The notes under the pieces: generated by a model | Database searches by the model: none | What the model saw: the letters and a program-made list of their open reading frames with translations, nothing else | Told to the model about the DNA's origin: nothing | Made by a program: the position numbers and the translations under genes | Shown: piece after piece, positions 1 to 11,390 of the stretch | Numbering within the stretch: the first letter of the stretch is position 1 | How the letters are laid out: each line of letters begins with the position of its first letter | Virus record (IMG/VR): IMGVR_UViG_2690316028_000012 | Length of the DNA stretch: 11,390 bases | From: a virus | Lineage: Duplodnaviria; Heunggongvirae; Uroviricota; Caudoviricetes | Strand: one strand, 5' to 3'

Positions 1-1260
1 ATGCCAAAACTCACAGACATGCAGATCCGCGCATGGATAAAGGCCGGGGAGCGATTCGAGGGACGCTCTGACGGTAACGGGCTTTATCTTTCATACCGCG
101 AAAACTACCAGACCCCCGTCTGGCGATTCCGCTATAAATTCGCAGGGAAACCCCGCGCCATGCTGATTGGCTCATATGCCGAGCTATCACTATCAAAGGC
201 CAGAGAGACAGCCAAAGAGCTATCGGCGCGTGTTGCGCTGGGTTATGACGTCGCGGGAGAGAAGCAGGAACGGAAAGCCGAAGCACTGGCGAAGATGGAA
301 GCAGAGAAGAACGCCATGCGCGTTTCAGAGCTTGCCGCTGAATACTTTGAGCGTCAGATCCTCCCGCGCTGGAAGCACCCCGATATACTCCGCCGCCGTA
401 TCGACAAAGATATAAACCCCTGCATTGGCAGCATGAAGGTAGAGGACGTGAAACCGCGCCATATCGATGACATGCTGAAAGGTATTGTTGACCGTGGAGC
501 GCCGACCATAGCAACGGACGTGCTGAGATGGACGCGCCGCATATTCGACTACGGAATCAAACGGCACGCGCTGGAGATTAACCCATGTTCAGCCTTTGAG
601 GTGGCAGACGCCGGAGGGAAAGAAGTTGCCCGTGACCGCTGGTTAACCCGCGATGAGTTAATCCAGCTATTCAAAGCCATGCGCACGGCTAAGGGATTCA
701 GTCGCCAGAACGAAATCACGTTCAAATTACTGTTAGCGTTATGCGTCCGCAAAATGGAGTTATGCGCCGCCCGCTGGGAGGAGTTCGATTTTGATAAAGC
801 TGTATGGCGCTTGCCAGAGGAACGCAGCAAAAACGGCGACGCTATAGACATCCCATTAGCACCGCCAGCCGTCGAATGGCTGAGAGAGCTTAAAACGTTC
901 TCATGCAACAGCGCATGGGTACTGCCAGCCAGAAAGATGCAAAACCGCATGATCCCACATATTCAGGAAAGCACTTTACCCGTAGCACTGGCTAAGGTTC
1001 GCGCCGAAATGCCGGATGTGCCTAATTTCACGATTCACGACTTCCGACGCACCGCACGTACTCATTTAGCAGCGTTGGGTGTTGATCCTGTCGTGGCGGA
1101 ACGATGCCTCAATCATCGCATTAAGGGCGTAGAGGGGATTTATAACCGCCATAAGTATTTTGATGAGCGTAAAGCAGCACTGGCACAGTGGGCTGATCTG
1201 CTGGTGGCACTGGAAAGCGGAAAAGACTACAACGTAACGCCTCTCAGAAGGGCGAACTAA
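1..1260 (+). CDS. int: Tyrosine-type site-specific integrase, P4/CP4-57 family
   Basis: 419-aa ORF. N-terminal region is typical of P4-like integrases (GLYLSY..WRFRYKF). C-terminal catalytic signature is present: R in LALCVRKMELCAARWEEFDF, H-x-x-R in HDFRRTART, and LNHR...GIYNRHKY carrying the catalytic Tyr. Confidence 0.9.
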   Translation: MPKLTDMQIRAWIKAGERFEGRSDGNGLYLSYRENYQTPVWRFRYKFAGKPRAMLIGSYAELSLSKARETAKELSARVALGYDVAGEKQERKAEALAKMEAEKNAMRVSELAAEYFERQILPRWKHPDILRRRIDKDINPCIGSMKVEDVKPRHIDDMLKGIVDRGAPTIATDVLRWTRRIFDYGIKRHALEINPCSAFEVADAGGKEVARDRWLTRDELIQLFKAMRTAKGFSRQNEITFKLLLALCVRKMELCAARWEEFDFDKAVWRLPEERSKNGDAIDIPLAPPAVEWLRELKTFSCNSAWVLPARKMQNRMIPHIQESTLPVALAKVRAEMPDVPNFTIHDFRRTARTHLAALGVDPVVAERCLNHRIKGVEGIYNRHKYFDERKAALAQWADLLVALESGKDYNVTPLRRAN

Positions 1261-1267
1261 CTGAATA

Positions 1268-1323
1268 GATTGAGCCTAGCTCGACGGGGCGAAAAGCGGG
1301 AAGCCTTACCGCCTGGCTCAATC
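1268..1323. repeat. Perfect 9-bp inverted repeat GATTGAGCC / GGCTCAATC separated by 38 bp, in the int-cargo intergenic region
   Basis: 1268-1276 gattgagcc and 1315-1323 ggctcaatc are exact reverse complements. No T-run follows, so it is not a canonical terminator. Confidence 0.35.
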
Positions 1324-1355
1324 ACAAAATAAGGCGCAGCGTAAAAGGTGACGCA

Positions 1356-2321
1356 ATGAACGACTCTCATGAAACAACTGTGGTGCATAGAAATTTATGG
1401 CAGGAATCAGGTATTCCACCTTTGGACTACTGCACGATAGAGCGAGCATCAAAATTATTAAATTGTGAAATTGATGATATATGGCATTGGAAAGATAGAC
1501 TACATATAGACTTTTATGTCTATGCTGACTTTCTTGATTTCATTGAATCTGATGCCACCATCCACTTCAAAAAAGATGCTAATTTTATAACTGATTTATT
1601 ACTTATGTACCCAGAAGAAGTAAGGTTTACATTTCCTTTTCTTATTACCAGCGCAAGCAACGAAGTTTATATCCCAGCATCTGAAAGCGGTGCTTATGAG
1701 CTATTTTATGCACATAAACCACTGACAGTTGAAGACAGCGACAATAAAAATGTTTTTGAACAAATTGGCAAAAACTCTTTTATTGTAAGAAAATCAATTG
1801 CATGTGGATTGTTGCGTGTACGCGGTAGAACAACACGACATTATCATTCACAAGAATGTGGAGAACCATATGTGCGACTTGAAGCAACATTTGATTGTGA
1901 TCTATATAAGTTCAAAATGCAAAGTTCCCAAATTCACCTGAGTAGCCTGTCAGATAAAAACATTTATATAACAAAGGCTGATTTAGAATACCTTCATGAC
2001 GCAAAGGTTAATGGAAGTTTTGACGCAGCTAAGAGCAAAAAACGATACGAAATGGCGGTAGAACAGGAACTAATACCTGAAATAAAAAATAGCAACCATA
2101 ATGCCGAGAGACATGCTGAAAACAGGGAAAAACTTTTCAAATCTGCAATATATCTTTTGTCAAAGTATCCTGATGAATGCCGTGGCAAAAAGAAAGAAAT
2201 AAGCCCTGAGAAGTGGCGGGATTGCATAGTGGCTCATAAAGACGAAATTCCACCGTTAGCAATCACAAATGAAGATGTGATTTTGAGACACTTACGTGCT
2301 GCCGCCAACGGTAAGGGGTAG
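1356..2321 (+). CDS. Hypothetical protein, low-GC cargo gene of unknown function
   Basis: 321-aa ORF with RBS aaaaggtga 7 nt upstream of the ATG. Visibly AT-rich and rich in AAA/AAT/ATT/TTT codons compared with flanking genes. Followed by a strong intrinsic terminator. No catalytic or nucleotide-binding motif recognised by eye. Confidence 0.7.
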   Translation: MNDSHETTVVHRNLWQESGIPPLDYCTIERASKLLNCEIDDIWHWKDRLHIDFYVYADFLDFIESDATIHFKKDANFITDLLLMYPEEVRFTFPFLITSASNEVYIPASESGAYELFYAHKPLTVEDSDNKNVFEQIGKNSFIVRKSIACGLLRVRGRTTRHYHSQECGEPYVRLEATFDCDLYKFKMQSSQIHLSSLSDKNIYITKADLEYLHDAKVNGSFDAAKSKKRYEMAVEQELIPEIKNSNHNAERHAENREKLFKSAIYLLSKYPDECRGKKKEISPEKWRDCIVAHKDEIPPLAITNEDVILRHLRAAANGKG

Positions 2322-2337
2322 AGTAGCTAACTATTCA

Positions 2338-2367
2338 GGCACAGTATCATTACTGTGCCTTTTTATT
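2338..2367 (+). terminator. Rho-independent terminator downstream of the cargo gene
   Basis: 9-bp perfect stem GGCACAGTA / TACTGTGCC with 4-nt loop tcat, immediately followed by TTTTTATT. Confidence 0.75.
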
Positions 2368-2389
2368 GTTCATATATGTACAGATACTT

Positions 2390-2434
2390 CCTCCCGTAAC
2401 GAAGCAACAACTATCGCTAAGAGGTTACGGGAAG
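2390..2434. promoter_or_regulatory. Inverted repeat (cCtCCCGTAAC ... GTTACGGGAAg) spanning the alpA ribosome-binding site; candidate operator or translational-control hairpin
   Basis: 8-bp perfect core CCCGTAAC (2393-2400) / GTTACGGG (2424-2431), 10 of 11 over the extended arms, 23-bp spacer. The 3' arm contains the GGGAAG Shine-Dalgarno of alpA (ATG at 2436). Confidence 0.35.
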
Positions 2435-2435
2435 C

Positions 2436-2639
2436 ATGAACACCGACACTATTCCTACAAAAGGCTATATCAGACGCTTCCGCCTGGCTGAATTGCTGGG
2501 CGTTAGTGTATCCACCATTGATCGCAAAGTTCGCAGCGGCTCGCTACCGCGCCCGGTAAAGCTGGGGGAGAAGATTACCGCCTTTGATGCGGTAGAGATT
2601 AATAACTGGCTGGCGGAGCGCCGGGGAAAGGTGGCGTAA
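2436..2639 (+). CDS. alpA: AlpA-family phage transcriptional regulator (excisionase-like HTH)
   Basis: 67-aa protein with the characteristic AlpA HTH core RLAELLGVSVSTIDRKVRSGSLPRPVKLGEKITAFDAVEINNWL. Confidence 0.85.
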   Translation: MNTDTIPTKGYIRRFRLAELLGVSVSTIDRKVRSGSLPRPVKLGEKITAFDAVEINNWLAERRGKVA

Positions 2640-3073
2640 TGAAAAAGAAAAACCGCCCCGTACAGCAGGCGGATAAATCAGATATTCGCACGTCTGATAT
2701 TACGCCGACCACCAGCCCGGTACAAGTACCTAAGCGAACCCCAAAGAAACACCGCGCCCGCGTCTATATGCTGCGTACTGGTATAGAGGGATGGACAGAA
2801 AACGATATTCTGCGTTATTGCCGCCTTTCGTCTGGAAGGAACTACGCCAGCGAGTTAGAGCGCAGGCTTGATATTCAGCTTGAGCGTATAGACGAAAAGA
2901 ACCCCGACGGGATAGGGTCACATTTACGCTATCGCTTTACCGGGCGCGGTGACGTTCTAAAAGTTATTCGGCTTGTGAACCATAACGCCGACGCTGGCGG
3001 CTATCAGGGACTTTCTCAGCCTGAAATTGCCGACATTCTCAATCTATACCCGGACAATCTCACCGCCGCCTAA
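2639..3073 (+). CDS. Hypothetical protein
   Basis: 144-aa ORF. Its ATG overlaps the alpA stop (TAATG), and RBS aaaggtgg lies upstream. Basic N-terminus. No motif recognised. Confidence 0.55.
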   Translation: MKKKNRPVQQADKSDIRTSDITPTTSPVQVPKRTPKKHRARVYMLRTGIEGWTENDILRYCRLSSGRNYASELERRLDIQLERIDEKNPDGIGSHLRYRFTGRGDVLKVIRLVNHNADAGGYQGLSQPEIADILNLYPDNLTAA

Positions 3074-3085
3074 CGGAGACTGAAA

Positions 3086-3919
3086 ATGAACATCGAAAAA
3101 AGCAGATTAATTTCTGAGGCCGCCCCTCATCTGAACGCCTATCAGGGCACAATTAACGGTAATGAATTTGCCGCAATTGTCCCGGTTATTCCTGGTCATA
3201 TCGGTGGGCGTGAAACCAATATTGTTAGCGCAAAAGCGTTACACAAAGCGTTGGGCGTGGGAAAAGACTTCTCTACATGGATCACTGATCGCATCTCTGA
3301 ATATGACTTCACCATTGGGCACGATTACTCAGTCCATAAAACAATTTCCCCAAATCTGGGGAAAAGCCCGAATGGCACGGCTTACAGCAAGATTAAACAG
3401 TCTGGCAGACCCGGCAAAGACTATCTGTTAAGTGTCGGAATGGCGAAAGAACTGGCGATGGTCGAACGCACCGAACAGGGCCGCGCTATCCGCCGTTATT
3501 TCATCCAGTGCGAGGAAGAATTACAGCGTAGCGTGCCTGAAATCGCCGCCCGCTATCGTCGCCAGCTAAAAGCCCGTATCGGTGCCGCCAACCTGTTTAA
3601 ACCGATGTGCGTAGCGCTGGAAAGCGCCCGCGCAGAACAGGGTAAACAGACGCAGGCTCGCCACTACAGCAACGAGAGCAACATGATCGCCCGTATCGTG
3701 CTGGGTGGCATGACGGCGAAGCAGTGGGCGCAGGCAAATGGCATTACTGGCGAACCACGGGACAGCATGAACGCAGCACAGCTTGAACACCTCGCCTATC
3801 TCGAAAGCACCAATATCACGTTAATTGATATGGGCATGGAATATGAGCAGCGCAAAGGAGAACTCACCCGCCTGTCGCAACGCTGGCTCGCTAAACGTCT
3901 GGAGGTAAACCATGCGTAA
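3086..3919 (+). CDS. Phage antirepressor-like protein with N-terminal AntA/AntB-type domain
   Basis: 277-aa ORF. N-terminal segment SAKALHKALGVGKDFSTWITDRISEYDFTIGHDY resembles the AntA/AntB antirepressor domain consensus as recalled; not searched. Confidence 0.65.
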   Translation: MNIEKSRLISEAAPHLNAYQGTINGNEFAAIVPVIPGHIGGRETNIVSAKALHKALGVGKDFSTWITDRISEYDFTIGHDYSVHKTISPNLGKSPNGTAYSKIKQSGRPGKDYLLSVGMAKELAMVERTEQGRAIRRYFIQCEEELQRSVPEIAARYRRQLKARIGAANLFKPMCVALESARAEQGKQTQARHYSNESNMIARIVLGGMTAKQWAQANGITGEPRDSMNAAQLEHLAYLESTNITLIDMGMEYEQRKGELTRLSQRWLAKRLEVNHA

Positions 3920-4094
3920 CCACAATCCGATGCCGGGAAGCCGTTACAAGGACAGTCACGGGGCTGTAGTGACCGTACAGCGCGTCGAGCATAACCGTGT
4001 GACCTTTTACCGCGAGGGCTATCAGTCGCCATGTGTTCAGCCTTTGGAGAGATTCGTTAATGAGTTCGTGGAGGTGCGCCGTGATACTGAATGA
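3912..4094 (+). CDS. Small hypothetical protein (possibly the DUF4222-like small prophage protein family)
   Basis: 60-aa ORF. Start overlaps the upstream stop in ATGCGTAA, with GGAGGT 5 nt upstream. The family assignment is from memory only. Confidence 0.5.
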   Translation: MRNHNPMPGSRYKDSHGAVVTVQRVEHNRVTFYREGYQSPCVQPLERFVNEFVEVRRDTE

Positions 4095-4381
4095 ACCTGC
4101 CGCCCAGAAAGAAGCCTTTAATCTGGCTGGCATGTTGTCAAAAGTTGACATCTGCAACCTTACAAAACCTGATATTGATACCGCAGCGCCCGGAGTTCCG
4201 TTACCAGTACGCGAGGCGCTTACCCTCAACAAAAAGATGGTGAGCCGTGCACAGGAAAAACTCTTAAAGGGTTACGGTTTTATCTGGTATGACCACCTAG
4301 CAGAGAAAAGCTGTTATAGTCCAAGCGTTGCTGCAAAATCAGCAACCGGGATTGGAACCCCGAACACACTAAGGGCGACAC

Positions 4382-4404
4382 AGACGCCGAAAGCGTCTTT
4401 TTTT
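4382..4404 (+). terminator. Candidate intrinsic terminator inside the operon
   Basis: Stem AGACGC (4382-4387) / GCGTCT (4393-4398), loop cgaaa, followed by a run of seven T to 4404. Confidence 0.5.
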
Positions 4405-4593
4405 GTGTCCGATCACCACGCACATCAAATCAGCGGCCTTGCCCGTACTGTATCTATGGTGGCGTTAGTGGGGCTACGTTCGCGTAGGCCGGTTTCCTTT
4501 GTGTCCGGTAGTTCCAACCCTGCTAACGTCACCGCCACTATTAAGATTGGAACCTTATGCGGTGACTCCTTAAACACAAAGGAGGCTGCCATA

Positions 4594-4785
4594 ATGGCTA
4601 CTACCCCAACCCAAAAACCATCATTTATCTGGTTAATCGCAGCAGTTCGCCGCGATATGCCGACAATTACCGCCAAAATTCACCATATCGCCGCAGAGAC
4701 TGAGCAGGAAGCCCGCCGCATTCTGGCGCGGGATCACGTTTGCTTTTTTGCCGGACGTATTCGCACAGGGGGCGCACATGCTTAA
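4594..4785 (+). CDS. Host cell division inhibitor Icd-like protein (63 aa)
   Basis: Strong RBS aaaggagg 8 nt upstream of ATG 4594. Product MATTPTQKPSFIWLIAAVRRD...EQEARRILARDHVCFFAGRI resembles Icd-like proteins as recalled. The tracker's 250-aa ORF 4033..4785 is the same frame running on upstream with no credible start. Confidence 0.6.
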   Translation: MATTPTQKPSFIWLIAAVRRDMPTITAKIHHIAAETEQEARRILARDHVCFFAGRIRTGGAHA

Positions 4786-4957
4786 TTACTTCCGTGTTGC
4801 AGGATGCGCCACCGCCCGGAGCGGCGAATTAGTCGAGTTCGTTTATATCGTTGACGCCCGCAGCGCGATCAGCGCCAAAGCTGAGGCGCTAAATCAGGCC
4901 AGAAATGAACGCCTTTCCCACATCCAGATTACCCGCATTCGTGAGGTGGCAGCATGA
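4778..4957 (+). CDS. Small hypothetical protein (59 aa from ATG 4778; tracker ORF begins at 4748)
   Basis: ATG 4778 overlaps the Icd-like stop (ATGCTTAA). Its own stop overlaps the next start (ATGA at 4954). Confidence 0.4.
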   Translation: MLNYFRVAGCATARSGELVEFVYIVDARSAISAKAEALNQARNERLSHIQITRIREVAA

Positions 4958-5217
4958 ACATAAATACCATCTACCGCCACCCGGCAGAGCTGGAAGCCGA
5001 AGCGATGCTATCTCGCAAAGAATCATACCCGGATGATTTTACGCTGGCAGACCGAACAGCAGAACGCATGACCCGCGCCCGCAATGGGCTGGATCACGTT
5101 ATGACCGATTTATTACCACTCCTCGAAGTTGAGCAAGCAGCCATCGCGTATTGCTGGCTGAGTAAAGTCCTGACGATTGTCGATATAGCCAGAATTGATG
5201 CGGAGGGCAGCGCATGA
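4954..5217 (+). CDS. Hypothetical protein (87 aa)
   Basis: ATGA start/stop overlap with genes on both sides, co-oriented in the operon. Confidence 0.5.
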   Translation: MNINTIYRHPAELEAEAMLSRKESYPDDFTLADRTAERMTRARNGLDHVMTDLLPLLEVEQAAIAYCWLSKVLTIVDIARIDAEGSA

Positions 5218-5840
5218 GCAACGCACCGACCATTAAATCGGGAAATGCCGACTTATTACACGCCGAAGCCACACCGCACGGCGTCAATATCATGACCCGC
5301 AATGATGCCGGGGGATATGAGCAGGTTGCTCTTATCAGCTACGAGAGCGCCGTGAACGGCCTTGACGCCGGAGAGTACGACGATAAGCCAGATATCGGAT
5401 ACGCCATTCATTTTGCCGTTGCTGATGGCGGGGCGCGTGGCTGGTTCGACTTCACCGCGCAGCATAACGTCACTATGTGGCGCTGGCTGATTGCTGCGAC
5501 GTTCATTTCTGAGATGAAGCGCGAAAACGGCACAACCACGGTAACTGAGTCTGACGGCACTTCATCGCAGGTGGCGATTTACTCCAATGGCACGGCGGGG
5601 ATTGTGGTTTACCCGTTCGCTGAACGTCTGGCGATGGCTAACAACATGGATGGCGCAATGGTTGAGCGCTACGGCATTGAGCAGGGAACAGCGAACGCCA
5701 TTGTTTTTTATCAGGCCATGATCGACACGGAGCGCGGCGAGTTGACCCCGTTTGGGCGTGAAACGCTTGCTGAACTTCACAACAGCTTTATAGCTGAACT
5801 GGATGAAAACGGCTGGCCTGAAATGCCGCTGGCGCACTGA
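5214..5840 (+). CDS. Hypothetical protein (208 aa)
   Basis: ATGA overlap with the upstream gene; long ORF with ordinary codon usage. No motif recognised. Confidence 0.6.
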   Translation: MSNAPTIKSGNADLLHAEATPHGVNIMTRNDAGGYEQVALISYESAVNGLDAGEYDDKPDIGYAIHFAVADGGARGWFDFTAQHNVTMWRWLIAATFISEMKRENGTTTVTESDGTSSQVAIYSNGTAGIVVYPFAERLAMANNMDGAMVERYGIEQGTANAIVFYQAMIDTERGELTPFGRETLAELHNSFIAELDENGWPEMPLAH

Positions 5841-5849
5841 GGGAGCGAC

Positions 5850-6191
5850 ATGATTACTAAAAATTTCCGACTGAATGCGCTGGCGAATAAGTATGCGTCG
5901 GCACTGTATAACCACATTACCTCCACCAGCGGCGGGGACTATTTCATGGTTGATGCGGACGGCCTCGCCGTCCGTGTGGAAATCGTCAATGGAGTAAAAG
6001 GCGTTCGCAGCCTGATCGATAGCTACACACTGGCAGCCATGAAAGTGTTCTACCCGCAGTGGGAAACCGTGGGGATCGAGCTTCTTGATCGTTGCGTCAC
6101 TAAGGACGGATTGACTGACGTCGGGCGCGAGATATGGCAAAGCATGATTAATGATATGGGCGCGACCGTGGCAGGAGGCAACCATGCGTAA
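5850..6191 (+). CDS. Hypothetical protein (113 aa)
   Basis: RBS gaggga upstream of ATG 5850. Stop overlaps the primase start in ATGCGTAA. Confidence 0.55.
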   Translation: MITKNFRLNALANKYASALYNHITSTSGGDYFMVDADGLAVRVEIVNGVKGVRSLIDSYTLAAMKVFYPQWETVGIELLDRCVTKDGLTDVGREIWQSMINDMGATVAGGNHA

Positions 6192-8949
6192 TATCGACCT
6201 TATCCGCGAAGTGACCAGCGCCGCAGCAGGGCGCTGGCCTTATGTGCTGGCTGGATTGTCTATCGACGTGCCTGATTCATCGCGCCGCCATTCTCCATGC
6301 CCTGCATGTGGTGGAAAAGACCGTTTCAGATTCGACGACAACGGGCGCGGTAGCTTTATCTGCAACCAGTGTGGCGCTGGTGACGGGCTGGATTTAATCA
6401 AGCGGGTTAACAACTGCGACACTACGGAGGCGGCACAGCTTGCCGCTGACGTGCTGGGTATTGATTACCAGGCAGCGCAAACCGACCCGGTGGCAGCGAG
6501 CCATAGAAGAGAGCAACTGGAAGCTGACCGCCAGCAGCGTGAGCAGGAGCGCCAGAAACAGGCAGCAGAGGACGCAGAGCAGCGAAGGGCTACGTTTGCC
6601 CATCTGTATGCCGGAATGCGCCAGAGTGCCACACAGGGCGAATCTGATTACCTGCAATCAAAAGGGCTGACCGGGTTTAACTATCCGGTTATGCCGGATG
6701 GTTCGTTATTGCTGGAGCTGGTGGACGAATCCGGCGCAGTGGCAGCAGCGCAAACCATTACACCGCAGGGAGAGAAGCGACTCCTGACAGGTTCAGCAAA
6801 GCGCGGGGCATATCACGCCGTAAACGCGCCAGAATCGCCGCAGAGCGTTTTAATTGCCGAGGGGCTGGCAACCGCTTTATCAGTCCACCTGATGCGCCCT
6901 GACGCGCTGACAGTGTGCGCCATTGATGCGGGCAACCTGCTACCCGTTGCCGAAGTGATGCGCCGGATATATCCAGCCACGCAGATTATCATTGCCGCAG
7001 ATAACGACCACCAGCAGGACGAACAGGCGAACACGGGCAAAGATGCCGCAGAGAAAGCCGCCTTATCCGTGGCTGGCTGGGTGGCACTGCCGCCGACAGA
7101 CTACAAAGCCGACTGGGACGACTACCGCCAGCAAAACGGGCTGGAAGTCGCTACGGCTGCGTTTAACGATTCGATGTACCAGATTCAAGGGGAAGCCGTG
7201 AAACCGCGATTGCAAGCCATTGAGGGCGGTAAAACTGACCATCCAGAGAAAGATCCACTAAAACCCCACATTGAGAGCCGCAAAGATGGCGTTTTCTGGG
7301 TAACGCCGAAGGTGGACAAGGAAAGCGGGGAGATCGTCAACGCTGAAAGCTGGTTATGTTCCCCGTTGGAGGTTATCGGCACGGGACGCGACGACAAAGA
7401 TCAGTATCTTATTATCTCATGGCTGGCATTCGGTGCAGGCATACCGACAACAGCGGCTATCCCGCTGGCTGATATTGGCGAGCGTGAAGGCTGGCGCACC
7501 CTGAAAGCTGGTGGCGTCAACGTCACAACGAAAAACAGCCTACGGGCGATTCTTGCCGACTGGTTACAGCGAAGCGGCTCGCGTGAATTGTGGCGCGTTG
7601 CTCATGCTACAGGCTGGCAGTGCGGGGCATACATCATGCCGGACGGGGAAATCATCGGCACACCTGAGCGGCCTGTTTTGTTCAGCGGGCGCAGTTCAGC
7701 CGCTGCCGGGTATACCGTAGCAGGAACGTCGGAAAGCTGGCGTAACAGTGTTGCGCGGCTGGCATACGGTAATTACGCGATGATGACAGGCATCGCCGCA
7801 GCACTGGCAGCGCCATTAATCGGGGTGGCAGATCGTGACGGATTCGGGATTCATTTTTATGAGCAATCGAGCGCCGGGAAAACAACCACGCAGAACGTGG
7901 CGAGCAGTCTATACGGCAACCCTGATGCCTTGCGCCTGACGTGGTACGGGACGGCGCTGGGGCTGATAAACGAGGCCGCCGCCCACAATGACGGGCTGAT
8001 GCCACTGGATGAAGTCGGACAGGGCGCTGACCCGATAAGCGTTTCTCAGTCTGCCTATGCCCTGTTTAACGGCGTGGGGAAATTGCAGGGAGCAAAGGAA
8101 GGAGGCAACCGGGATCTGAAACGCTGGCGCACCGTGGCAATCAGCACCGGGGAAGTGGACTTAGAAACCTTCATCGCCACCGCCGGACGCAAGACCAAAG
8201 CCGGGCAACTGGTGCGCTTGCTGAATATCCCGTTAAGTAAGGCGGTGCGCTTTCATGAACACCAGACAGGGAAAGAACACGCCGACGCGCTGAAAGATGC
8301 TTATCAGCACCATCATGGCGCTGCCGGGAGGGAGTGGATCAGATGGCTTTCAGACCACCAGCAACAGGCGATTGATGTCGTTCGTGAGTGTGAAGCCCGC
8401 TGGCGCAGTCTAATCCCTGCCGACTATGGGGAACAGGTTCACCGTGTAGGGGCAAGATTTGCCATTCTGGAGGCCGCTTTACTGATGGGTGGCGTGGTTA
8501 CTGGCTGGGATGCTCAAACGTGCCGGGATGCGATACAGCACGCCTATAACGCATGGCTAAAAGAGTTCGGCACGGGGAACAAAGAGCACCAGCAGATCAT
8601 CGAGCAGGCGGAGGCATTTTTAAATGCCTATGGCCTGAGTCGATTCGCGCCGCTGCCTTACGACCCCGCCAGCCTGCCGATTCATAATCTGGCTGGATAC
8701 AGGCAGCGCGGAAATCATGACGATTCACCGATAACGTTTTACACGTTCCCCGACACTTTCGATAAGGATATTGCTAAGGGGTTTAACAGGCAGCAGGTGG
8801 CCCGCGTCCTGAAAGAATCGGGGATGCTTACCCCTTCGGCAGACGGAAAAAAATTTCAGAGGAAAAGCCCGCGCATTCAGGGGAGGCAGATTAACGTTTA
8901 CGTTTTGCAATTCCTGCCGGATGGGGAGGAAAGCCAGCCAGAGCAATAA
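6184..8949 (+). CDS. Replication primase-helicase (P4 alpha-like: zinc-ribbon + TOPRIM primase + DUF927/D5-type NTPase)
   Basis: Start placed at ATG 6184 (AGGAGG 5 nt upstream) rather than the tracker's 6151. C4 zinc ribbon CPACGGKDRFRF...FICNQCG. TOPRIM motifs LIAEGLATALS and IIIAADNDHQ. P-loop-like YEQSSAGKTT and Walker-B-like LMPLDEVG in the C-terminal half. Confidence 0.9.
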   Translation: MRNIDLIREVTSAAAGRWPYVLAGLSIDVPDSSRRHSPCPACGGKDRFRFDDNGRGSFICNQCGAGDGLDLIKRVNNCDTTEAAQLAADVLGIDYQAAQTDPVAASHRREQLEADRQQREQERQKQAAEDAEQRRATFAHLYAGMRQSATQGESDYLQSKGLTGFNYPVMPDGSLLLELVDESGAVAAAQTITPQGEKRLLTGSAKRGAYHAVNAPESPQSVLIAEGLATALSVHLMRPDALTVCAIDAGNLLPVAEVMRRIYPATQIIIAADNDHQQDEQANTGKDAAEKAALSVAGWVALPPTDYKADWDDYRQQNGLEVATAAFNDSMYQIQGEAVKPRLQAIEGGKTDHPEKDPLKPHIESRKDGVFWVTPKVDKESGEIVNAESWLCSPLEVIGTGRDDKDQYLIISWLAFGAGIPTTAAIPLADIGEREGWRTLKAGGVNVTTKNSLRAILADWLQRSGSRELWRVAHATGWQCGAYIMPDGEIIGTPERPVLFSGRSSAAAGYTVAGTSESWRNSVARLAYGNYAMMTGIAAALAAPLIGVADRDGFGIHFYEQSSAGKTTTQNVASSLYGNPDALRLTWYGTALGLINEAAAHNDGLMPLDEVGQGADPISVSQSAYALFNGVGKLQGAKEGGNRDLKRWRTVAISTGEVDLETFIATAGRKTKAGQLVRLLNIPLSKAVRFHEHQTGKEHADALKDAYQHHHGAAGREWIRWLSDHQQQAIDVVRECEARWRSLIPADYGEQVHRVGARFAILEAALLMGGVVTGWDAQTCRDAIQHAYNAWLKEFGTGNKEHQQIIEQAEAFLNAYGLSRFAPLPYDPASLPIHNLAGYRQRGNHDDSPITFYTFPDTFDKDIAKGFNRQQVARVLKESGMLTPSADGKKFQRKSPRIQGRQINVYVLQFLPDGEESQPEQ

Positions 8950-8975
8950 TCTTTTTCACGTGCGAGGTTTTTTGT

Positions 8976-9233
8976 GGTGGTTCAGGTGGTTCAGGTGGTT
9001 CAGTAAGTAATTGTTATTGATTTATAATGTTTTTTTGTAAGAAATTGAACCACCACTGAACCACCAAACGGGTATTTTGAACCACCAGAGAGAAACGGAT
9101 TATTTTCACTGGCTGGCAGTGAACCACCAAGAAGGGCGACTGAACCACCAGATAAATTTAAAAGGTGGTTCAGCAAAACCCAGAGTTGGCGCGGCCTAGA
9201 GGGGTACTGAACCACTGAACCACCTGAACCACC
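8976..9233. repeat. Iteron cluster (GGTGGTTCAG / CTGAACCACC, ~12 copies in both orientations) flanking an AT-rich segment; probable replication origin
   Basis: Forward copies at 8976, 8985, 8994 (tandem, 9-bp period) and 9164. Reverse copies at 9046, 9056, 9078, 9120, 9140, 9207 (partial), 9216, 9225. AT-rich stretch at 9004-9046. Sits immediately 3' of the primase gene. Confidence 0.8.
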
Positions 9234-9337
9234 AACTTTTTTGTTTATATACCAATAAATCTGGCGAAGGTGTCCCACAATAAGACGGAGCCGGGTAATC
9301 TTCATTAGCAAAACTAATAATTCGAGGTATTCGCAAA

Positions 9338-9799
9338 ATGACAGCACAGATATCAGCCTACGGGCGGCTGGTGGCAGATCCCCAGACCAGAACGACAAAC
9401 AGCGGCGGCAGCATGGCAATGGGACGGTTAGCGGTGGCACTGCCCTGCCATGCAGCAGAGGGCGGAGAGGTTACTTTCTGGCTGGGCGTGGTGGCATTCG
9501 GCAAACAGGCCGACGCACTGGCAGGGCACGTTAAAGGCGATTTAGTCAGTGTTGCCGGAGCGATGCAGATCAATCAGTGGACGGGCAAGGATGGCGGTAC
9601 ACAGCAAGGTTATCAGGTAGTAGCCGACAGTGTGATCAGCGCCAGAACGGTACGCCCCGGCGGGAAGCGGGCCGAATCAGTCAAAGCAAGCGGAGCCAGC
9701 AGAGGCCACGCAACACAATCCGCGCCGGGATGGGAGTTATATAACACCCCTGATGATTTTGACCAGCGCCCGCCGTTTGATGATGAAGATCCATTCTGA
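9338..9799 (+). CDS. ssb: Single-stranded DNA-binding protein (SSB)
   Basis: 153-aa ORF. OB-fold region aligns by eye with E. coli SSB (GRLVADPQTRTTNSGG; VVAFGKQADALAGHVKGDLVSVAGAMQINQWTGKDGG). Acidic C-terminal tail ends DDEDPF (canonical SSB tail is DDDIPF). Confidence 0.8.
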   Translation: MTAQISAYGRLVADPQTRTTNSGGSMAMGRLAVALPCHAAEGGEVTFWLGVVAFGKQADALAGHVKGDLVSVAGAMQINQWTGKDGGTQQGYQVVADSVISARTVRPGGKRAESVKASGASRGHATQSAPGWELYNTPDDFDQRPPFDDEDPF

Positions 9800-9810
9800 G
9801 GGGGATACAC

Positions 9811-10122
9811 ATGGTAAACGACAGGAAAGCCGAGGAACTGGAAGCAAAGGGGCTGTATCGCAGGGCAGCTACACGCTGGCAGGAAGTCATGATGATTTGT
9901 GCTGAGGACGATGATCGGGAATGGGTAAAGCAGCGACGTGATACGTGTCTGACGAACGTGAAGCGCCCGCCAGTGAAAACCGATGATTACGGCGATCTGC
10001 ATAAAGCAGTCACTGAGACACAACACCGCATGGGGATAGCGCAACCAAACGGCAACGCCTTCCGATTAAACGGTGGTAAGAAGCAACGACAGGCCACCAG
10101 CGGGGGCGACAGTTCGCAGTAA
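9811..10122 (+). CDS. PerC-family transcriptional regulator-like protein
   Basis: 103-aa ORF. N-terminus KAEELEAKGLYRRAATRWQEVMM matches the PerC/Pch family signature as recalled. RBS gaggggga upstream. Confidence 0.7.
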   Translation: MVNDRKAEELEAKGLYRRAATRWQEVMMICAEDDDREWVKQRRDTCLTNVKRPPVKTDDYGDLHKAVTETQHRMGIAQPNGNAFRLNGGKKQRQATSGGDSSQ

Positions 10123-10536
10123 GGTTCGCACCAAAACGGCTGTAAATTCTGTACTGTTCTTGACAGATTTTAAACCCTCGTAGCGCTAAACCCGCGCCAG
10201 TCGCGGGCTGGAAGCCAGAACGTGATTTAGGTTGTCCATAATATTCTGGTTCGCGCCACTGGTTCGCAGTACGCAGTCAGGTACGCGGCAAAACTGCGCA
10301 TTCAGCGTGCGTACCATCTGACGGATTCTAACGGCGGCAATGCGATTTGCGCAGTTCACAAAAAATCTGCGCAAAACGAAACGGATACCAATGCGCAAAC
10401 CATCCTCAACCCCGCGCGGTTACTGGCTTTATTGATGTGAAATTGCAAAATTGGTGCGCAATTTACAGTAAAATACGCATATTATTTCGTATTCAATTTG
10501 CGCACCGTTCGCAGTTAATGCGCAGTAATTCGCAGG
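10113..10536. repeat. Array of at least 10 TGCGCA / TTCGCAGT(A) motifs in a ~420-bp non-coding block; candidate regulator- or replication-protein-binding array
   Basis: TTCGCAGTAA at 10113; GGTTCGCACC at 10123; GGTTCGCGCC at 10248; GGTTCGCAGTA at 10261; TGCGCA at 10294; TGCGCAGT at 10348; TGCGCAAA at 10368 and 10392; TGCGCAAT at 10455; TGCGCAC at 10499; TTCGCAGTT at 10508; TGCGCAGTAA at 10519; TTCGCAGG at 10529. Also a TTGACA at 10160 and a GC palindrome CCCGCG-ccagt-CGCGGG at 10191-10207. Confidence 0.5.
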
Positions 10537-10546
10537 AGGCCAGCCA

Positions 10547-10747
10547 GTGAGAGACAGAACGCGCAGCTATACCACCGACCTGCCCCGTATAGGGTTGCCA
10601 TTCCTTACGAACATGCGTCGCAGGCTGACGGACGCCGAACCGGGTACACAGCTTTATACCCAGACCGAAAGCGGAACGTTGTATACCTTCCGGCAAGCCG
10701 ACAGCTACGCCATTGCCGCCCAGTCGGCATTATCTGGAAGGGAATAG
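10547..10747 (+). CDS. Small hypothetical protein (66 aa), GTG start
   Basis: AGGAGG at 10534-10539, 7 nt upstream of GTG 10547. No recognisable motif. Confidence 0.4.
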   Translation: MRDRTRSYTTDLPRIGLPFLTNMRRRLTDAEPGTQLYTQTESGTLYTFRQADSYAIAAQSALSGRE

Positions 10748-10750
10748 CTT

Positions 10751-10769
10751 GCAATTGATAATCATTATC
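10751..10769. promoter_or_regulatory. Fur-box-like palindrome (gcaattGATAATCATTATC)
   Basis: 16 of 19 positions match the Fur consensus GATAATGATAATCATTATC, with a perfect GATAAT-c-ATTATC inverted hexamer core. Target transcript unknown. Confidence 0.4.
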
Positions 10770-11030
10770 TTTTCGGGTCCTTTCCGGCGATCCGCCCTGT
10801 TACGGGGCGGCGTCCGCGCAGATTCTCGATATATATGAGAATTTTTCTGGTTTTTGCCGTTTCCGTTCTTCTTCATGCTATCTCTCTGTTTTTGCAGGAA
10901 ACACACCCTCAAAAGAAAGGGAATGGCTAGGCCTTAAAAACGGTAATTTTCCATTTGTTGTTTCCTTTCTCTGTTTTTCGCCTGGAGTTCGTCATGGAGG
11001 TTAATAAAAAACGCCCTGTGAATCATCGCT

Positions 11031-11390
11031 TTAACCAACCCGCTCGCATTCTCCATCAATCGCGTTATCAGCGCCGCCAGTATCGCGCATAACAGCACAT
11101 TGACCGGGTAAACCATAGCGCACGACCGTTGCGTTAGTTTCACCGCCACGCTTTACCTGACGAGATTCATACACTGTCACACGCCCCAGTAGCCCACCGG
11201 CAACCATGCTTTCGAGCGTGCGCCGTGTAGATTCGAGCTGGTGGCGCTTATCGAACGACACCATGCCATGAAGCAGGTAGGCCACACCCGACACATCGAA
11301 CGGCGGCGCACCAATCTCACCCGTCACCAATTCGAGGTTATCCGGCTCAAAGTAGCTGAGTATCATCTTTTTACGGCTGGTCATTCTCAT
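11031..11390 (-). CDS. Hypothetical protein (119 aa), convergent with the island genes; start coincides with the window edge, so the N-terminus may be cut
   Basis: Intact 360-nt minus-strand ORF with ordinary GC content. Not recognised by eye. Confidence 0.5.
   Translation of the reverse strand: MRMTSRKKMILSYFEPDNLELVTGEIGAPPFDVSGVAYLLHGMVSFDKRHQLESTRRTLESMVAGGLLGRVTVYESRQVKRGGETNATVVRYGLPGQCAVMRDTGGADNAIDGECERVG

Follow-up and report, generated by a model that had tools for sequence, protein, structure and literature searches.

A three-part protein family resides between int and alpA in AlpA-type phage satellites, with its alleles swapped between near-identical backbones

In the Vibrio PICMI satellites, the gene next to the integrase gene is described as either overlapping it (iolg, integrase-overlapping gene) or contiguous with it (icg, integrase-contiguous gene) (Barcia-Cruz et al. 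2024, PMC10803314). Across 35 PICMI subfamilies, these genes form 13 families without relationship to one another, all of unknown function, and they are rarely absent. In PICMI115, excision requires the gene lying between int and alpA, a gene constitutively expressed together with int; the role of this diverse gene is a question explicitly posed by the PICMI authors (PMC10803314). In E. coli MP1, helper induction and packaging of the PICI EcCIMP1 have been shown with phage Kapi1, EcCIMP1 contributes to superinfection immunity, and in published models Gram-negative PICIs are induced by activating alpA rather than by derepression (Pick et al. 2025, PMC11773190). Defense loci of satellites offer another comparison. 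Immune systems have been reported at the 5' (int-proximal) or 3' end of PICIs (PMC11364771, section 6), and one satellite defense, Tai, is a non-enzymatic, binder-type system (PMC11364771). The defense hotspots of P4/P2 are swapped between identical cores and almost never empty, eight of 11 putative systems from them were antiviral when tested, and known defense genes make up 34% of the P4 pangenome (PMC13586616).

Here, we analyze 11,390 nucleotides of viral DNA (IMG/VR record IMGVR_UViG_2690316028_000012), hereafter the window, and in particular the gene between its int and alpA, hereafter X. By its layout, a terminal int followed by a co-oriented alpA as in all related loci, the element is an AlpA-type PICI, or EcCIMP1-like satellite. 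The ORFs scanned include a replication module of its own and no virion structural families or lysis genes, the combination that marks a satellite. The integrase matches Arm-DNA-bind_3 (2e-18), Phage_int_M (1e-16), and Phage_integrase (1e-17) in Pfam, and the integrases of yicC-site elements are 88-98% identical to it. The product of alpA is the master regulator, or excisionase-type winged helix-turn-helix (wHTH) protein, of AlpA-type satellites. The window further encodes a 144-aa protein whose homologs carry the RefSeq name ‘PM1773 family’, an AntA antirepressor, an SSB, and a PerC-like regulator, and it contains a C4-type antisense RNA with a1/b1 targets and an isrK match (4314-4539). The features are as follows.

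1..1260, + strand: int, P4-type tyrosine integrase of 419 aa (Pfam), the left conserved flank of the slot
1269..1335, + strand: int-alpA RNA motif (Rfam RF02996), a structured RNA between int and X, part of the conserved backbone (cmscan)
1344..1350, + strand: Shine-Dalgarno sequence AAAGGTG, 5 nt 5' of the ATG of X, part of the conserved backbone (sequence)
1356..2321, + strand: X, ORF of 321 aa with an ATG start (ORF call)
1413..1580, + strand: N-terminal wHTH of X with a MerR/Xis/AlpA-like fold, ~aa 20-75
1581..1943, + strand: hypervariable beta-rich middle of X, ~aa 76-196 (alignments, model secondary structure, GC3)
1944..2093, + strand: ‘DLWIT’ strand-helix motif of X plus two helices, ~aa 197-246, family-wide (alignment, model)
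2094..2318, + strand: C-terminal helical module of X, aa 247-321, near-invariant in the window's subfamily
2337..2370, + strand: intrinsic terminator with a 10-bp stem, a 4-nt loop (2337-2360), and a T-tract (scan)
2393..2431, + strand: inverted repeat CCCGTAAC-N23-GTTACGGG bracketing the alpA Shine-Dalgarno sequence, start of the right conserved flank (sequence)
2436..2639, + strand: alpA, 67 aa, the right conserved flank of the slot (Pfam Phage_AlpA 3e-8, HTH_17 3e-6)
6151-8949: Zn-ribbon/Toprim/DUF927 primase (Pfam)
8976-9233: iterons

A first-pass annotation of this DNA, made from the letters alone, had drawn attention to a 321-aa ORF between int and alpA, and the ORF is indeed present at 1356-2321. 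It is also far more AT-rich than its neighbors, as had been judged by eye, with a G+C content of 0.370 compared with 0.535 in int, 0.544 in alpA, and 0.513 in the next gene; GC3 is 0.295, compared with 0.583 in int, and is lowest (0.215) in the middle region of X. The start codon lies 95 nt downstream of int, and the gap holds the structured RNA, which matches the full length of the RF02996 model in cmscan (60.6 bits against a gathering score of 35.8, E 7.5e-11). The same motif lies 3' of int in seven of 14 other loci, including the E. coli element L011, in which a DUF6387 protein occupies the slot, and loci whose slot gene abuts or overlaps int lack it; we found no literature on the function of the int-alpA RNA. 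A search of the stretch from int to the X ORF turned up no sigma-70-like promoter. A ribosome-binding site had been described as the gene's own. The site exists, but it is not X's own, because the int-X block is common to an element with the unrelated DUF6387 gene in its slot, and the alignment shows AAAGGTG kept 5' of X-family and DUF6387 genes alike. The terminator that had been reported downstream is likewise real, with a stem of 10 bp where 9 bp had been counted. Its hairpin (stem 2337-2360) is followed by TTTTTATTGTT, and its pairing is held by compensatory changes in other alleles (L004, L002, and L007), but by strict criteria the locus survey places it only in the window's allele subfamily; on these grounds, the view of the terminator as a general insulator of the slot cassette was dropped. 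Several related elements have no more than 19-28 nt between the end of the slot gene and alpA.

To limit bias, the slot was sampled by fetching loci with the integrase as the query and then classifying what lies between int and alpA. alpA starts 830-1,233 bp after int in 46 of 50 integrase-seeded loci, and in every one of the 46 the slot contains exactly one co-oriented gene, of 216-368 aa, in an interval that is AT-rich throughout the sample (G+C 0.31-0.45, compared with 0.45-0.55 in int). X-family genes are the occupants in 32 of them, a single family of 216-235 aa in seven, and three or four further families in the other seven. DUF6387 also adjoins AlpA in the island ICEKp258.2. HHalign revealed no significant kinship to X for the DUF6387, 216-aa, 233-aa, or 284-aa occupants, and a relaxed hmmsearch, extended to the 218-aa and 293-aa occupants, likewise gave no significant relation to X. 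Across ~22 slot variants from six or more families, there was no PADLOC match, and no Pfam match except DUF6387. About 30% of related elements are without the X family in the slot.

The swapped segment has sharp boundaries. To its left, the int-X intergenic block and ribosome-binding site stay conserved up to the start codon, even before DUF6387. The X-family gene of L032 and all o216-like and 233-aa occupants overlap the int stop codon by 4 nt. On the right, the CCCGTAAC-N23-GTTACGGG repeat is kept with alpA in the alignment whatever the slot gene, alpA-only matches in E. coli genomes begin at this repeat, and a regular expression finds it in 16 of 42 distinct sampled loci. Between these boundaries, divergent alleles (20-35% identical), and sometimes unrelated genes, lie in backbones whose int is 94-99% and alpA 89-100% identical. 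At the amino acid level, the window and L004 are 98% identical in int, 98% in alpA, and 33% in X; the corresponding values are 99%, 100%, and 20% for L001 and L010, and 94%, 89%, and 35% for L016 and L018. The window and L009, whose att site differs from that of the window, are 63% identical in int and 100% in both alpA and X. These pairs show that X moves between satellites as one unit and independently of its neighbors int and alpA, and the expectation of a variable slot near int is borne out in the form of a swap site.

The alleles are much older than the backbones that carry them. Between the window and L004, the C-terminal module of X is 79% identical in amino acids, with a proportion of synonymous differences of 0.74 compared with 0.12 in int and 0.08 in alpA; the shared module does not stem from recent conversion. 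Across pairs, its pN/pS is 0.09-0.26 and synonymous sites are saturated, and X alleles are therefore old lineages under purifying selection that enter young satellite backbones and are shuffled between them by recombination. The X ORF is intact in all loci. In short, the allele is swapped and the family is resident.

Residence extends well beyond the close relatives of the window. The order int-X-alpA is found in all ~35 clear contexts, from Escherichia, Salmonella, Klebsiella, Pantoea, Morganella, and Pectobacterium, and it holds with distantly related integrases (tblastn identity down to 26%, phmmer E 1e-24 to 1e-39); downstream there usually follow a 142-144-aa protein, an AntA or Bro-N antirepressor, Ash, and a primase. 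Among these contexts are elements at yicC (in E. coli, Salmonella, Pantoea, and Morganella) and at der/yfgJ (in E. coli and Klebsiella), as well as 12 IMG/VR contigs, of which several carry highly different integrases, a Pectobacterium element whose primase is of the D5 type, and a 22-kb Klebsiella record deposited as a plasmid. A scan of genome contigs for distant subfamilies yielded two loci, no relatives were found among 50,697 phage records, and the plasmid matches proved to be mis-assigned chromosomes or the same satellite. There are two exceptions: an X-family orphan in K. pneumoniae with a different C-terminus, located 1.1 kb from tRNA-Arg(CCT) and probably an island remnant, and a betaproteobacterial MAG with a weak match to the C-terminal module alone. 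The X family is tied to a single position, between int and alpA, and the allele of the window occurs in ~76-77 of 5,426 complete E. coli genomes at a nucleotide identity of at least 95%. The picture of an insulated, recently acquired cassette does not survive these results, given that the family is usual in the slot, both in the integrase-seeded sample and in all ~35 contexts, and its alleles are ancient. Conservation of the same gene at this position in all related elements had been named in advance as a finding that would speak against that picture; at the level of the family the gene is conserved, because the X family is the usual resident, although individual alleles and some occupants vary.

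That X is undescribed, as first supposed, is supported by searches in which it had no credible family match in the Pfam, NCBIfam, PHROG, or PADLOC HMM libraries and zero matches in a profile search of PDB sequences; nothing in BFVD matched either. The profile check that had been proposed, against Pfam and defense models, matched no housekeeping, structural, or defense family. A word-indexed search returned 48 close homolog clusters, every one ‘hypothetical’, and a full profile search of 1.84 billion representatives (E<=0.001) returned 600 clusters, counted at 50% identity, all unnamed and nearly all of 270-350 aa. Named members come from Escherichia, Salmonella, Enterobacter, Klebsiella, Pantoea, Pectobacterium, Serratia, Morganella, Xenorhabdus, Brenneria, Leclercia, and Chromobacterium, a range of Enterobacterales plus one betaproteobacterium (Chromobacterium), and no mention of X-family protein accessions was found in the literature. 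Among 40 diverse members there was no credible Pfam family match, and PADLOC-DB 2.0 gave no family-level match for the 48 close plus 40 diverse members. Two candidate identities were rejected: DUF6137, whose match is weak (E 0.04), and PDC-S31 of PADLOC (15.6 bits, E 0.002), because only two of the 48 close members match it though all share the C-terminal module; among the diverse and distant members, the figure is one of 40.

X is a three-part protein, with a conserved N-terminal wHTH, a hypervariable beta-rich center, and a C-terminal helical module (AlphaFold model, pLDDT 73). In fold comparisons, the N-terminal ~60 residues superpose on TipAN, GlnR, Xis, and an AlpA-family excisionase, and the match covers both the helix-turn-helix and the wing of the MerR/Xis/AlpA type, although proteins of that type have no counterpart to the further ~250 residues of X. 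The family motif of this part is LPPLEYCxxxRAAxLLxCxxxDLLHWAxxGxI. At the level of sequence profiles, X does not match Pfam HTH_17, Phage_AlpA, or MerR, one of 40 diverse family members matches HTH_17 (E 0.005), and the pattern shared with AlpA is co-linear and in the correct register at an HHalign probability of 1.6%, which is not significant. The middle region cannot be aligned across allele groups, except for a ‘GLW’ motif. It is followed by the ‘DLWIT’ region, with the consensus DLxIT...L....G..LP in the diverse-family alignment and, in the model, a strand at 203-206 and helices at 207-219 and 224-239. The C-terminal module has the consensus AERHAxNREKLFKSAIYLLSKYPDECRGxxKEISPEKWRDCIxxHKDEIPPLxITNEDVILKHLRSAxNGKG and 22 invariant columns in 48 sequences of the window's subfamily, and at the family level the pattern H.NAERHAxNRE...YPxxC...W...PPL. 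Modeled separately, the C-terminal half reaches low confidence and generic helical-bundle matches only. There is no sign in X of enzymatic, effector, transmembrane or membrane, or nucleotide-binding domains, and no recognizable nuclease, TIR, SIR2, protease, or membrane effector.

Our best explanation, offered tentatively, is that X is a DNA-binding accessory of the int-alpA module and that its variable center serves as a specificity surface, the most plausible target being a phage-derived partner. X would be the resident int-contiguous gene of this module in an EcCIMP1-like, AlpA-type satellite (PICI), and it is probably transcribed with int in the integrated state, since it is co-oriented with int and lacks a promoter of its own, and since some of its relatives overlap the int stop codon by 4 nt. 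The wHTH may bind DNA, and together with Int and AlpA the protein could act in the decision or the mechanics of excision and induction, while its center would meet a phage-derived cue or partner. A specificity surface at this place would account for an arms-race-like diversity in a gene that the satellite never gives up. The int-alpA RNA upstream and the terminator downstream might set the level of X expression and hold alpA silent until a helper phage acts. Overall, X looks more like part of the satellite's own machinery for excision or induction than like a known defense gene.

The main rival is that X is a single-protein anti-phage or helper-interference factor in a PICI 5' accessory hotspot, its alleles swapped under phage pressure, which is possible. 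Its center would then sense or bind a phage component, and the wHTH and C-terminal module would block the phage non-enzymatically, by binding its DNA or protein, a mode for which Tai is a precedent (PMC11364771). Several observations agree with this: the int-proximal immune systems reported for PICIs (PMC11364771), the placing of divergent alleles or unrelated genes in near-identical backbones as in the P4/P2 hotspots, with their antiviral record and near-constant occupancy (PMC13586616), and the contribution of the related EcCIMP1 to superinfection immunity (PMC11773190). The AT-richness of every slot occupant points the same way. An argument against defense from the slot never being empty was dropped, since P4 hotspots are almost never empty as well (PMC13586616). 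As for X itself, the suggestion of a defense candidate has found no positive signal: there is no family-level PADLOC match (the PDC-S31 matches being those described above), no effector, transmembrane, or nucleotide-binding domain, and none of the ~22 slot variants is recognizable as defense, compared with 34% of the P4 pangenome. For this last reason, and because the slot is confined throughout to a single gene in a narrow size range, one family dominates it (70%) and is kept across very divergent integrases, that family is found outside the slot position only as one remnant-like orphan and one weak match, several occupants overlap int in an ATGA arrangement, and the N-terminus of X has an Xis/AlpA-type DNA-binding fold, the data fit the iolg/icg framework somewhat better than the defense-hotspot framework. 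Against the iolg/icg reading, X does not co-vary with int or alpA.

It is improbable that X is a master repressor like Stl, whose wHTH would silence the satellite from an operator near alpA or int until a helper protein on the variable domain releases it. In SaPIs, Stl is int-adjacent, has an N-terminal HTH, and is highly divergent between otherwise related satellites; its transcription diverges from that of its target genes, which it represses, and immunity depends on Stl alone. X shares with Stl the combination of a conserved DNA-binding part, here an N-terminal fold, and a hypervariable, putatively sensing part, it adjoins int immediately upstream of the master activator alpA, and the conserved inverted repeat at the alpA ribosome-binding site might be taken for an operator. 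This reading is weakened, however, because X is co-oriented with alpA, not divergent from it, and because the element already has an RNA immunity module in its C4 antisense RNA, a1/b1 targets, and isrK. Moreover, the inverted repeat is retained with unrelated slot genes, ~30% of related elements do without the X family, and the published models of Gram-negative PICIs rest on alpA activation (PMC11773190). Finally, a decaying or functionless hitch-hiker ORF in a recombination-prone spacer, which the lack of a recognizable domain in X and an AT-rich composition typical of foreign DNA might bring to mind, can in practice be excluded because the selection analysis contradicts it (pN/pS 0.09-0.26 in the C-terminal module over saturated synonymous divergence), in addition to the ORFs intact in all loci, the 600 homolog clusters of conserved architecture, and the spread of the window allele among complete E. 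coli genomes.

For the DNA-binding accessory of the int-alpA module, a bolder and unlikely extension can be formulated, in which the X family is the helper-sensing component of Gram-negative AlpA-type satellites: a wHTH protein made constitutively with Int, whose center would recognize a specific helper protein and whose C-terminal module would license excision by Int and AlpA. If so, allele swaps would re-program which phages a satellite can exploit, and X would be a functional analog of SaPI Stl built on a different logic. Irrespective of this, X bears on two open questions, namely how helper phages trigger Gram-negative PICIs and what the diverse int-alpA gene does. The family is now defined by its ~600 clusters, three-part architecture, DNA-binding-type N-terminus, and strict int-X-alpA position, and the presence of the window allele in so many E. 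coli genomes makes it a model tractable in E. coli. The natural allele-swap pairs in near-identical backbones can separate a recombination or induction factor from a helper-specificity determinant and from a defense protein. The case of X also carries a caution, that a low-GC gene beside an integrase gene is not automatically defense cargo.

Among known systems, the P4/P2 hotspots and the PICI 5' region resemble the slot in being variable, AT-rich, int-adjacent, swapped between near-identical cores, and never empty. However, the systems in P4/P2 hotspots are many, unrelated, and widely different in size, and a large share of them can be recognized, whereas the X slot holds one gene of 216-368 aa, 70% from one family, with none recognizable. 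EcCIMP1 shares with the window int, a slot gene, alpA, an AntA antirepressor, Ash/Icd, a P4-type primase, and a PerC-like regulator, but its integration site is elsewhere, between the flanking genes proA and yagU, and its slot gene (_002), misannotated as UvrB, is small, about one-tenth the size of UvrB, and falls outside the X family. With the PICMI iolg/icg genes, the likeness is that of a lone co-oriented gene between int and alpA, contiguous with int or overlapping it by ATGA, and extremely diverse. X, at 95 nt after int, is icg-like in this respect, and the L032, o216-like, and 233-aa occupants, which overlap int by 4 nt, are laid out like iolg. This likeness is one of position and behavior, the need for excision having been shown for PICMI115 only, and the satellites themselves differ in host clade, helper type, and size (6 kb for PICMI compared with ~11 kb or more). 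The type of locus is already known, as the PICI 5' region and the PICMI iolg/icg class, and the protein family and its architecture are undescribed in the sources searched. In position and behavior, X can be viewed as the enterobacterial counterpart of the Vibrio PICMI iolg/icg genes, its closest precedent.

L009, a related satellite locus in E. coli 873.10, is arranged as der / int ... yfgJ and occupies a chromosomal site different from that of the window, and its X (the gene filling the int-alpA slot), alpA and downstream genes are 98-100% identical to those of the window, but its integrase is only 63% identical. The near-identity of X, alpA and the downstream genes, together with a divergent integrase and another insertion site, shows that the integrase module and the remaining satellite recombine separately, each as a unit of its own. 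Features in and around the slot and alpA are as follows.

1269-1335, plus strand: Rfam int-alpA RNA motif (RF02996), right behind the int stop and 20 nt ahead of the X start
2393-2400 and 2424-2431: 8-bp inverted repeat CCCGTAAC-N23-GTTACGGG, in the alpA upstream region
2546-2562 and 2934-2950: perfect 17-nt inverted repeat (ACCGCGCCCGGTAAAGC), arms 371 nt apart

The RNA motif is found ahead of X-family and DUF6387 slot genes alike and is absent where the slot gene abuts int; no functional account of this RNA was found in the literature. On the other side of the slot, the 8-bp repeat is kept together with alpA whatever slot gene is present, and its 3' arm begins on the final base of the alpA Shine-Dalgarno sequence. 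It may serve to control this master regulator, whether as an operator or as a hairpin that blocks translation. The 17-nt repeat has one arm within alpA and the other within the following gene; a rough estimate puts the chance expectation at about 0.004 such pairs in 11 kb. L009 and two further comparison loci (L004 and L011) keep the repeat, and three others (L001, L010 and L012) lack it.

The AT-rich middle of X itself contains two promoter-like hexamer pairs (1722-1751 and 1765-1794) and an imperfect 18-nt inverted repeat (89%) at 1741-1786. Since promoter-like sites are fewer than shuffled sequence would lead one to expect, this is probably an effect of composition.

An orphan X-family gene lies in K. 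pneumoniae (L035:4995-5816), on a record deposited as a plasmid that yet bears chromosomal genes. It shares the N-terminus and middle of the family, has a different C-terminus, and is located 1.1 kb from tRNA-Arg(CCT), with no annotated integrase or alpA nearby. A decayed island may have left it behind.

The rest of the window holds the following features.

4314-4539, plus strand: C4 antisense RNA (82 bits) with its a1/b1 targets, plus an isrK-like RNA
8976-9233: 11 occurrences of the 9-mer GGTGGTTCA/TGAACCACC, some in each orientation, within the primase-SSB gap
9000-9440, minus strand: ORF encoding a GGS-repeat-rich product
9811-10122, plus strand: PerC-family regulator (Pfam, 4e-31)
11031-11390, minus strand: 119-aa ORF ending at the right window edge

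The primase-SSB gap is AT-richer, and its 9-mers are probably iterons of a replication origin; the minus-strand ORF is likely artefactual, a product of this repetition. The PerC homologue of EcCIMP1, a related E. coli PICI, reportedly silenced rather than activated LEE expression (PMC11773190). The C4/isrK-like region falls within a 250-aa ORF (4033-4785), which may be partly spurious, and the same RNA pair is carried by 11 related loci. The C4 RNA with its a1/b1 targets and the isrK-like RNA point to control of the downstream Icd/Ash region by RNA immunity in the style of P1, P7 and P4.

Follow-up and report, generated by a model that had tools for sequence, protein, structure and literature searches.

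A stereotyped, putative translational-coupling joint at mosaic gene boundaries of an EcCIMP1-like phage satellite

Genes, RNAs and kind of the element

The window, that is, the whole stretch of 11,390 nt analysed here, carries in order int, AlpA, AntA, a P1-like C4/Icd module, small ORFs, primase, origin repeats, SSB and PerC. According to Pfam, the integrase, the AlpA regulator and the primase/replicase with its adjacent origin are all in one orientation, and the features described below all lie on the plus strand. The antirepressor gene antA (3086..3919) encodes an AntA-family protein of 277 aa (Pfam PF08346, E = 1.8e-21; PHROG anti-repressor Ant), and its last six codons hold the RBS and the start codon of the following gene. 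This gene (3912..4094) encodes a 60-aa DUF4222 protein (PF13973, E = 1.4e-22) of the subfamily starting with MR[N/E/K]. It is followed by a long open frame (4081..4785) whose GTG start follows a GGAGG at 4070-4074, and which spans the RNA genes and ends in an Icd-like domain (NCBIfam NF033153, aa 182-229, E = 1.9e-19). RefSeq annotates ORFs equivalent to this long frame, and the frame upstream of the Icd ATG is open for at least 450 nt in 30 of 41 relatives; a possible stand-alone Icd/ash start lies at 4594. The P1-immI-like RNA block (4314..4539) has Rfam matches above the gathering score for c4-a1b1 targets (4314-4366, 53.6 bits), isrK (4327-4403, 74.6 bits) and the C4 antisense RNA (4452-4539, 82.1 bits). 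By-eye comparison pairs the C4 loop with ACACAAAGGA at about 4574-4583, shortly before the Icd start.

Further downstream lie three small ORFs without a function match or any match in Pfam, o59 (4778-4957), o87 (4954-5217) and o208 (5214-5840), linked by ATGA overlaps; the 208-aa ORF is matched by PHROG phrog_1515. Then comes the 113-aa ORF (o113, 5850..6191; PHROG phrog_37628), whose 3' end, ...TVAGGNHA*, holds the RBS and the start codon of the primase. The primase/helicase (6184..8949, 921 aa) has a zinc ribbon, Toprim and DUF927 by Pfam, and 12 copies of the origin repeat TGAACCACC stand at 8976-9233. Searches of Pfam, NCBIfam and PHROG gave no function for o59, o87, o208, o113, o144 and o321, and those of Pfam and PHROG found no structural or lysis genes in the window.

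What kind of element is this? The window is a predicted PICI-type phage satellite of the EcCIMP1 kind. It shares the order int, AlpA, antirepressor, Ash/Icd, primase, PerC with EcCIMP1 and other Gram-negative PICIs (PMC11773190; Fillol-Salom et al. 2018, PMC6092414). The antA 3' end matches positions 3,582,390-3,582,576 of E. coli MP1 at 91% identity, and these positions fall in the stretch given for EcCIMP1 and the adjacent island (PMC11773190). Induction and packaging by a helper phage have been demonstrated for EcCIMP1 only, with helper Kapi1 (PMC11773190). The two differ downstream of the primase: origin repeats, SSB, PerC and a pRiA4b-ORF3-like gene stand there in the window, DUF2824 and ejection-protein genes in EcCIMP1-like relatives. 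Integration sites of relatives are next to yicC or at the tRNA-Thr adjoining proA. The window also resembles the immI region of P1 and P7 in having a C4 RNA, a1/b1 target sites, an Icd-like domain and an antirepressor gene together. Of the marks of a P1-type immI, the C4 RNA, the a/b targets and a downstream icd are all present in the window, and an antirepressor downstream of icd under C4 control is absent from it. In P1/P7 the antirepressor stands downstream of C4/icd, while AntA here stands upstream of the RNA block. Also unlike P1/P7, the isrK-like RNA of the window overlaps the a1/b1 targets, and the long open frame crosses the RNA genes.

Two near-identical joints

Two gene junctions of this element are nearly identical. 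The junction of antA and DUF4222 (J1, 3901..3919) reads GGAGGTAAACCATGCGTAA, and that of o113 and primase (J2, 6174..6191, 18 nt) reads GGAGGCAACCATGCGTAA, both read directly from the sequence. In J1, GGAGG (3901-3905) is followed by the spacer TAAACC, the DUF4222 ATG at 3912 and the antA TAA at 3917-3919; in J2, GGAGG (6174-6178) is followed by CAACC, the primase ATG at 6184 and the o113 TAA at 6189-6191. Thus at both places co-directional ORFs have an 8-nt stop/start overlap (3912-3919 and 6184-6191), and a GGAGG site inside the upstream ORF precedes the ATG by 6 nt in J1 and by 5 nt in J2. The two differ by one T/C substitution and one single-base indel, and their GGAGG parts are out of register by 1 nt. 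The upstream proteins end in ...VNHA* (antA) and ...GGNHA* (o113), while DUF4222 and primase both begin with MRN. In all these points, the RBS-start-stop overlap, the substitution and indel, and the shared NHA and MRN termini, the original prediction is borne out by sequence and translations, except that it had the second copy start at 6173, one base before its actual start.

Is the resemblance more than chance? The exact 12-mer AACCATGCGTAA is common to J1 and J2 and has no other site in the window. Only 0.05 occurrences are expected in shuffled sequence, and two or more were seen in 0 of 200 shuffles. The repeat is therefore real and non-random under this naive model. Within the element family, the probability that two 8-nt-overlap joints of different gene pairs have this 12-mer in common is about 0.001. 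When antA ends and o113 ends were re-paired among the 17 loci having both, there were three matches (P = 0.01); the window and locus L004 form one lineage, hence with lineages counted once there are two independent matches, and P(>=2) = 0.13. Given the shared joint design, then, the likeness of J1 and J2 is only weakly surprising.

Two other roles for the joints were considered. The RNA around them is less structured than shuffled sequence (z = +1.9 for J1 and +1.6 for J2), and a hairpin that hides the RBS in order to enforce coupling was rejected. The joints are also disfavoured as targets of the C4 or IsrK RNA; in the by-eye comparison the C4 loop pairs elsewhere.

Mosaic breakpoints and the idea of an excisable cassette

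J1 and J2 are major mosaic breakpoints. The antA 3' end was matched in 618 E. coli genomes, with homology crossing J1 in only 103; the o113 end or primase start was matched in 369, and only 76 cross J2. In evenly spaced samples of 30 records, 23 of 30 alignments break at 3905/3906, the last base of GGAGG or the next one, and at J2 20 of 30 stop at 6178 while two start at 6184. Compared with locus L002, the window has 93% identity to the left of J1 and 61% to the right, and 95% to the left of J2 and 31% to the right. A block of about 90 nt over J2 is 100% identical between genera, with flanks of 76-86%, which hints at extra constraint or a recent recombination patch. At gene boundaries of other form, those with ATGA overlaps or short gaps, homology breaks with about the same frequency.

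Do the two joints then act as direct repeats that recombine with each other? The original prediction suggested that they can, so that the 2.3 kb from DUF4222 to o113 moves as a unit and leaves a single hybrid joint. The exact 12-nt repeat, unexpected under the naive null, would fit such a scenario, as would the location of both joints at exchange boundaries, with homology breaking at 3905/3906 and 6178/6184, and the varying content between them; elements with CTGGAGGTAAACCATGCGTAATATCGA would speak for it. The segment is swappable in that its genes vary strongly among relatives, but they vary one by one rather than as a 2.3-kb unit: DUF4222, Icd/ash, o59, o87, o208 and o113 are gained or lost singly. 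The gene behind antA is replaced or absent with the joint design retained in L008, L033 and E. coli NH-21, the last of which lacks DUF4222 alone and joins antA directly to the long Icd ORF. Relatives with primase directly after the antirepressor did not turn up in any of the collections searched. A chimeric query of antA 3' and primase 5' ends gave no contiguous match in any of 5,426 E. coli genomes, there was no such joint among 78 loci from other species, and the degenerate pattern CTGGRGGNNNNNCATGCGTAAYATYGA had 0 matches in 241 million metagenome records and 2.9 million viral contigs, although the metagenome collection holds at least eight natural antA-to-DUF4222 joints of the satellite family. 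The positive-control pattern used on the metagenomes was too loose, and the matches listed for it were mostly unrelated environmental contigs. The reciprocal joint, o113 to DUF4222, is likewise missing among the catalogued joints.

The sequences themselves also argue against recombination between the joints. Efficient RecA-dependent recombination in E. coli is usually quoted to need roughly 25 bp or more, and the exact repeat of 12 nt is well under this length. As read from the sequence, the spacers are unequal by 1 nt, so that a crossover in GGAGG would fuse antA and primase in frame. The one natural deletion found in the region, in E. coli VE-T10, used a 3-nt microhomology elsewhere and not the cassette. 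Together with the likeness arising from conserved termini and joint design, this speaks against repeated linkers mediating exchange of the module. Cassette excision is rejected on the missing antA-to-primase product in the genome, metagenome and viral searches; the direct-repeat scenario is already largely refuted, and we hold it to be very improbable. The original prediction is thus partly supported: the joints mark single-gene exchange boundaries and are not a repeat pair excising a 2.3-kb module.

A joint design used throughout the satellite family

There is a further question, why the two joints look so much alike if they do not recombine. In about 90 related loci there are 193 RBS-bearing joints with an 8-nt overlap, between dozens of unrelated gene pairs; without pattern-selected loci the count is 177 joints in 73 gene-family pairs, 26 of these using ATGCGT. 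The commonest form is ATGCGTAA (61 of 193), and the consensus has G at positions -11, -10, -8 and -7 (72-90%) and A or G at -9. Among the 8-nt-overlap gene families 30% have CGT as codon 2, against at most 6% in other junction classes. A third joint of the same design, GGGGGCGCACATGCTTAA, stands in the window itself between the Icd/ash ORF and the 59-aa ORF (4768..4785), and in relatives the Icd/ash 3' joint opens into more than 15 different downstream gene families. The antA 3' end is CTGGRGG-N5-CATG-NN-TAA in 31 of the 32 relatives with a full-length antA match, and its design is kept before several unrelated downstream genes. In the same way, the MR[N/E/K] start of DUF4222 is kept behind several upstream genes, non-antA ones included. 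The o113 3' end is conserved across genera, with 24 o113-to-primase joints of the 8-nt design, and the gene after o113 differs from primase in L002 and L013. The primase start ATGCGTAAT (MRNIDLIR) is near-invariant whatever gene stands upstream, ATGCGTAAT ATC GAC being identical behind o113, o208, alpA, ash or DUF4222; a comparison of start sites in 70 loci gave ATGCGTAATATCGACCTTATCCGC as kept at the nucleotide level.

These counts bear on pure coincidence, a similarity with no shared design behind it. The repeat is short, and the match is not strongly significant under family-aware permutation, but related loci show the design about 190 times, and its strong position-specific consensus makes such an accident scarcely credible. 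The resemblance of J1 and J2 therefore reflects shared constraints.

Which constraints might these be? We consider it likely that J1 and J2 are two instances of a stereotyped, putative translational-coupling joint used throughout the EcCIMP1-like PICI satellite family. The last codons of the upstream gene encode a strong RBS (GGAGG or GGGGG), followed by a spacer of 5-6 nt; the downstream ATG lies in the penultimate codon of the upstream gene (C-ATG, read as His), and codons 2-3 of the downstream gene supply the upstream stop (NNT-RAx). Ribosomes ending antA or o113 would terminate 5 nt past the next AUG and may re-initiate there; alternatively the strong site may capture fresh 30S subunits. 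Either way, a long early operon would be kept evenly translated. A strong unstructured RBS could also initiate independently of upstream translation. In this reading ATGCGTAA is the intrinsic conserved start of the primase (MRNIDLIR) and of the DUF4222 subfamily (MRN/E/K), and the identity of J1 and J2 beyond GGAGG and ATGCGTAA comes down to the 4-nt AACC of the Asn-His codons. Conserved gene ends and a joint design common to the whole family thus appear to account for the similarity, rather than duplication of a linker. As RBS, start and stop fill the last ~19 nt of the upstream gene, viable allele swaps break in register at the joint, and breakpoints therefore accumulate at GGAGG|spacer.

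Another explanation is that a portable standard joint travels with the genes and is kept because recombination by short homology or microhomology shuffles genes in register, J1 and J2 being alike by shared descent or homogenisation. Near-identical joints (19-mers with 0-3 differences) do connect unrelated genes; for instance, GGGGGTGAACCATGCGTAA follows antA in L033 and another gene in L051. ATGCGT, found in 26 of the 73 family pairs, is specific to 8-nt joints, related loci have almost as many overlaps of 8 nt as of 4 nt (117 vs 163), breakpoints fall exactly at GGAGG, and an AATC variant occurs in both joints of L008. However, 11 of 19 positions are already set by RBS, ATG and stop. E. coli prefers both the Ala codon GCG and the Arg codon CGT, and ATGCGTAA may thus be no more than the optimal sequence for coding in two frames. 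Breakpoints are about as frequent at boundaries with ATGA overlaps or short gaps, the co-variation is weak with lineages counted once (P about 0.13), and selection on viable recombinants would by itself lead to the same accumulation of breakpoints. We regard this explanation as rather unlikely. The excess of ATGCGT and the AATC in both L008 joints are not fully explained by translation constraints, and shared descent of the joints or their homogenisation may play a part; homogenisation within an element is suggestive in L008, not robust. In a stronger version, which we hold to be unlikely and a little more doubtful still, the SD-N5/6-C-ATG-CGT-RA joint would be a family-wide in-register 'plug' travelling with genes, its uniformity owed to shared descent, to homogenisation or to selection for exchangeability. 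If so, any gene could be spliced behind any other by microhomology recombination with stop and coupling preserved, and PICI satellites would have a built-in grammar for single-gene shuffling rather than a by-product of translation.

Similar boundaries are known from other systems. Conserved sequences, called boundary sequences or linkers, stand at the mosaic module junctions of lambdoid phages, a subject that takes in Susskind and Botstein's modular theory and the boundary sequences reportedly discussed for HK620, HK97 and HK022. Two models for them are summarised in PMC3974807. As in lambdoid phages, homology in the satellites switches exactly at gene boundaries and short similar sequences adjoin unrelated genes, but in contrast the common sequence is itself a predicted translation initiation and termination signal, and it is only 12-19 nt long. 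For this reason, constraint and selection on viable recombinants may suffice without targeted homologous recombination. The joints also resemble cases of termination-reinitiation coupling (Huber et al. 2019, PMC6728339; review PMC12548453) in being co-directional, with a start within a few nt of the stop, an RBS in the upstream coding sequence and conservation across orthologues. Those cases are mainly overlaps of 4 nt (ATGA) and 1 nt, while the putative coupling joints of the satellites are 8 nt (ATGNNTRA) with ATGCGTAA dominating.

On the reading we prefer, that of an ordinary putative translational-coupling joint at mosaic boundaries, no new mechanism is revealed and the idea of cassette excision can be dropped. 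For annotation, it would account for the endings ...EVxHA, ...GGxHA or ...VNHA and the beginnings MRN or MRK of many small satellite proteins: these terminal residues would be encoded by the RBS, start and stop of the joint and not reflect protein function. The breakpoints, confined to the 5-6 nt between RBS and start codon, give a clean and quantified case in several hundred E. coli genomes, useful in the long-standing debate on whether recombination is targeted to linkers or is random, with selection acting afterwards. A scan of IMG/VR for the cassette gave 11 matches, of which three are J2 of the satellite family; the others are unrelated genes ending in ...GGNHA* or similar, in a number compatible with chance for a collection of this size.

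The two joints and the element that carries them

J1, the joint between antA (3086-3919, + strand) and DUF4222 (3912-4094, +), reads GGAGGTAAACCATGCGTAA and lies at 3901-3919. J2, the joint between o113, a 113-aa ORF (5850-6191, +), and the primase gene (6184-8949, +), reads GGAGGCAACCATGCGTAA and occupies 18 nt at 6174-6191, one base later than the start at 6173 of the original prediction. At both joints TAA ends the upstream ORF and ATG opens the downstream ORF. AntA ends in ...VNHA* and o113 in ...GGNHA*, while DUF4222 and primase both begin MRN, and the near-identical overlaps of ribosome-binding site, start and stop that had been noticed at the two junctions, with their NHA ends and MRN starts, are confirmed from the sequence. 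An exact 12-mer, AACCATGCGTAA, is common to J1 and J2 and is found nowhere else in the window; 0.05 occurrences are expected in shuffled sequence, and two or more copies appeared in 0 of 200 shuffles. A third joint of like design, GGGGGCGCACATGCTTAA, is located at 4768-4785.

What kind of element carries these joints? On the + strand, the gene order starts with integrase (1-1260), directly after whose stop comes an int-alpA RNA motif (1269-1335; Rfam, 60.6 bits). Then follow, on the same strand, an uncharacterised ORF, AlpA (2436-2639), a 144-aa ORF, the AntA antirepressor, DUF4222, a P1-immI-like block of c4-a1b1 targets, isrK and C4 RNA (4314-4539), an Icd-like domain (up to 4785), four small ORFs, a zinc-ribbon/Toprim/DUF927 primase and, after a repeat array, SSB and PerC. 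The array, at 8976-9233 between primase and SSB, holds 12 copies of TGAACCACC in both orientations (11 exact, one with one mismatch; 2.2 expected from shuffles), and is probably the replication origin of the satellite. E. coli relatives of the element are integrated beside yicC or at the tRNA-Thr adjoining proA. The antA end matches DNA within EcCIMP1 of E. coli strain MP1, a PICI whose induction and transfer by phage Kapi1 were shown experimentally and whose gene set is the same as that of our element (PMC11773190). From this match and the common gene set, the element is classed by its sequence as a PICI-type phage satellite. On the 3' side of primase, four EcCIMP1-like relatives (L001, which is E. 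coli VE-T10, L002, L214 and L215) carry genes for DUF2824 and P22-type ejection/injection proteins; SSB, PerC and a pRiA4b-ORF3-like gene take their place in the window.

Gene ends and gene starts within a common design

Why are the two joints so alike? The comparison covered several E. coli loci as well as 78 from other Enterobacterales. The primase start is almost everywhere ATGCGTAAT ATC GAC CTT ATC CGC (MRNIDLIR), and it stays the same behind o113, o208 (a 208-aa ORF), alpA, ash or DUF4222. Therefore ATGCGTAA of J2 belongs to the primase gene; GGCAGGAGGCAACC, just before it, is the conserved o113 3' end. Over the first 24 nt of primase, most of the closer relatives show full identity or only 1-3 differences, synonymous sites included. 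The antA 3' end is ...CTG GRG GNN NNN CAT GNN TAA, giving a C-terminus ...KRL(E/G)(V/A)xHx*, in 31 of the 32 relatives whose antA hit is full-length. The gene behind it always starts at the embedded ATG, but its identity varies: various DUF4222 alleles, the Icd-long ORF and other, unrelated genes occupy this place. One DUF4222 subfamily begins MR[N/E/K], also behind genes other than antA. In L002 (13757-14128) and L013, two related loci, an additional 123-aa ORF entered via GGGAGGTTCTCATGCGTGA stands between o113 and primase, so that a gene other than primase follows the o113 3' joint.

To describe the design across the family, every ATGNNT(AA/GA/AG) at which one long ORF ends and another begins was catalogued. 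Across about 90 loci, 193 such joints have a ribosome-binding site (177 once the pattern-selected loci are set aside), and they link 73 different gene-family pairs. By far the commonest octamer is ATGCGTAA (61/193), and ATGCGT is used by 26 of the 73 pairs. The upstream proteins end in ...EVxHA*, ...GGxHA* or ...GVxHA* because the consensus is (A/G)GG(A/G)GG-T-G-n-n-(C/T)-C-ATG. Overlaps of 8 nt are nearly as frequent in these loci as those of 4 nt (117 vs 163). RNA folding around J1 and J2 is weaker than in shuffled sequence (z = +1.9 and +1.6), and both look like open, efficient initiation sites.

Conserved gene ends that meet in a stereotyped joint, at which coupling is predicted, explain the J1-J2 similarity. 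Ribosomes would terminate 5 nt beyond the next AUG and re-initiate there, as the coupling literature suggests; alternatively, the strong ribosome-binding site may recruit new subunits. By either route, translation along the early operon would stay even. The overlap geometry, ribosome-binding site, conservation, open RNA structure and breakpoint positions come from our analysis, and the proposed mechanism draws on what is established about coupling between overlapping genes (PMC6728339, PMC12548453). The joints are a fresh example of phenomena already known.

How surprising is the match? The probability of a 12-mer common to two joints of different gene pairs is about 0.001. When the real antA-end and o113-end sequences were re-paired among the 17 loci having both, the 3 observed J1-J2 matches (window, L004 and L008) gave P = 0.01; the window and L004 belong to a single lineage, and for two or more matches P = 0.13. 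Beyond the ribosome-binding site, ATG, TAA and the conserved Arg codon, the identity consists of AACC only. In L008 the antA joint GGGGGCGAATCATGCGTAA (5136-5159) and the o113 joint GGGGGCAATCATGCGTAA (7985-8008) have an AATC variant in common and are one indel apart, the same relation as between J1 and J2. The L008 record is titled Chryseobacterium sp., and the contig may be a contaminant, since the locus has 83-92% protein identity to enterobacterial elements.

Exchange at single gene boundaries

A search with the whole window matched 994 E. coli genomes, none of which covers at least 80% of it, with 3905/3906 or 6178 as the end point of many alignments. Breakpoints at the two joints were counted in E. 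coli genomes with 400-nt probes. Around J1, 618 genomes match and only 103 continue through; of 30 evenly sampled alignments, 23 end at 3905/3906. Around J2 the numbers are 369 and 76, with 20 of 30 sampled alignments ending at 6178 and 2 of 30 beginning at 6184. Between the window and L002, identity switches directly 3' of GGAGG from 93% to 61% at J1, and from 95% to 31% at J2; L003, another related locus, shows the opposite at J2 (34% left, 98% right). Breakpoints are about as frequent at other gene boundaries (ash/o59, o87/o208, the Icd start and the SSB start, o59 and o87 being small ORFs of that length in aa). J1 and J2 are genuine mosaic boundaries, at which single genes are exchanged. 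A viable swap would have to break in register, within the few nt between a functional upstream protein end and a downstream start, which would explain the pile-up of breakpoints at joints.

Does the segment between J1 and J2 move as one? The original prediction took the joints as repeats bracketing a swappable 2.3-kb cassette, and expected relatives with primase directly after the antirepressor. Neither the reading nor its specific prediction is supported. Genes between alpA/antA and primase come and go singly: the minimal relatives L018 and L052 have alpA and then primase 127 nt on, L039 has DUF4222 joined to primase, and E. coli NH-21 is without DUF4222 only, its antA being joined straight to the Icd-long ORF via GGGGGCTAATCATGCTTAA. 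Alignment of relatives did give a joint of this design retained with its neighbour gene changed (NH-21). For an antA-to-primase joint, a chimeric query had no match covering at least 80% of its length in 5,426 E. coli genomes, 0 of the 78 loci from other Enterobacterales had one, and a degenerate junction pattern gave 0 matches in metagenome and viral collections, where natural antA joints are present. The only natural loss of this region found is a deletion of about 1.16 kb in E. coli VE-T10 (L001 12890-12990), with 3 nt of microhomology, outside J1/J2. It took the antA 3' end, DUF4222, the RNA block and most of the Icd/ash ORF, and the truncated antA is flagged as a pseudogene in RefSeq. Because the J1 spacer is one base longer than that of J2, crossing over within GGAGG would yield an in-frame antA-primase fusion; a clean deletion product would be possible only via crossover in the 12-mer.

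Over a block of some 90 nt that spans J2 (o113 3' end and primase 5' end, window 6130-6230), the window has 100% identity to L009, L011 and L007, loci from Kosakonia and Scandinavium; the flanks are just 76-86% identical. Might the uniform joint also promote recombination, as in the old linker idea of a uniform boundary sequence doing so (summarised in PMC3974807)? This identical block in other genera would fit, as would the AATC co-variation of the antA and o113 joints in L008 and the CGT excess at codon 2 of 8-nt joints (30% of 8-nt-overlap gene families vs at most 6% in other junction classes), yet we consider it improbable.

A long frame through the RNA genes

One open frame spans 4081-4785: it opens with a GTG that follows GGAGG (4070-4074), crosses the genes for the isrK and C4 RNAs and ends in the Icd-like domain. 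Its RefSeq equivalents are 'Icd-like' or 'ash family' proteins of 234-355 aa, and the frame 5' of the Icd ATG is open for at least 450 nt in 30 of 41 relatives (median 615 nt). Either ribosomes read through the isrK/C4 genes, or some constraint would keep the frame open. 'c4 repressor' is a historical name. PHROG 'transcriptional repressor' and 'regulator' families match 4306-4623 (aa 76-181 of the long ORF; phrog_6928, E = 1.7e-29, and others), mainly over the stretch encoding the isrK and C4 RNAs, and these protein families may have been built from translations of a conserved RNA gene.

Follow-up and report, generated by a model that had tools for sequence, protein, structure and literature searches.

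A probable P4-type antisense-RNA immunity module nested in a maintained open reading frame of a satellite prophage

Does the stretch between positions 4095 and 4593 of the viral DNA analyzed here (an 11,390-nucleotide sequence, referred to below as the window) act as an RNA or encode a protein? The first-pass annotation had posed an either/or choice between a P4-CI-like immunity RNA with repeated targets and an Ash-family reading frame. In more than 100 E. coli genomes, the stretch carries the name of an "Icd-like protein" of 234 to 298 amino acids (aa) or of a pseudogene for an "ash family protein," and none of the three RNA elements that we describe is annotated there. Our analysis indicates that the region from 4081 to 4785 serves, with high probability, as the immunity region of a satellite prophage (P4-like or PICI-type) and follows the design of phage P4. 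The module is an antisense-RNA immunity switch nested in an open reading frame (ORF) that is kept translatable and is not conserved as a protein. In a near-identical genome, the element adjoins a tRNA-Thr gene beside proA; it begins with an integrase, followed by an int-alpA RNA and AlpA. An AntA gene (3086 to 3919) lies upstream of the module. The features of the region, all on the plus strand, are as follows.

4070 to 4083, plus strand: Shine-Dalgarno (SD) sequence GGAGG (4070 to 4074) and GTG start codon (4081 to 4083), identified from the sequence, relatives, and NCBI annotation.
4081 to 4785, plus strand: eta-like long ORF of 234 aa that spans the RNA module and whose in-frame C-terminal part is the Icd/Kil-like protein.
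4312 to 4320, plus strand: likely constitutive promoter resembling P4 PLE, TGTTATAGT, with the extended -10 TGT-TATAGT.
4327 to 4404, plus strand: seqA/IsrK-like leader RNA (Rfam isrK and c4-a1b1 matches, fold, terminator scan, and duplex scan).
4327 to 4346, plus strand: leader hairpin 1 of the predicted fold.
4347 to 4362, plus strand: leader hairpin 2 of the predicted fold, with UUGGAAC (4352 to 4358) in its loop.
4366 to 4375, plus strand: second upstream target, ACACUAAGGG, from the duplex scan.
4382 to 4404, plus strand: intrinsic terminator resembling P4 t1, from the terminator scan.
4452 to 4539, plus strand: antisense RNA of the C4/P4-CI type (Rfam, minimum free energy [MFE], and covariation).
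4528 to 4566, plus strand: alternative helix between GUCACCGC (4528 to 4535) and GCGGUGAC (4559 to 4566), from the sequence and compensatory changes.
4545 to 4585, plus strand: seqC-like downstream targets, UUGGAAC (4547 to 4553) for the joint and ACACAAAGGA (4574 to 4583) for the loop of the C4 RNA.
4594 to 4785, plus strand: Icd/Kil-like gene of 63 aa (NCBIfam, identity to P4 Kil, and coding signature).

An Rfam scan of the window returned three plus-strand matches above curated thresholds, in the order in which they occur in phage P4. These were c4-a1b1 at 4314 to 4366 (53.6 bits against a threshold of 46.7), isrK at 4327 to 4403 (74.6 bits against a threshold of 50, ending in the terminator), and a full-length match to the C4 antisense RNA (RF01695) at 4452 to 4539 (82.1 bits against a threshold of 45; E = 2.5e-15). 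In phage P4, scanned likewise, seqA was matched by isrK and c4-a1b1 and the CI RNA by C4, again in this order. C4 and isrK matches were also found in six further E. coli relatives, in the E. coli locus L002 (93% identical to the window), in one P1-like phage, and in one lambdoid phage. Membership of these elements in the three RNA families is thus established. IsrK and C4 have previously been equated with seqA and CI of P4-like prophages (PMC3632133), the two Rfam profiles match Gram-negative PICIs (PMC10111431), and termination by CI, seqA, and seqC has been described (PMC4825925).

The leader RNA had a predicted folding energy of -23.1 kcal/mol (z = -2.96). The terminator-shaped hairpin followed by seven T residues that the first-pass annotation had pointed out at 4382 to 4404 proved to be the sole terminator-like site between 3900 and 4800; it consists of AGACGC-CGAAA-GCGTCT and the T7 run. 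It lies between the promoter-like element and the C4 RNA gene and after the upstream target, which is the arrangement of the P4 immunity region. The promoter-like element TGTTATAGT ends 6 nucleotides (nt) ahead of the first base of the isrK match. A -10-like hexamer was present at an equal distance from the isrK start in the aligned relatives; it reads TATAGT in the window, L002, L127, L128, and P4, matches TATAGT more weakly at the same position in the other aligned relatives, and is also visible in the enterobacterial alignment. A two-hexamer consensus promoter scan did not detect the TGTTATAGT site, which has no good -35 element, and a promoter at 4312 to 4320 likely relies on the extended -10. 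The TTGACA at 4145 to 4150 to which attention had been drawn earlier is present, but we rejected it as a promoter, since no -10 partner was found and the sequence is not conserved, reading TTAACC in the 93%-identical relative.

The isrK match raises the possibility of a switch like that of Gifsy-1 in Salmonella, where IsrK belongs to the same sequence and structure family as the 77-nt leader RNA of the window with its terminator. On this reading, the short RNA from 4327 to 4404 would act in trans, releasing the long transcript from an inactive fold and thereby turning on the downstream genes. The 74.6-bit score speaks for it, and the authors of the IsrK study already pointed to its homology to seqA and to a processed RNA downstream of it (PMC4825925). 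We nevertheless regard such a switch as extremely unlikely here. What follows the leader is C4 and icd/kil rather than orf45-anrP-isrJ, the action proposed for IsrK differs (PMC4825925), and we found no evidence in the window for the alternative folds described for IsrK. Moreover, the short RNA carries targets and not antisense elements, so it would more likely titrate C4.

The C4 RNA had a predicted MFE of -39.3 kcal/mol (z = -4.58) and folds into a 17-bp closing stem around two hairpins (4474 to 4487 and 4488 to 4509). Two recognition elements are exposed in this fold, the loop UUUCCUUUGUGU (4493 to 4504) of the hairpin at 4488 to 4509 and the single-stranded joint AGUUCCAA (4510 to 4517), and a CCA-like 3′ tail (CGCCACU) is present. 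RNA folding and covariation across homologs had been suggested as a check at first pass, and we carried this out with 94 aligned C4 sequences, obtained by scanning one genome per species with a search pattern and adding P4, P1-like, and lambdoid phages. In this alignment, 95.2% of cells were paired, compared to 37 to 45% in slid controls, and 19 of the 27 pairs changed on both sides; one helix is invariant solely because the search pattern fixed it. Covariation thus supports the fold.

The alternative helix competes with the 3′ strand of the C4 closing stem and holds the first seqC target in its loop. Relatives carry compensatory changes in this helix (CCAUCACC/GGUGAUGG and GCUAUCGCC/GGCGAUAGC), and a helix of at least 7 bp was found in 65 of 100 loci, compared to 43.7 with permuted partners. 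From these observations, we infer that the helix has a role.

To locate the targets of the C4 recognition elements, a duplex scan was run over positions 3900 to 4900. The best site for the loop was ACACAAAGGA, with -15.0 kcal/mol at 4570 to 4585, and this target overlaps the SD sequence AAGGAGG (4579 to 4585) of the Icd/Kil-like ATG at 4594. The position of a downstream target over the ribosome binding site (RBS) is thus an observation of this analysis. The best sites for the joint outside C4 were the two copies of UUGGAAC at 4352 to 4358 and 4547 to 4553 (-8.8 kcal/mol at 4344 to 4359 and 4539 to 4554). The upstream loop target ACACUAAGGG is weaker, with one mismatch and -9.0 kcal/mol.

These sites bear on the repeats that had been noticed at first pass. 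The direct repeat GATTGGAACC at 4350 and 4545 is well beyond chance (0.02 copies expected; 0 of 200 shuffles reached 2), and the inverted GTTCCAACCC at 4511 to 4520 was likewise borne out, its core GUUCCAA pairing with UUGGAAC at both GATTGGAACC sites. The other direct repeat, TTTGTGTCCG at 4402 and 4498, is also present (0.04 expected), but it looks coincidental and we rejected it as a functional element: a direct repeat cannot base-pair, and relatives retain T7-[A/G]TGTC past the terminator but vary in the C4 loop.

Complementarity between the antisense elements and their targets was then surveyed in 100 distinct loci, whose joints fall into 18 types and whose loops fall into 59. At 93 of the 100 loci, the joint has a perfect 7-mer complement within 30 nt downstream of C4 of the same locus (12.5 with partners permuted), and at 94 it has one within 200 nt upstream of C4 (14.5 with partners permuted). 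Matches to the own loop occurred downstream at 71 loci and upstream at 44, compared to 5.6 and 3.6 in the permuted sets. The complementarity and its covariation are thus established across these loci. L002 provides the most telling example: where it differs from the window within the module, the changes are concentrated at the three interacting sites and compensate one another. From the window to L002, GAUUGGAAC becomes GCGUGGAAA in both targets and the joint changes from AGUUCCAA to AUUUCCAC, so that the pairing partners are AGUUCCAA/UUGGAAC in the window and AUUUCCAC/GUGGAAA in L002. In other close relatives, the joint is AGUGCAAA or UACGCCAA, and the targets match it. Judged from these sequences, the window, L002, and the AGUGCAAA and UACGCCAA types are predicted to be heteroimmune variants of one module. 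The earlier suggestion of a P4-CI-like immunity RNA with repeated targets is supported by the Rfam scores, the order of matches shared with P4, the fold, and the covariation of the targets.

The short protein encoded from 4594 to 4785 matched the NCBIfam model phage_ICD_like (NF033153) with 73.1 bits, compared to 76.1 bits for P4 Kil. Its 63 aa are 41% identical to P4 Kil and 36% identical to a P1-like Icd, and it is evidently a homolog of both. The gene has its own RBS, is in frame with the GTG at 4081, and, by analogy with P4 and P1, would be the first gene under antisense-RNA control. Replication genes are found downstream, namely, a primase of the Zn-ribbon/Toprim/DUF927 type (6151 to 8949) and an SSB; small ORFs downstream of icd gave no Pfam or NCBIfam match.

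We next consider the long reading frame that runs into this gene. The first-pass annotation had seen no credible gene start in the region, and its statement that the internal Met codons at 4132, 4237, and 4456 lack Shine-Dalgarno sequences is correct. A start is nonetheless available at GTG 4081, which lies 6 nt after GGAGG, so that the ORF shares its first 14 nt with the end of the DUF4222 gene (stop codon at 4092 to 4094). The start context TTCGTGGAGGTGCGCC-GTG is common to 8 E. coli loci, and the NCBI pipeline starts the ORF there in six of them. In the window, the long frame is free of stop codons, while the other two contain 8 and 12 (probability of being open given shuffling, 0.0004). 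The 8 E. coli loci with GGAGG-GTG have 512 to 705 nt between the GTG and the icd start, with 0 stop codons against 8 to 17 per other frame (probability of ≤0.0004 per locus).

Length variation within the module also respects the frame. Distances from the GTG to the leader (isrK) start were 246, 288, 303, 375, and 438 nt, all 0 modulo 3; distances from the isrK start to C4 were 125, 101, and 98 nt, all 2 modulo 3; and the indels in the long frame were all multiples of three. Among 20 loci of species-level relatives from other Enterobacterales, 19 were free of stop codons from -200 to +110 around the C4 core, with spacers differing by 15, 21, and 60 nt. The stop-free frames and the multiple-of-three indels led us to reject the idea that the Ash frame is simply spurious. 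Some relatives (L002, L038, L069, and L098) have icd in a different register from the long frame, which indicates that in-frame nesting with icd is not essential.

The frame is not open at C4 loci in general. No consistent open frame was found at the C4 loci of Pseudomonas and Burkholderiales, and the P1-like phages D6 and 673R5 do not keep the long frame open; the idea that C4 loci generally carry an open frame was therefore discarded. Since it is open in satellites and not in P1-like loci, the ORF appears to be a lineage-specific functional feature. In the lambdoid phage mEp460, the module lies inside a 384-aa Rha ORF. A 50-aa ORF at 4091 to 4243, whose ATG overlaps the DUF4222 stop codon, was also considered as a missing gene and was rejected, as only 15 aa of it are left in all seven relatives.

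Although the frame is maintained, its amino acid sequence is not. Mean pairwise differences at codon positions 1, 2, and 3 were 0.28, 0.28, and 0.23 upstream of the promoter; 0.18, 0.18, and 0.24 in seqA and the spacer; 0.10, 0.11, and 0.09 in C4; and 0.24, 0.21, and 0.19 in seqC. The corresponding values for the homologous icd ORFs of 7 enterobacterial loci were 0.043, 0.073, and 0.276, an approximately 6-fold third-position excess. Ratios of synonymous to nonsynonymous codon changes were 1:9, 6:8, and 3:11 in the N-terminal part of the long ORF, compared to 20:13 in icd and 10:3 in the DUF4222 gene. The N-terminal part of the ORF is, in addition, swapped for unrelated sequence of 246 to 438 nt in close relatives. 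An open frame without amino acid constraint is thus what the alignments show. We conclude from the sequence comparisons that the long frame is maintained while the amino acids upstream of 4594 are unconstrained, a pattern that matches eta/kil of P4.

These results bear directly on the alternative of a functional "Ash family" protein of the Bro network, for which the repeats and conservation would act at the protein level and the RNA matches would be incidental. The Pfam model Phage_ASH (PF10554) does match the frame, with 61.9 and 70.3 bits against a gathering threshold of 26, the higher score falling on residues 79 to 179 of the long ORF; the frame is clearly maintained; "ash family protein" is widely annotated by NCBI; and Phage_ASH has been grouped with the Bro network (PMC10111431). 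However, the match is translated from nt 4315 to 4590, which is exactly the RNA module (the Rfam matches from 4314 to 4539 plus seqC). Codon positions are flat in this region, against the 6-fold third-position excess of icd, and nonsynonymous changes outnumber synonymous ones; purifying selection on amino acids was not detected in the Phage_ASH region. The exchange of the N-terminal part in close relatives, the covariation of the stems as RNA and of the repeats with the antisense elements across the 18 joint types, and the lack of a consistent open frame at nonenterobacterial loci with the same RNA module likewise stand against a protein. P4 immunity reportedly requires no protein (Ghisotti, 1992), which also argues against one. 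We therefore consider a functional Ash protein very unlikely.

The choice posed at first pass was a false one: translating the RNA module yields the Ash match, and at the same time the frame is maintained as an eta-type ORF. Similarly, the proposal that the repeats would be protein-level features if the frame encoded Ash did not hold, as the repeats act at the RNA level. The translated frame of the window and the obsolete "cI gene product" ORF of P4 both match Phage_ASH (NCBI "ash family protein"), but in the window the conservation captured by the model is explained by RNA elements and not by constraint at the amino acid level. The family of P4 epsilon is another one, PF25738, although PF10554 has served as the marker for P4 epsilon in a survey of P4-like satellites (PMC8628076).

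A second alternative is that control is of the P1 type only. In that case C4 would mask the icd RBS and Rho-dependent polarity would follow, the upstream sites and the terminator would serve folding or processing of the precursor, and the long ORF would be nonregulatory. The module indeed shares much with immI of P1 and P7: the C4 fold, two-element recognition, a pair of targets on either side, a second downstream target over the icd RBS, and homology to Icd. The layout a1b1-c4-a2b2-icd is that of P1 immI, with P1-like phage-plasmids showing ~70 to 71% DNA identity over 4346 to 4600. The strongest duplex, at -15 kcal/mol, lies over the SD sequence, and the stretch from 4500 to 4740 is richer in C than in G, which would fit a Rho loading region, although this is weak evidence. 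There are also differences: the antirepressor (AntA) gene is upstream in the window and not downstream of icd, the window element is a chromosomal satellite and not a plasmid prophage, and the long frame is not maintained at P1-like loci. This last point is one for which P1-type control gives no account, since the long frame is kept solely in the satellite and lambdoid lineages, in the satellites with very strong statistics, and is not open at the P1-like loci D6 and 673R5. In addition, the upstream target is complementary at 94 of the 100 loci and stands directly before a conserved terminator, as expected for regulated termination. Control of the P1 type alone thus seems improbable, and we favor the P4 design.

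The likeness to P4 extends over the whole region. The three Rfam matches occur in the same order, the -10 hexamer TATAGT is equally distant from the leader start, an intrinsic terminator follows seqA, a downstream target covers the RBS of a 63- to 65-aa Icd-like/Kil protein, and replication genes lie downstream in both. In both, the long ORF has its start ahead of the promoter and within the end of the gene before it, and kil forms its in-frame continuation; in P4, the frame starts at ATGATGATG over the stop codon of the AlpA-like orf88 and continues in frame into the 65-aa Kil. There are differences as well. The gene whose end the long ORF overlaps is a DUF4222 gene in the window and an AlpA-like gene in P4, and AntA and DUF4222 genes stand between alpA and the module in the window, which has no epsilon homolog. 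The window primase is of the Zn-ribbon/Toprim/DUF927 type, and the promoter-like element of the module relies on an extended -10. Finally, the joint is AGUUCCAA in the window and AUUCUCAC in P4; because their recognition sequences differ, the two should be heteroimmune.

The relevant mechanistic work on P4 and P1 is that of Ghisotti (1992), Sabbattini (1995), Briani (2000), and Citron and Schuster (1990). In P4, Kil is a truncated Eta that is translated solely on read-through, and the transcript is processed into CI (PMC10111431, summarizing Forti et al., 1999). Full-length Eta is translated solely from the upstream late promoter, coupled to the alpA homolog, and Eta translation prevents termination (PMC10111431).

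By homology to these systems, which is the basis for what we propose on promoter use, RNA processing, termination, and the effect of translation, the module would operate as follows. Transcription from the promoter at 4312 to 4320 would produce a leader containing the seqA targets (4352 to 4375), the terminator (4382 to 4404), the C4 RNA, and seqC (4547 to 4583). The C4 RNA would be cut out of this transcript by RNase P and persist as a stable species of ~77 to 80 nt, as in P4 and P1. Pairing of C4 with seqA would strengthen termination at 4404 and so limit synthesis of C4 itself, an autoregulatory loop. Pairing with seqC would block translation of icd/kil, and termination would then occur before the replication genes (primase at 6151 to 8949). 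The element would thereby remain quiescent and confer immunity of defined specificity. When transcription comes from the upstream operon, ribosomes may translate through the module, preventing both termination and RNA pairing and making this transcription insensitive to immunity, by analogy to P4 eta.

The immunity design is one already described for phage P4, and curated families exist for its RNAs; the finding, though correct, is thus an ordinary one and entails no new mechanism. Its value is mainly for annotation, as the names "Icd-like" (for the long protein) and "ash family" hide an RNA immunity module, and PF10554 marks this module and not the P4 epsilon derepressor. It is about an even question whether this holds generally, that is, whether PF10554 and the NCBI names "ash family" and long "Icd-like" denote a translated seqA-CI-seqC module without any sequence-dependent protein function, its frame open solely for ribosomes to run through, a "translated immunity leader" that perhaps occurs in lambdoid phages too. 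If so, surveys that used PF10554 as a marker of P4 epsilon actually scored the RNA immunity module. For the satellite itself, the correct reading identifies the switch that keeps it quiescent, and the joint types (AGUUCCAA in the window versus AUUUCCAC, AGUGCAAA, and UACGCCAA) predict which satellites are mutually immune.

In phage P4, Pfam PF10554 (Phage_ASH) hits the ORF formerly annotated as "cI gene product", an obsolete entry that lies on top of the CI RNA, and epsilon matches PF25738 instead of PF10554. The comparison covered two regions of P4:

8168-8584 and 7888-8175, P4 regions compared for PF10554/PF25738

PF10554 served as the epsilon marker in a survey of P4-like satellites (PMC8628076). 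Since the family matches the ORF over the CI RNA and epsilon belongs to PF25738, the marker used in that survey is in fact a detector of the RNA immunity module.

In the long, eta-like ORF that crosses this module, a hypervariable patch lies in the N-terminal part, at window positions 4129 to 4175. All 12 differences between the window and its 93%-identical E. coli relative (L002) within 4081-4313 fall inside this patch. The corresponding part of the ORF in relatives L127 to L131 (about 960-1360) is rebuilt from modules of 246 to 438 nt; the peptide NL(S/T/I)KPDI recurs in these N-terminal modules. The long frame is broken in 1 of 20 enterobacterial loci, that of Kluyvera (L048), which is one base short on the 5′ side of the stem that closes C4, so that the frame shifts. 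Either an error in sequencing or decay of this copy could account for the break. Indels of 1 or 2 bases directly 5′ of the icd start place the long frame and icd out of register in L002, L038, L069, L098, L102, and L024/L044. At these loci, the long frame stays open across icd in a different frame and in most of them reaches the next gene.

An 8-bp helix can also form between window 4528-4535, on the 3′ side of the stem that closes C4, and a downstream segment (4559-4566); the loop of this helix holds the first seqC target. Compensatory changes in this helix were noted in relatives (L012, L055, L069, L098, and P4), and pairing of at least 7 bp between the two segments was found in 65 of 100 loci, compared to 43.7 with permuted partners. 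The helix may form when the unprocessed transcript folds in a different way, or it may correspond to the atypical P4 terminator t4.

Between positions 4500 and 4740, a span that takes in the 3′ half of C4 and two thirds of icd, C outnumbers G all along (GC skew of -0.15 to -0.22), as would be expected of a Rho loading region. Some enterobacterial loci (L069, L087, and L097) carry a TATAAT close to consensus, together with a plausible -35 element, between the leader terminator and C4, and these motifs suggest a second promoter dedicated to C4; nothing comparable is present in the window. A further RNA was identified in the window between the integrase gene and the following ORF:

1269-1335, + strand, int-alpA RNA (Rfam, 60.6 bits; threshold, 35.8)

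The isrK and C4 module also occurs in the lambdoid phage mEp460 (1037-2188), inside a 384-amino-acid ORF annotated "Rha". The start of this ORF lies 360 nt 5′ of the module and has a Shine-Dalgarno sequence, and the ORF runs in frame into the antirepressor. The mEp460 C4 joint, the single-stranded recognition element, reads AUUUCCAC, and several E. coli satellites have exactly this joint (L002, L127, L131, and L132). This shared joint sequence hints at immunity cross-talk between phage and satellites.

Follow-up and report, generated by a model that had tools for sequence, protein, structure and literature searches.

Candidate Cnr-like modulators of the primase in a putatively C4/Icd-controlled early operon of an EcCIMP1-type phage-inducible chromosomal island

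Introduction

Enterobacterales very commonly carry Gram-negative phage-inducible chromosomal islands (PICIs) and P4-like satellites, which are now being engineered for use as delivery vehicles. Little is known about the control of their replication beyond Cnr, the copy-number regulator of P4. Published Gram-negative PICIs are recognised by a size of ~10-15 kb, co-directional int, alpA and primase genes, an origin downstream of the primase gene (pri) and the absence of structural and lysis genes; matches to C4 and isrK RNAs have already been noted in them (PMC10111431). One such element, EcCIMP1 of E. coli MP1, is mobilised by phage Kapi1 and confers a superinfection immunity for which no known defence system accounts (PMC11773190). 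Its homologs of the small ORFs described below are hypothetical proteins, none of which was mutated in that study (PMC11773190).

Canonical P4-like elements have the order alpA, Icd/ash, small ORF, DUF5375, primase. ORF106 of P4 is presumably cnr, to judge by the gene layouts of P4-like elements. Cnr reportedly targets the C-terminal DNA-binding domain of the P4 alpha protein (Ziegelin et al. 1997). Likewise, the c4-icd mechanism of phage P1 was reportedly described by Biere, Citron and Schuster in 1992. In 90% of P4-like elements, a cnr-family gene is located between epsilon and alpha (PMC8628076).

The present work concerns an 11,390-nt stretch of DNA, hereafter the window, from IMG/VR record IMGVR_UViG_2690316028_000012. 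Four same-strand ORFs of 59, 87, 208 and 113 aa (ORF1 to ORF4) occupy positions 4778-6191, and the ATG of a primase gene lies at 6184.

Results

The window belongs to the EcCIMP1 type of Gram-negative PICIs. Its gene content comprises int, an alpA-like HTH gene, AntA/B, DUF4222, C4/isrK, an Icd-like gene, primase, an SSB-like gene and PerC. The int, alpA and primase genes are co-directional, a candidate origin lies 3' of pri and structural or lysis genes are absent; the right end of the island falls beyond the window end. An identical gene order was found adjoining tRNA-Thr/proA in E. coli and in EcCIMP1, a PICI whose mobilisation is experimentally established. The primase/initiator (6184..8949, + strand), the last cistron of the array, combines a Zn ribbon, a Toprim domain and DUF927 (PF08273, PF13362, PF06048). 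Over its first 330 aa it shares 34% identity with P4 alpha, and the likeness is confined to this stretch of ~330 aa, the N-terminal third of the protein; the reported target of Cnr is the C-terminal domain of alpha. The candidate replication origin (8975..9234) contains the iteron GGTGGTTCAG no fewer than 12 times, counting both orientations.

The database names of the four ORFs are spurious and no curated family covers them, which might suggest that they are fortuitous reading frames or errors of annotation. Their conservation refutes this idea. Of the interval, 99.4% is taken up by ATG-initiated ORFs of 50 aa or more; in 2000 dinucleotide-preserving random sequences the mean was 37% and the maximum 94%, and only two reached 90%. 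Every start is preceded by a GGAGG/GGGAG-type Shine-Dalgarno sequence at a distance of 5-9 nt. Homolog lengths are stable (59, 87, ~200-210 and 112-118 aa), and pairwise dN/dS ratios of ~0.1-0.4 at dS 0.4-1.5 indicate purifying selection on all four ORFs; dN/dS values from some ORF3 homologs with internal stops are artefacts of N-terminus extrapolation and were left out. AF2 models of ORF3 and ORF4 show confident folds (pLDDT 90-93). A 207-aa antisense ORF at 5562-6185 (- strand) was rejected as a gene, its frame being broken by one to four stops in diverged relatives. The sequence-only reading had taken the four to be translationally coupled ORFs co-transcribed with the primase, and these data bear it out: they are tightly coupled, genuine genes.

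The same reading had the ORFs chained by overlaps. ATGA overlaps indeed join ORF1 (4778..4957, +) to ORF2 (4954..5217, +) and ORF2 to ORF3 (5214..5840, +), and ORF4 (5850..6191, +) overlaps the primase start as ATGCGTAA. However, ORF3 and ORF4 do not overlap; they are separated by a 9-nt spacer, TGAGGGAGCGACATG, with the Shine-Dalgarno sequence directly after the stop codon. Nor is the chain limited to these four ORFs. It begins one gene earlier, with an Icd-like leader cistron of 63 aa (4594..4785, +; NF033153, 73.1 bits against a cut-off of 25; dN/dS 0.08-0.38) whose stop overlaps the ORF1 start as ATGCTTAA, so that the coupled chain comprises six cistrons (icd, ORF1-4 and primase). No promoter-like or terminator-like sites were found on the plus strand from 4398 to 6679.

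The leader cistron appears to be under the control of a C4/CI-type antisense immunity RNA, which matches its Rfam family over the full length (4452..4539, +; RF01695, 82.1 bits with a gathering threshold of 45, E = 2.5e-15). Upstream, the segment 4314..4403 (+) contains c4-a1b1 target sites and an isrK-like RNA (RF03163, 53.6 bits; RF01394, 74.6 bits; both above gathering) as well as an intrinsic terminator-like site at 4382-4398, and constitutes the target/terminator part of the immunity element. The sequence GATTGGAACC at 4350-4359 is complementary to positions 4511-4520 of the C4 RNA and is duplicated, the two copies (a1 and a2) starting at 4350 and 4545. The downstream target sites (4545..4585, +; direct repeat D2, inverted repeat I3) consist of a2 (GATTGGAACC, 4545-4554) and b2 (ACACAAAGGA, 4574-4583). 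The C4 loop TCCTTTGTGT (4495-4504) is complementary at 10 of 10 positions to 4574-4583 in the icd Shine-Dalgarno region, where b2 overlaps the AAGGAGG of the Icd-like cistron. From this arrangement we infer a polarity control in which transcription from the alpA side would meet a P1/P4-type immunity element and the C4/CI RNA loop would pair with the ribosome-binding site of the leader. Since icd, ORF1-4 and primase are chained by overlaps or by the 9-nt spacer, blocking the translation of icd should shut down the entire chain, by polarity as well as by loss of coupling. Once the block is lifted, the six products would appear together, at rates tied by coupling.

The sequence-only reading had found no motif that it could place in any of the four ORFs, and database searches agree: none has a match in Pfam, NCBIfam or PADLOC, and PDB sequence searches, with single sequences and with profiles, returned nothing. 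A third, profile-based search for homologs yielded only eight proteins. ORF1 and ORF2 are small satellite-specific proteins, ORF1 sitting in a variable slot. ORF1 was found in 28 of 83 satellites and ORF2 in 32 of 83; the homologs are exactly 59 aa long down to 35% identity for ORF1 (dN/dS 0.15-0.64) and exactly 87 aa long for ORF2 (dN/dS 0.14-0.40). ORF1 had no match among 50,697 phage genomes, and phage genomes yielded none for ORF2 either. Profile alignments place ORF1 on residues 1-57 (57-72%) and ORF2 on residues 70-145 (95%) of a 152-aa fusion family, g18; ORF2 also aligns to family g15 (94%). By a tally of the listed architectures, the gene after ORF1 is ORF2-like (ORF2 itself, g13 or g15) in 23 of the 28 ORF1 loci. 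ORF1 and ORF2 are thus variable, exchangeable, satellite-only cassettes in a mosaic slot, and because they are fused into a single protein (g18) in some relatives, the pair probably acts as one unit.

For ORF1 and ORF2, small size, an ATGA overlap and a location in a variable part of a mobile element could point to a toxin-antitoxin system or to another defence or addiction module of two genes. We regard such a function as very improbable, given that PADLOC, Pfam, NCBIfam, PHROGs and the PDB-sequence profile search are all empty, that the genes sit inside a repressed lytic operon with no promoter of their own, and that in g18 both domains form one polypeptide, an unusual state for toxin-antitoxin pairs. 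The helper derepression protein epsilon of P4 (PF25738), whose gene takes up the corresponding region there, was considered as a counterpart of ORF1 or ORF2 and rejected: there is no Pfam match, no epsilon pair occurs among the 30 best hhalign family pairs, and epsilon is absent from the best partners of either ORF in an all-against-all hhalign comparison. The same comparison gave no link to P4 ORF151 or to the 73-87 aa ORF of P4-like elements.

When the icd-to-primase interval was compared across the 83 satellites, it showed 42 different architectures, always tightly packed, with small ORFs from at least 35 families, and in six loci the array passes almost straight from icd to primase. Such turnover, together with the sporadic occurrence of ORF1 and ORF2, would suit a view of the four ORFs as unrelated cargo that relays ribosomes from icd to the primase (anti-polarity), with functions unlinked to replication. 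This is unlikely: ORF3 (59 of 83 loci) and ORF4 (55 of 83) are far more conserved than the other genes of the interval and always come last in the array, each is a paralog of the other and of Cnr (see below), and purifying selection acts on all four proteins. The four ORFs, first taken as one block, fall into two parts, a variable satellite-only ORF1/ORF2 and an ORF3-ORF4 module that occurs in prophages as well.

ORF3 belongs to phrog_1515 (E = 2e-44). Its predicted model has an N-terminal beta/alpha domain (residues ~15-74) and a Cnr-like C-terminal domain (~82-199) with a beta insertion at 107-132, followed by a flexible tail that leads to a conserved terminal His. The predicted fold has no solved-structure match, and 45 diverse ORF3 relatives gave no hits in Pfam. 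By profile-profile comparison, the C-terminal domain is a remote homolog of P4 Cnr (DUF5375/PF17345). The ORF3 family matches the single sequence of P4 ORF106 with a probability of 88.7% and the DUF5375 alignment with 95.1% and 95.7%, residues 82-197 covering almost the whole of Cnr in the latter case. Values rise to 97.5-97.9% (E ~5e-12 to 5e-13) when the C-terminal domain is compared with a merged alignment of Cnr, phrog_1737 and family g11. As a control, ~40 families were compared all against all; Cnr exceeded 50% solely with ORF3 and with phrog_1737, whose short, Cnr-like prophage proteins align to the ORF3 C-terminal domain at 90%. The terminal His is present in 54 of 56 and 53 of 53 ORF3 sequences and in 14 of 14 Cnr sequences. 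The Pfam model of DUF5375, which scores P4 ORF106 at 209 bits, matches neither ORF3 nor ORF4 even at E up to 10. Loci drawn from IMG/VR with P4 Cnr as the seed showed next to no variation and were of no use for diversity.

ORF4 is a small helical protein with a beta hairpin, assigned to phrog_37628 (E = 7e-49) and under purifying selection (dN/dS 0.07-0.34). Its AF2 model (pLDDT 93.5) has no match in fold searches of PDB and BFVD (Foldseek for the latter). In two independent high-confidence models, the order of secondary structures in ORF4 is that of ORF3 residues 82-199, and an alignment of ORF4 with family g14 matches the ORF3 C-terminal domain in hhalign at 78-84% (E ~1e-5). With moderate confidence, ORF4 can therefore be considered a distant paralog of the ORF3 C-terminal domain, in the slot that Cnr occupies in P4. 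Direct homology between ORF4 and Cnr is not supported (2.8-3%), and ORF4 is linked to Cnr only through ORF3. Remote homology searches and structure predictions, both suggested at the outset, thus returned a Cnr relationship for ORF3 and not directly for ORF4, and confident models of the two proteins without solved counterparts.

Genes of the two families tend to adjoin the primase. An ORF3- or ORF4-family gene lies directly 5' of it in 69 of 80 primase-seeded relatives (86%), counting genes whose end falls no more than 30 nt from the primase start: 47 loci have one of the ORF4 family, 22 one of the ORF3 family and 11 one of another family. Of 30 relative loci that carry the primase, 21 share the overlap ATGCGTAA at the ORF4/primase junction, which persists across genera and at ORF4 identities as low as 48%. 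Some relatives carry three family members in tandem. ORF4 also accompanies primases whose C-terminal halves differ, and the 11 remaining satellites have neither an ORF3- nor an ORF4-family gene next to the primase.

The ORF3-ORF4 pair is also conserved in temperate prophages without this primase. In ~23 prophage loci it lies among antirepressor and KilA-N genes with no primase downstream; in prophages of Xenorhabdus, Yersinia and Kosakonia, among others, its neighbours near int are an ORF6N antirepressor on one side and a KilA-N gene on the other. Homologs of ORF3 were found in 36 phage genomes whose replication modules are unrelated to that of the satellites. Where ORF3 occurs in phage genomes, it has its place in the early-left region, next to genes for antirepressors or serine proteases. 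That ORF3-bearing phages might share the satellite primase type proved false for phiP27, whose replication module consists of DnaC and a helicase, and for CharmingMan, in which no primase similarity was found; in a Klebsiella phage the similarity is limited to the Zn ribbon. Such settings raise the question of whether ORF3-ORF4 is a phage-derived early module acting on the helper or the host, its position next to the primase reflecting operon packing only. Possible roles would be those of an antirepressor partner, helper derepression or superinfection immunity, and EcCIMP1 does confer such an immunity, with no known defence system behind it (PMC11773190). We consider this rather unlikely, in view of the 95.7% match between ORF3 and Cnr, the abutment of an ORF3/ORF4-family gene on the primase in 86% of relatives, the retention of the ATGCGTAA overlap at the nucleotide level across genera and the lack of PADLOC matches.

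Discussion

Altogether, we favour a reading in which the interval forms the central part of an early replication operon in an EcCIMP1-type PICI, under C4/Icd control, with ORF3 and ORF4 as Cnr-like modulators of the primase/initiator; we would give it roughly even odds (0.5). By analogy with Cnr, we infer that ORF3 and ORF4 would bind the primase/initiator of the satellite and adjust its copy number and the firing of its origin; the direction in which they would shift replication is read from the same analogy. The conserved C-terminal P-x-x-His tail would be the docking element. ORF3 and ORF4 are, on this reading, two diverged members of a small-protein superfamily to which P4 Cnr (DUF5375) and phrog_1737 also belong. 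Helper interference, replication accessory functions and host takeover had been offered initially as roles for the four ORFs, with the remark that nothing in the sequence says which. The link between ORF3 and Cnr makes that remark look too pessimistic. Of the roles offered, a replication accessory function gains support, for ORF3 and ORF4 only, from Cnr homology, paralogy and adjacency to the primase. Confident assignment to a known replication accessory protein, which the sequence-only reading had named as a finding that would refute it, is reached only in part, by the remote homology of one ORF to Cnr at the level of sequence profiles.

A wider proposal is offered tentatively. The ORF3 C-terminal domain, ORF4, g14, phrog_1737 and Cnr may represent an unrecognised superfamily of initiator modulators spread over P4-like satellites, Gram-negative PICIs and some temperate phages. 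Paralogs encoded in tandem would assemble into a hetero-complex on the primase-helicase, and their flexible, invariant P-x-x-His tail would dock into the enzyme and set the firing of the origin. Independently of this, ORF1 and ORF2 might be a new two-part, satellite-only factor, for instance in helper sensing or interference.

Thousands of "hypothetical" proteins (phrog_1515, phrog_37628, phrog_1737) are tied to Cnr by these comparisons and become candidates for PICI copy-number control, some misleading database names are corrected, and the P-x-x-His tail offers a testable docking motif. A C4/Icd antisense switch over the whole chain suggests how the replication of an integrated PICI stays silent. 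In the PHROG libraries, by comparison, the three families are listed as of unknown function and linked neither to one another nor to DUF5375.

Among known systems, the locus resembles EcCIMP1. Both have the four zones of Gram-negative PICIs of the EcCICFT073 type, Integration, Bro, Replication and Late (PMC10111431). EcCIMP1 has homologs of ORF2 (62% identity), ORF3 (64%) and ORF4 (97%) upstream of the primase (78%) as well as a PerC gene, and it has the same integration site, which in two relatives is tRNA-Thr next to proA. However, EcCIMP1 lacks ORF1 and has other small ORFs, and between its ORF4 and primase genes it carries a third, ORF4-like paralog of 123 aa.

The control region recalls immI of P1/P7 and CI of P4, in which a C4-family RNA is processed from the very transcript it controls, as may be the case here by analogy. 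Target sites a and b are duplicated in the same way, with one set over the icd ribosome-binding site, and an Icd-like leader is translationally coupled to the downstream genes. Unlike in immI, where the gene 3' of icd encodes the antirepressor, the leader here precedes small accessory genes and the primase, and the RNA element is preceded by the AntA/B gene; for the present locus, repression and polarity are predicted from the analogy.

In P4, too, a small gene stands immediately 5' of a Zn-ribbon/Toprim primase-initiator, in an operon that follows alpA/vis and the CI RNA. ORF4 has the position and nearly the size of Cnr (113 versus 106 aa), but it ends in His-Ala, or in Gln, rather than in the conserved His of Cnr. 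ORF3, at 208 aa, differs from the single-domain Cnr (~105-113 aa) by a beta insertion and by an additional domain at its N-terminus. Finally, P4 has one Cnr, whereas the family is represented here by two and in some relatives by three tandem members, and it extends to prophages that lack this primase.

The four ORFs are genes of a coupled chain

The four ORFs preceding the primase gene (ORF1, 4778-4957; ORF2, 4954-5217; ORF3, 5214-5840; ORF4, 5850-6191) are real genes; a sequence-only reading had given their coordinates and lengths (59, 87, 208 and 113 aa) exactly. ORFs cover 99.4% of the interval, compared to a mean of 37% in 2000 random sequences of the same dinucleotide content. Conservation as ORFs, on which that reading had made its case depend, holds: protein lengths are kept across relatives of many genera, with dN/dS values of about 0.1-0.4. 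The chaining by overlaps is found at three of the four junctions named (ATGA, ATGA and, between ORF4 and the primase, ATGCGTAA), whereas ORF3 and ORF4 are separated by a 9-nt spacer in which a Shine-Dalgarno site begins directly past the stop codon. In relatives, ORF3 and ORF4 are always set apart by a Shine-Dalgarno spacer of 9-12 nt, and ATGCGTAA recurs before the primase in 21 of 30 primase-bearing loci, down to 48% ORF4 identity. Nor does the chain start at ORF1: the stop codon of an Icd-like cistron (4594-4785) overlaps the ORF1 start (ATGCTTAA) and thus the coupled chain starts one gene upstream. Shine-Dalgarno sites are present at every start. With these two corrections, the original observation stands.

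A 207-aa antisense ORF over ORF3 and ORF4 (5562-6185, minus strand) has 1-4 stops in diverged relatives and is therefore no gene. Spurious names are propagated in public records for homologs of ORF1 ('HAD family hydrolase'), ORF2 ('nicotinic acetylcholine receptor subunit beta') and ORF3 ('2-polyprenylphenol hydroxylase related flavodoxin oxidoreductase').

A C4/Icd control element precedes the chain

Three RNAs in the window exceed the Rfam gathering score. A full-length C4 antisense RNA lies at 4452-4539 (82 bits); c4-a1b1 targets and an isrK-like RNA with terminator, likewise above gathering, lie at 4314-4403. The Shine-Dalgarno site of the Icd-like cistron, AAGGAGG, is overlapped by a segment (ACACAAAGGA, 4574-4583) that is perfectly complementary to the C4 loop TCCTTTGTGT. 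Another target, GATTGGAACC, with complementarity to C4 4511-4520, occurs in two copies (4350 and 4545). The sequence-only reading had missed this control element. The P1/P7 immI operon and the CI immunity system of P4 are built in this way; C4 and isrK matches in Gram-negative PICIs have already been noted (PMC10111431).

No plus-strand terminator-like or promoter-like site was found inside 4398-6679. The tight coupling of the six cistrons is as expected if a block of icd translation is meant to silence all of them down to the primase, a repression that we infer. A 250-aa open frame (4033-4785), which annotation pipelines name 'ash family protein' or long 'Icd-like protein', extends across the genes for the isrK, c4-a1b1 and C4 RNAs. 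Its match to the Icd-like model is confined to the final 63 codons, which are served by a separate Shine-Dalgarno site; upstream of these, the frame probably encodes RNA rather than protein.

ORF3 carries a Cnr-like domain and ORF4 is a probable distant relative

The P4 operon runs from ORF88 (an excisionase-regulator gene of the alpA/vis type) through the cI/CI RNA region, epsilon, ORF151 and ORF106 (DUF5375) to the alpha primase gene. Other P4-like elements have, in this order, alpA, Icd/ash, a 73-87-aa ORF, DUF5375 and, where annotated, the primase. The cnr gene controls P4 plasmid copy number, and in 90% of P4-like elements a member of its family is located between epsilon and alpha (PMC8628076). 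This position, together with the gene orders, identifies cnr as ORF106/DUF5375. The assignment agrees with Terzano et al. 1994 and Ziegelin et al. 1997, who reportedly found that Cnr binds alpha and stimulates its binding to the origin.

In profile-profile alignments, the ORF3 family reached a probability of 88.7% against P4 ORF106 alone (E 2.5e-6) and 95.7% against the DUF5375 alignment (E 8.8e-9; ORF3 82-197 to Cnr 7-102), and the ORF3 C-domain scored 97.5-97.9% (E 5e-12 to 5e-13) against Cnr merged with phrog_1737 and the small-ORF family g11. In an all-against-all control with about 40 families, Cnr exceeded 50% with ORF3 and phrog_1737 only. A nearly invariant C-terminal His is found in ORF3 (54/56 and 53/53) and Cnr (14/14), preceded in ORF3 and P4-type Cnr proteins by a Pro-containing tail (of low confidence in the ORF3 model). 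The profile matches and the shared His argue that ORF3 carries a Cnr-like domain. ORF4 and its paralog g14 scored 78-84% against the ORF3 C-domain (E ~1e-5), but ORF4 against Cnr directly only ~3% (E 0.016-0.19). Remote homology thus links to Cnr/DUF5375 one of the proteins in which the sequence-only reading could place no motif, ORF3, but not ORF4 directly. ORF4 occupies Cnr's place before the primase and probably belongs, as a more distant member, to the superfamily of ORF3 and Cnr. The predicted models of ORF3 and ORF4 have in common, in the same order, a long helix, a beta hairpin/sheet, two helices, a mini-hairpin at an L-[ST]-x-x-G motif and a final helix, a fold that in ORF3 forms the C-terminal domain (82-199), with an extra beta/alpha domain in front. 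Some satellites (L005, L028, L235, which is EcCIMP1, and several IMG/VR loci) have the paralog g14 (~123 aa; 77% to ORF4 by hhalign) inserted between ORF4 and the primase.

Distribution of the ORFs

ORF3 and ORF4 are far more widely conserved than ORF1 and ORF2. Relatives of ORF4 were found at 50 species-level genome loci. About half belong to satellites, arranged (ORF3)-ORF4-primase; the others are prophages (Xenorhabdus, Yersinia, others) without a primase downstream, typically ordered ORF6N antirepressor, ORF3, ORF4, a ~75-aa ORF, then KilA-N (the latter from the single locus scanned, L024). Enterobacterial-looking satellite or prophage sequences under foreign names (L014, L016, L028 and phage OM284015.1, labelled Pseudomonas lundensis, Chryseobacterium, Paenochrobactrum MAG or 'Elizabethkingia phage EKP1') probably reflect contamination or mislabelling. 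As an unbiased test of position, 80 IMG/VR loci were collected with the N-terminal domain of the primase as seed (47-95% identity). The gene whose end lies no more than 30 nt from the primase start belongs to the ORF4 family in 47, to the ORF3 family in 22, and is something else or absent in 11. Some elements have ORF3 only, some ORF4 only, many both and some the third paralog, a pattern consistent with related functions that are redundant in part and linked to the primase gene.

ORF1 and ORF2 gave no match in Pfam, NCBIfam, PHROGs, PADLOC or PDB, nor among 50,697 phage genomes. In 83 satellites carrying both icd and a primase of this type, the icd-primase interval shows 42 gene orders, which draw on 35 or more small-ORF families whose relative order is conserved; ORF1 is present in 28 and ORF2 in 32. 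An ORF2-like gene usually comes next after ORF1; in many E. coli relatives an additional 104-aa ORF (spuriously named 'ubiquinol-cytochrome C reductase') separates ORF1 from ORF2. The proteins of a 152-aa family, g18, resemble an ORF1-like domain fused to an ORF2-like one: residues 1-57 align to ORF1 (57-72%; motif ERRLSNIQVTSI vs NERLSHIQITRI) and 70-145 to ORF2 (95%). This fusion suggests that ORF1 and ORF2 work together. They are an exchangeable pair specific to satellites. At the g18 loci (L227-L233), g11, a short ORF3-like protein (122-138 aa), directly abuts the primase.

A possible role in replication

The primase (921 aa, 6184-8949; Zn ribbon, Toprim and DUF927 domains) has only its N-terminal 330 aa in common with P4 alpha. 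It is a mosaic with a breakpoint near residue 350: residues 1-350 (Zn ribbon and Toprim) are common to alpha (34% identity) and to relatives that have lost the match to this primase in their C-terminal halves (L002, annotated 'phage/plasmid primase, P4 family', L011, L020 and L041). Directly 3' of its stop codon, the 10-nt iteron GGTGGTTCAG occurs in at least 12 copies in both orientations (8975-9234), a likely origin of replication.

We consider a translationally coupled replication operon, gated by C4/Icd, the most likely mechanism. ORF3 and ORF4 would then modulate the primase/initiator in a Cnr-like manner at the iteron origin, a function to which we give an even chance (about 0.5). In P4, Cnr-resistant alpha mutations reportedly map to the C-terminal DNA-binding domain. 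ORF4 also travels with primases of differing C-terminal halves, and ORF3 homologs are present in phages whose replication genes are unrelated; the family thus extends beyond a single initiator type. ORF3 and ORF4 may be directed at the helper phage or host instead, although one or the other abuts the primase at most loci. The sequence-only proposal of helper interference, replication accessory or host takeover roles is thus supported in part, as regards replication.

Relation to known elements

All genes of the window are on the plus strand. The integrase gene (1-1260) is followed by an int-alpA RNA motif (1269-1335; RF02996, 60.6 bits) and a variable 321-aa ORF, poorly conserved among relatives, whose sole PADLOC match is weak (PDC-S31, E 0.002); this interval (1269-2321) looks like a variable cargo slot. 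Then come an alpA-like HTH gene (2436-2639), a 144-aa ORF, an AntA/AntB antirepressor gene (3086-3919), a DUF4222 gene, the RNA region and the Icd-like cistron. Past the origin lie an SSB-like ORF (153 aa) and a PerC-family ORF (103 aa) (9338-10122); the latter is 78% identical to EcCIMP1_025, reported as a repressor of LEE expression. EcCIMP1, an experimentally mobilised PICI of E. coli MP1, has the same gene layout, with identities of 97% (ORF4), 64% (ORF3), 62% (ORF2) and 78% (primase); the ORF homologs are hypothetical proteins in its description (PMC11773190). E. coli relatives of identical gene order adjoin tRNA-Thr/proA. Since EcCIMP1 and these relatives match its layout, the element is a Gram-negative PICI, divided into the zones described for this group: Integration, Bro, Replication and Late (PMC10111431).

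Follow-up and report, generated by a model that had tools for sequence, protein, structure and literature searches.

What is the function of a dense, bidirectional array of short repeats that follows directly on the gene of a primase-helicase? This question is raised by positions 8976 to 9233 of the DNA analysed here, a stretch of 11,390 nucleotides that we call the window at its full length. A preliminary description had proposed a probable origin of replication. Comparison supports this proposal through the homology of the helicase, about 70 arrays in relatives, the constancy of the iterons, a cassette that is exchanged as a unit and a published origin layout. [quoted passage not shown]

Judged by its gene content, the element is a Gram-negative PICI of ~11–13 kb, because it contains int, alpA, antA, ash/icd, a fused primase-helicase, ssb, perC and a lambdoid cos region. 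The genes assigned by Pfam scans all lie on the plus strand and are given here together with the cos-like region:

1–1260, plus strand: tyrosine integrase (Pfam Arm-DNA-bind_3, Phage_int_M and Phage_integrase)
2436–2639, plus strand: AlpA regulator, downstream of int (Phage_AlpA, E=3e-8)
3086–3919, plus strand: AntA (Pfam)
4033–4785, plus strand: Ash/Icd-like protein (Pfam)
6184..8949, plus strand: fused primase-helicase Pri-Rep (Pfam PF08273, PF13362 and PF06048)
9338..9799, plus strand: the element's own SSB (Pfam SSB, E=6e-14), which belongs to the replication module
9811–10122, plus strand: PerC (Pfam)
10750–10988: lambdoid cos-like region, matching the end region of phages mEp237 and HK225, with the cosN-like sequence GGGGCGGCGTCCGC

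The gene order int–AlpA and the single gene direction are annotated likewise in RefSeq relatives. Several ORFs preceding the primase gene have no Pfam match, and no structural gene was matched by Pfam among the scanned ORFs. The window comprises 11.4 kb. Its relatives in E. coli comprise ~12–13 kb and are sited between yicC and dinD; these islands share 91–93% identity with the window across 75–78% of its length. Whole relatives are recorded as circular 'plasmid' entries of 12–22 kb, which is consistent with a replicating episomal phase. Alternatively, these entries represent assembled excision products.

The repeats are built on a 9-bp core. Searching both strands of the whole window, we find 12 copies of GGTGGTTCA/TGAACCACC in 8976–9233, 11 of them exact and one with a single mismatch, and no copy of GGTGGTTCA with up to one mismatch on either strand outside this region. 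As null model we used 200 dinucleotide-preserving shuffles of the whole window. They contain 2.0 matches on average and 6 at most, and 12 matches were reached in 0 of the 200. The about twelve copies in both orientations reported previously are thus recovered. The 10-mer given in the preliminary description results from C being favoured at position −1 in 9 of the 12 sites. From left to right, the sites are:

8976, 8985 and 8994 (8976..9002), plus strand: left iteron triplet, three copies of GGTGGTTCA head to tail with a 9-bp period
9046, 9057 and 9078 (9046..9086), minus strand: iterons 4–6, TGAACCACC, which together with the left triplet form the 6-site core module
9120 and 9141, minus strand: iterons 7 and 8, TGAACCACC
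9164 (to 9172), plus strand: iteron 9, GGTGGTTCA
9208, 9216 and 9225 (9208..9233), minus strand: right iteron triplet, TGAACCACt + TGAACCACC + TGAACCACC, the right end of the array

The array was described as lying directly 3' of the primase gene, and indeed it begins 26 nt past the Pri-Rep stop codon, with the primase ORF ending at 8949 and the first iteron starting at 8976. The three tandem copies with 9-bp period had been seen correctly at 8976, 8985 and 8994, but the second triplet at 9208–9233 had been missed. This right triplet contains the inexact copy AGTGGTTCA (9208–9216), which shares one nucleotide with the neighbouring site. Together, the two end triplets form a perfect 20-nt inverted repeat (8975–8994 and 9215–9234). 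A further inverted pair is formed by the sites at 9141 (minus strand) and 9164 (plus strand), which are separated by an AT-rich spacer of 14 bp. The gaps between the non-tandem sites amount to 11, 21, 42, 21, 23 and 44 bp and are near whole helical turns.

The proposed DNA-unwinding element is the AT-rich core at 9003–9045. With 84% AT over 43 bp, compared with 48% AT window-wide, it is the 43-mer of highest AT content across the entire 11.39 kb. The preliminary description had placed the array around an AT-rich stretch of ~40 bp. The stretch itself is confirmed, but it is central only to the left six sites, with three plus-strand sites to its left and three minus-strand sites to its right, and not to the array as a whole. 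The AT cores of relatives from four iteron classes have a length of 42–45 bp and an AT content of 77–90%, and they have a TTGaTTTATAAgG-like block in common. In the window, the following blocks are kept in addition to the iterons:

9017–9029: block TTGATTTATAATG within the AT core, kept across iteron classes
9109..9119: non-iteron block CTGGCTGGCAG, directly 5' of site 7
9173..9197: non-iteron block GCAAAACCCAGAGTTGGCGCGGCCT, kept in relatives with GAGACAAC, TGAACCAAC and TGAACCGAC iterons

With small variants, the CTGGCTGGCAG block is found in the 12-site origins of at least four iteron classes. The retention of non-iteron blocks inside the array suggests, as far as sequence conservation can indicate, that additional factors are involved. 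In consensus searches, DnaA boxes and IHF sites were no more frequent than expected by chance, and the array contains neither. A terminator scan of 8850–9450 yielded one terminator-like match, which lies inside an iteron and is at chance level. An RNA element was considered as well and rejected. The Rfam scan of 8800–9500 gave only sub-threshold miRNA-like matches, which are caused by the inverted repeats.

Is this arrangement specific to the window or a general property of related elements? Scanning one genome per species yielded 78 loci from ~30 Enterobacterales genera. An array is located downstream of the primase homologue in nearly all of them, i.e. in about 70 relatives. It starts ~21–47 nt past the primase stop codon in nearly all relatives, mostly at 24–30 nt, and most of them keep the position of the left triplet (+24 to +30 nt past the stop) with other iteron sequences. 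The offsets of the sites are constant at +26, +35 and +44, followed by the AT core and by 97, 108, 129, 171, 192, 215, 259, 267 and 276. Two forms of the origin occur, with 12 sites or with 6 sites, and the short form, which is present in many relatives, corresponds exactly to the first 3+3 sites.

This single site layout carries at least 12 distinct iteron classes. The commonest class is TGAACCAAC; others include GAGACAACA, TGAACCGAC, TAACCCGT, TTATCCC, TGACACACT and GTTACCAGT. The classes TGAACCAAC, TGAACCACC and TGAACCGAC differ by single bases. The distinct initiator specificity that had been suggested for the window is therefore a correct assignment but not an unusual one, given at least 12 iteron classes in the Pri-Rep family. 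The array is present in relatives with or without a downstream ssb gene, many array-bearing relatives having none, and its length varies independently of ssb. In Serratia sp. H1w, two elements (L022 and L036) carry the same iteron class. This speaks against incompatibility avoidance as a strict driver of iteron diversity.

The TGAACCACC class is absent from the 78 loci. A megablast search of 5,426 complete E. coli genomes with the origin region matched only the ssb-proximal flank, so that at megablast sensitivity the class is absent from complete E. coli genomes, and the origin region had no match in the phage collection. We find the class in Citrobacter sp. Cpo085 (L081), at a different integration site, in metagenome scaffold L082 and in seven further metagenome contigs. 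These seven were kept after a both-orientation filter; six of them could be aligned and one (L160) did not align. Exact scans of viral and metagenome collections for triple iterons returned mostly unrelated Gly-Gly-Ser coding repeats. Wherever the reading frame can be traced, the copies of the TGAACCACC class share the protein sequence of the CTD.

Purifying selection acts on the iterons while the spacers drift. Among three independent copies of the TGAACCACC class, variable positions amount to 0 of 107 in iterons versus 21 of 151 in spacers (p=9e-6). For nine copies, the values are 2 of 107 versus 23 of 152 (p=2e-4).

The comparison with the E. coli D5 island delimits a block of sharp divergence. 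From ~8640–8650 to 9233 the nucleotide identity between the window and this island is 42–68%, compared with 93–100% on either side. The diverged block comprises exactly the last ~100 primase codons and the array, and iterons and spacers are diverged equally within it. Its left boundary does not coincide with the end of the primase gene but lies within it, where the CTD begins. In E. coli elements with another iteron, the genes preceding the primase gene are nearly identical to those of the window, and the 100 nt between array and ssb are 94–100% identical to E. coli elements. From these alignments, we conclude that CTD codons and iteron array are swapped together as one specificity cassette of ~590 bp. 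The left part of the cassette is the following region:

8645..8946, plus strand: CTD coding region (~100 aa), proposed to be iteron-recognizing and winged-helix-like

The preliminary description had recommended comparing iteron sequence and primase across relatives. Carried out for 65 loci, which are related and in which the two parts are linked, this comparison shows that CTD similarity tracks the iteron class. With the similarity of the protein body regressed out, the similarity of the last 80 aa still tracks the class: the observed value was not attained in any of 2000 label permutations, a count that is not a true probability because the loci are phylogenetically related. The association is also confounded by the adjacency of the two parts, since a recombination event that exchanges one of them will usually bring the other along. 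Xenorhabdus offers a pair, L078/L080, in which a change of iteron goes with no more than six substitutions among the final 80 residues.

Pri-Rep has a length of 921 aa from the start MRNID, which is also the start of the RefSeq relatives; the mechanical ORF opens at 6151. The order of its domains is Zn-ribbon, Toprim, DUF927 helicase and CTD. DUF927-type fused primase-helicases are very widespread in Enterobacterales, with >2000 homologues scored. The N-terminal ~330 aa of Pri-Rep share 34% identity with the P4 alpha primase over 338 aligned positions (E=2e-42). By sequence, residues 413–815 match SaPIbov1 Rep (PDB 8tch, E=4e-8) and, more weakly, residues 508–661 match SCCmec Cch (5dgk). In the fold search with a model of helicase and CTD, significance was reached by 5dgk (E=6e-12) and 8tch (E=4e-11) alone; this AF2 model has a mean pLDDT of 65, and its ATPase core is modelled poorly. 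Cch and SaPIbov1 Rep both belong to the DUF927 family (PMC7581432). By this homology in sequence and fold, Pri-Rep is a Rep-type helicase, which by analogy would load itself.

For the CTD, the evidence for a winged-helix fold is only suggestive. In the AlphaFold model of helicase and CTD, the last ~120 residues show pLDDT values of mostly 74–92 in blocks of 10 residues, with one early block at 53, and the extreme C-terminus is disordered. The order of secondary structure elements in the modelled CTD is beta-beta-helix-helix-beta. Foldseek returned a weak whole-chain match to 5vfx, a wHTH accessory protein that binds oriT in the pCW3 relaxosome (probability 0.99, E ~0.3); as its query range is unreported, this match need not lie within the CTD. 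When modelled alone with AlphaFold, the CTD has a pLDDT of 53 and was for this reason left out of the fold search. A profile search of PDB sequences with the CTD alignment gave no match. Iteron recognition by a winged-helix CTD would agree with the modelled order of secondary structure elements, the weak 5vfx match, the covariation with iteron class and the cassette swap; the poor model of the isolated CTD and the negative PDB search call for caution.

How would such an origin work? After induction, Pri-Rep would use its C-terminal ~100 residues to bind the 9-bp iterons TGAACCACC and would assemble on the opposed iteron sets, presumably as one or two hexamers. It would then melt the AT-rich core of 43 bp at 9003–9045 and load itself as the replicative helicase, with no need for a separate loader. 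Priming would be carried out by its own Toprim domain, and the remainder of replication by the host polymerase together with the SSB of the element. In this mechanism, CTD and iteron array would represent a co-adapted unit that moves between elements as one cassette of ~590 bp.

Several other readings of the array have to be weighed against this one. The array could be an origin whose iterons are recognized by another protein, e.g. a small element protein, a helper-phage factor or a host factor, and the CTD would then diverge with the array merely through adjacency. The contiguity of the cassette, which confounds the CTD–iteron association by linkage, leaves room for such a reader, as do the weak winged-helix assignment and the ORFs of unassigned family before the primase gene. 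However, these pre-primase genes are near-identical in E. coli elements with a different iteron, the cassette boundary lies inside the primase gene at the CTD start, and six amino acid changes in the last 80 residues accompany the iteron change in Xenorhabdus L078/L080. The CTD is also the iteron reader in the homologous SaPI Reps (PMC9371898). A reader other than Pri-Rep is unlikely. It is quite unlikely, too, that initiation takes place elsewhere and that the array is an auxiliary cis element similar to P4 crr, or that it controls copy number or incompatibility by titrating or handcuffing the initiator. Such a role has its precedent in P4, where the cluster 3' of alpha is crr and ori is located 4.5 kb away, and the right-hand six sites, dispensable in many relatives, could serve control. 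Against it, the strongest AT-rich stretch of the window sits inside the array, the origins of PICIs and SaPIs map to exactly this position, and the window contains no second iteron cluster (up to one mismatch) that could act as ori.

The location of the array in the intergenic space between primase and ssb genes, together with the strong conservation of the 100 nt from array to ssb (94–100% in E. coli elements), could also point to operators for ssb-perC or to autoregulatory sites of the primase operon instead of an origin. This is very unlikely. The array follows the primase gene also where ssb is missing, its length is independent of ssb, the promoter scan of 8850–9450 found no promoter-like site of the sigma-70 type, and 12 sites in two orientations around an AT core are an atypical operator layout. 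Besides its probable role as origin, the array may have a secondary regulatory role. The least probable reading regards the repeats as functionless, i.e. as a product of chance or slippage, as a Gly-Gly-Ser coding remnant or as part of a minus-strand ORF at 9000–9440. Three successive copies of GGTGGTTCA indeed read Gly-Gly-Ser, exact metagenome matches are mostly coding repeats, and a minus-strand gene of 101 aa is called over the equivalent region in L081. The comparative sequence data effectively refute this reading: the sites occur in both orientations with conserved spacing, iterons are invariant where spacers vary, the identical layout is found with unrelated iteron sequences in ~70 loci, and the region matches no Rfam family. 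The minus-strand ORF is ruled out as a gene, because its frame is not conserved in relatives, where the stop-free stretch has a median of 66 aa.

Beyond the identification of the origin, a more general and still tentative idea is that CTD and array form a portable cassette with a fixed scaffold of 6 or 12 sites, which enterobacterial PICIs have diversified into at least a dozen orthogonal specificities. We regard this generalization as possible, with the odds somewhat against it. If it is true, the relatives would represent a natural series for a 'recognition code', including classes that differ by a single base and minimal pairs such as L078/L080. The 6-site and 12-site forms would then mean the loading of one versus two hexamers, and the blocks TTGATTTATAAgG, CTGGCTGGCAG and AAACCCAG..TGGCGCGGCC would indicate sites for priming or for host factors, which are not known from any PICI origin. 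Many orthogonal pairs of initiator and origin on one scaffold could serve as primase-dependent conditional replicons. The sharp edges of the cassette and the single-base variants of the iteron make the protein–DNA specificity directly testable.

Among known systems, iteron plasmids of the pSC101, F, P1, R6K and RK2 type resemble the window in that repeated initiator sites lie beside an AT-rich unwinding element and in that initiator and iterons are co-specific. Their iterons are direct repeats of 17–22 bp in one orientation, usually accompanied by DnaA boxes, and their Rep proteins recruit host DnaB. In contrast, the sites of the window comprise 9 bp and occur in both orientations, and the initiator itself is a helicase-primase.

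The preliminary description had taken phage P4 as its frame of reference. The P4 type-I repeat that it named, TGTTCACC/GGTGAACA, agrees with the annotated P4 record, and the window motif does differ from it: the P4 iteron comprises 8 bp, and the window motif is TGAACCACC. As a frame of reference, however, P4 does not hold. Only the primase part of Pri-Rep is P4-like, with homologous Zn-ribbon and Toprim domains, whereas its helicase is of DUF927 type and that of P4 is D5_N/DUF5906/Pox_D5 (D5/SF3). Both systems fuse initiator, helicase and primase in one protein, and P4 alpha has a C-terminal origin-binding domain. In each system, short iterons of both orientations follow closely on the 3' end of the gene for the primase-helicase. 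The annotated P4 record lists this P4 cluster as crr and not as ori. P4 needs both clusters, ori and crr, 4.5 kb apart, whereas the window has a single cluster.

SCCmec Cch is the structural prototype of DUF927 and the best fold match to Pri-Rep (5dgk). Cch2 binds to direct repeats that lie downstream of the gene encoding it (PMC7581432). SCCmec differs from the window element in that it is not a phage satellite and in that its primase partner is an A-family polymerase pair and not a Toprim domain, and no iteron array of comparable size is known for Cch.

For SaPIs, it is textbook knowledge that the initiator gene is followed closely by iterons on both sides of an AT-rich core. On SaPI origins, both PMC7581432 and PMC9371898 cite Ubeda et al. 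2007. SaPI Reps use a winged-helix domain at their C-terminus to bind 6–12 iterons directly downstream of rep, and the Rep helicase loads itself at the AT-rich centre, for which a double-hexamer model has been proposed (PMC9371898). The window shares the layout of a SaPI origin, which is located just downstream of rep and has 6–12 iterons that are opposed across an AT-rich region. It differs from SaPIs in the host, which is Gram-positive for the latter, and in the iterons, which are penta- or hexanucleotides in SaPIs compared with a core of 9 bp in the window. SaPIbov1 has Pri and Rep as two proteins; in the window they are fused, with a primase part of P4-alpha type. A further difference from SaPIs is found in the AT core, which lies in the left half of the 12-site array, and in the extra conserved non-iteron blocks.

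In 2018, a layout like that of SaPI origins was also described for Gram-negative PICIs (Fillol-Salom et al. 2018, ISME J, PMC6092414). This study places the Gram-negative PICI origin in the region directly 3' of the replication gene and reports one such origin, that of EcCICFT073, as functional. The pri/origin pair of EcCICFT073 has since served non-replicative gene delivery as a conditional origin that depends on the primase (PMC11338833). In the literature searched, we found no functional test of a Gram-negative PICI origin of DUF927 type. EcCICFT073 shares with the window element int, alpA, unidirectional genes, pri, ssb, perC and cos. The locus order pri – iterons – (hyp) – ssb – perC is that of the window, and directly 3' of pri, two iteron sets of opposite orientation stand on either side of an AT-rich region. 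The two elements differ in their initiators, with 584 aa and D5_N/DUF5906/Pox_D5 domains in EcCICFT073 compared with 921 aa and Zn-ribbon/Toprim/DUF927 in the window, and in their iterons, which are of CTGTCTACC type in EcCICFT073 and TGAACCACC in the window. In the text of the papers searched, the latter is an unlisted and to this extent new repeat sequence. Since this kind of origin is already known, our finding mainly provides the correct annotation of the window element; as new members of the known kind, it adds the TGAACCACC iteron class and, for a Gram-negative PICI, an initiator of DUF927 type.

Between the window and the E. coli D5 island (L002), identity is 42–68% within 8645–9233 and 93–100% outside this segment, with sharp boundaries on both sides. 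The iteron array and the ~100 terminal codons of the primase gene have been swapped jointly, as a single cassette of ~590 bp. A minimal natural pair for a change of iteron is found in Xenorhabdus, where L078 carries TGTTACCAGT and L080 carries TGTTACACC. Within the final 80 residues of their primase-helicases, no more than six positions are substituted, and these six are candidate specificity residues. Elements that share a genome can have the same origin specificity, as that of Serratia sp. H1w contains two elements of the window's family (L022 and L036) that both belong to the iteron class TGAACCAAC. Two further relatives, L016 and L050, have iterons in evident decay (TGAACCAGC, TAAACCAAC, GGAACCAGC and the like), pointing to elements that are degenerating and possibly immobile.

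Three blocks within the origin that are not iterons are kept in relatives with different iterons:

9017–9029, TTGATTTATAATG, conserved non-iteron block
9109–9119, CTGGCTGGCAG, conserved non-iteron block
9173–9197, GCAAAACCCAGAGTTGGCGCGGCCT, conserved non-iteron block

These blocks could act as a site for a host factor or for priming, or as a GC clamp. The number of iterons can vary inside one iteron class (L010–L065 and others), in which a short origin of 6 sites, arranged as 3+3 around the AT core, coexists with a long origin of 12 sites. It is tempting to read the short and the long form as accommodating one putative hexamer versus two.

When viral and metagenome collections were scanned for exact matches to the tandem triplet at 8976–9002 (GGTGGTTCA x3), the loci returned (L084–L220) were mostly unrelated coding linkers, on giant-virus and marine contigs. 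The coding linkers are explained by the triplet itself, because it translates as Gly-Gly-Ser. Real-looking copies of the window origin were retained by a site-count filter on seven metagenome contigs, six of which aligned to the window origin. A minus-strand ORF of 146 aa crosses the iterons (window 9000–9440), and its counterpart in Citrobacter (L081, 9829–10134) is annotated as a 101-aa gene. We rejected this ORF as an artefactual gene call arising from the repeats, since its frame is not kept in relatives.

Some database records filed as circular, non-mobilizable plasmids from E. coli and K. pneumoniae are PICI-like elements, namely L222 (NZ_CP148430.1, 12,152 bp), L223 (CP031370.2, 19,229 bp) and CP031371.2. 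The E. coli record encodes int, antA, DUF4222, an Icd-like protein, a TOPRIM/DUF927 primase and perC. For K. pneumoniae, the gene table lists an integrase-like DUF4102 protein, an antirepressor, DUF4222 and PerC; no primase CDS appears in this table, which is itself incomplete. Each of these records contains a related origin and therefore fits an excised episomal form.

Contig L006 (CACSKA010000004.1), labelled Chryseobacterium sp. 18061, harbours an Enterobacter-type island, and the primase of this island shares 83% identity with that of the window; the assembly is probably contaminated or mislabelled. Directly after ssb, the window carries a PerC-family regulator gene (9811–10122). According to published work (PMC6092414), PerC homologues borne on PICIs activate the LEE pathogenicity island of some E. 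coli.

The segment 10750–10995 of the window is a predicted lambdoid cos region, with 80–82% identity to the end region of phages mEp237 and HK225. It includes GGGGCGGCGTCCGC at about 10805–10818, which is similar to the lambda cohesive end. The ATG at 10995 begins a reading frame whose first residues, 'MEVNKK...', resemble the N-terminus of the small terminase Nu1. Taken together, this resemblance to lambdoid phages implies that the element would be packaged by a lambdoid helper.

Follow-up and report, generated by a model that had tools for sequence, protein, structure and literature searches.

[quoted passage not shown] The closest counterpart is found in Sp7 of E. coli O157:H7 Sakai (also CP-933C, O-island 51, or the cf-PICI EcCIEDL933), where the pair consists of ECs_1587 (ssb) and ECs_1588 (pchE); it was described in 2012 (PMC3378721), and EcCIEDL933 has been proven to be a satellite (bioRxiv 10.1101/2022.09.08.507074). 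That PICIs carry PerC variants has been on record since 2018. A further relative, EcCIMP1 of E. coli MP1, has been induced and transduced in experiments (PMC11773190). The origin of a PICI is defined by two iteron sets flanking an AT-rich region, 3' of pri-rep (PMC6092414).

The window considered here (the whole stretch of DNA analysed, 11,390 nucleotides, numbered from its first letter) has the same order as Sp7, namely an alpha-like primase, ssb, a gap of roughly 10 nt and a PerC homologue; the OB domains of the two SSBs are 61% identical. Sp7 differs in having its own capsid and terminase genes (it is a cf-PICI), in its site between roxA and phoQ, in an additional 83-aa ORF before ssb, and in the tail of its SSB, which ends in YGDGIPF versus PPFDDEDPF in the window; PchE is a protein of 90 aa without the basic C-terminal tail of the window PerC. 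With EcCIMP1 the window has a common backbone (identity 77% for orf144, 89% for AntA, 97% for orf113, 78% for the primase and 92% for orf119). EcCIMP1 differs in that it carries no ssb, is inserted at tRNA-Thr near proA, has genes for P22-like DNA ejection placed between its origin and perC, and depends on phage Kapi1, which is not a cos-type helper.

Phage P4 is similar in its alpha-type primase-helicase, short similar iterons, P4-type integrase, AlpA and Icd-like gene, and the window also carries C4/isrK-type RNAs, P4 having CI/C4-type RNA immunity. Homologues of psu, delta and sid were not found among the ORFs scanned (Pfam, PHROGs), and the element does not class as a P4-like satellite; judging from sequence likeness, its P4-like parts are those of replication, immunity and integration only. 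P4 is not known to encode an SSB and uses that of the host.

The satellite and its origin

The whole 11.4-kb window is a complete phage satellite of the PICI type, integrated between yicC and dinD. The long series of rightward genes closes with the primase-helicase and the iteron origin as a replication module, after which come ssb and perC. Its gene content is that of a Gram-negative PICI, with int, alpA and pri-rep all directed rightward and a length in agreement with the expected 10-15 kb or so. The left end is formed by a P4-type tyrosine integrase (1..1260, plus strand; Pfam Arm-DNA-bind_3, Phage_int_M and Phage_integrase), which adjoins yicC in the related loci L003-L005. An AlpA-family regulator gene (2436..2639, plus strand; Phage_AlpA, 33.7 bits) is, by homology, the putative PICI master activator gene. 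The P4-alpha-type primase-helicase gene pri-rep (6151..8949, plus strand) combines a Zn-ribbon, a Toprim domain and DUF927 (Zn_Ribbon_Prim 57.8 bits, Toprim_3 53 bits, DUF927 168.4 bits); the gene callers place its start at 6184, which gives 921 aa.

Near the right end, a lambda-type cos region (10770..10925, plus strand) aligns over 156 nt with phages HK225 and mEp237 at 83% identity, and is 77% identical to a lambda DE3 stretch annotated as ‘cos site’. It includes a cosN-like GGGCGGCGTCCG at 10803-10814 and a cosB-like CCGTTTCCGTTCTTCTTC, and this likeness suggests the site at which the element is packaged and by which it is linked to a lambdoid helper. Capsid, tail, lysis and terminase families were not found in the window ORFs by Pfam and PHROG profile searches, nor was a homologue of the packaging-redirection protein Rpp in PDB sequence searches, which covered orf144 and orf119 only.

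Between the primase and ssb lies the replication origin (8976..9233, no strand assigned), composed of 12 iterons TGAACCACC in two opposed sets. With at most one mismatch allowed, 12 matches were counted versus 2.2 expected, a number reached in none of the 200 shuffles. The first set comprises three inverted copies (8976-9002), and the second nine copies (9046-9233), one of them inverted (9164-9172); a 43-nt AT-rich stretch (9004-9045, 16% G+C) separates the two. The array begins 27 nt past the primase stop codon. Its layout, two iteron sets around an AT-rich region 3' of pri-rep, agrees with the PICI origin described in PMC6092414. Among the relatives the iteron sequence differs from element to element, yet its place just 5' of ssb is kept.

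The sequence-only reading had spoken of a satellite with ssb and perC downstream of an origin. Both points stand: the element combines int, alpA, pri-rep, an iteron origin and a lambda-type cos with no terminase, and has its backbone in common with an experimentally mobilised PICI, while ssb and perC follow directly 3' of the 12-iteron array. On the 3' side of perC the window is ORF-poor and looks eroded; orf66, located there, matches only the beginning of a longer ORF in locus L002. PerC heads a variable accessory region extending to the cos site.

The two genes and their products

The ORFs at 9338-9799 and 9811-10122 exist exactly as had been noted, and PGAP already names both genes. The first of them, ssb (9338..9799, plus strand, 153 aa), is preceded by GAGG 10 nt 5' of its ATG. 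Its assignment to the SSB family, made earlier from motifs, is confirmed by the HMM search (PF00436, 52.4 bits, cut-off 26, with residues 4-99 aligned to positions 3-101 of the 104-position model), by PHROG 44 (ssDNA-binding protein, E 1e-29) and by 26 solved SSB sequences in the PDB at E<=0.01 (best E 5e-9). The score for the ssb subfamily model TIGR00621 of NCBIfam, 50.3 bits, is under the cut-off of 53.95; despite this, PGAP calls the homologues ‘single-stranded DNA-binding protein’.

In the AF2 model, residues 3-101 form six strands and one helix, that is, an OB fold, with a block-mean pLDDT of 66-93 across residues 1-100. Foldseek placed this model with 194 PDB chains (E<=1e-3), of which the best 50 are all SSBs (target TM-scores 0.63-0.82), those of S. 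aureus and B. subtilis being at the top (0.76-0.82). The OB domain (about residues 1-103) leads through a disordered linker to a C-terminal tip that is acidic; residues 104-153 have a pLDDT below 50, and the end, PPFDDEDPF, may be compared with DFDDDIPF in the E. coli SSB (EcSSB; the reference sequence is identical to PDB 1eqq chain A). In the alignment the ending FDDxxPF, or more fully PPFDD(E/x)xPF, is that of most family members, and some have variants of it. On sequence, the tip resembles that of the host SSB, which recruits replisome and repair proteins.

The window protein has in common with the E. coli chromosomal and conjugative-plasmid SSBs the OB fold, the disordered linker and the acidic Pro-Phe tip. 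Of the four base-stacking aromatics of EcSSB three are kept, W54, F60 and W88 being aligned with W48, F54 and W81, which are invariant across the family alignment; the counterpart of Trp40 is Cys37. The differences are the identity of 25% to EcSSB, the length of 153 aa versus 178 aa in EcSSB (the linker is shorter), and a leucine (Leu49) instead of His55, a residue important for the EcSSB tetramer; leucine occupies this position across the family. In addition, the gene adjoins a satellite origin and not a plasmid leading region. Values of dN/dS against relatives, 0.13-0.20, indicate purifying selection. By homology and by the model we consider the product a genuine bacterial-type SSB, for which ssDNA binding is predicted.

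The perC-family gene (9811..10122, plus strand, 103 aa) starts 11 nt past ssb, and its ribosome-binding site GAGGGGG overlaps the ssb stop codon and lies 6 nt before the ATG. Here, too, the family proposed earlier was recovered by the HMM search: PF06069 matches at full length (107.6 bits, E 4e-31, cut-off 22.6, with residues 1-85 aligned to positions 1-85 of the 90-position model), and an identical protein in public records is titled ‘PerC family transcriptional regulator’. The window PerC is 82% identical to EcCIMP1_025 (93 residues), 54% to PchE and 37% to PerC of EPEC (84 residues), with which the signature KAExLExKGxYRRAAxRW is conserved. Its placement relative to the Pch group was made with PchE, EPEC PerC and EcCIMP1_025 only.

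In the AF2 model, three confident helices (5-13, 16-29 and 33-51) are followed by further helices at 63-74 and 79-84 and, after this second helical segment, by a disordered basic tail. The first 47-residue portion so modelled (residues 5-51) matches the ANR model of NCBIfam (ANR_neg_reg, NF033650) at a marginal 31.7 bits, 0.3 bits under the curated cut-off of 32; among the PerC-family members, 24 of 38 match it at E<=1e-3. The predicted three-helix domain fits the description of the ANR family (Aar, Rnr, Cnr; PMC4983702), whose members are below 10 kDa and have three helices only, while the window protein adds the helical segment 63-84 and the tail and has no AraC-family gene nearby. By sequence and model, the N-terminal three-helix domain is a probable homologue of the ANR anti-activators, and the ANR-like part would be a domain, not the whole protein. 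The PDB search yielded no sequence match among solved structures, and in Foldseek the AF2 model had no match with E below 0.95, the weak ones seen being three-helix bundles of MIT/TPR-like type.

The two closely spaced genes are probably co-transcribed. The scan of 8900-11390 revealed no sigma-70-like promoter, and its only terminator-like features were two weak hairpins of the minus strand; inspection by eye of the region 5' of ssb across the relatives revealed conserved blocks with no convincing -35/-10 pair. For ssb and perC together, dN/dS against relatives is 0.13-0.21, again purifying selection.

Proposed roles of the PerC-family protein and of the SSB

We presume that this PICI-type satellite encodes an SSB that serves as an auxiliary replication factor and a PerC-family protein that is an ANR-like regulator acting on the host in trans; the probability of this reading is about 0.62. 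What is observed here is the presence of the genes, their families, predicted folds, position, conservation and purifying selection; all biochemical activities and all regulatory targets we infer.

The PerC protein would act in trans on host regulators, either AraC/XylS-type activators or H-NS or Ler, by protein-protein contact and not through a classical DNA-binding fold. ANR proteins work in this way, by binding AraC-family regulators and H-NS (PMC4983702, PMC10148876). EcCIMP1_025 silences LEE1-lux, and an ANR-like action was proposed for it in 2025; in the same assay EPEC perC activates (PMC11773190). Repression by this nearest homologue fits ANR behaviour, and by analogy with it the window protein may dampen LEE1 expression in a LEE-carrying host. 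More generally, adhesion and motility programmes may be shifted: PchE lowers csgD/curli and raises flagellar expression (PMC6265319, PMC7369912). That a mobile PerC homologue acts on chromosomal genes, as had been suggested for the window, is in this case already established.

It can also be supposed that the PerC protein regulates the life cycle of the satellite or its helper and not host physiology, for example by lifting the silencing of the island by H-NS or by adjusting late genes of the helper. PICIs repeatedly carry PerC-like genes (PMC6092414, PMC11773190, PMC13612085), which occur in N4-like and lambdoid phages as well, most of them unlinked to LEE; in addition, ANR proteins bind H-NS (PMC5570504). 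We nonetheless consider this rather unlikely. Beside ssb, PerC is missing in 16 of the 29 species-level loci, and what so many related elements lack is no core function. Homologues that have been tested clearly affect host genes, and pchE is basally expressed (PMC6265319, PMC7369912) with a level that drops on SOS induction (PMC6265319), which is the reverse of a lytic-cycle gene.

As to the SSB, a helper phage would induce the island, and the primase-helicase would then unwind the adjoining origin; the island SSB would coat the exposed strands, and its tip would link them to host Pol III as well as to other proteins that interact with SSB. Satellite replication would be boosted in this way when host SSB is limiting. 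The position of the gene is consistent with the proposal: an alpha-type primase is found a few hundred bases 5' of ssb in 21 of the 29 loci (Enterobacterales), the other eight having none upstream, although contig edges truncate some of these, and the adjacency of ssb to the origin is maintained across genera. The factor is probably auxiliary and not essential. EcCIMP1, though a close relative, has no ssb and still excises, replicates and transfers (PMC11773190), so an SSB is not required in such replicons. For the same reason, and since no polymerase is encoded, the self-sufficient replication proposed in the sequence-only reading was overstated. No experimental work on PICI SSBs was found in the literature searched.

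The sequence-only reading also raised interference with host or helper ssDNA transactions. The same dispensability leaves room for an SSB that serves mainly in conflict and not in replication, which we regard as improbable. Such a protein would compete with the host or helper SSB for partner proteins and throttle helper replication, its host-like acidic tip being able to titrate SSB-interacting proteins, or would serve as decoy or shield where a defence system senses SSBs of phages or ssDNA intermediates. Several defence systems are indeed set off by phage SSBs. Interference with helpers is common among satellites (PMC6739421); however, no interference phenotype was reported for the ssb-carrying cf-PICI EcCIEDL933, which spares its helpers (bioRxiv 10.1101/2022.09.08.507074). 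PADLOC gave no match for ssb, perC or the ORFs of unknown function, with the sole exception of a very weak PDC-S31 match for orf321. The place of ssb beside the origin is fixed while iterons and primases diverge, and this fits a replication accessory.

The sequence-only reading also raised an activation of ler by the PerC-like protein, as is the case for PerC of EPEC (pMAR2) and PchA/B/C of EHEC, which activate LEE1. These are of the same Pfam family and of similar length, with the same N-terminal signature, the window protein is a full-length family member, and some PICI-coded PerC homologues are stated to activate LEE (PMC6092414). This activation is very unlikely, in view of the homologues that have been assayed: EcCIMP1_025, far closer in sequence than EPEC PerC, silences LEE1, and PchE and the CFT073 PICI homologue affect it little or not at all, according to PMC11773190 and PMC6265319, which cite Porter 2005. 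The nearest tested relatives thus repress or do nothing, and EPEC perC shares its operon with perA, of the AraC family, a partner the satellite is without. That one or both genes are decaying cargo without present function is hardly credible: neither is universal in the element family and the DNA 3' of perC looks eroded, but the frames are intact across genera under the purifying selection given above, the key residues are invariant, both ribosome-binding sites are good, and 1721 complete E. coli genomes out of 5426 carry the satellite ssb family, of which there are roughly 2200 E. coli copies.

The slot after ssb

A small new point concerns the slot directly 3' of ssb, which in 20 of the 29 species-level loci is occupied by a PerC-like and/or a ProQ/FinO-like gene. 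An obligate, co-evolving ssb-perC pair was considered and rejected, because the relatedness of ssb and that of perC are discordant between loci; on these comparisons the two appear to be neighbours and no obligate pair. Nor does perC belong to plasmid leading regions beside a plasmid ssb, since the inspected plasmid copies adjoin AraC-family genes and IS elements. Two ‘plasmid’ records with the ssb-perC pair are of another nature: L011 is a chromosomal fragment holding a cf-PICI, and L012 is a circularised island assembled 1.26 times over.

It is tempting to see here a dedicated ‘post-origin’ regulator slot whose small proteins, binders of nucleic acids or regulators, make up with the SSB an establishment or host-reprogramming module, which we offer as a doubtful conjecture. 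Such a module could adjust both RNA control and host silencing (H-NS, AraC-type activators) in a resident or replicating island, and the satellite SSB could have a second, non-replicative role. If true, this would let the satellite steer adhesion, motility and virulence towards its own spread.

Overall little is new: the two genes had been read correctly and were already annotated, and PerC has already been tested in close relatives. Roughly one in three complete E. coli genomes has the satellite SSB family, for which the literature searched yielded no test of a role in the life cycle. Of some practical value is that a PerC-like protein carried by a satellite should not be presumed to activate virulence; the nearest tested one is a LEE repressor, so that attaching-and-effacing pathogens with such an island may have a lowered expression of virulence.

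The island and its origin

The window is identical base for base to a segment lying between yicC and dinD in three public assemblies. It carries a P4-type integrase, AlpA, an AntA antirepressor, an Icd/Ash-like gene, a primase and an origin; near the right end there is a lambda-type cos region of 156 nt (10770-10925; cosN-like GGGCGGCGTCCG, cosB-like CCGTTTCCGTTCTTCTTC), which shares 83% identity over 156 nt with the cos regions of HK225 and mEp237, both phages, and 77% with the lambda DE3 feature annotated as the cos site. Terminase, capsid and lysis genes are absent from the window. The backbone is common to EcCIMP1, the phage-inducible chromosomal island (PICI) of E. coli MP1 (primase 78%, AntA 89%, orf113 97% and orf119 92% identity), and a helper phage was shown to induce and transduce EcCIMP1 (PMC11773190). 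Considering the gene content, the cos region without a terminase and this backbone, the label "satellite", proposed in the sequence-only reading, is sound, the satellite being of the PICI kind; we infer the helper dependence of this copy, and the lambda-type cos region points to a lambdoid, cos-type helper.

Rfam matches above the gathering score were obtained for int-alpA RNA (1269-1335) and, within the Icd/Ash-like ORF region, for c4-a1b1 RNA (4314-4366), isrK RNA (4327-4403) and C4 antisense RNA (4452-4539); together they indicate a putative RNA immunity system of the P4/P1 type. GGTGTAC(A/C) repeats at both island ends (475-664 and 12054-12360 in L004, which contains the window flanks in its genome) probably serve as arm sites for the integrase. 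A candidate att core is the 10-bp direct repeat GCAACATTCA, with one copy in L004 immediately behind yicC and the other ahead of dinD; it would give an island of about 11.9 kb.

The primase-helicase gene (6151-8949; Zn-ribbon/Toprim/DUF927) ends upstream of the iterons. Between its stop codon and ssb lies the origin (8976-9233) with 12 TGAACCACC iterons, compared to 2.2 expected, a number reached by no shuffle. They form two opposed sets flanking a 43-nt stretch of 16% G+C, which is the published origin design of Gram-negative PICIs (PMC6092414). The ssb-perC pair was thus rightly placed downstream of an origin, the iteron array being directly upstream of ssb. In the 130 nt 5' of ssb in the compared loci L015-L042, the iteron sequence varies by element (TGAACCACC, GAGACAAC, TGAACCAAC, GTTATCCC, GGTAGACA, GATAACCCG) while its position is kept, which suggests an exchange of origin and primase specificity types between related islands.

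Identity of the two proteins and the possible role of SSB

Both ORFs are present exactly where they had been claimed, ssb at 9338-9799 (153 aa) and the perC-like gene at 9811-10122 (103 aa), both on the plus strand, and this observation is confirmed in every respect. The family assignments are also correct: the first protein passed Pfam SSB with 52.4 bits (cut-off 26) and the second passed Pfam PerC over its full length (107.6 bits, E 4e-31).

For SSB, the sequence, predicted structure and conservation agree. It matches PHROG 44 (E 1e-29) and 26 solved SSBs at E<=0.01; the AF2 model folds residues 3-101 into an OB barrel and leaves the tail disordered from residue 104 on. Foldseek relates this model to 194 PDB chains at E<=1e-3, the best 50 of the 194 being all bacterial SSBs, with target TM-scores of 0.76-0.82 for the best matches. 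Identity to E. coli SSB (reference sequence identical to PDB 1eqq chain A) is only 25%; the stacking residues W54, F60 and W88 align with W48, F54 and W81, which are invariant in the alignment, whereas His55 is replaced by Leu and Trp40 by Cys. The tail end PPFDDEDPF is close to the host tip PPMDFDDDIPF, and the FDDxxPF tip is kept in most relatives; dN/dS of ssb against relatives is 0.13-0.20.

The family has 747 database relatives spread over Enterobacterales. It occurs in 1721 of 5426 complete E. coli genomes, where 2205 of the 2207 copies are chromosomal and the annotation is always SSB. In a survey of one genome per species it is carried at 29 Enterobacterales loci, in 21 of which an alpha-type primase precedes ssb by a few hundred bases. 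This constant placement next to an origin that itself diverges gives the strongest reason to propose a role for ssb in satellite replication. Such a role cannot be essential, since EcCIMP1 has the same replicon type without ssb; "self-sufficient replication" was therefore an overstatement.

Probable regulatory effect of the PerC-like protein

Public records already name an identical protein "PerC family transcriptional regulator". Identity is 37% over 84 aa to PerC of EPEC, 54% over 76 aa to PchE of O157 and 82% over 93 aa to EcCIMP1_025, the PerC-family protein of EcCIMP1. The nearest homologues with functional data contradict the activation of ler that had been proposed: in Citrobacter rodentium, LEE1-lux is silenced by EcCIMP1_025 under conditions in which EPEC perC activates it, and LEE1 fusions did not respond to the PerC-like genes carried by EcCIEDL933 and EcCICFT073 (PMC11773190). 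LEE is little affected by PchE, which represses csgD and curli and raises flagellar expression; these effects bear out the proposed cross-regulation of host genes in trans. The expression of PchE itself is basal and drops on SOS induction (PMC6265319, PMC7369912). These data on relatives do not fit an activator role.

The NCBIfam model of the AraC negative regulators (ANR) scores 31.7 bits against residues 5-51, 0.3 below the cut-off, and is matched by 24 of 38 PerC-family members at E<=1e-3. The AF2 model has three confident N-terminal helices, resembling the three described for ANRs (PMC4983702), then a second helical segment and a disordered basic tail; searches by sequence and by structure model gave no significant match to a solved structure. 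The ANR connection was already proposed by the authors of the EcCIMP1 paper (PMC11773190). Because the nearest tested relatives are non-activating and the domain is ANR-like, homology makes it most likely that the PerC-like protein would modulate host regulators (AraC-type activators, H-NS or Ler) by protein-protein contact, with a repressive effect on LEE in hosts where LEE exists.

PerC-like ORFs (37-44% identity over ~60 residues) are also observed near a record end in ~70-kb phages of Salmonella, Klebsiella and Escherichia (H68-H81, H89-H90; e.g., FSL SP-076, Pylas, KpCHEMY26 and Pollock), with the annotation "transcriptional activator"; we presume that these phages are N4-like.

Linkage of ssb and perC and the adjoining slot

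In the window sequence, the gap between the two genes is only 11 nt and the GAGGGGG ribosome-binding site of perC overlaps the ssb stop codon, so the genes look co-transcribed; a consensus scan gave neither a promoter nor a terminator for the pair. The order of primase, ssb and perC is as in Sp7 of O157 Sakai (ECs_1582, ECs_1587, pchE). Exactly these primase, ssDNA-binding and pchE genes were given in 2012 for O-island 51, along with the conservation of the ssDNA-binding gene in the islands of CFT073 and ED1a (PMC3378721); the current name of O-island 51 is cf-PICI EcCIEDL933. The window also has a 60-aa DUF4222 ORF (3912-4094) homologous to ECs_1581 (43% identity over 49 aa), i.e., RgdR, a type III secretion regulator encoded by O-island 51; in its length of 60 aa the window ORF resembles the short variants of 63 aa mentioned in the same paper (PMC3378721).

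Two further records with the pair are filed as plasmids. The first is a piece of chromosome containing a cf-PICI with a RepA-type helicase; the second (L012, NZ_CP033626.1, K. pneumoniae "plasmid unnamed1") represents a related island of 18.2 kb in circularised form. The latter was assembled about 1.26 times over (213-4559 repeated at 18417-22763), the att junction brings its integrase and orf119 homologue together, and it may reflect an excised, replicating satellite.

The linkage is nonetheless loose. A PerC-like ORF directly follows ssb in 7 of the 29 loci and lies within 3 kb in 13. In 11 loci the perC slot has a ProQ/FinO-like gene of ~155 aa (Pfam ProQ, 64-80 bits): directly 3' of ssb in L028, L029, L033, L034 and L036, also in L024, L030 and L041, and as remnants in three (L031, L035, L042). 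One or the other gene is found in 20 loci and neither in 9; the order in L036 is ssb, proQ-like, perC. The relatedness of ssb and perC is discordant between loci (e.g., L015: ssb 97%, perC 83%; L017: ssb 86%, perC 97%), which points to recombination between the two genes. Thus, ssb goes with the origin, and the variable accessory region that extends to the cos site begins with perC.

The stretch from perC to orf119 is a variable cargo slot, occupied in relatives by a PRiA4_ORF3-family gene and others. In the window, orf66 (10547-10747; GTG start, strong AGGAGG ribosome-binding site) matches, at 93% identity over 56 aa, only the beginning of a 203-aa ORF in the relative L002, and may therefore be a truncated cargo gene. 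Seven of the eight TGCGCA palindromes of the window cluster in the ORF-poor stretch between perC and orf66 (10295-10524; binomial P ~9e-11), several inside short inverted repeats, and may be an array of protein-binding sites.

Overall, the interpretation in the sequence-only reading is partly supported, being right in the families, the origin, the satellite label and the trans-regulation of host genes. Everything essential is already annotated or published. We found no description of the recurring PerC/ProQ slot adjoining ssb in the literature searched, and this slot is the one modestly new point.

Follow-up and report, generated by a model that had tools for sequence, protein, structure and literature searches.

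A conserved array of T-N-CGCA motifs ahead of a small late-gene family in phage satellites

The second replication site of P4, crr, repeats the same iteron as its origin (ori). Multi-site operators are known from the heptad arrays of the omega protein (pSM19035), the met-boxes of MetJ and the boxes of P2 Cox and P4 Vis. At the pac site of P1, seven TGATCA/G hexamers, which are Dam sites, lie in 162 bp flanking the cleavage region and are recognized by PacA/PacB. In EcCICFT073, a non-lambda cosB is recognized by Rpp-TerS (PMC6739421), and AlpA activates its own promoter (PMC6092414). Many PICI-type elements have no recognizable cos or terS, and such members are described as hard to classify (PMC11773190).

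The window analyzed here, the whole stretch of 11,390 nucleotides, is a PICI-like phage satellite with an integrase, AlpA, the C4 and isrK immunity RNAs, a primase, TGAACCACC iterons, an SSB and PerC; the Rfam 15 matches outside the array were C4, isrK and int-alpA. At 10113-10536, T-N-CGCA recurs about 15 times in a cluster that is genuine and conserved, and such clusters stand ahead of a small late-gene family in a group of satellite islands. A search of the literature on the motif, HGGxSTG and DUF2280 returned no account of such arrays. Below, we describe the array and its relatives, and then weigh what it may do.

Make-up and surroundings of the array

The array begins in the PerC-family gene (9811-10122, + strand, 103 aa; Pfam PF06069, E = 4e-31), the last codons and stop of which carry the first motif copy. 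The motif copies named below are those on the + strand. Here TTCGCAGT (10113-10120) overlaps the stop codon TAA (10120-10122) and is followed at a distance of 12 nt by TTCGCA (10125), and this distal pair (10113-10130) is kept in PerC-bearing relatives including Klebsiella L036. Next comes a motif-poor conserved stretch (10140-10249), called the unit here, which precedes each array in the relatives and was aligned in 19 copies from 18 loci; L002 and L003 have it twice. The unit contains GTACTGTTCTTGACAGATTTTAAACCC, the palindrome CCCGCGccagtCGCGGG (10191-10207), GTGATTTAGG and TAATAT (10239-10244). We rejected CCCGCGccagtCGCGGG as a cosN-like site, since alignment of the 19 units shows that its palindromic form is not kept.

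The most conserved motif block (10250-10313) consists of TTCGCG (10250), TTCGCAGT (10263), TACGCAGT (10270), TACGCG (10282), TGCGCA (10295) and TGCGTA (10308), spaced by 13, 7, 12, 13 and 13 nt. Its core, TGGT[TAG]CGCAGT[AG]CGCA, is at least 90% conserved over the 19 units, where CGCAGT is fixed and variation is confined to motif position 2. The middle block (10341-10397) has TGCGAT (10341), TGCGCAGT (10348) and TGCGCA (10368 and 10392), with a co-conserved word, ACGAAACGGATA, between the last two, and it is shared by Salmonella L035 in the form TGCGCAaaacgaaacggata..aaTGCGCA. An AT-rich core of about 30 nt follows (10453-10506), containing TACGCA (10474) and flanked by the inverted arms GGTGCGCAATTT and AAATTGCGCACC (inverted repeat I11), with further motif copies on both sides; TGCGCA is also present at 10455. 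The core is kept even where the proximal copies are missing (L013, L017 and L006). These proximal copies (10499-10535) are TGCGCA (10499), TTCGCAGT (10508), TGCGCAGT (10519) and TTCGCAG (10529), spaced by 9, 11 and 10 nt and identical in many relatives, and the last of them abuts the Shine-Dalgarno sequence GGAGG (10535-10539) of the GTG ORF at 10547. Thus, the dense array predicted after the PerC-like gene is confirmed. No consistently conserved ORF was found in the array region, and PGAP annotates none there in the E. coli relatives; mechanical ORFs across it differ in frame and length among close relatives.

The original prediction had also held that the motif is far more frequent than chance would give, and comparison with shuffled sequence bears this out. 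T[GTA]CGCA occurs 14 times in the forward direction within 10113-10536, against a mean of 1.15 and a maximum of 6 in 5000 dinucleotide-preserving shuffles, none of which reached the observed count. TGCGCA was observed 7 times (shuffle mean 0.52) and CGCAGT 6 times (shuffle mean 0.22). As a control for multiple testing, the most frequent 6-mer of the region, found 7 times, was compared with that of each of 1000 shuffles, which averaged 3.06 with a maximum of 8, so that the count of any one hexamer is less extreme than that of the family. Site density reaches up to 13 per 400 nt in the array, compared with a mean of 0.93 per 400 nt in the rest of the window, where only 11 sites are found across the remaining 11 kb, unclustered.

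Sites occur on both strands (for example, TGCGAATTCGCA and TTCGCAgtTGCGTA) with a bias to the gene direction, the non-palindromic sites of the window being 7:1 for the gene strand. The corresponding ratios elsewhere are 5:4 in L012, 5:4 in L003 and 3:6 in L010, and reverse copies are numerous in L040. Spacings of 6-7, 12-13, 19-20 and 24-25 bp are preferred, in a count where the arrays are partly homologous. Strict helical phasing was rejected, since the peaks lie near multiples of approximately 6.3 bp and show no single clean period.

The array is distinct, as predicted, from the replication origin, where 12 copies of the iteron TGAACCACC/GGTGGTTCA (8977-9234) flank an AT-rich stretch immediately beyond the 3′ end of the primase gene (6151-8949). 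On its other side lies a lambda-type cos site (10775-10996, + strand), outside the array, with a cosQ-like GGGTCCTTTCCGG (10775-10787), a cosN-like GGGGCGGCGTCC (10804-10815), R3-, R2- and R1-like GTTTCC boxes (about 10857-10980, + strand) and, from an ATG at 10994 (+ strand), the opening codons of a Nu1 remnant; the boxes are named by our reading against the lambda cos sequence. The region matches the genome ends of lambdoid phages, for instance mEp237 (44134-44370 of 44375), and resembles cos1 of EcCICFT073. No terS gene was found in the window.

Linkage of the array to orf203 and orf125

The comparison covered about 50 loci, 29 of them related loci in which gene linkage was followed. Wherever the array occurs across the roughly 50 loci, the next gene 3′ of it, in the same orientation, is orf203/HGGxSTG or its partner orf125. 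In the 29 related loci each array has 5-28 copies and directly precedes orf203, orf125 or both, on the strand of the gene. In Lonsdalea L014 and L015, where the neighboring anchor gene is 92% identical, neither orf203 nor orf125 is present, and there is no array. When the 500 nt upstream of orf203 and orf125 genes were scored by Poisson P, a significant excess of sites was found in 9 of the 12 sampled contexts (1e-2 to 3e-17), namely those of E. coli L039, Klebsiella L036 and L049 (two genes), Serratia L040 and L032, Salmonella L035, Pantoea L047 and the window. The DNA between copies in L039, L040 and L047 cannot be aligned to that of the window, indicating that selection acts on the motif and not on an inherited block. 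Homologues with no array nearby were orf125 of Dickeya L030 and HGGxSTG-orf203 of the phage-like L011 and of Vibrio L046.

An element may carry more than one array. L002 and L003 have one before orf125 and another before orf203, L040 has one before HGGxSTG-orf203/orf125 and a second before a 98-aa gene, and L049 has arrays ahead of two genes. Array length varies from 200 to 850 bp among elements, copy number and block content differ by indels among close relatives, and insertions at repeated words interrupt the blocks of L017 and L006. Serratia and Salmonella relatives have arrays of other words, GTTTCCA and GGTCGGA, in the same leader. Searched against phage and plasmid DNA, the array matched no phage, and the only records returned were three satellite-like ‘plasmids’.

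Array presence is independent of cos and of the primase, at least four different types of which occur with it. Its predicted place after a PerC-like gene holds as a position, but not as a feature of PerC, since either occurs without the other: arrays without PerC are found in L004, L005, L040 and L032, and L015 has a PerC-like gene without an array.

Orf203 is a 203-aa zinc-ribbon protein corresponding to the C-terminal two-thirds of an HGGxSTG-domain family. The N-terminal Gly/Lys/His-rich motif of orf125 is invariant over 34-35 homologues at 37-78% identity. Neither orf125 nor HGGxSTG-orf203 gave anything above family thresholds in Pfam, NCBIfam, PHROGs or PADLOC, sequence searches of the PDB with both were empty, and their AlphaFold models (pLDDT 76 and 84; confident in part) showed no recognizable DNA-binding fold. 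Some relatives encode a ProQ/FinO protein nearby.

The gene downstream of the array in the window is not intact. By blastn and tblastn against relatives, and by family search and alignment, the GTG ORF (10547-10747, + strand, 66 aa) is a 5′ remnant of orf203, retaining the first 167 nt of this 203-codon gene, and the remainder is replaced by the lambda-type cos fragment. This cos is found only in the window variant among the 29 loci, and orf125 is absent from the window. The sequence collection indexes precisely this 66-aa product in 43 blocks. The window array now fronts only this 66-codon remnant and may be a recent relic. The array locus shows modular turnover, which includes the swapping of a late gene for a lambda cos fragment with interchangeable cosB alleles.

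Possible functions of the array

We tentatively read the array as a DNA-level multi-site operator or activator-site array and leader of the late (‘packaging-zone’) orf203/orf125 genes, a reading that we prefer while holding it somewhat less probable than its being wrong. Of the three functions suggested for the array, the operator for the downstream GTG ORF is the best supported, given the co-oriented position of the array 5′ of orf203/orf125 in the loci compared. For the GTG ORF as the controlled gene, the linkage applies to its family, but what remains in the window is the 5′ part of orf203 and not an intact gene. An operator array has at least three short, close-set direct and inverted sites, and here there are 15 sites in both orientations; the leader position recurs across relatives, in the 9 of 12 contexts given above and with several arrays per element. 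The motif is constant across hosts, as is the orf125 N-terminal motif among its homologues, and we count both for the operator reading, along with the proximal copies that abut the ribosome-binding site. The two orientations and the preferred spacings are more in keeping with a small protein that recognizes DNA than with a linear motif in RNA.

On the operator reading, a small sequence-specific protein would recognize T-N-CGCA, with an ideal site in the form of the palindrome A-n-TGCGCA-n-T, of which the GCA(R)T half would be strong and the opposite half degenerate. Many adjacent sites, 6-13 bp apart and in either orientation, would be occupied by this putative binder, and their occupancy would set transcription of the immediately downstream gene. 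Sigma-70 consensus promoters were absent from five arrays, against 0.8-1.7 expected by chance, and because of this the promoter probably depends on a factor. Between the cargo gene and the unit plus array of L017 and L006 lies what we interpret as an intrinsic terminator of that gene, which was not called by the consensus scan; orf203 could accordingly be expressed there only from a promoter within the unit or array. A sigma-54-like reading of cTGGTTCGCAGTACGCA (GG-N10-GC) was set aside, since two motif copies at a distance of 7 nt explain the sequence most simply and the element encodes no enhancer-binding ATPase. The likeliest binder would be the product of a linked gene, carrying the N-terminal Gly/Lys/His-rich motif of orf125 or the related HGGxSTG module; orf125 and HGGxSTG-orf203 are candidates by gene linkage only. 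If so, the array would be an autoregulatory site. In the window itself, where orf125 is absent and orf203 truncated, an autoregulatory loop could not act in cis. PerC or a helper-phage factor may bind instead. AlpA was rejected as the binder because its promoter has no motif cluster: the sequence ahead of alpA contains no T[GTA]CGCA in the window and L001, and in L002 the 560 nt before the gene have only three copies, which are scattered. The arrays of GTTTCCA and GGTCGGA in the same leader are left unexplained by a simple one-regulator model, and many short sites around an AT-rich core are equally the anatomy of an origin or a packaging site. Also counting against the operator reading are the orf125 and HGGxSTG-orf203 homologues that have no array, the models of both proteins with their lack of a recognizable DNA-binding fold, and the five arrays in which no sigma-70 promoter was found.

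The main rival is packaging, for which the support is circumstantial and which we regard as unlikely. The hexamers would be sites for a small-terminase-like or packaging-redirecting protein of the satellite (orf125, HGGxSTG-orf203 or DUF2280) that recruits the helper terminase, forming a pac- or cosB-like array, and the lambda-type cos of the window would be a later replacement of that system. Repeats directly ahead of a gene mirror the cosB-Nu1 arrangement of lambda, the cos fragment was inserted precisely at the array locus, and the relatives that lack this fragment have no lambda-like cosN anywhere in them. The GTTTCCA array of the Serratia and Salmonella leaders resembles GTTTCC, the core of the lambda R sites. 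The N-terminus of orf125 weakly matches small-terminase models, NCBIfam NF040601 (E = 6.6e-4, below the family cut-off) and phrog_1889. Moreover, the array lies in the post-origin zone that the PICI literature terms the packaging module (PMC11773190, PMC6739421), and downstream of the arrays in relatives from Klebsiella and Serratia, orf125 adjoins or lies close to a gene for DUF2280, which in phages sits directly before the large terminase gene (PMC7760358, table). However, an element can have several arrays, each before a gene and 200-850 bp in length, the terminase similarities fall below family thresholds, orf125 has no homologue in 50,697 phage genomes, and the palindrome at first taken as cosN-like is not conserved. 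The array has no cosQ-cosN or GTTTCC R boxes, which are located at 10775-10980, and the lambda-type cos alone can explain packaging in the window. A pac site common to DUF2280-type phages was also rejected, as no array was found within 4 kb of the DUF2280 gene (65% identical) of Klebsiella phage 2 LV-2017, the one phage considered. In a wider form, which we think quite unlikely, the hexamer arrays would be sites of a packaging-specificity system of the satellite, made up of orf125 and the HGGxSTG/zinc-ribbon protein, with DUF2280 in some lineages, and together with the GTTTCCA and GGTCGGA arrays would form a modular ‘multi-adaptor’ that captures different helper terminases. If this were true, the lambda-cos variant of the window would be one swap caught in the act.

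Control at the RNA level, in which repeated UNCGCA(G)U words along an extended 5′ leader would bind an RNA-binding protein or form hairpins controlling termination or translation, is decidedly improbable in our judgment. No terminator was found on the + strand between PerC and the array, which leaves room for read-through from PerC; the 5′ UTR contains the last copies, beside the ribosome-binding site, and window-type arrays show the gene-strand bias of non-palindromic sites described above. In Pantoea L047, inverted pairs of copies give terminator-like hairpins on the gene strand, and the ProQ/FinO protein near some arrays would suit this explanation. In other elements, however, both orientations are common (L012, L003, L010 and L040), no structure is conserved, and the sole palindrome is not maintained. 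The RNA fold is somewhat more stable than that of shuffles, but the value (z = -1.79) is weak and is as expected from a palindromic motif; with no Rfam 15 match in 10113-10536 at E <= 1, a known RNA family or strong RNA structure was rejected.

The suggestion of a second cis-acting replication region, either P4 crr-like iterons or an origin for another initiator (of a helper or a co-resident element), is disfavored and appears very unlikely. Its anatomy agrees with that of true origins, in that approximately ten or more short words in both orientations surround an AT-rich core, which in the window is a 30-nt stretch between inverted arms, and Serratia L032 has an iteron-like cluster of TGAACCGA beside a TACGCA cluster. 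Nevertheless, immediately 3′ of the primase gene stands an 8-mer iteron array that is specific to the primase allele, and none of the eight types listed is T[GTA]CGCA; even L001, whose primase is 89% identical to that of the window, has its iteron changed to TGAACCAAC. Since the iterons vary with the primase allele and are never the array motif, which also differs from the cognate iteron TGAACCACC, a crr-like origin is disfavored. In addition, the array is found with unrelated primase types, tracks orf203/orf125 rather than replication genes, overlaps the ribosome-binding site with some copies, and has no candidate initiator.

That the adjacent PerC-family protein binds the hexamers and turns on late genes is, in our estimate, highly improbable. 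The PerC gene is directly upstream of the array in the family of the window and in an unrelated Klebsiella element (L036/L037), is nearby in L039, and has its stop codon overlapped by the first motif copy; the family is described as transcription regulators common in Gram-negative PICIs, with no role assigned in satellites (PMC11773190). Against this, arrays and PerC-like genes occur separately, as shown above, and in EcCICFT073 a terminator follows PerC and there is no array. Pch/PerC has no defined motif, binding the DNA richest in A+T and acting through displacement of H-NS (PMC4764244), whereas the array has a G+C content of 48% and a CGCA core, and is not a target region of this kind. PerC as the binder is thus weakened by both its poor co-occurrence and the published preference of Pch.

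We consider it extremely improbable that the array has no function of its own and is a recombination-prone repeat spacer that hitch-hikes with the cassette and is resized by slippage. The variation of copy number and block content by indels among close relatives, the interruption of blocks at repeated words in L017 and L006, and the retention of the array in the window despite its truncated downstream gene are in line with such a spacer, but the hexamer is enriched before homologous genes in genera with unrelated intervening DNA, and the 19 aligned units keep CGCAGT fixed and vary only at motif position 2.

Significance and comparison with known systems

Gram-negative PICI-type satellites are abundant, and the array may bear on how their late genes are switched on and how elements without a recognizable cos or terS are packaged. 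As a compact and easily recognized cis element tied to two partly satellite-restricted protein families, it offers an experimental handle, with candidate protein-DNA pairs, reporter constructs and natural variants of 5-28 copies. If the array is an operator, a regulatory node of the late zone is identified, and if it is a packaging site, it would represent a new way for satellites to hijack terminases.

Compared with the pac site of P1, the array has a similar clustering of a palindromic hexamer about seven times (TGCGCA, 7 times), but has no evident PacA/PacB-like proteins, methylation logic or cleavage site. With cosB of lambda (R3-I1-R2-R1 before Nu1) and of EcCICFT073 it shares the placing of repeats directly ahead of a small gene, in a satellite's packaging zone, and genes at the TerS position (DUF2280) lie near arrays in relatives. 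Unlike lambda cosB, it has no adjacent nicking site and its copy number is far above three R sites; the lambda-type cos of the window lies 240 bp beyond the array with GTTTCC boxes of its own, and EcCICFT073 has no T[GTA]CGCA array.

Iteron origins of PICIs and P4 (ori and crr) are alike in having many words of 6-9 bp in both orientations that surround an AT-rich stretch and span 250-400 bp, and they belong to elements of the same kind. In contrast to these origins, which directly follow the primase gene and change their word with the primase allele, the array is independent of the primase, stands before orf203/orf125, can occur twice per element and, unlike P4 crr, contains no repeat of the ori iteron. 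From the operators of omega, MetJ and Cox/Vis, the array differs in its new motif, the absence of a recognizable sigma-70 promoter and a binder that is only putative, and typical operators are shorter than the array, which has up to 28 sites in 850 bp. With these same operators, however, it shares sites of 6-8 bp that are contiguous or approximately one helical turn apart, in direct and inverted orientation, as well as a variable copy number and a position in the leader of the genes that are controlled.

Composition of the hexamer array

The original prediction pointed to an unusually dense motif array at 10113-10536, and this was borne out. On the + strand, T[GTA]CGCA occurs 14 times in this region (16 when G is allowed as the final base), whereas 5000 dinucleotide-preserving shuffles, the control proposed with the prediction, gave a mean of 1.15 copies and none above the maximum of 6. 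TGCGCA (7 observed versus 0.52 expected) and CGCAGT (6 versus 0.22) were also in excess. The densest 400-nt stretch of the array contains up to 13 sites against a window-wide average of 0.93; beyond the array, another 11 sites are scattered. The array begins with a copy that overlaps the PerC-family stop codon and ends with one adjoining GGAGG, the ribosome-binding site for the GTG ORF at 10547. The hexamer is, as claimed, distinct from the origin iterons of the window (TGAACCACC at 8977-9234), to which it is unrelated.

Motif anatomy was drawn from 148 distinct instances. TGCGCA sites tend towards the 10-bp palindrome A-n-TGCGCA-n-T, and non-palindromic sites follow R-T-W-CGCA-R-T, combining a good half GCA-R-T with a weaker half. 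An alignment of 19 copies of the conserved block shows CGCAGT to be fixed and motif position 2 to vary (T, A or G). Sites occur in both orientations, the perfect palindrome TGCGAATTCGCA included, with a gene-direction bias of 2-7:1 in window-type arrays, and neighbor spacing peaks at 6-7, 12-13, 19-20 and 24-25 bp. The palindromic form, the two orientations and the spacings point to double-stranded DNA being recognized by a small protein able to pack closely. A known RNA family was rejected because the array had no Rfam match; its predicted RNA fold is marginally more stable than those of shuffles (z = -1.79).

A second word, (A)TACGAAAC(C/G)GA, lies inside the window array at 10376-10387 and recurs in the arrays of four compared loci (L004, L007, L008 and L018), in Serratia L032 (~5605-5620) and in Salmonella L035 (~5800). 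It usually adjoins a hexamer copy in the E. coli-type, Serratia and Salmonella loci, and may be a second recognition element.

Genes and elements carrying the array

The survey placed reference proteins and motif clusters on 29 loci, drawn from E. coli genomes, IMG/VR and GTDB species representatives. Each cluster has 5-28 sites, spans 200-850 bp and sits directly 5′ of orf203 or orf125 on the same strand, and PGAP annotated no gene inside the clusters of these loci. The orf203 product (203 aa, with a zinc ribbon CPxC...CxxC) corresponds to the C-terminal two-thirds of the NCBI 'HGGxSTG domain-containing' proteins, and the GTG ORF of the window is just the first 167 nt of orf203. The orf125 product (125 aa) carries no Pfam domain; its 108 homologues all come from Enterobacterales, none was found in 50,697 phage genomes, and the N-terminal motif SGWGGKRxGAGAPxGNxNAVKHGERS is invariant across the family. 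In the AlphaFold model of orf125 this conserved N-terminus is disordered and is accompanied by a helical hairpin, and that of HGGxSTG-orf203 combines helices with a beta-rich zinc-ribbon domain; neither model matches a known fold. A conserved box, CTTACCCCATGA, is found 45-70 nt upstream of full-length HGGxSTG start codons in four unrelated contexts (L040 ~7225, L047 ~3935, L049 ~3950 and L011 ~5655), and may be a promoter or RNA element.

The linkage extends to more distant homologues, retrieved at 45-70% identity. Clusters lie just upstream of those in E. coli (L039), Klebsiella (L036 and L049), Serratia (L032 and L040), Salmonella (L035) and Pantoea (L047), and none lies upstream of those in Dickeya (L030), a phage-like contig (L011) and Vibrio (L046); site excess within 500 nt upstream is significant in 9 of 12 contexts sampled. 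In Serratia liquefaciens L040, the array is followed by a full-length HGGxSTG-orf203, by orf125 overlapping its stop codon and, further downstream, by a DUF2280 gene and a second array preceding a 98-aa gene. In several contexts the DNA between copies cannot be aligned with the window, so that the part retained is the hexamer itself. Other words also cluster beside the TACGCA sites of L032 (5210-5880) and L035 (5330-5465), within the same leader ahead of the orf125 homologue, namely GTTTCCA/TGGAAAC, GGTCGGA/TCCGACC and TGAACCGA.

The window represents a Gram-negative PICI-type integrative phage satellite; the E. coli relatives are inserted between yicC and dinD. The integrase (1-1260) is followed by the int-alpA RNA motif (1269-1335), AlpA, an AntA/Bro-N protein, the Ash/Icd region, the DUF927 primase (6151-8949), the iteron origin, SSB and PerC. 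Because Rfam identified int-alpA and, at 4314-4539, the C4 antisense RNA, its a1/b1 target and isrK, the Ash/Icd region of the satellite contains a P1/P7/P4-type antisense immunity module. In L039 (4723-5250) and L040 (5394-5951), a ProQ/FinO-domain RNA chaperone is encoded between SSB and PerC, at the junction from the replication to the late zone.

A lambda-type cos at 10775-10996, comprising cosQ-like and cosN-like sequences, three GTTTCC boxes and the first Nu1 codons, matches lambdoid phage genome ends and resembles cos1 of the model island EcCICFT073. It sits separately from the array, which was therefore rejected as part of it. From 10714 on, the cos fragment (10714-11030) takes the place of the remainder of orf203 and of the two genes that come after it in the relatives. 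Among the 29 loci it is found only in the window variant. That variant is nevertheless widespread: 43 blocks of the collection index it, and the three loci retrieved show two types of primase and two alleles of cosB between them. The sister contig L042 has a cosN identical to that of the window and a different cosB allele, with all 64 substitutions located within the cosB region from 10846.

Replication, PerC and AlpA readings

A cognate origin or a crr-like copy of it was rejected because a different iteron array directly follows each primase allele. The iteron words are TGAACCACC, TGAACCAAC, GGTAGACA, TAGGGATA, CCTGTACC, ACGTCTAC, GCGGGATA and GAGACAAC; T[GTA]CGCA is absent among these eight, and the hexamer array occurs alongside at least four primase types. 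Thus, the crr-like second replication region originally suggested is disfavored. Other origins were located at 11225-11475 (L001), 11292-11515 (L002), 6810-7051 (L003), 2646-2830 (L004), 3304-3581 (L039) and 4151-4413 (L040), besides 8977-9234 in the window. A primase 89% identical to that of the window is paired with TGAACCAAC in place of TGAACCACC, a switch that reads as a case of iteron-initiator co-variation. One origin iteron type, TGAACCAA, also forms small clusters of 5-6 words away from any primase gene (L036 9401-9512, L008 4942-5054, L010 8972-9083, L021 763-866 and L022 10485-10588); in a Klebsiella element, one such cluster separates the integrase from the last cargo gene.

PerC is a poor candidate for binding the array, because the two co-occur poorly and the PerC-family protein Pch targets DNA of the highest AT content and needs no motif for binding (PMC4764244). 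Other genes take the place of PerC before the arrays of L004 and L005, and 4 kb of cargo separates PerC from the array in L017 and L006. Conversely, Lonsdalea L015 has a PerC-like gene without orf203, orf125 or the array, and in EcCICFT073 PerC is followed by a terminator, without the array. An AlpA site was rejected because no motif cluster was found at the alpA promoter. Near the attachment site, just 5′ of the integrase gene, GGTGTAC or ATGTACA occurs in tight clusters of 5-7 copies (L001 2222-2269, L002 3286-3329 and L006 17137-17396), which are probably integrase arm-type or excisionase sites.

Regulatory and packaging readings

Of the three functions originally offered, the operator-like one is favored over the crr-like and packaging sites. 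We tentatively propose that the array is a multi-site operator or activator-site array that would control late-zone genes, because it recurs directly in front of particular genes and in their orientation, because some elements have one array per gene, and because the last copies adjoin the ribosome-binding site. The array of L017 and L006 comes after a sequence interpreted here as an intrinsic terminator, which a consensus scan did not call, probably owing to its long loop; if this reading is right, the promoter there must come from the conserved block or the array. No sigma-70 consensus promoter was found in the five arrays scanned, so any promoter of the array-fronted genes would depend on a factor. 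Tight linkage of site and gene, maintained in unrelated contexts, typically marks a DNA-binding protein with its own target. Given this linkage and the invariant N-terminal motif of orf125, the products of the linked genes, orf125 and HGGxSTG-orf203, are the likeliest candidate binders. Since the window has no orf125 and a truncated orf203, its array may be a recent relic or be served in trans.

The main rival, recognition of the array for packaging, we consider unlikely. The array is located in the 'packaging' zone of the satellite, the cos fragment is inserted exactly at its locus, the cos-less relatives are without a lambda-like cosN, and other arrays (GTTTCCA and GGTCGGA) in the same leader of relatives fit this reading as well; however, elements with several arrays count against a packaging site, as does the great variation in array size. 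DUF2280, which occupies the small-terminase position in phages (PMC7760358), is near orf125 in Klebsiella and Serratia elements, but the DUF2280 gene of a related phage has no neighboring array. In this phage (L045, Klebsiella phage 2 LV-2017), no T[GTA]CGCA cluster was found at 2112-3428, a 1.3-kb unannotated gap from the spanin gene to the genes preceding the DUF2280/large-terminase pair. The matches of orf125 to small-terminase models would fit packaging, but are weak and sub-threshold.

No description of T[GTA]CGCA arrays, HGGxSTG proteins or orf125 was found in the searchable literature, and the robust linkage of the array to two uncharacterized phage-satellite gene families is previously unreported. 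The array gives PICI biology a concrete, testable candidate regulatory or packaging site. It is alike in form to PICI origin iterons and to multi-site operators such as omega heptads and met-boxes. It lacks the defining properties of an origin or crr, of a lambda cos site and of a PerC or AlpA target, and we rate it as belonging to a known kind of element, the short-site protein-binding array.

Follow-up and report, generated by a model that had tools for sequence, protein, structure and literature searches.

A probable lambda-type cos module, with a Fur-type palindrome beside cosQ, in a PICI-type satellite

Cos-bearing satellites and the island

SaPIbov5, which relies on cos phages, and P4, which relies on the P2 cos, are self-replicating satellites that carry the cos of their helper in unmodified form and are cut and packaged by the helper terminase. 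In the described cos PICIs of Escherichia coli, among them the experimentally studied EcCICFT073, cosB is of a non-phage kind and rpp comes after it (Fillol-Salom 2018, 2019; Murialdo & Feiss 2022). PICIs replicate to concatemers, and cloned cos fragments suffice for transfer mediated by lambda or phi80. For the cos site itself, published work has defined the packaging-termination subsite cosQ, the dyad symmetry of cosN together with its natural variation at bp 7–12, and the role of R3 in cosB as a repeat bound by TerS. The spacing between cosN and cosB has been reported to be critical, a 3-bp deletion being severe, and the cohesive ends of N15 and lambda have been reported to differ at bp 9 and 12, a difference that both terminases tolerate.

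We analyzed a stretch of 11,390 nucleotides of viral DNA (IMGVR_UViG_2690316028_000012), hereafter called the window. It encoded an integrase, AlpA, AntA, an Ash/Icd-like protein, a DUF927 primase-helicase, SSB, and PerC, and structural genes were absent. The features by which Gram-negative PICIs are recognized (int, alpA, primase/replication genes, a length of 10–15 kb, a specific att site, and no phage structural or lysis genes) were all found, and the architecture of the left half matched that of EcCICFT073. Positions 1031–11390 were 100% identical over 10,360 bp to the NCBI assembly GCA_012234585.1. The island site lies between yicC and dinD, and the island ends are repeats of the yicC 3′ end; we estimate the length of the island at ~11.8 kb. 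Although the island resembles SaPIbov5 and P4 in carrying a helper-type cos, these belong to different phage families and have other cos types. A P4-like satellite was considered and rejected, as no P2/P4-type 19-nt cos was present at ≤3 mismatches and the Psu, Sid, and Delta families were not found.

The region of interest lies near the right end of the island. As the preliminary description had it, about 280 bp separate two convergent ORFs, one at 10547–10747 on the plus strand and the other at 11031–11390 on the minus strand; neither the 66-aa product of the former nor the 119-aa product of the latter had a family match in Pfam, PHROG, NCBIfam, or PADLOC. The same description allowed that the region might be the island boundary or host DNA. 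This proved not to be so: island sequence was present on both sides and attR was located ~205 bp past the end of the window, so that the region, ~790 bp from the right end of the island, lies inside it.

Three further observations concern other parts of such islands. An AT-rich segment of the window (1251–2321; GC 0.34–0.39) contains a 321-aa ORF between int and alpA that had no Pfam or PHROG family and a faint PADLOC match alone (PDC-S31, E = 0.002), and that is probably accessory cargo. Upstream of the 66-aa ORF, positions 10450–10530 hold TGCGCA-rich inverted repeats (GGTGCGCAATTT / AATTTGCGCACC, with more GCGCA copies), a possible operator or origin-like element. In the related island of E. 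coli ET479, GGTGTACAC(C)/GGGTGTACCCAC repeats adjoin both att sites (locus positions 3330–3400 and 15690–15720) and probably represent arm-type integrase-binding sites.

The probable lambda-type cos module

A megablast search of the whole window against phage genomes matched positions 10751–10988 to the extreme end of the mEp237 and HK225 records (82% and 81% identity, respectively), both of which start with the small terminase gene. In megablast and blastn searches, the segment matched exclusively the cos regions of lambdoid phages, including phi80, lambda, 434, 21, N15, and Stx1a phages, and with a more sensitive search the matching phage records numbered 107, among them those of lambda, 434, phi80, 21, N15, DE3, and Stx1a phages. 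Several of the matching records label the stretch "cos site", "sticky end", or Nu1. With the circularized junction (48383–48502 joined to 1–260) as the lambda reference, positions ~10750–11013 aligned base for base with the cos junctions of lambda, mEp237, HK225, phi80, 21, and N15, and phage homology stopped at about 11013. Three- and four-way alignments revealed that all cos subsites were present and in order: palindrome, cosQ, cosN, I2, R3, I1, R2, and R1. The features of the locus are as follows.

10547–10747, plus strand: truncated island ORF (66 aa), diverging at ~10713 and ending 3 bp before the 19-bp Fur-box match
10714–11037, plus strand: acquired cos module (324 bp), absent from cos-less island relatives (blastn against the E. 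coli ET479 island)
10751–10769, no strand: 19-bp Fur-box match, 16/19 to the consensus
10756–10770, no strand: 7-1-7 dyad TGATAATCATTATCT, the leftmost conserved element of lambda-type cos modules in the alignments
10775–10781, plus strand: cosQ (GGGTCCT), packaging-termination subsite, located, as in lambda, 30 bp ahead of the first base of the cohesive end
10803–10818, plus strand: cosN (CG / GGGCGGCGTCCG / CG), from the alignment; cleavage predicted
10822–10850, plus strand: I2-equivalent between cosN and R3, aligned with lambda bp 18–45
10857–10874, plus strand: cosB R3, TerS-binding repeat, with the core TTTCCGTTC of lambda bp 55–63
10875–10910, plus strand: I1-equivalent spacer between R3 and R2, scanned for the IHF consensus
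10911–10926, minus strand: cosB R2, inverted and diverged from lambda in the alignment (AGAAAGGGAATGG vs AGAAAGGAAACG)
10958–10973, plus strand: cosB R1 (TTGTTTCCTTTCTCTG), from the alignments
10994–11011, plus strand: vestige of the terS (Nu1) start (ATGGAGGTTAATAAAAAA), encoding MEVNKK, with R as the next codon as in mEp237
11031–11390, minus strand: last island ORF (119 aa), converging on cos

Of the elements that characterize a lambda-type cos site, cosQ was found at the expected distance from cosN, and cosN had the partial dyad symmetry and the flanking CG dinucleotides that are conserved there. The predicted 12-nt 5′ cohesive end (10805–10816) was of the N15/mEp237 type; it was identical to that of lambda at bp 1–8 and differed at bp 9 and 12 only. 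Besides the subsites and their order, the island shared with lambda, mEp237, and HK225 the sequence of cosQ, its 30-bp distance from the end, the left half of cosN, the R3 core, R1, the palindrome upstream of cosQ, and an equivalent position of the terS ATG (cos position 190 here and 191 in lambda). The lambda Nu1 recognition helix was also present in mEp237 TerS. The putative cosB layout was R3-I1-R2-R1: R3 and R1 were clear, R2 was diverged and inverted, and R2 and R1 together formed an inverted repeat. In comparison with lambda, the R3 core was at bp 56–64, that is, 1 bp farther from cosN, the I1-equivalent had no IHF consensus at ≤2 mismatches, terS was cut after 6–7 codons, and the site resided in a satellite rather than in a phage.

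The preliminary description had also drawn two small hairpins in this region, CCGCCC-tgttacg-GGGCGG (10792–10810) and ATTCTC-gatatatat-GAGAAT (10822–10846). Both are present, but neither stood out as an RNA element when compared with shuffled sequences (z = −1.3 and −1.5). The first is the dyad symmetry of cosN, the nicking site of terminase, and the second falls inside the conserved I2 segment. Across 103 unique lambda-type cos sites, which we sampled from IMG/VR by anchoring on cosQ and not on the palindrome, the I2 sequence CGCTATTTATGA was kept across lineages, whereas the dyad pairing was not. A terminator scan gave nothing at 10792–10860, no sigma-70-like promoter was found on either strand of 10400–11390, and an Rfam search of the region returned no family at E ≤ 1. 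Like single-strand folding, these scans gave no sign of an sRNA or an intrinsic terminator.

Acquisition and predicted use of the module

When the closely related ET479 island was compared with the window by blastn, homology ended at 10713 and resumed at 11038; where the window has 10714–11037, ET479 carries 946 bp of other sequence. This replaced stretch includes an intact 203-aa ORF, whose version in the window is cut to 66 aa, and neither cosQ, cosN, nor the Fur-like palindrome was found anywhere in the ET479 island. The absence of cos from ET479 and the intact state of its ORF suggest that the 324-bp module is a replacement acquired from a phage. Judged from the sequence, it is highly probable that the "intergenic region" of 280 bp represents an entire cos site of the lambda type, which a PICI-type satellite of ~11.8 kb in the yicC 3′ end gained, along with the first 6–7 codons of terS, when it recombined with an mEp237/lambda-like phage. 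In the cos-less relative (ET479 locus 14001–15206), the 203-aa ORF, which is accompanied by an ORF of ~80 aa, contains a CPHC...CREC zinc-ribbon-like motif and had no match in Pfam, PHROG, NCBIfam, or PADLOC.

The cos-bearing form of the island was found in none of 5426 complete E. coli genomes. The closest E. coli copies of the module (82–84% identity) were in prophages and adjoined terS. The exact 324-bp module was nevertheless identical in five independent samples. A separate case of mosaicism was seen in IMGVR_UViG_3300011920_000004, which is 95% identical to positions 10709–10845 of the window, from the palindrome through cosQ, cosN, and I2; beyond I2 its cosB is a different one, and the 168-aa TerS encoded next belongs to a distinct type with an AFDKWGV motif, which places the mosaic joint of this locus between I2 and R3.

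Because the variant that carries cos is uncommon and arose at the cost of an island ORF, which the insertion truncated, it may reflect a chance event of recent date and not an adaptation. In the extreme case, the module would be an inert scar: the island would have undergone an abortive recombination with a lambdoid prophage, and the cos sequence left behind would be non-functional and play no role in island transfer. The destruction of terS, the 1-bp longer cosN–R3 spacing, the diverged R2, and the I1 segment devoid of an IHF consensus are also in keeping with this idea. However, the module consists of a full cos with hardly anything added, it retains intact copies of cosQ, of the left cosN half, of the core of R3, and of R1, and it occupies the slot after PerC in which EcCICFT073 has its packaging module. 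Moreover, the same sequence recurs in the five samples, and small cloned cos fragments are enough for transfer. We therefore consider a mere scar unlikely.

If the module is instead a working cos site, growth of a helper of lambda specificity would allow the small terminase subunit of the helper to bind R3, R2, and R1, and the large subunit would then nick cosN at two positions separated by 12 bp, which would produce GGGCGGCGTCCG as a 5′ overhang that begins at 10805. Concatemers of the island would be packaged rightwards until the head is full, with ~3–4 island copies, and cosQ together with cosN would then terminate packaging. The estimate of 3–4 copies per head follows from the estimated island length and the head-filling rule. 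No specificity-switching protein would be needed, because cosB is phage-like.

This last point distinguishes the island from PICIs of the EcCICFT073 (Rpp) type. The two have in common int, AlpA/HTH, Icd-like, primase, SSB, and PerC genes, after which, close to the right end, come a cosQ and a cosN that resemble those of lambda, and packaging by a lambda/phi80-type terminase would be expected. In EcCICFT073, however, a non-phage cosB and then rpp follow, capsid-like genes are present, and the Fur palindrome is absent, whereas in the window R3/R2/R1 are of the phage type and neither rpp nor capsid genes are present. Downstream of its cos there is an ORF on the opposite strand in the place of rpp. 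A six-frame tblastn search of the window with EcCICFT073 Rpp, a query that we had checked against RppC (6HLK; E = 5e-31), gave a best E-value of 0.76, and none of three candidate ORFs of the window matched RppC in a comparison with the PDB. No genes for capsid-size redirection were found in the island. The phage-type cosB and the lack of an Rpp match in the window suggest that the island uses the simpler strategy of copying the cos of its helper, as do SaPIbov5 and P4. By its sequence, then, the island is a satellite with a helper-type cos, an already known kind of element, which differs from Rpp-type PICIs in its phage-type cosB, the lack of rpp, and the Fur palindrome.

The Fur-type palindrome beside cosQ

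The starting point of the preliminary description was a 19-bp Fur-box match with 16 agreeing positions, and this was reproduced: GCAATTGATAATCATTATC (10751–10769) had three mismatches to the Fur consensus GATAATGATAATCATTATC. It was the only match at ≤3 mismatches in the window, where 0.01 are expected by chance, and 2 of 200 shuffled sequences scored such a match. Read as a 7-1-7 dyad, for which the consensus is reportedly TGATAATNATTATCA, the element is TGATAATCATTATCT (10756–10770) and agreed at 13 of 14 positions, again as the only match at ≤3 mismatches in the whole window. Its core GATAATCATTATC was the same in the lambda alignment.

The palindrome is a common companion of lambda-type cos sites. 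We grouped the 103 cosQ-anchored sites by their unrelated far-upstream flanks into 15 independent families, and TGATAATNATTATCA was present at ≤3 mismatches in 12 of them, at a distance of 3–8 bp from cosQ (chance expectation, 0.00065 per family). Homology between lineages started at the left edge of the palindrome, while its central base varied among families. It was missing from the functional cos1 and cos2 of EcCICFT073 and from some phage lineages; judging by these sites, it is dispensable for packaging. In three palindrome-less cos lineages (IMG/VR families L011, L017, and L054), a CCAGAAC/GTTCTGG motif was seen just upstream of cosQ, and EcCICFT073 cos1 has a terminator-like hairpin in the place of the palindrome (locus 12480–12530).

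Homologous copies have been reported to bind Fur. Chen et al. (2007) described a Fur cluster at nohA −233 (22.3 bits), which was gel-shifted with 150 nM Fur and had been cloned earlier by in vivo Fur titration, and predicted another at nohB (25.3 bits). The coordinates given there (1634624 and 579824) are the exact centers of the palindromes next to cosQ in the Qin and DLP12 prophages; the nohA oligonucleotide was placed by its coordinates. In CFT073, a Fur ChIP-exo peak obtained under iron-replete conditions (P53, 1424699–1424711; Gao et al. 2023) overlapped the palindrome located 7 bp from cosQ of a prophage. The published sites at nohA (Qin), nohB/nohD (DLP12), and P53 thus occupy the homologous position, 4–7 bp upstream of cosQ. 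The 13-bp core of the Qin nohA −233 site was identical to that of the window palindrome, and its 19-bp score was also 16/19. No peak is listed at the Qin or DLP12 palindromes in the MG1655 ChIP-exo data (Gao et al. 2023), which may be attributable to multi-mapping of two near-identical copies. No link between these Fur sites and cos, including a Fur box at lambda cos, was found in the searchable literature.

Several observations were made on genes near such palindromes. The genes ynfO, ydfO, ybcV, and ybcW, which are divergent from the Qin/DLP12 palindromes, had large log2 changes, of unchecked sign and read counts, in the W3110 fur DESeq table (Gao et al. 2023, Dataset 3). In an E. coli YPE10 prophage (locus 776–1504), a gene ending 3 bp before the palindrome region is named "Fur-regulated protein" by PGAP, with no NCBIfam HMM match, and in the CFT073 prophage a "TonB family protein" gene is situated just upstream of cos (locus 1–81). 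The latter two hint at iron-related cargo beside lambdoid cos sites.

Since Fur binding to homologous copies is documented both in vitro and in vivo, Fe-Fur probably occupies the island copy as well; the palindrome itself most likely came along with cos. The earlier Fur reading therefore survives as regards the credibility of the site but not as regards a promoter or a gene under its control in the island. Indeed, the adjoining promoter of an iron-regulated gene that a Fur box would imply was not seen, as the flanking ORFs converge and a promoter-like site is absent. In the prophages, the Fur site precedes a terS homologue by 233 bp and is ~150 bp from the divergent ynfO/ylcI, whereas the island has lost terS and the site has no gene start to its left or right.

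What the palindrome might do at cos can be read in three ways, each of low probability. In the first, the Fur-binding dyad would be a functional, unappreciated subsite of lambda-family cos, at which Fe-Fur, bound 3–8 bp from cosQ, would make packaging termination, or read-through into the genes for terminase, depend on the iron status of the host, and the satellite would have inherited this arrangement; we regard this as quite improbable. In the second, which we hold to be very improbable, the palindrome would be a packaging subsite that terminase or some other protein of the phage reads, and it would resemble a Fur box by coincidence. Its retention right beside cosQ in most lambda-type cos lineages, in which the farther flanks are unrelated, speaks for such a role. 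However, it is absent not only from the functional EcCICFT073 cos sites but also from several phage lineages with a lambda-like cosB and Nu1, its distance from cosQ varies by several bp, whereas the cosN–cosB distance is reportedly critical, and Fur binding to homologous copies was shown directly. cosQ is said to be confined to 7 bp.

The third and scarcely credible reading is that of the preliminary description, a Fur-repressed promoter driving an iron-responsive small RNA or short peptide from an intergenic region: the Fur-box match is good, homologous sites bind Fur, a sigma-70 model led Chen et al. to select the site at nohA as a candidate promoter under Fur control, and a 33-codon ORF begins at 10994, but the searched interval held no sigma-70-like promoter and no Rfam family, the hairpins were no better than those of shuffled sequences, known cos subsites account for every conserved block, no gene start adjoins the box, the flanking genes converge on the site, and the 33-codon ORF consists of the first 6–7 terS codons fused to unrelated sequence.

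On the preferred reading, that of an acquired cos module, the region should be annotated as the cos packaging site of the satellite, with a predicted 12-nt overhang at 10805–10816, and neither a regulatory role nor the island boundary should be assigned to it. The nohA and nohB/nohD sites, which are among the strongest predicted Fur sites of K-12, and the CFT073 peak are copies of one conserved palindrome, which most lambda-type cos sites, that of lambda included, have next to cosQ. Were Fur binding at cos functional, transfer would be iron-responsive for the satellite as well as for its helper. For the satellites themselves, the module suggests that an EcCICFT073-like island can exchange its packaging module for a plain lambda-type helper cos with a phage cosB and without Rpp. 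Such a copied-cos route would be simpler than the Rpp redirection of E. coli PICIs and predicts helpers of the lambda, phi80, or mEp237 type.
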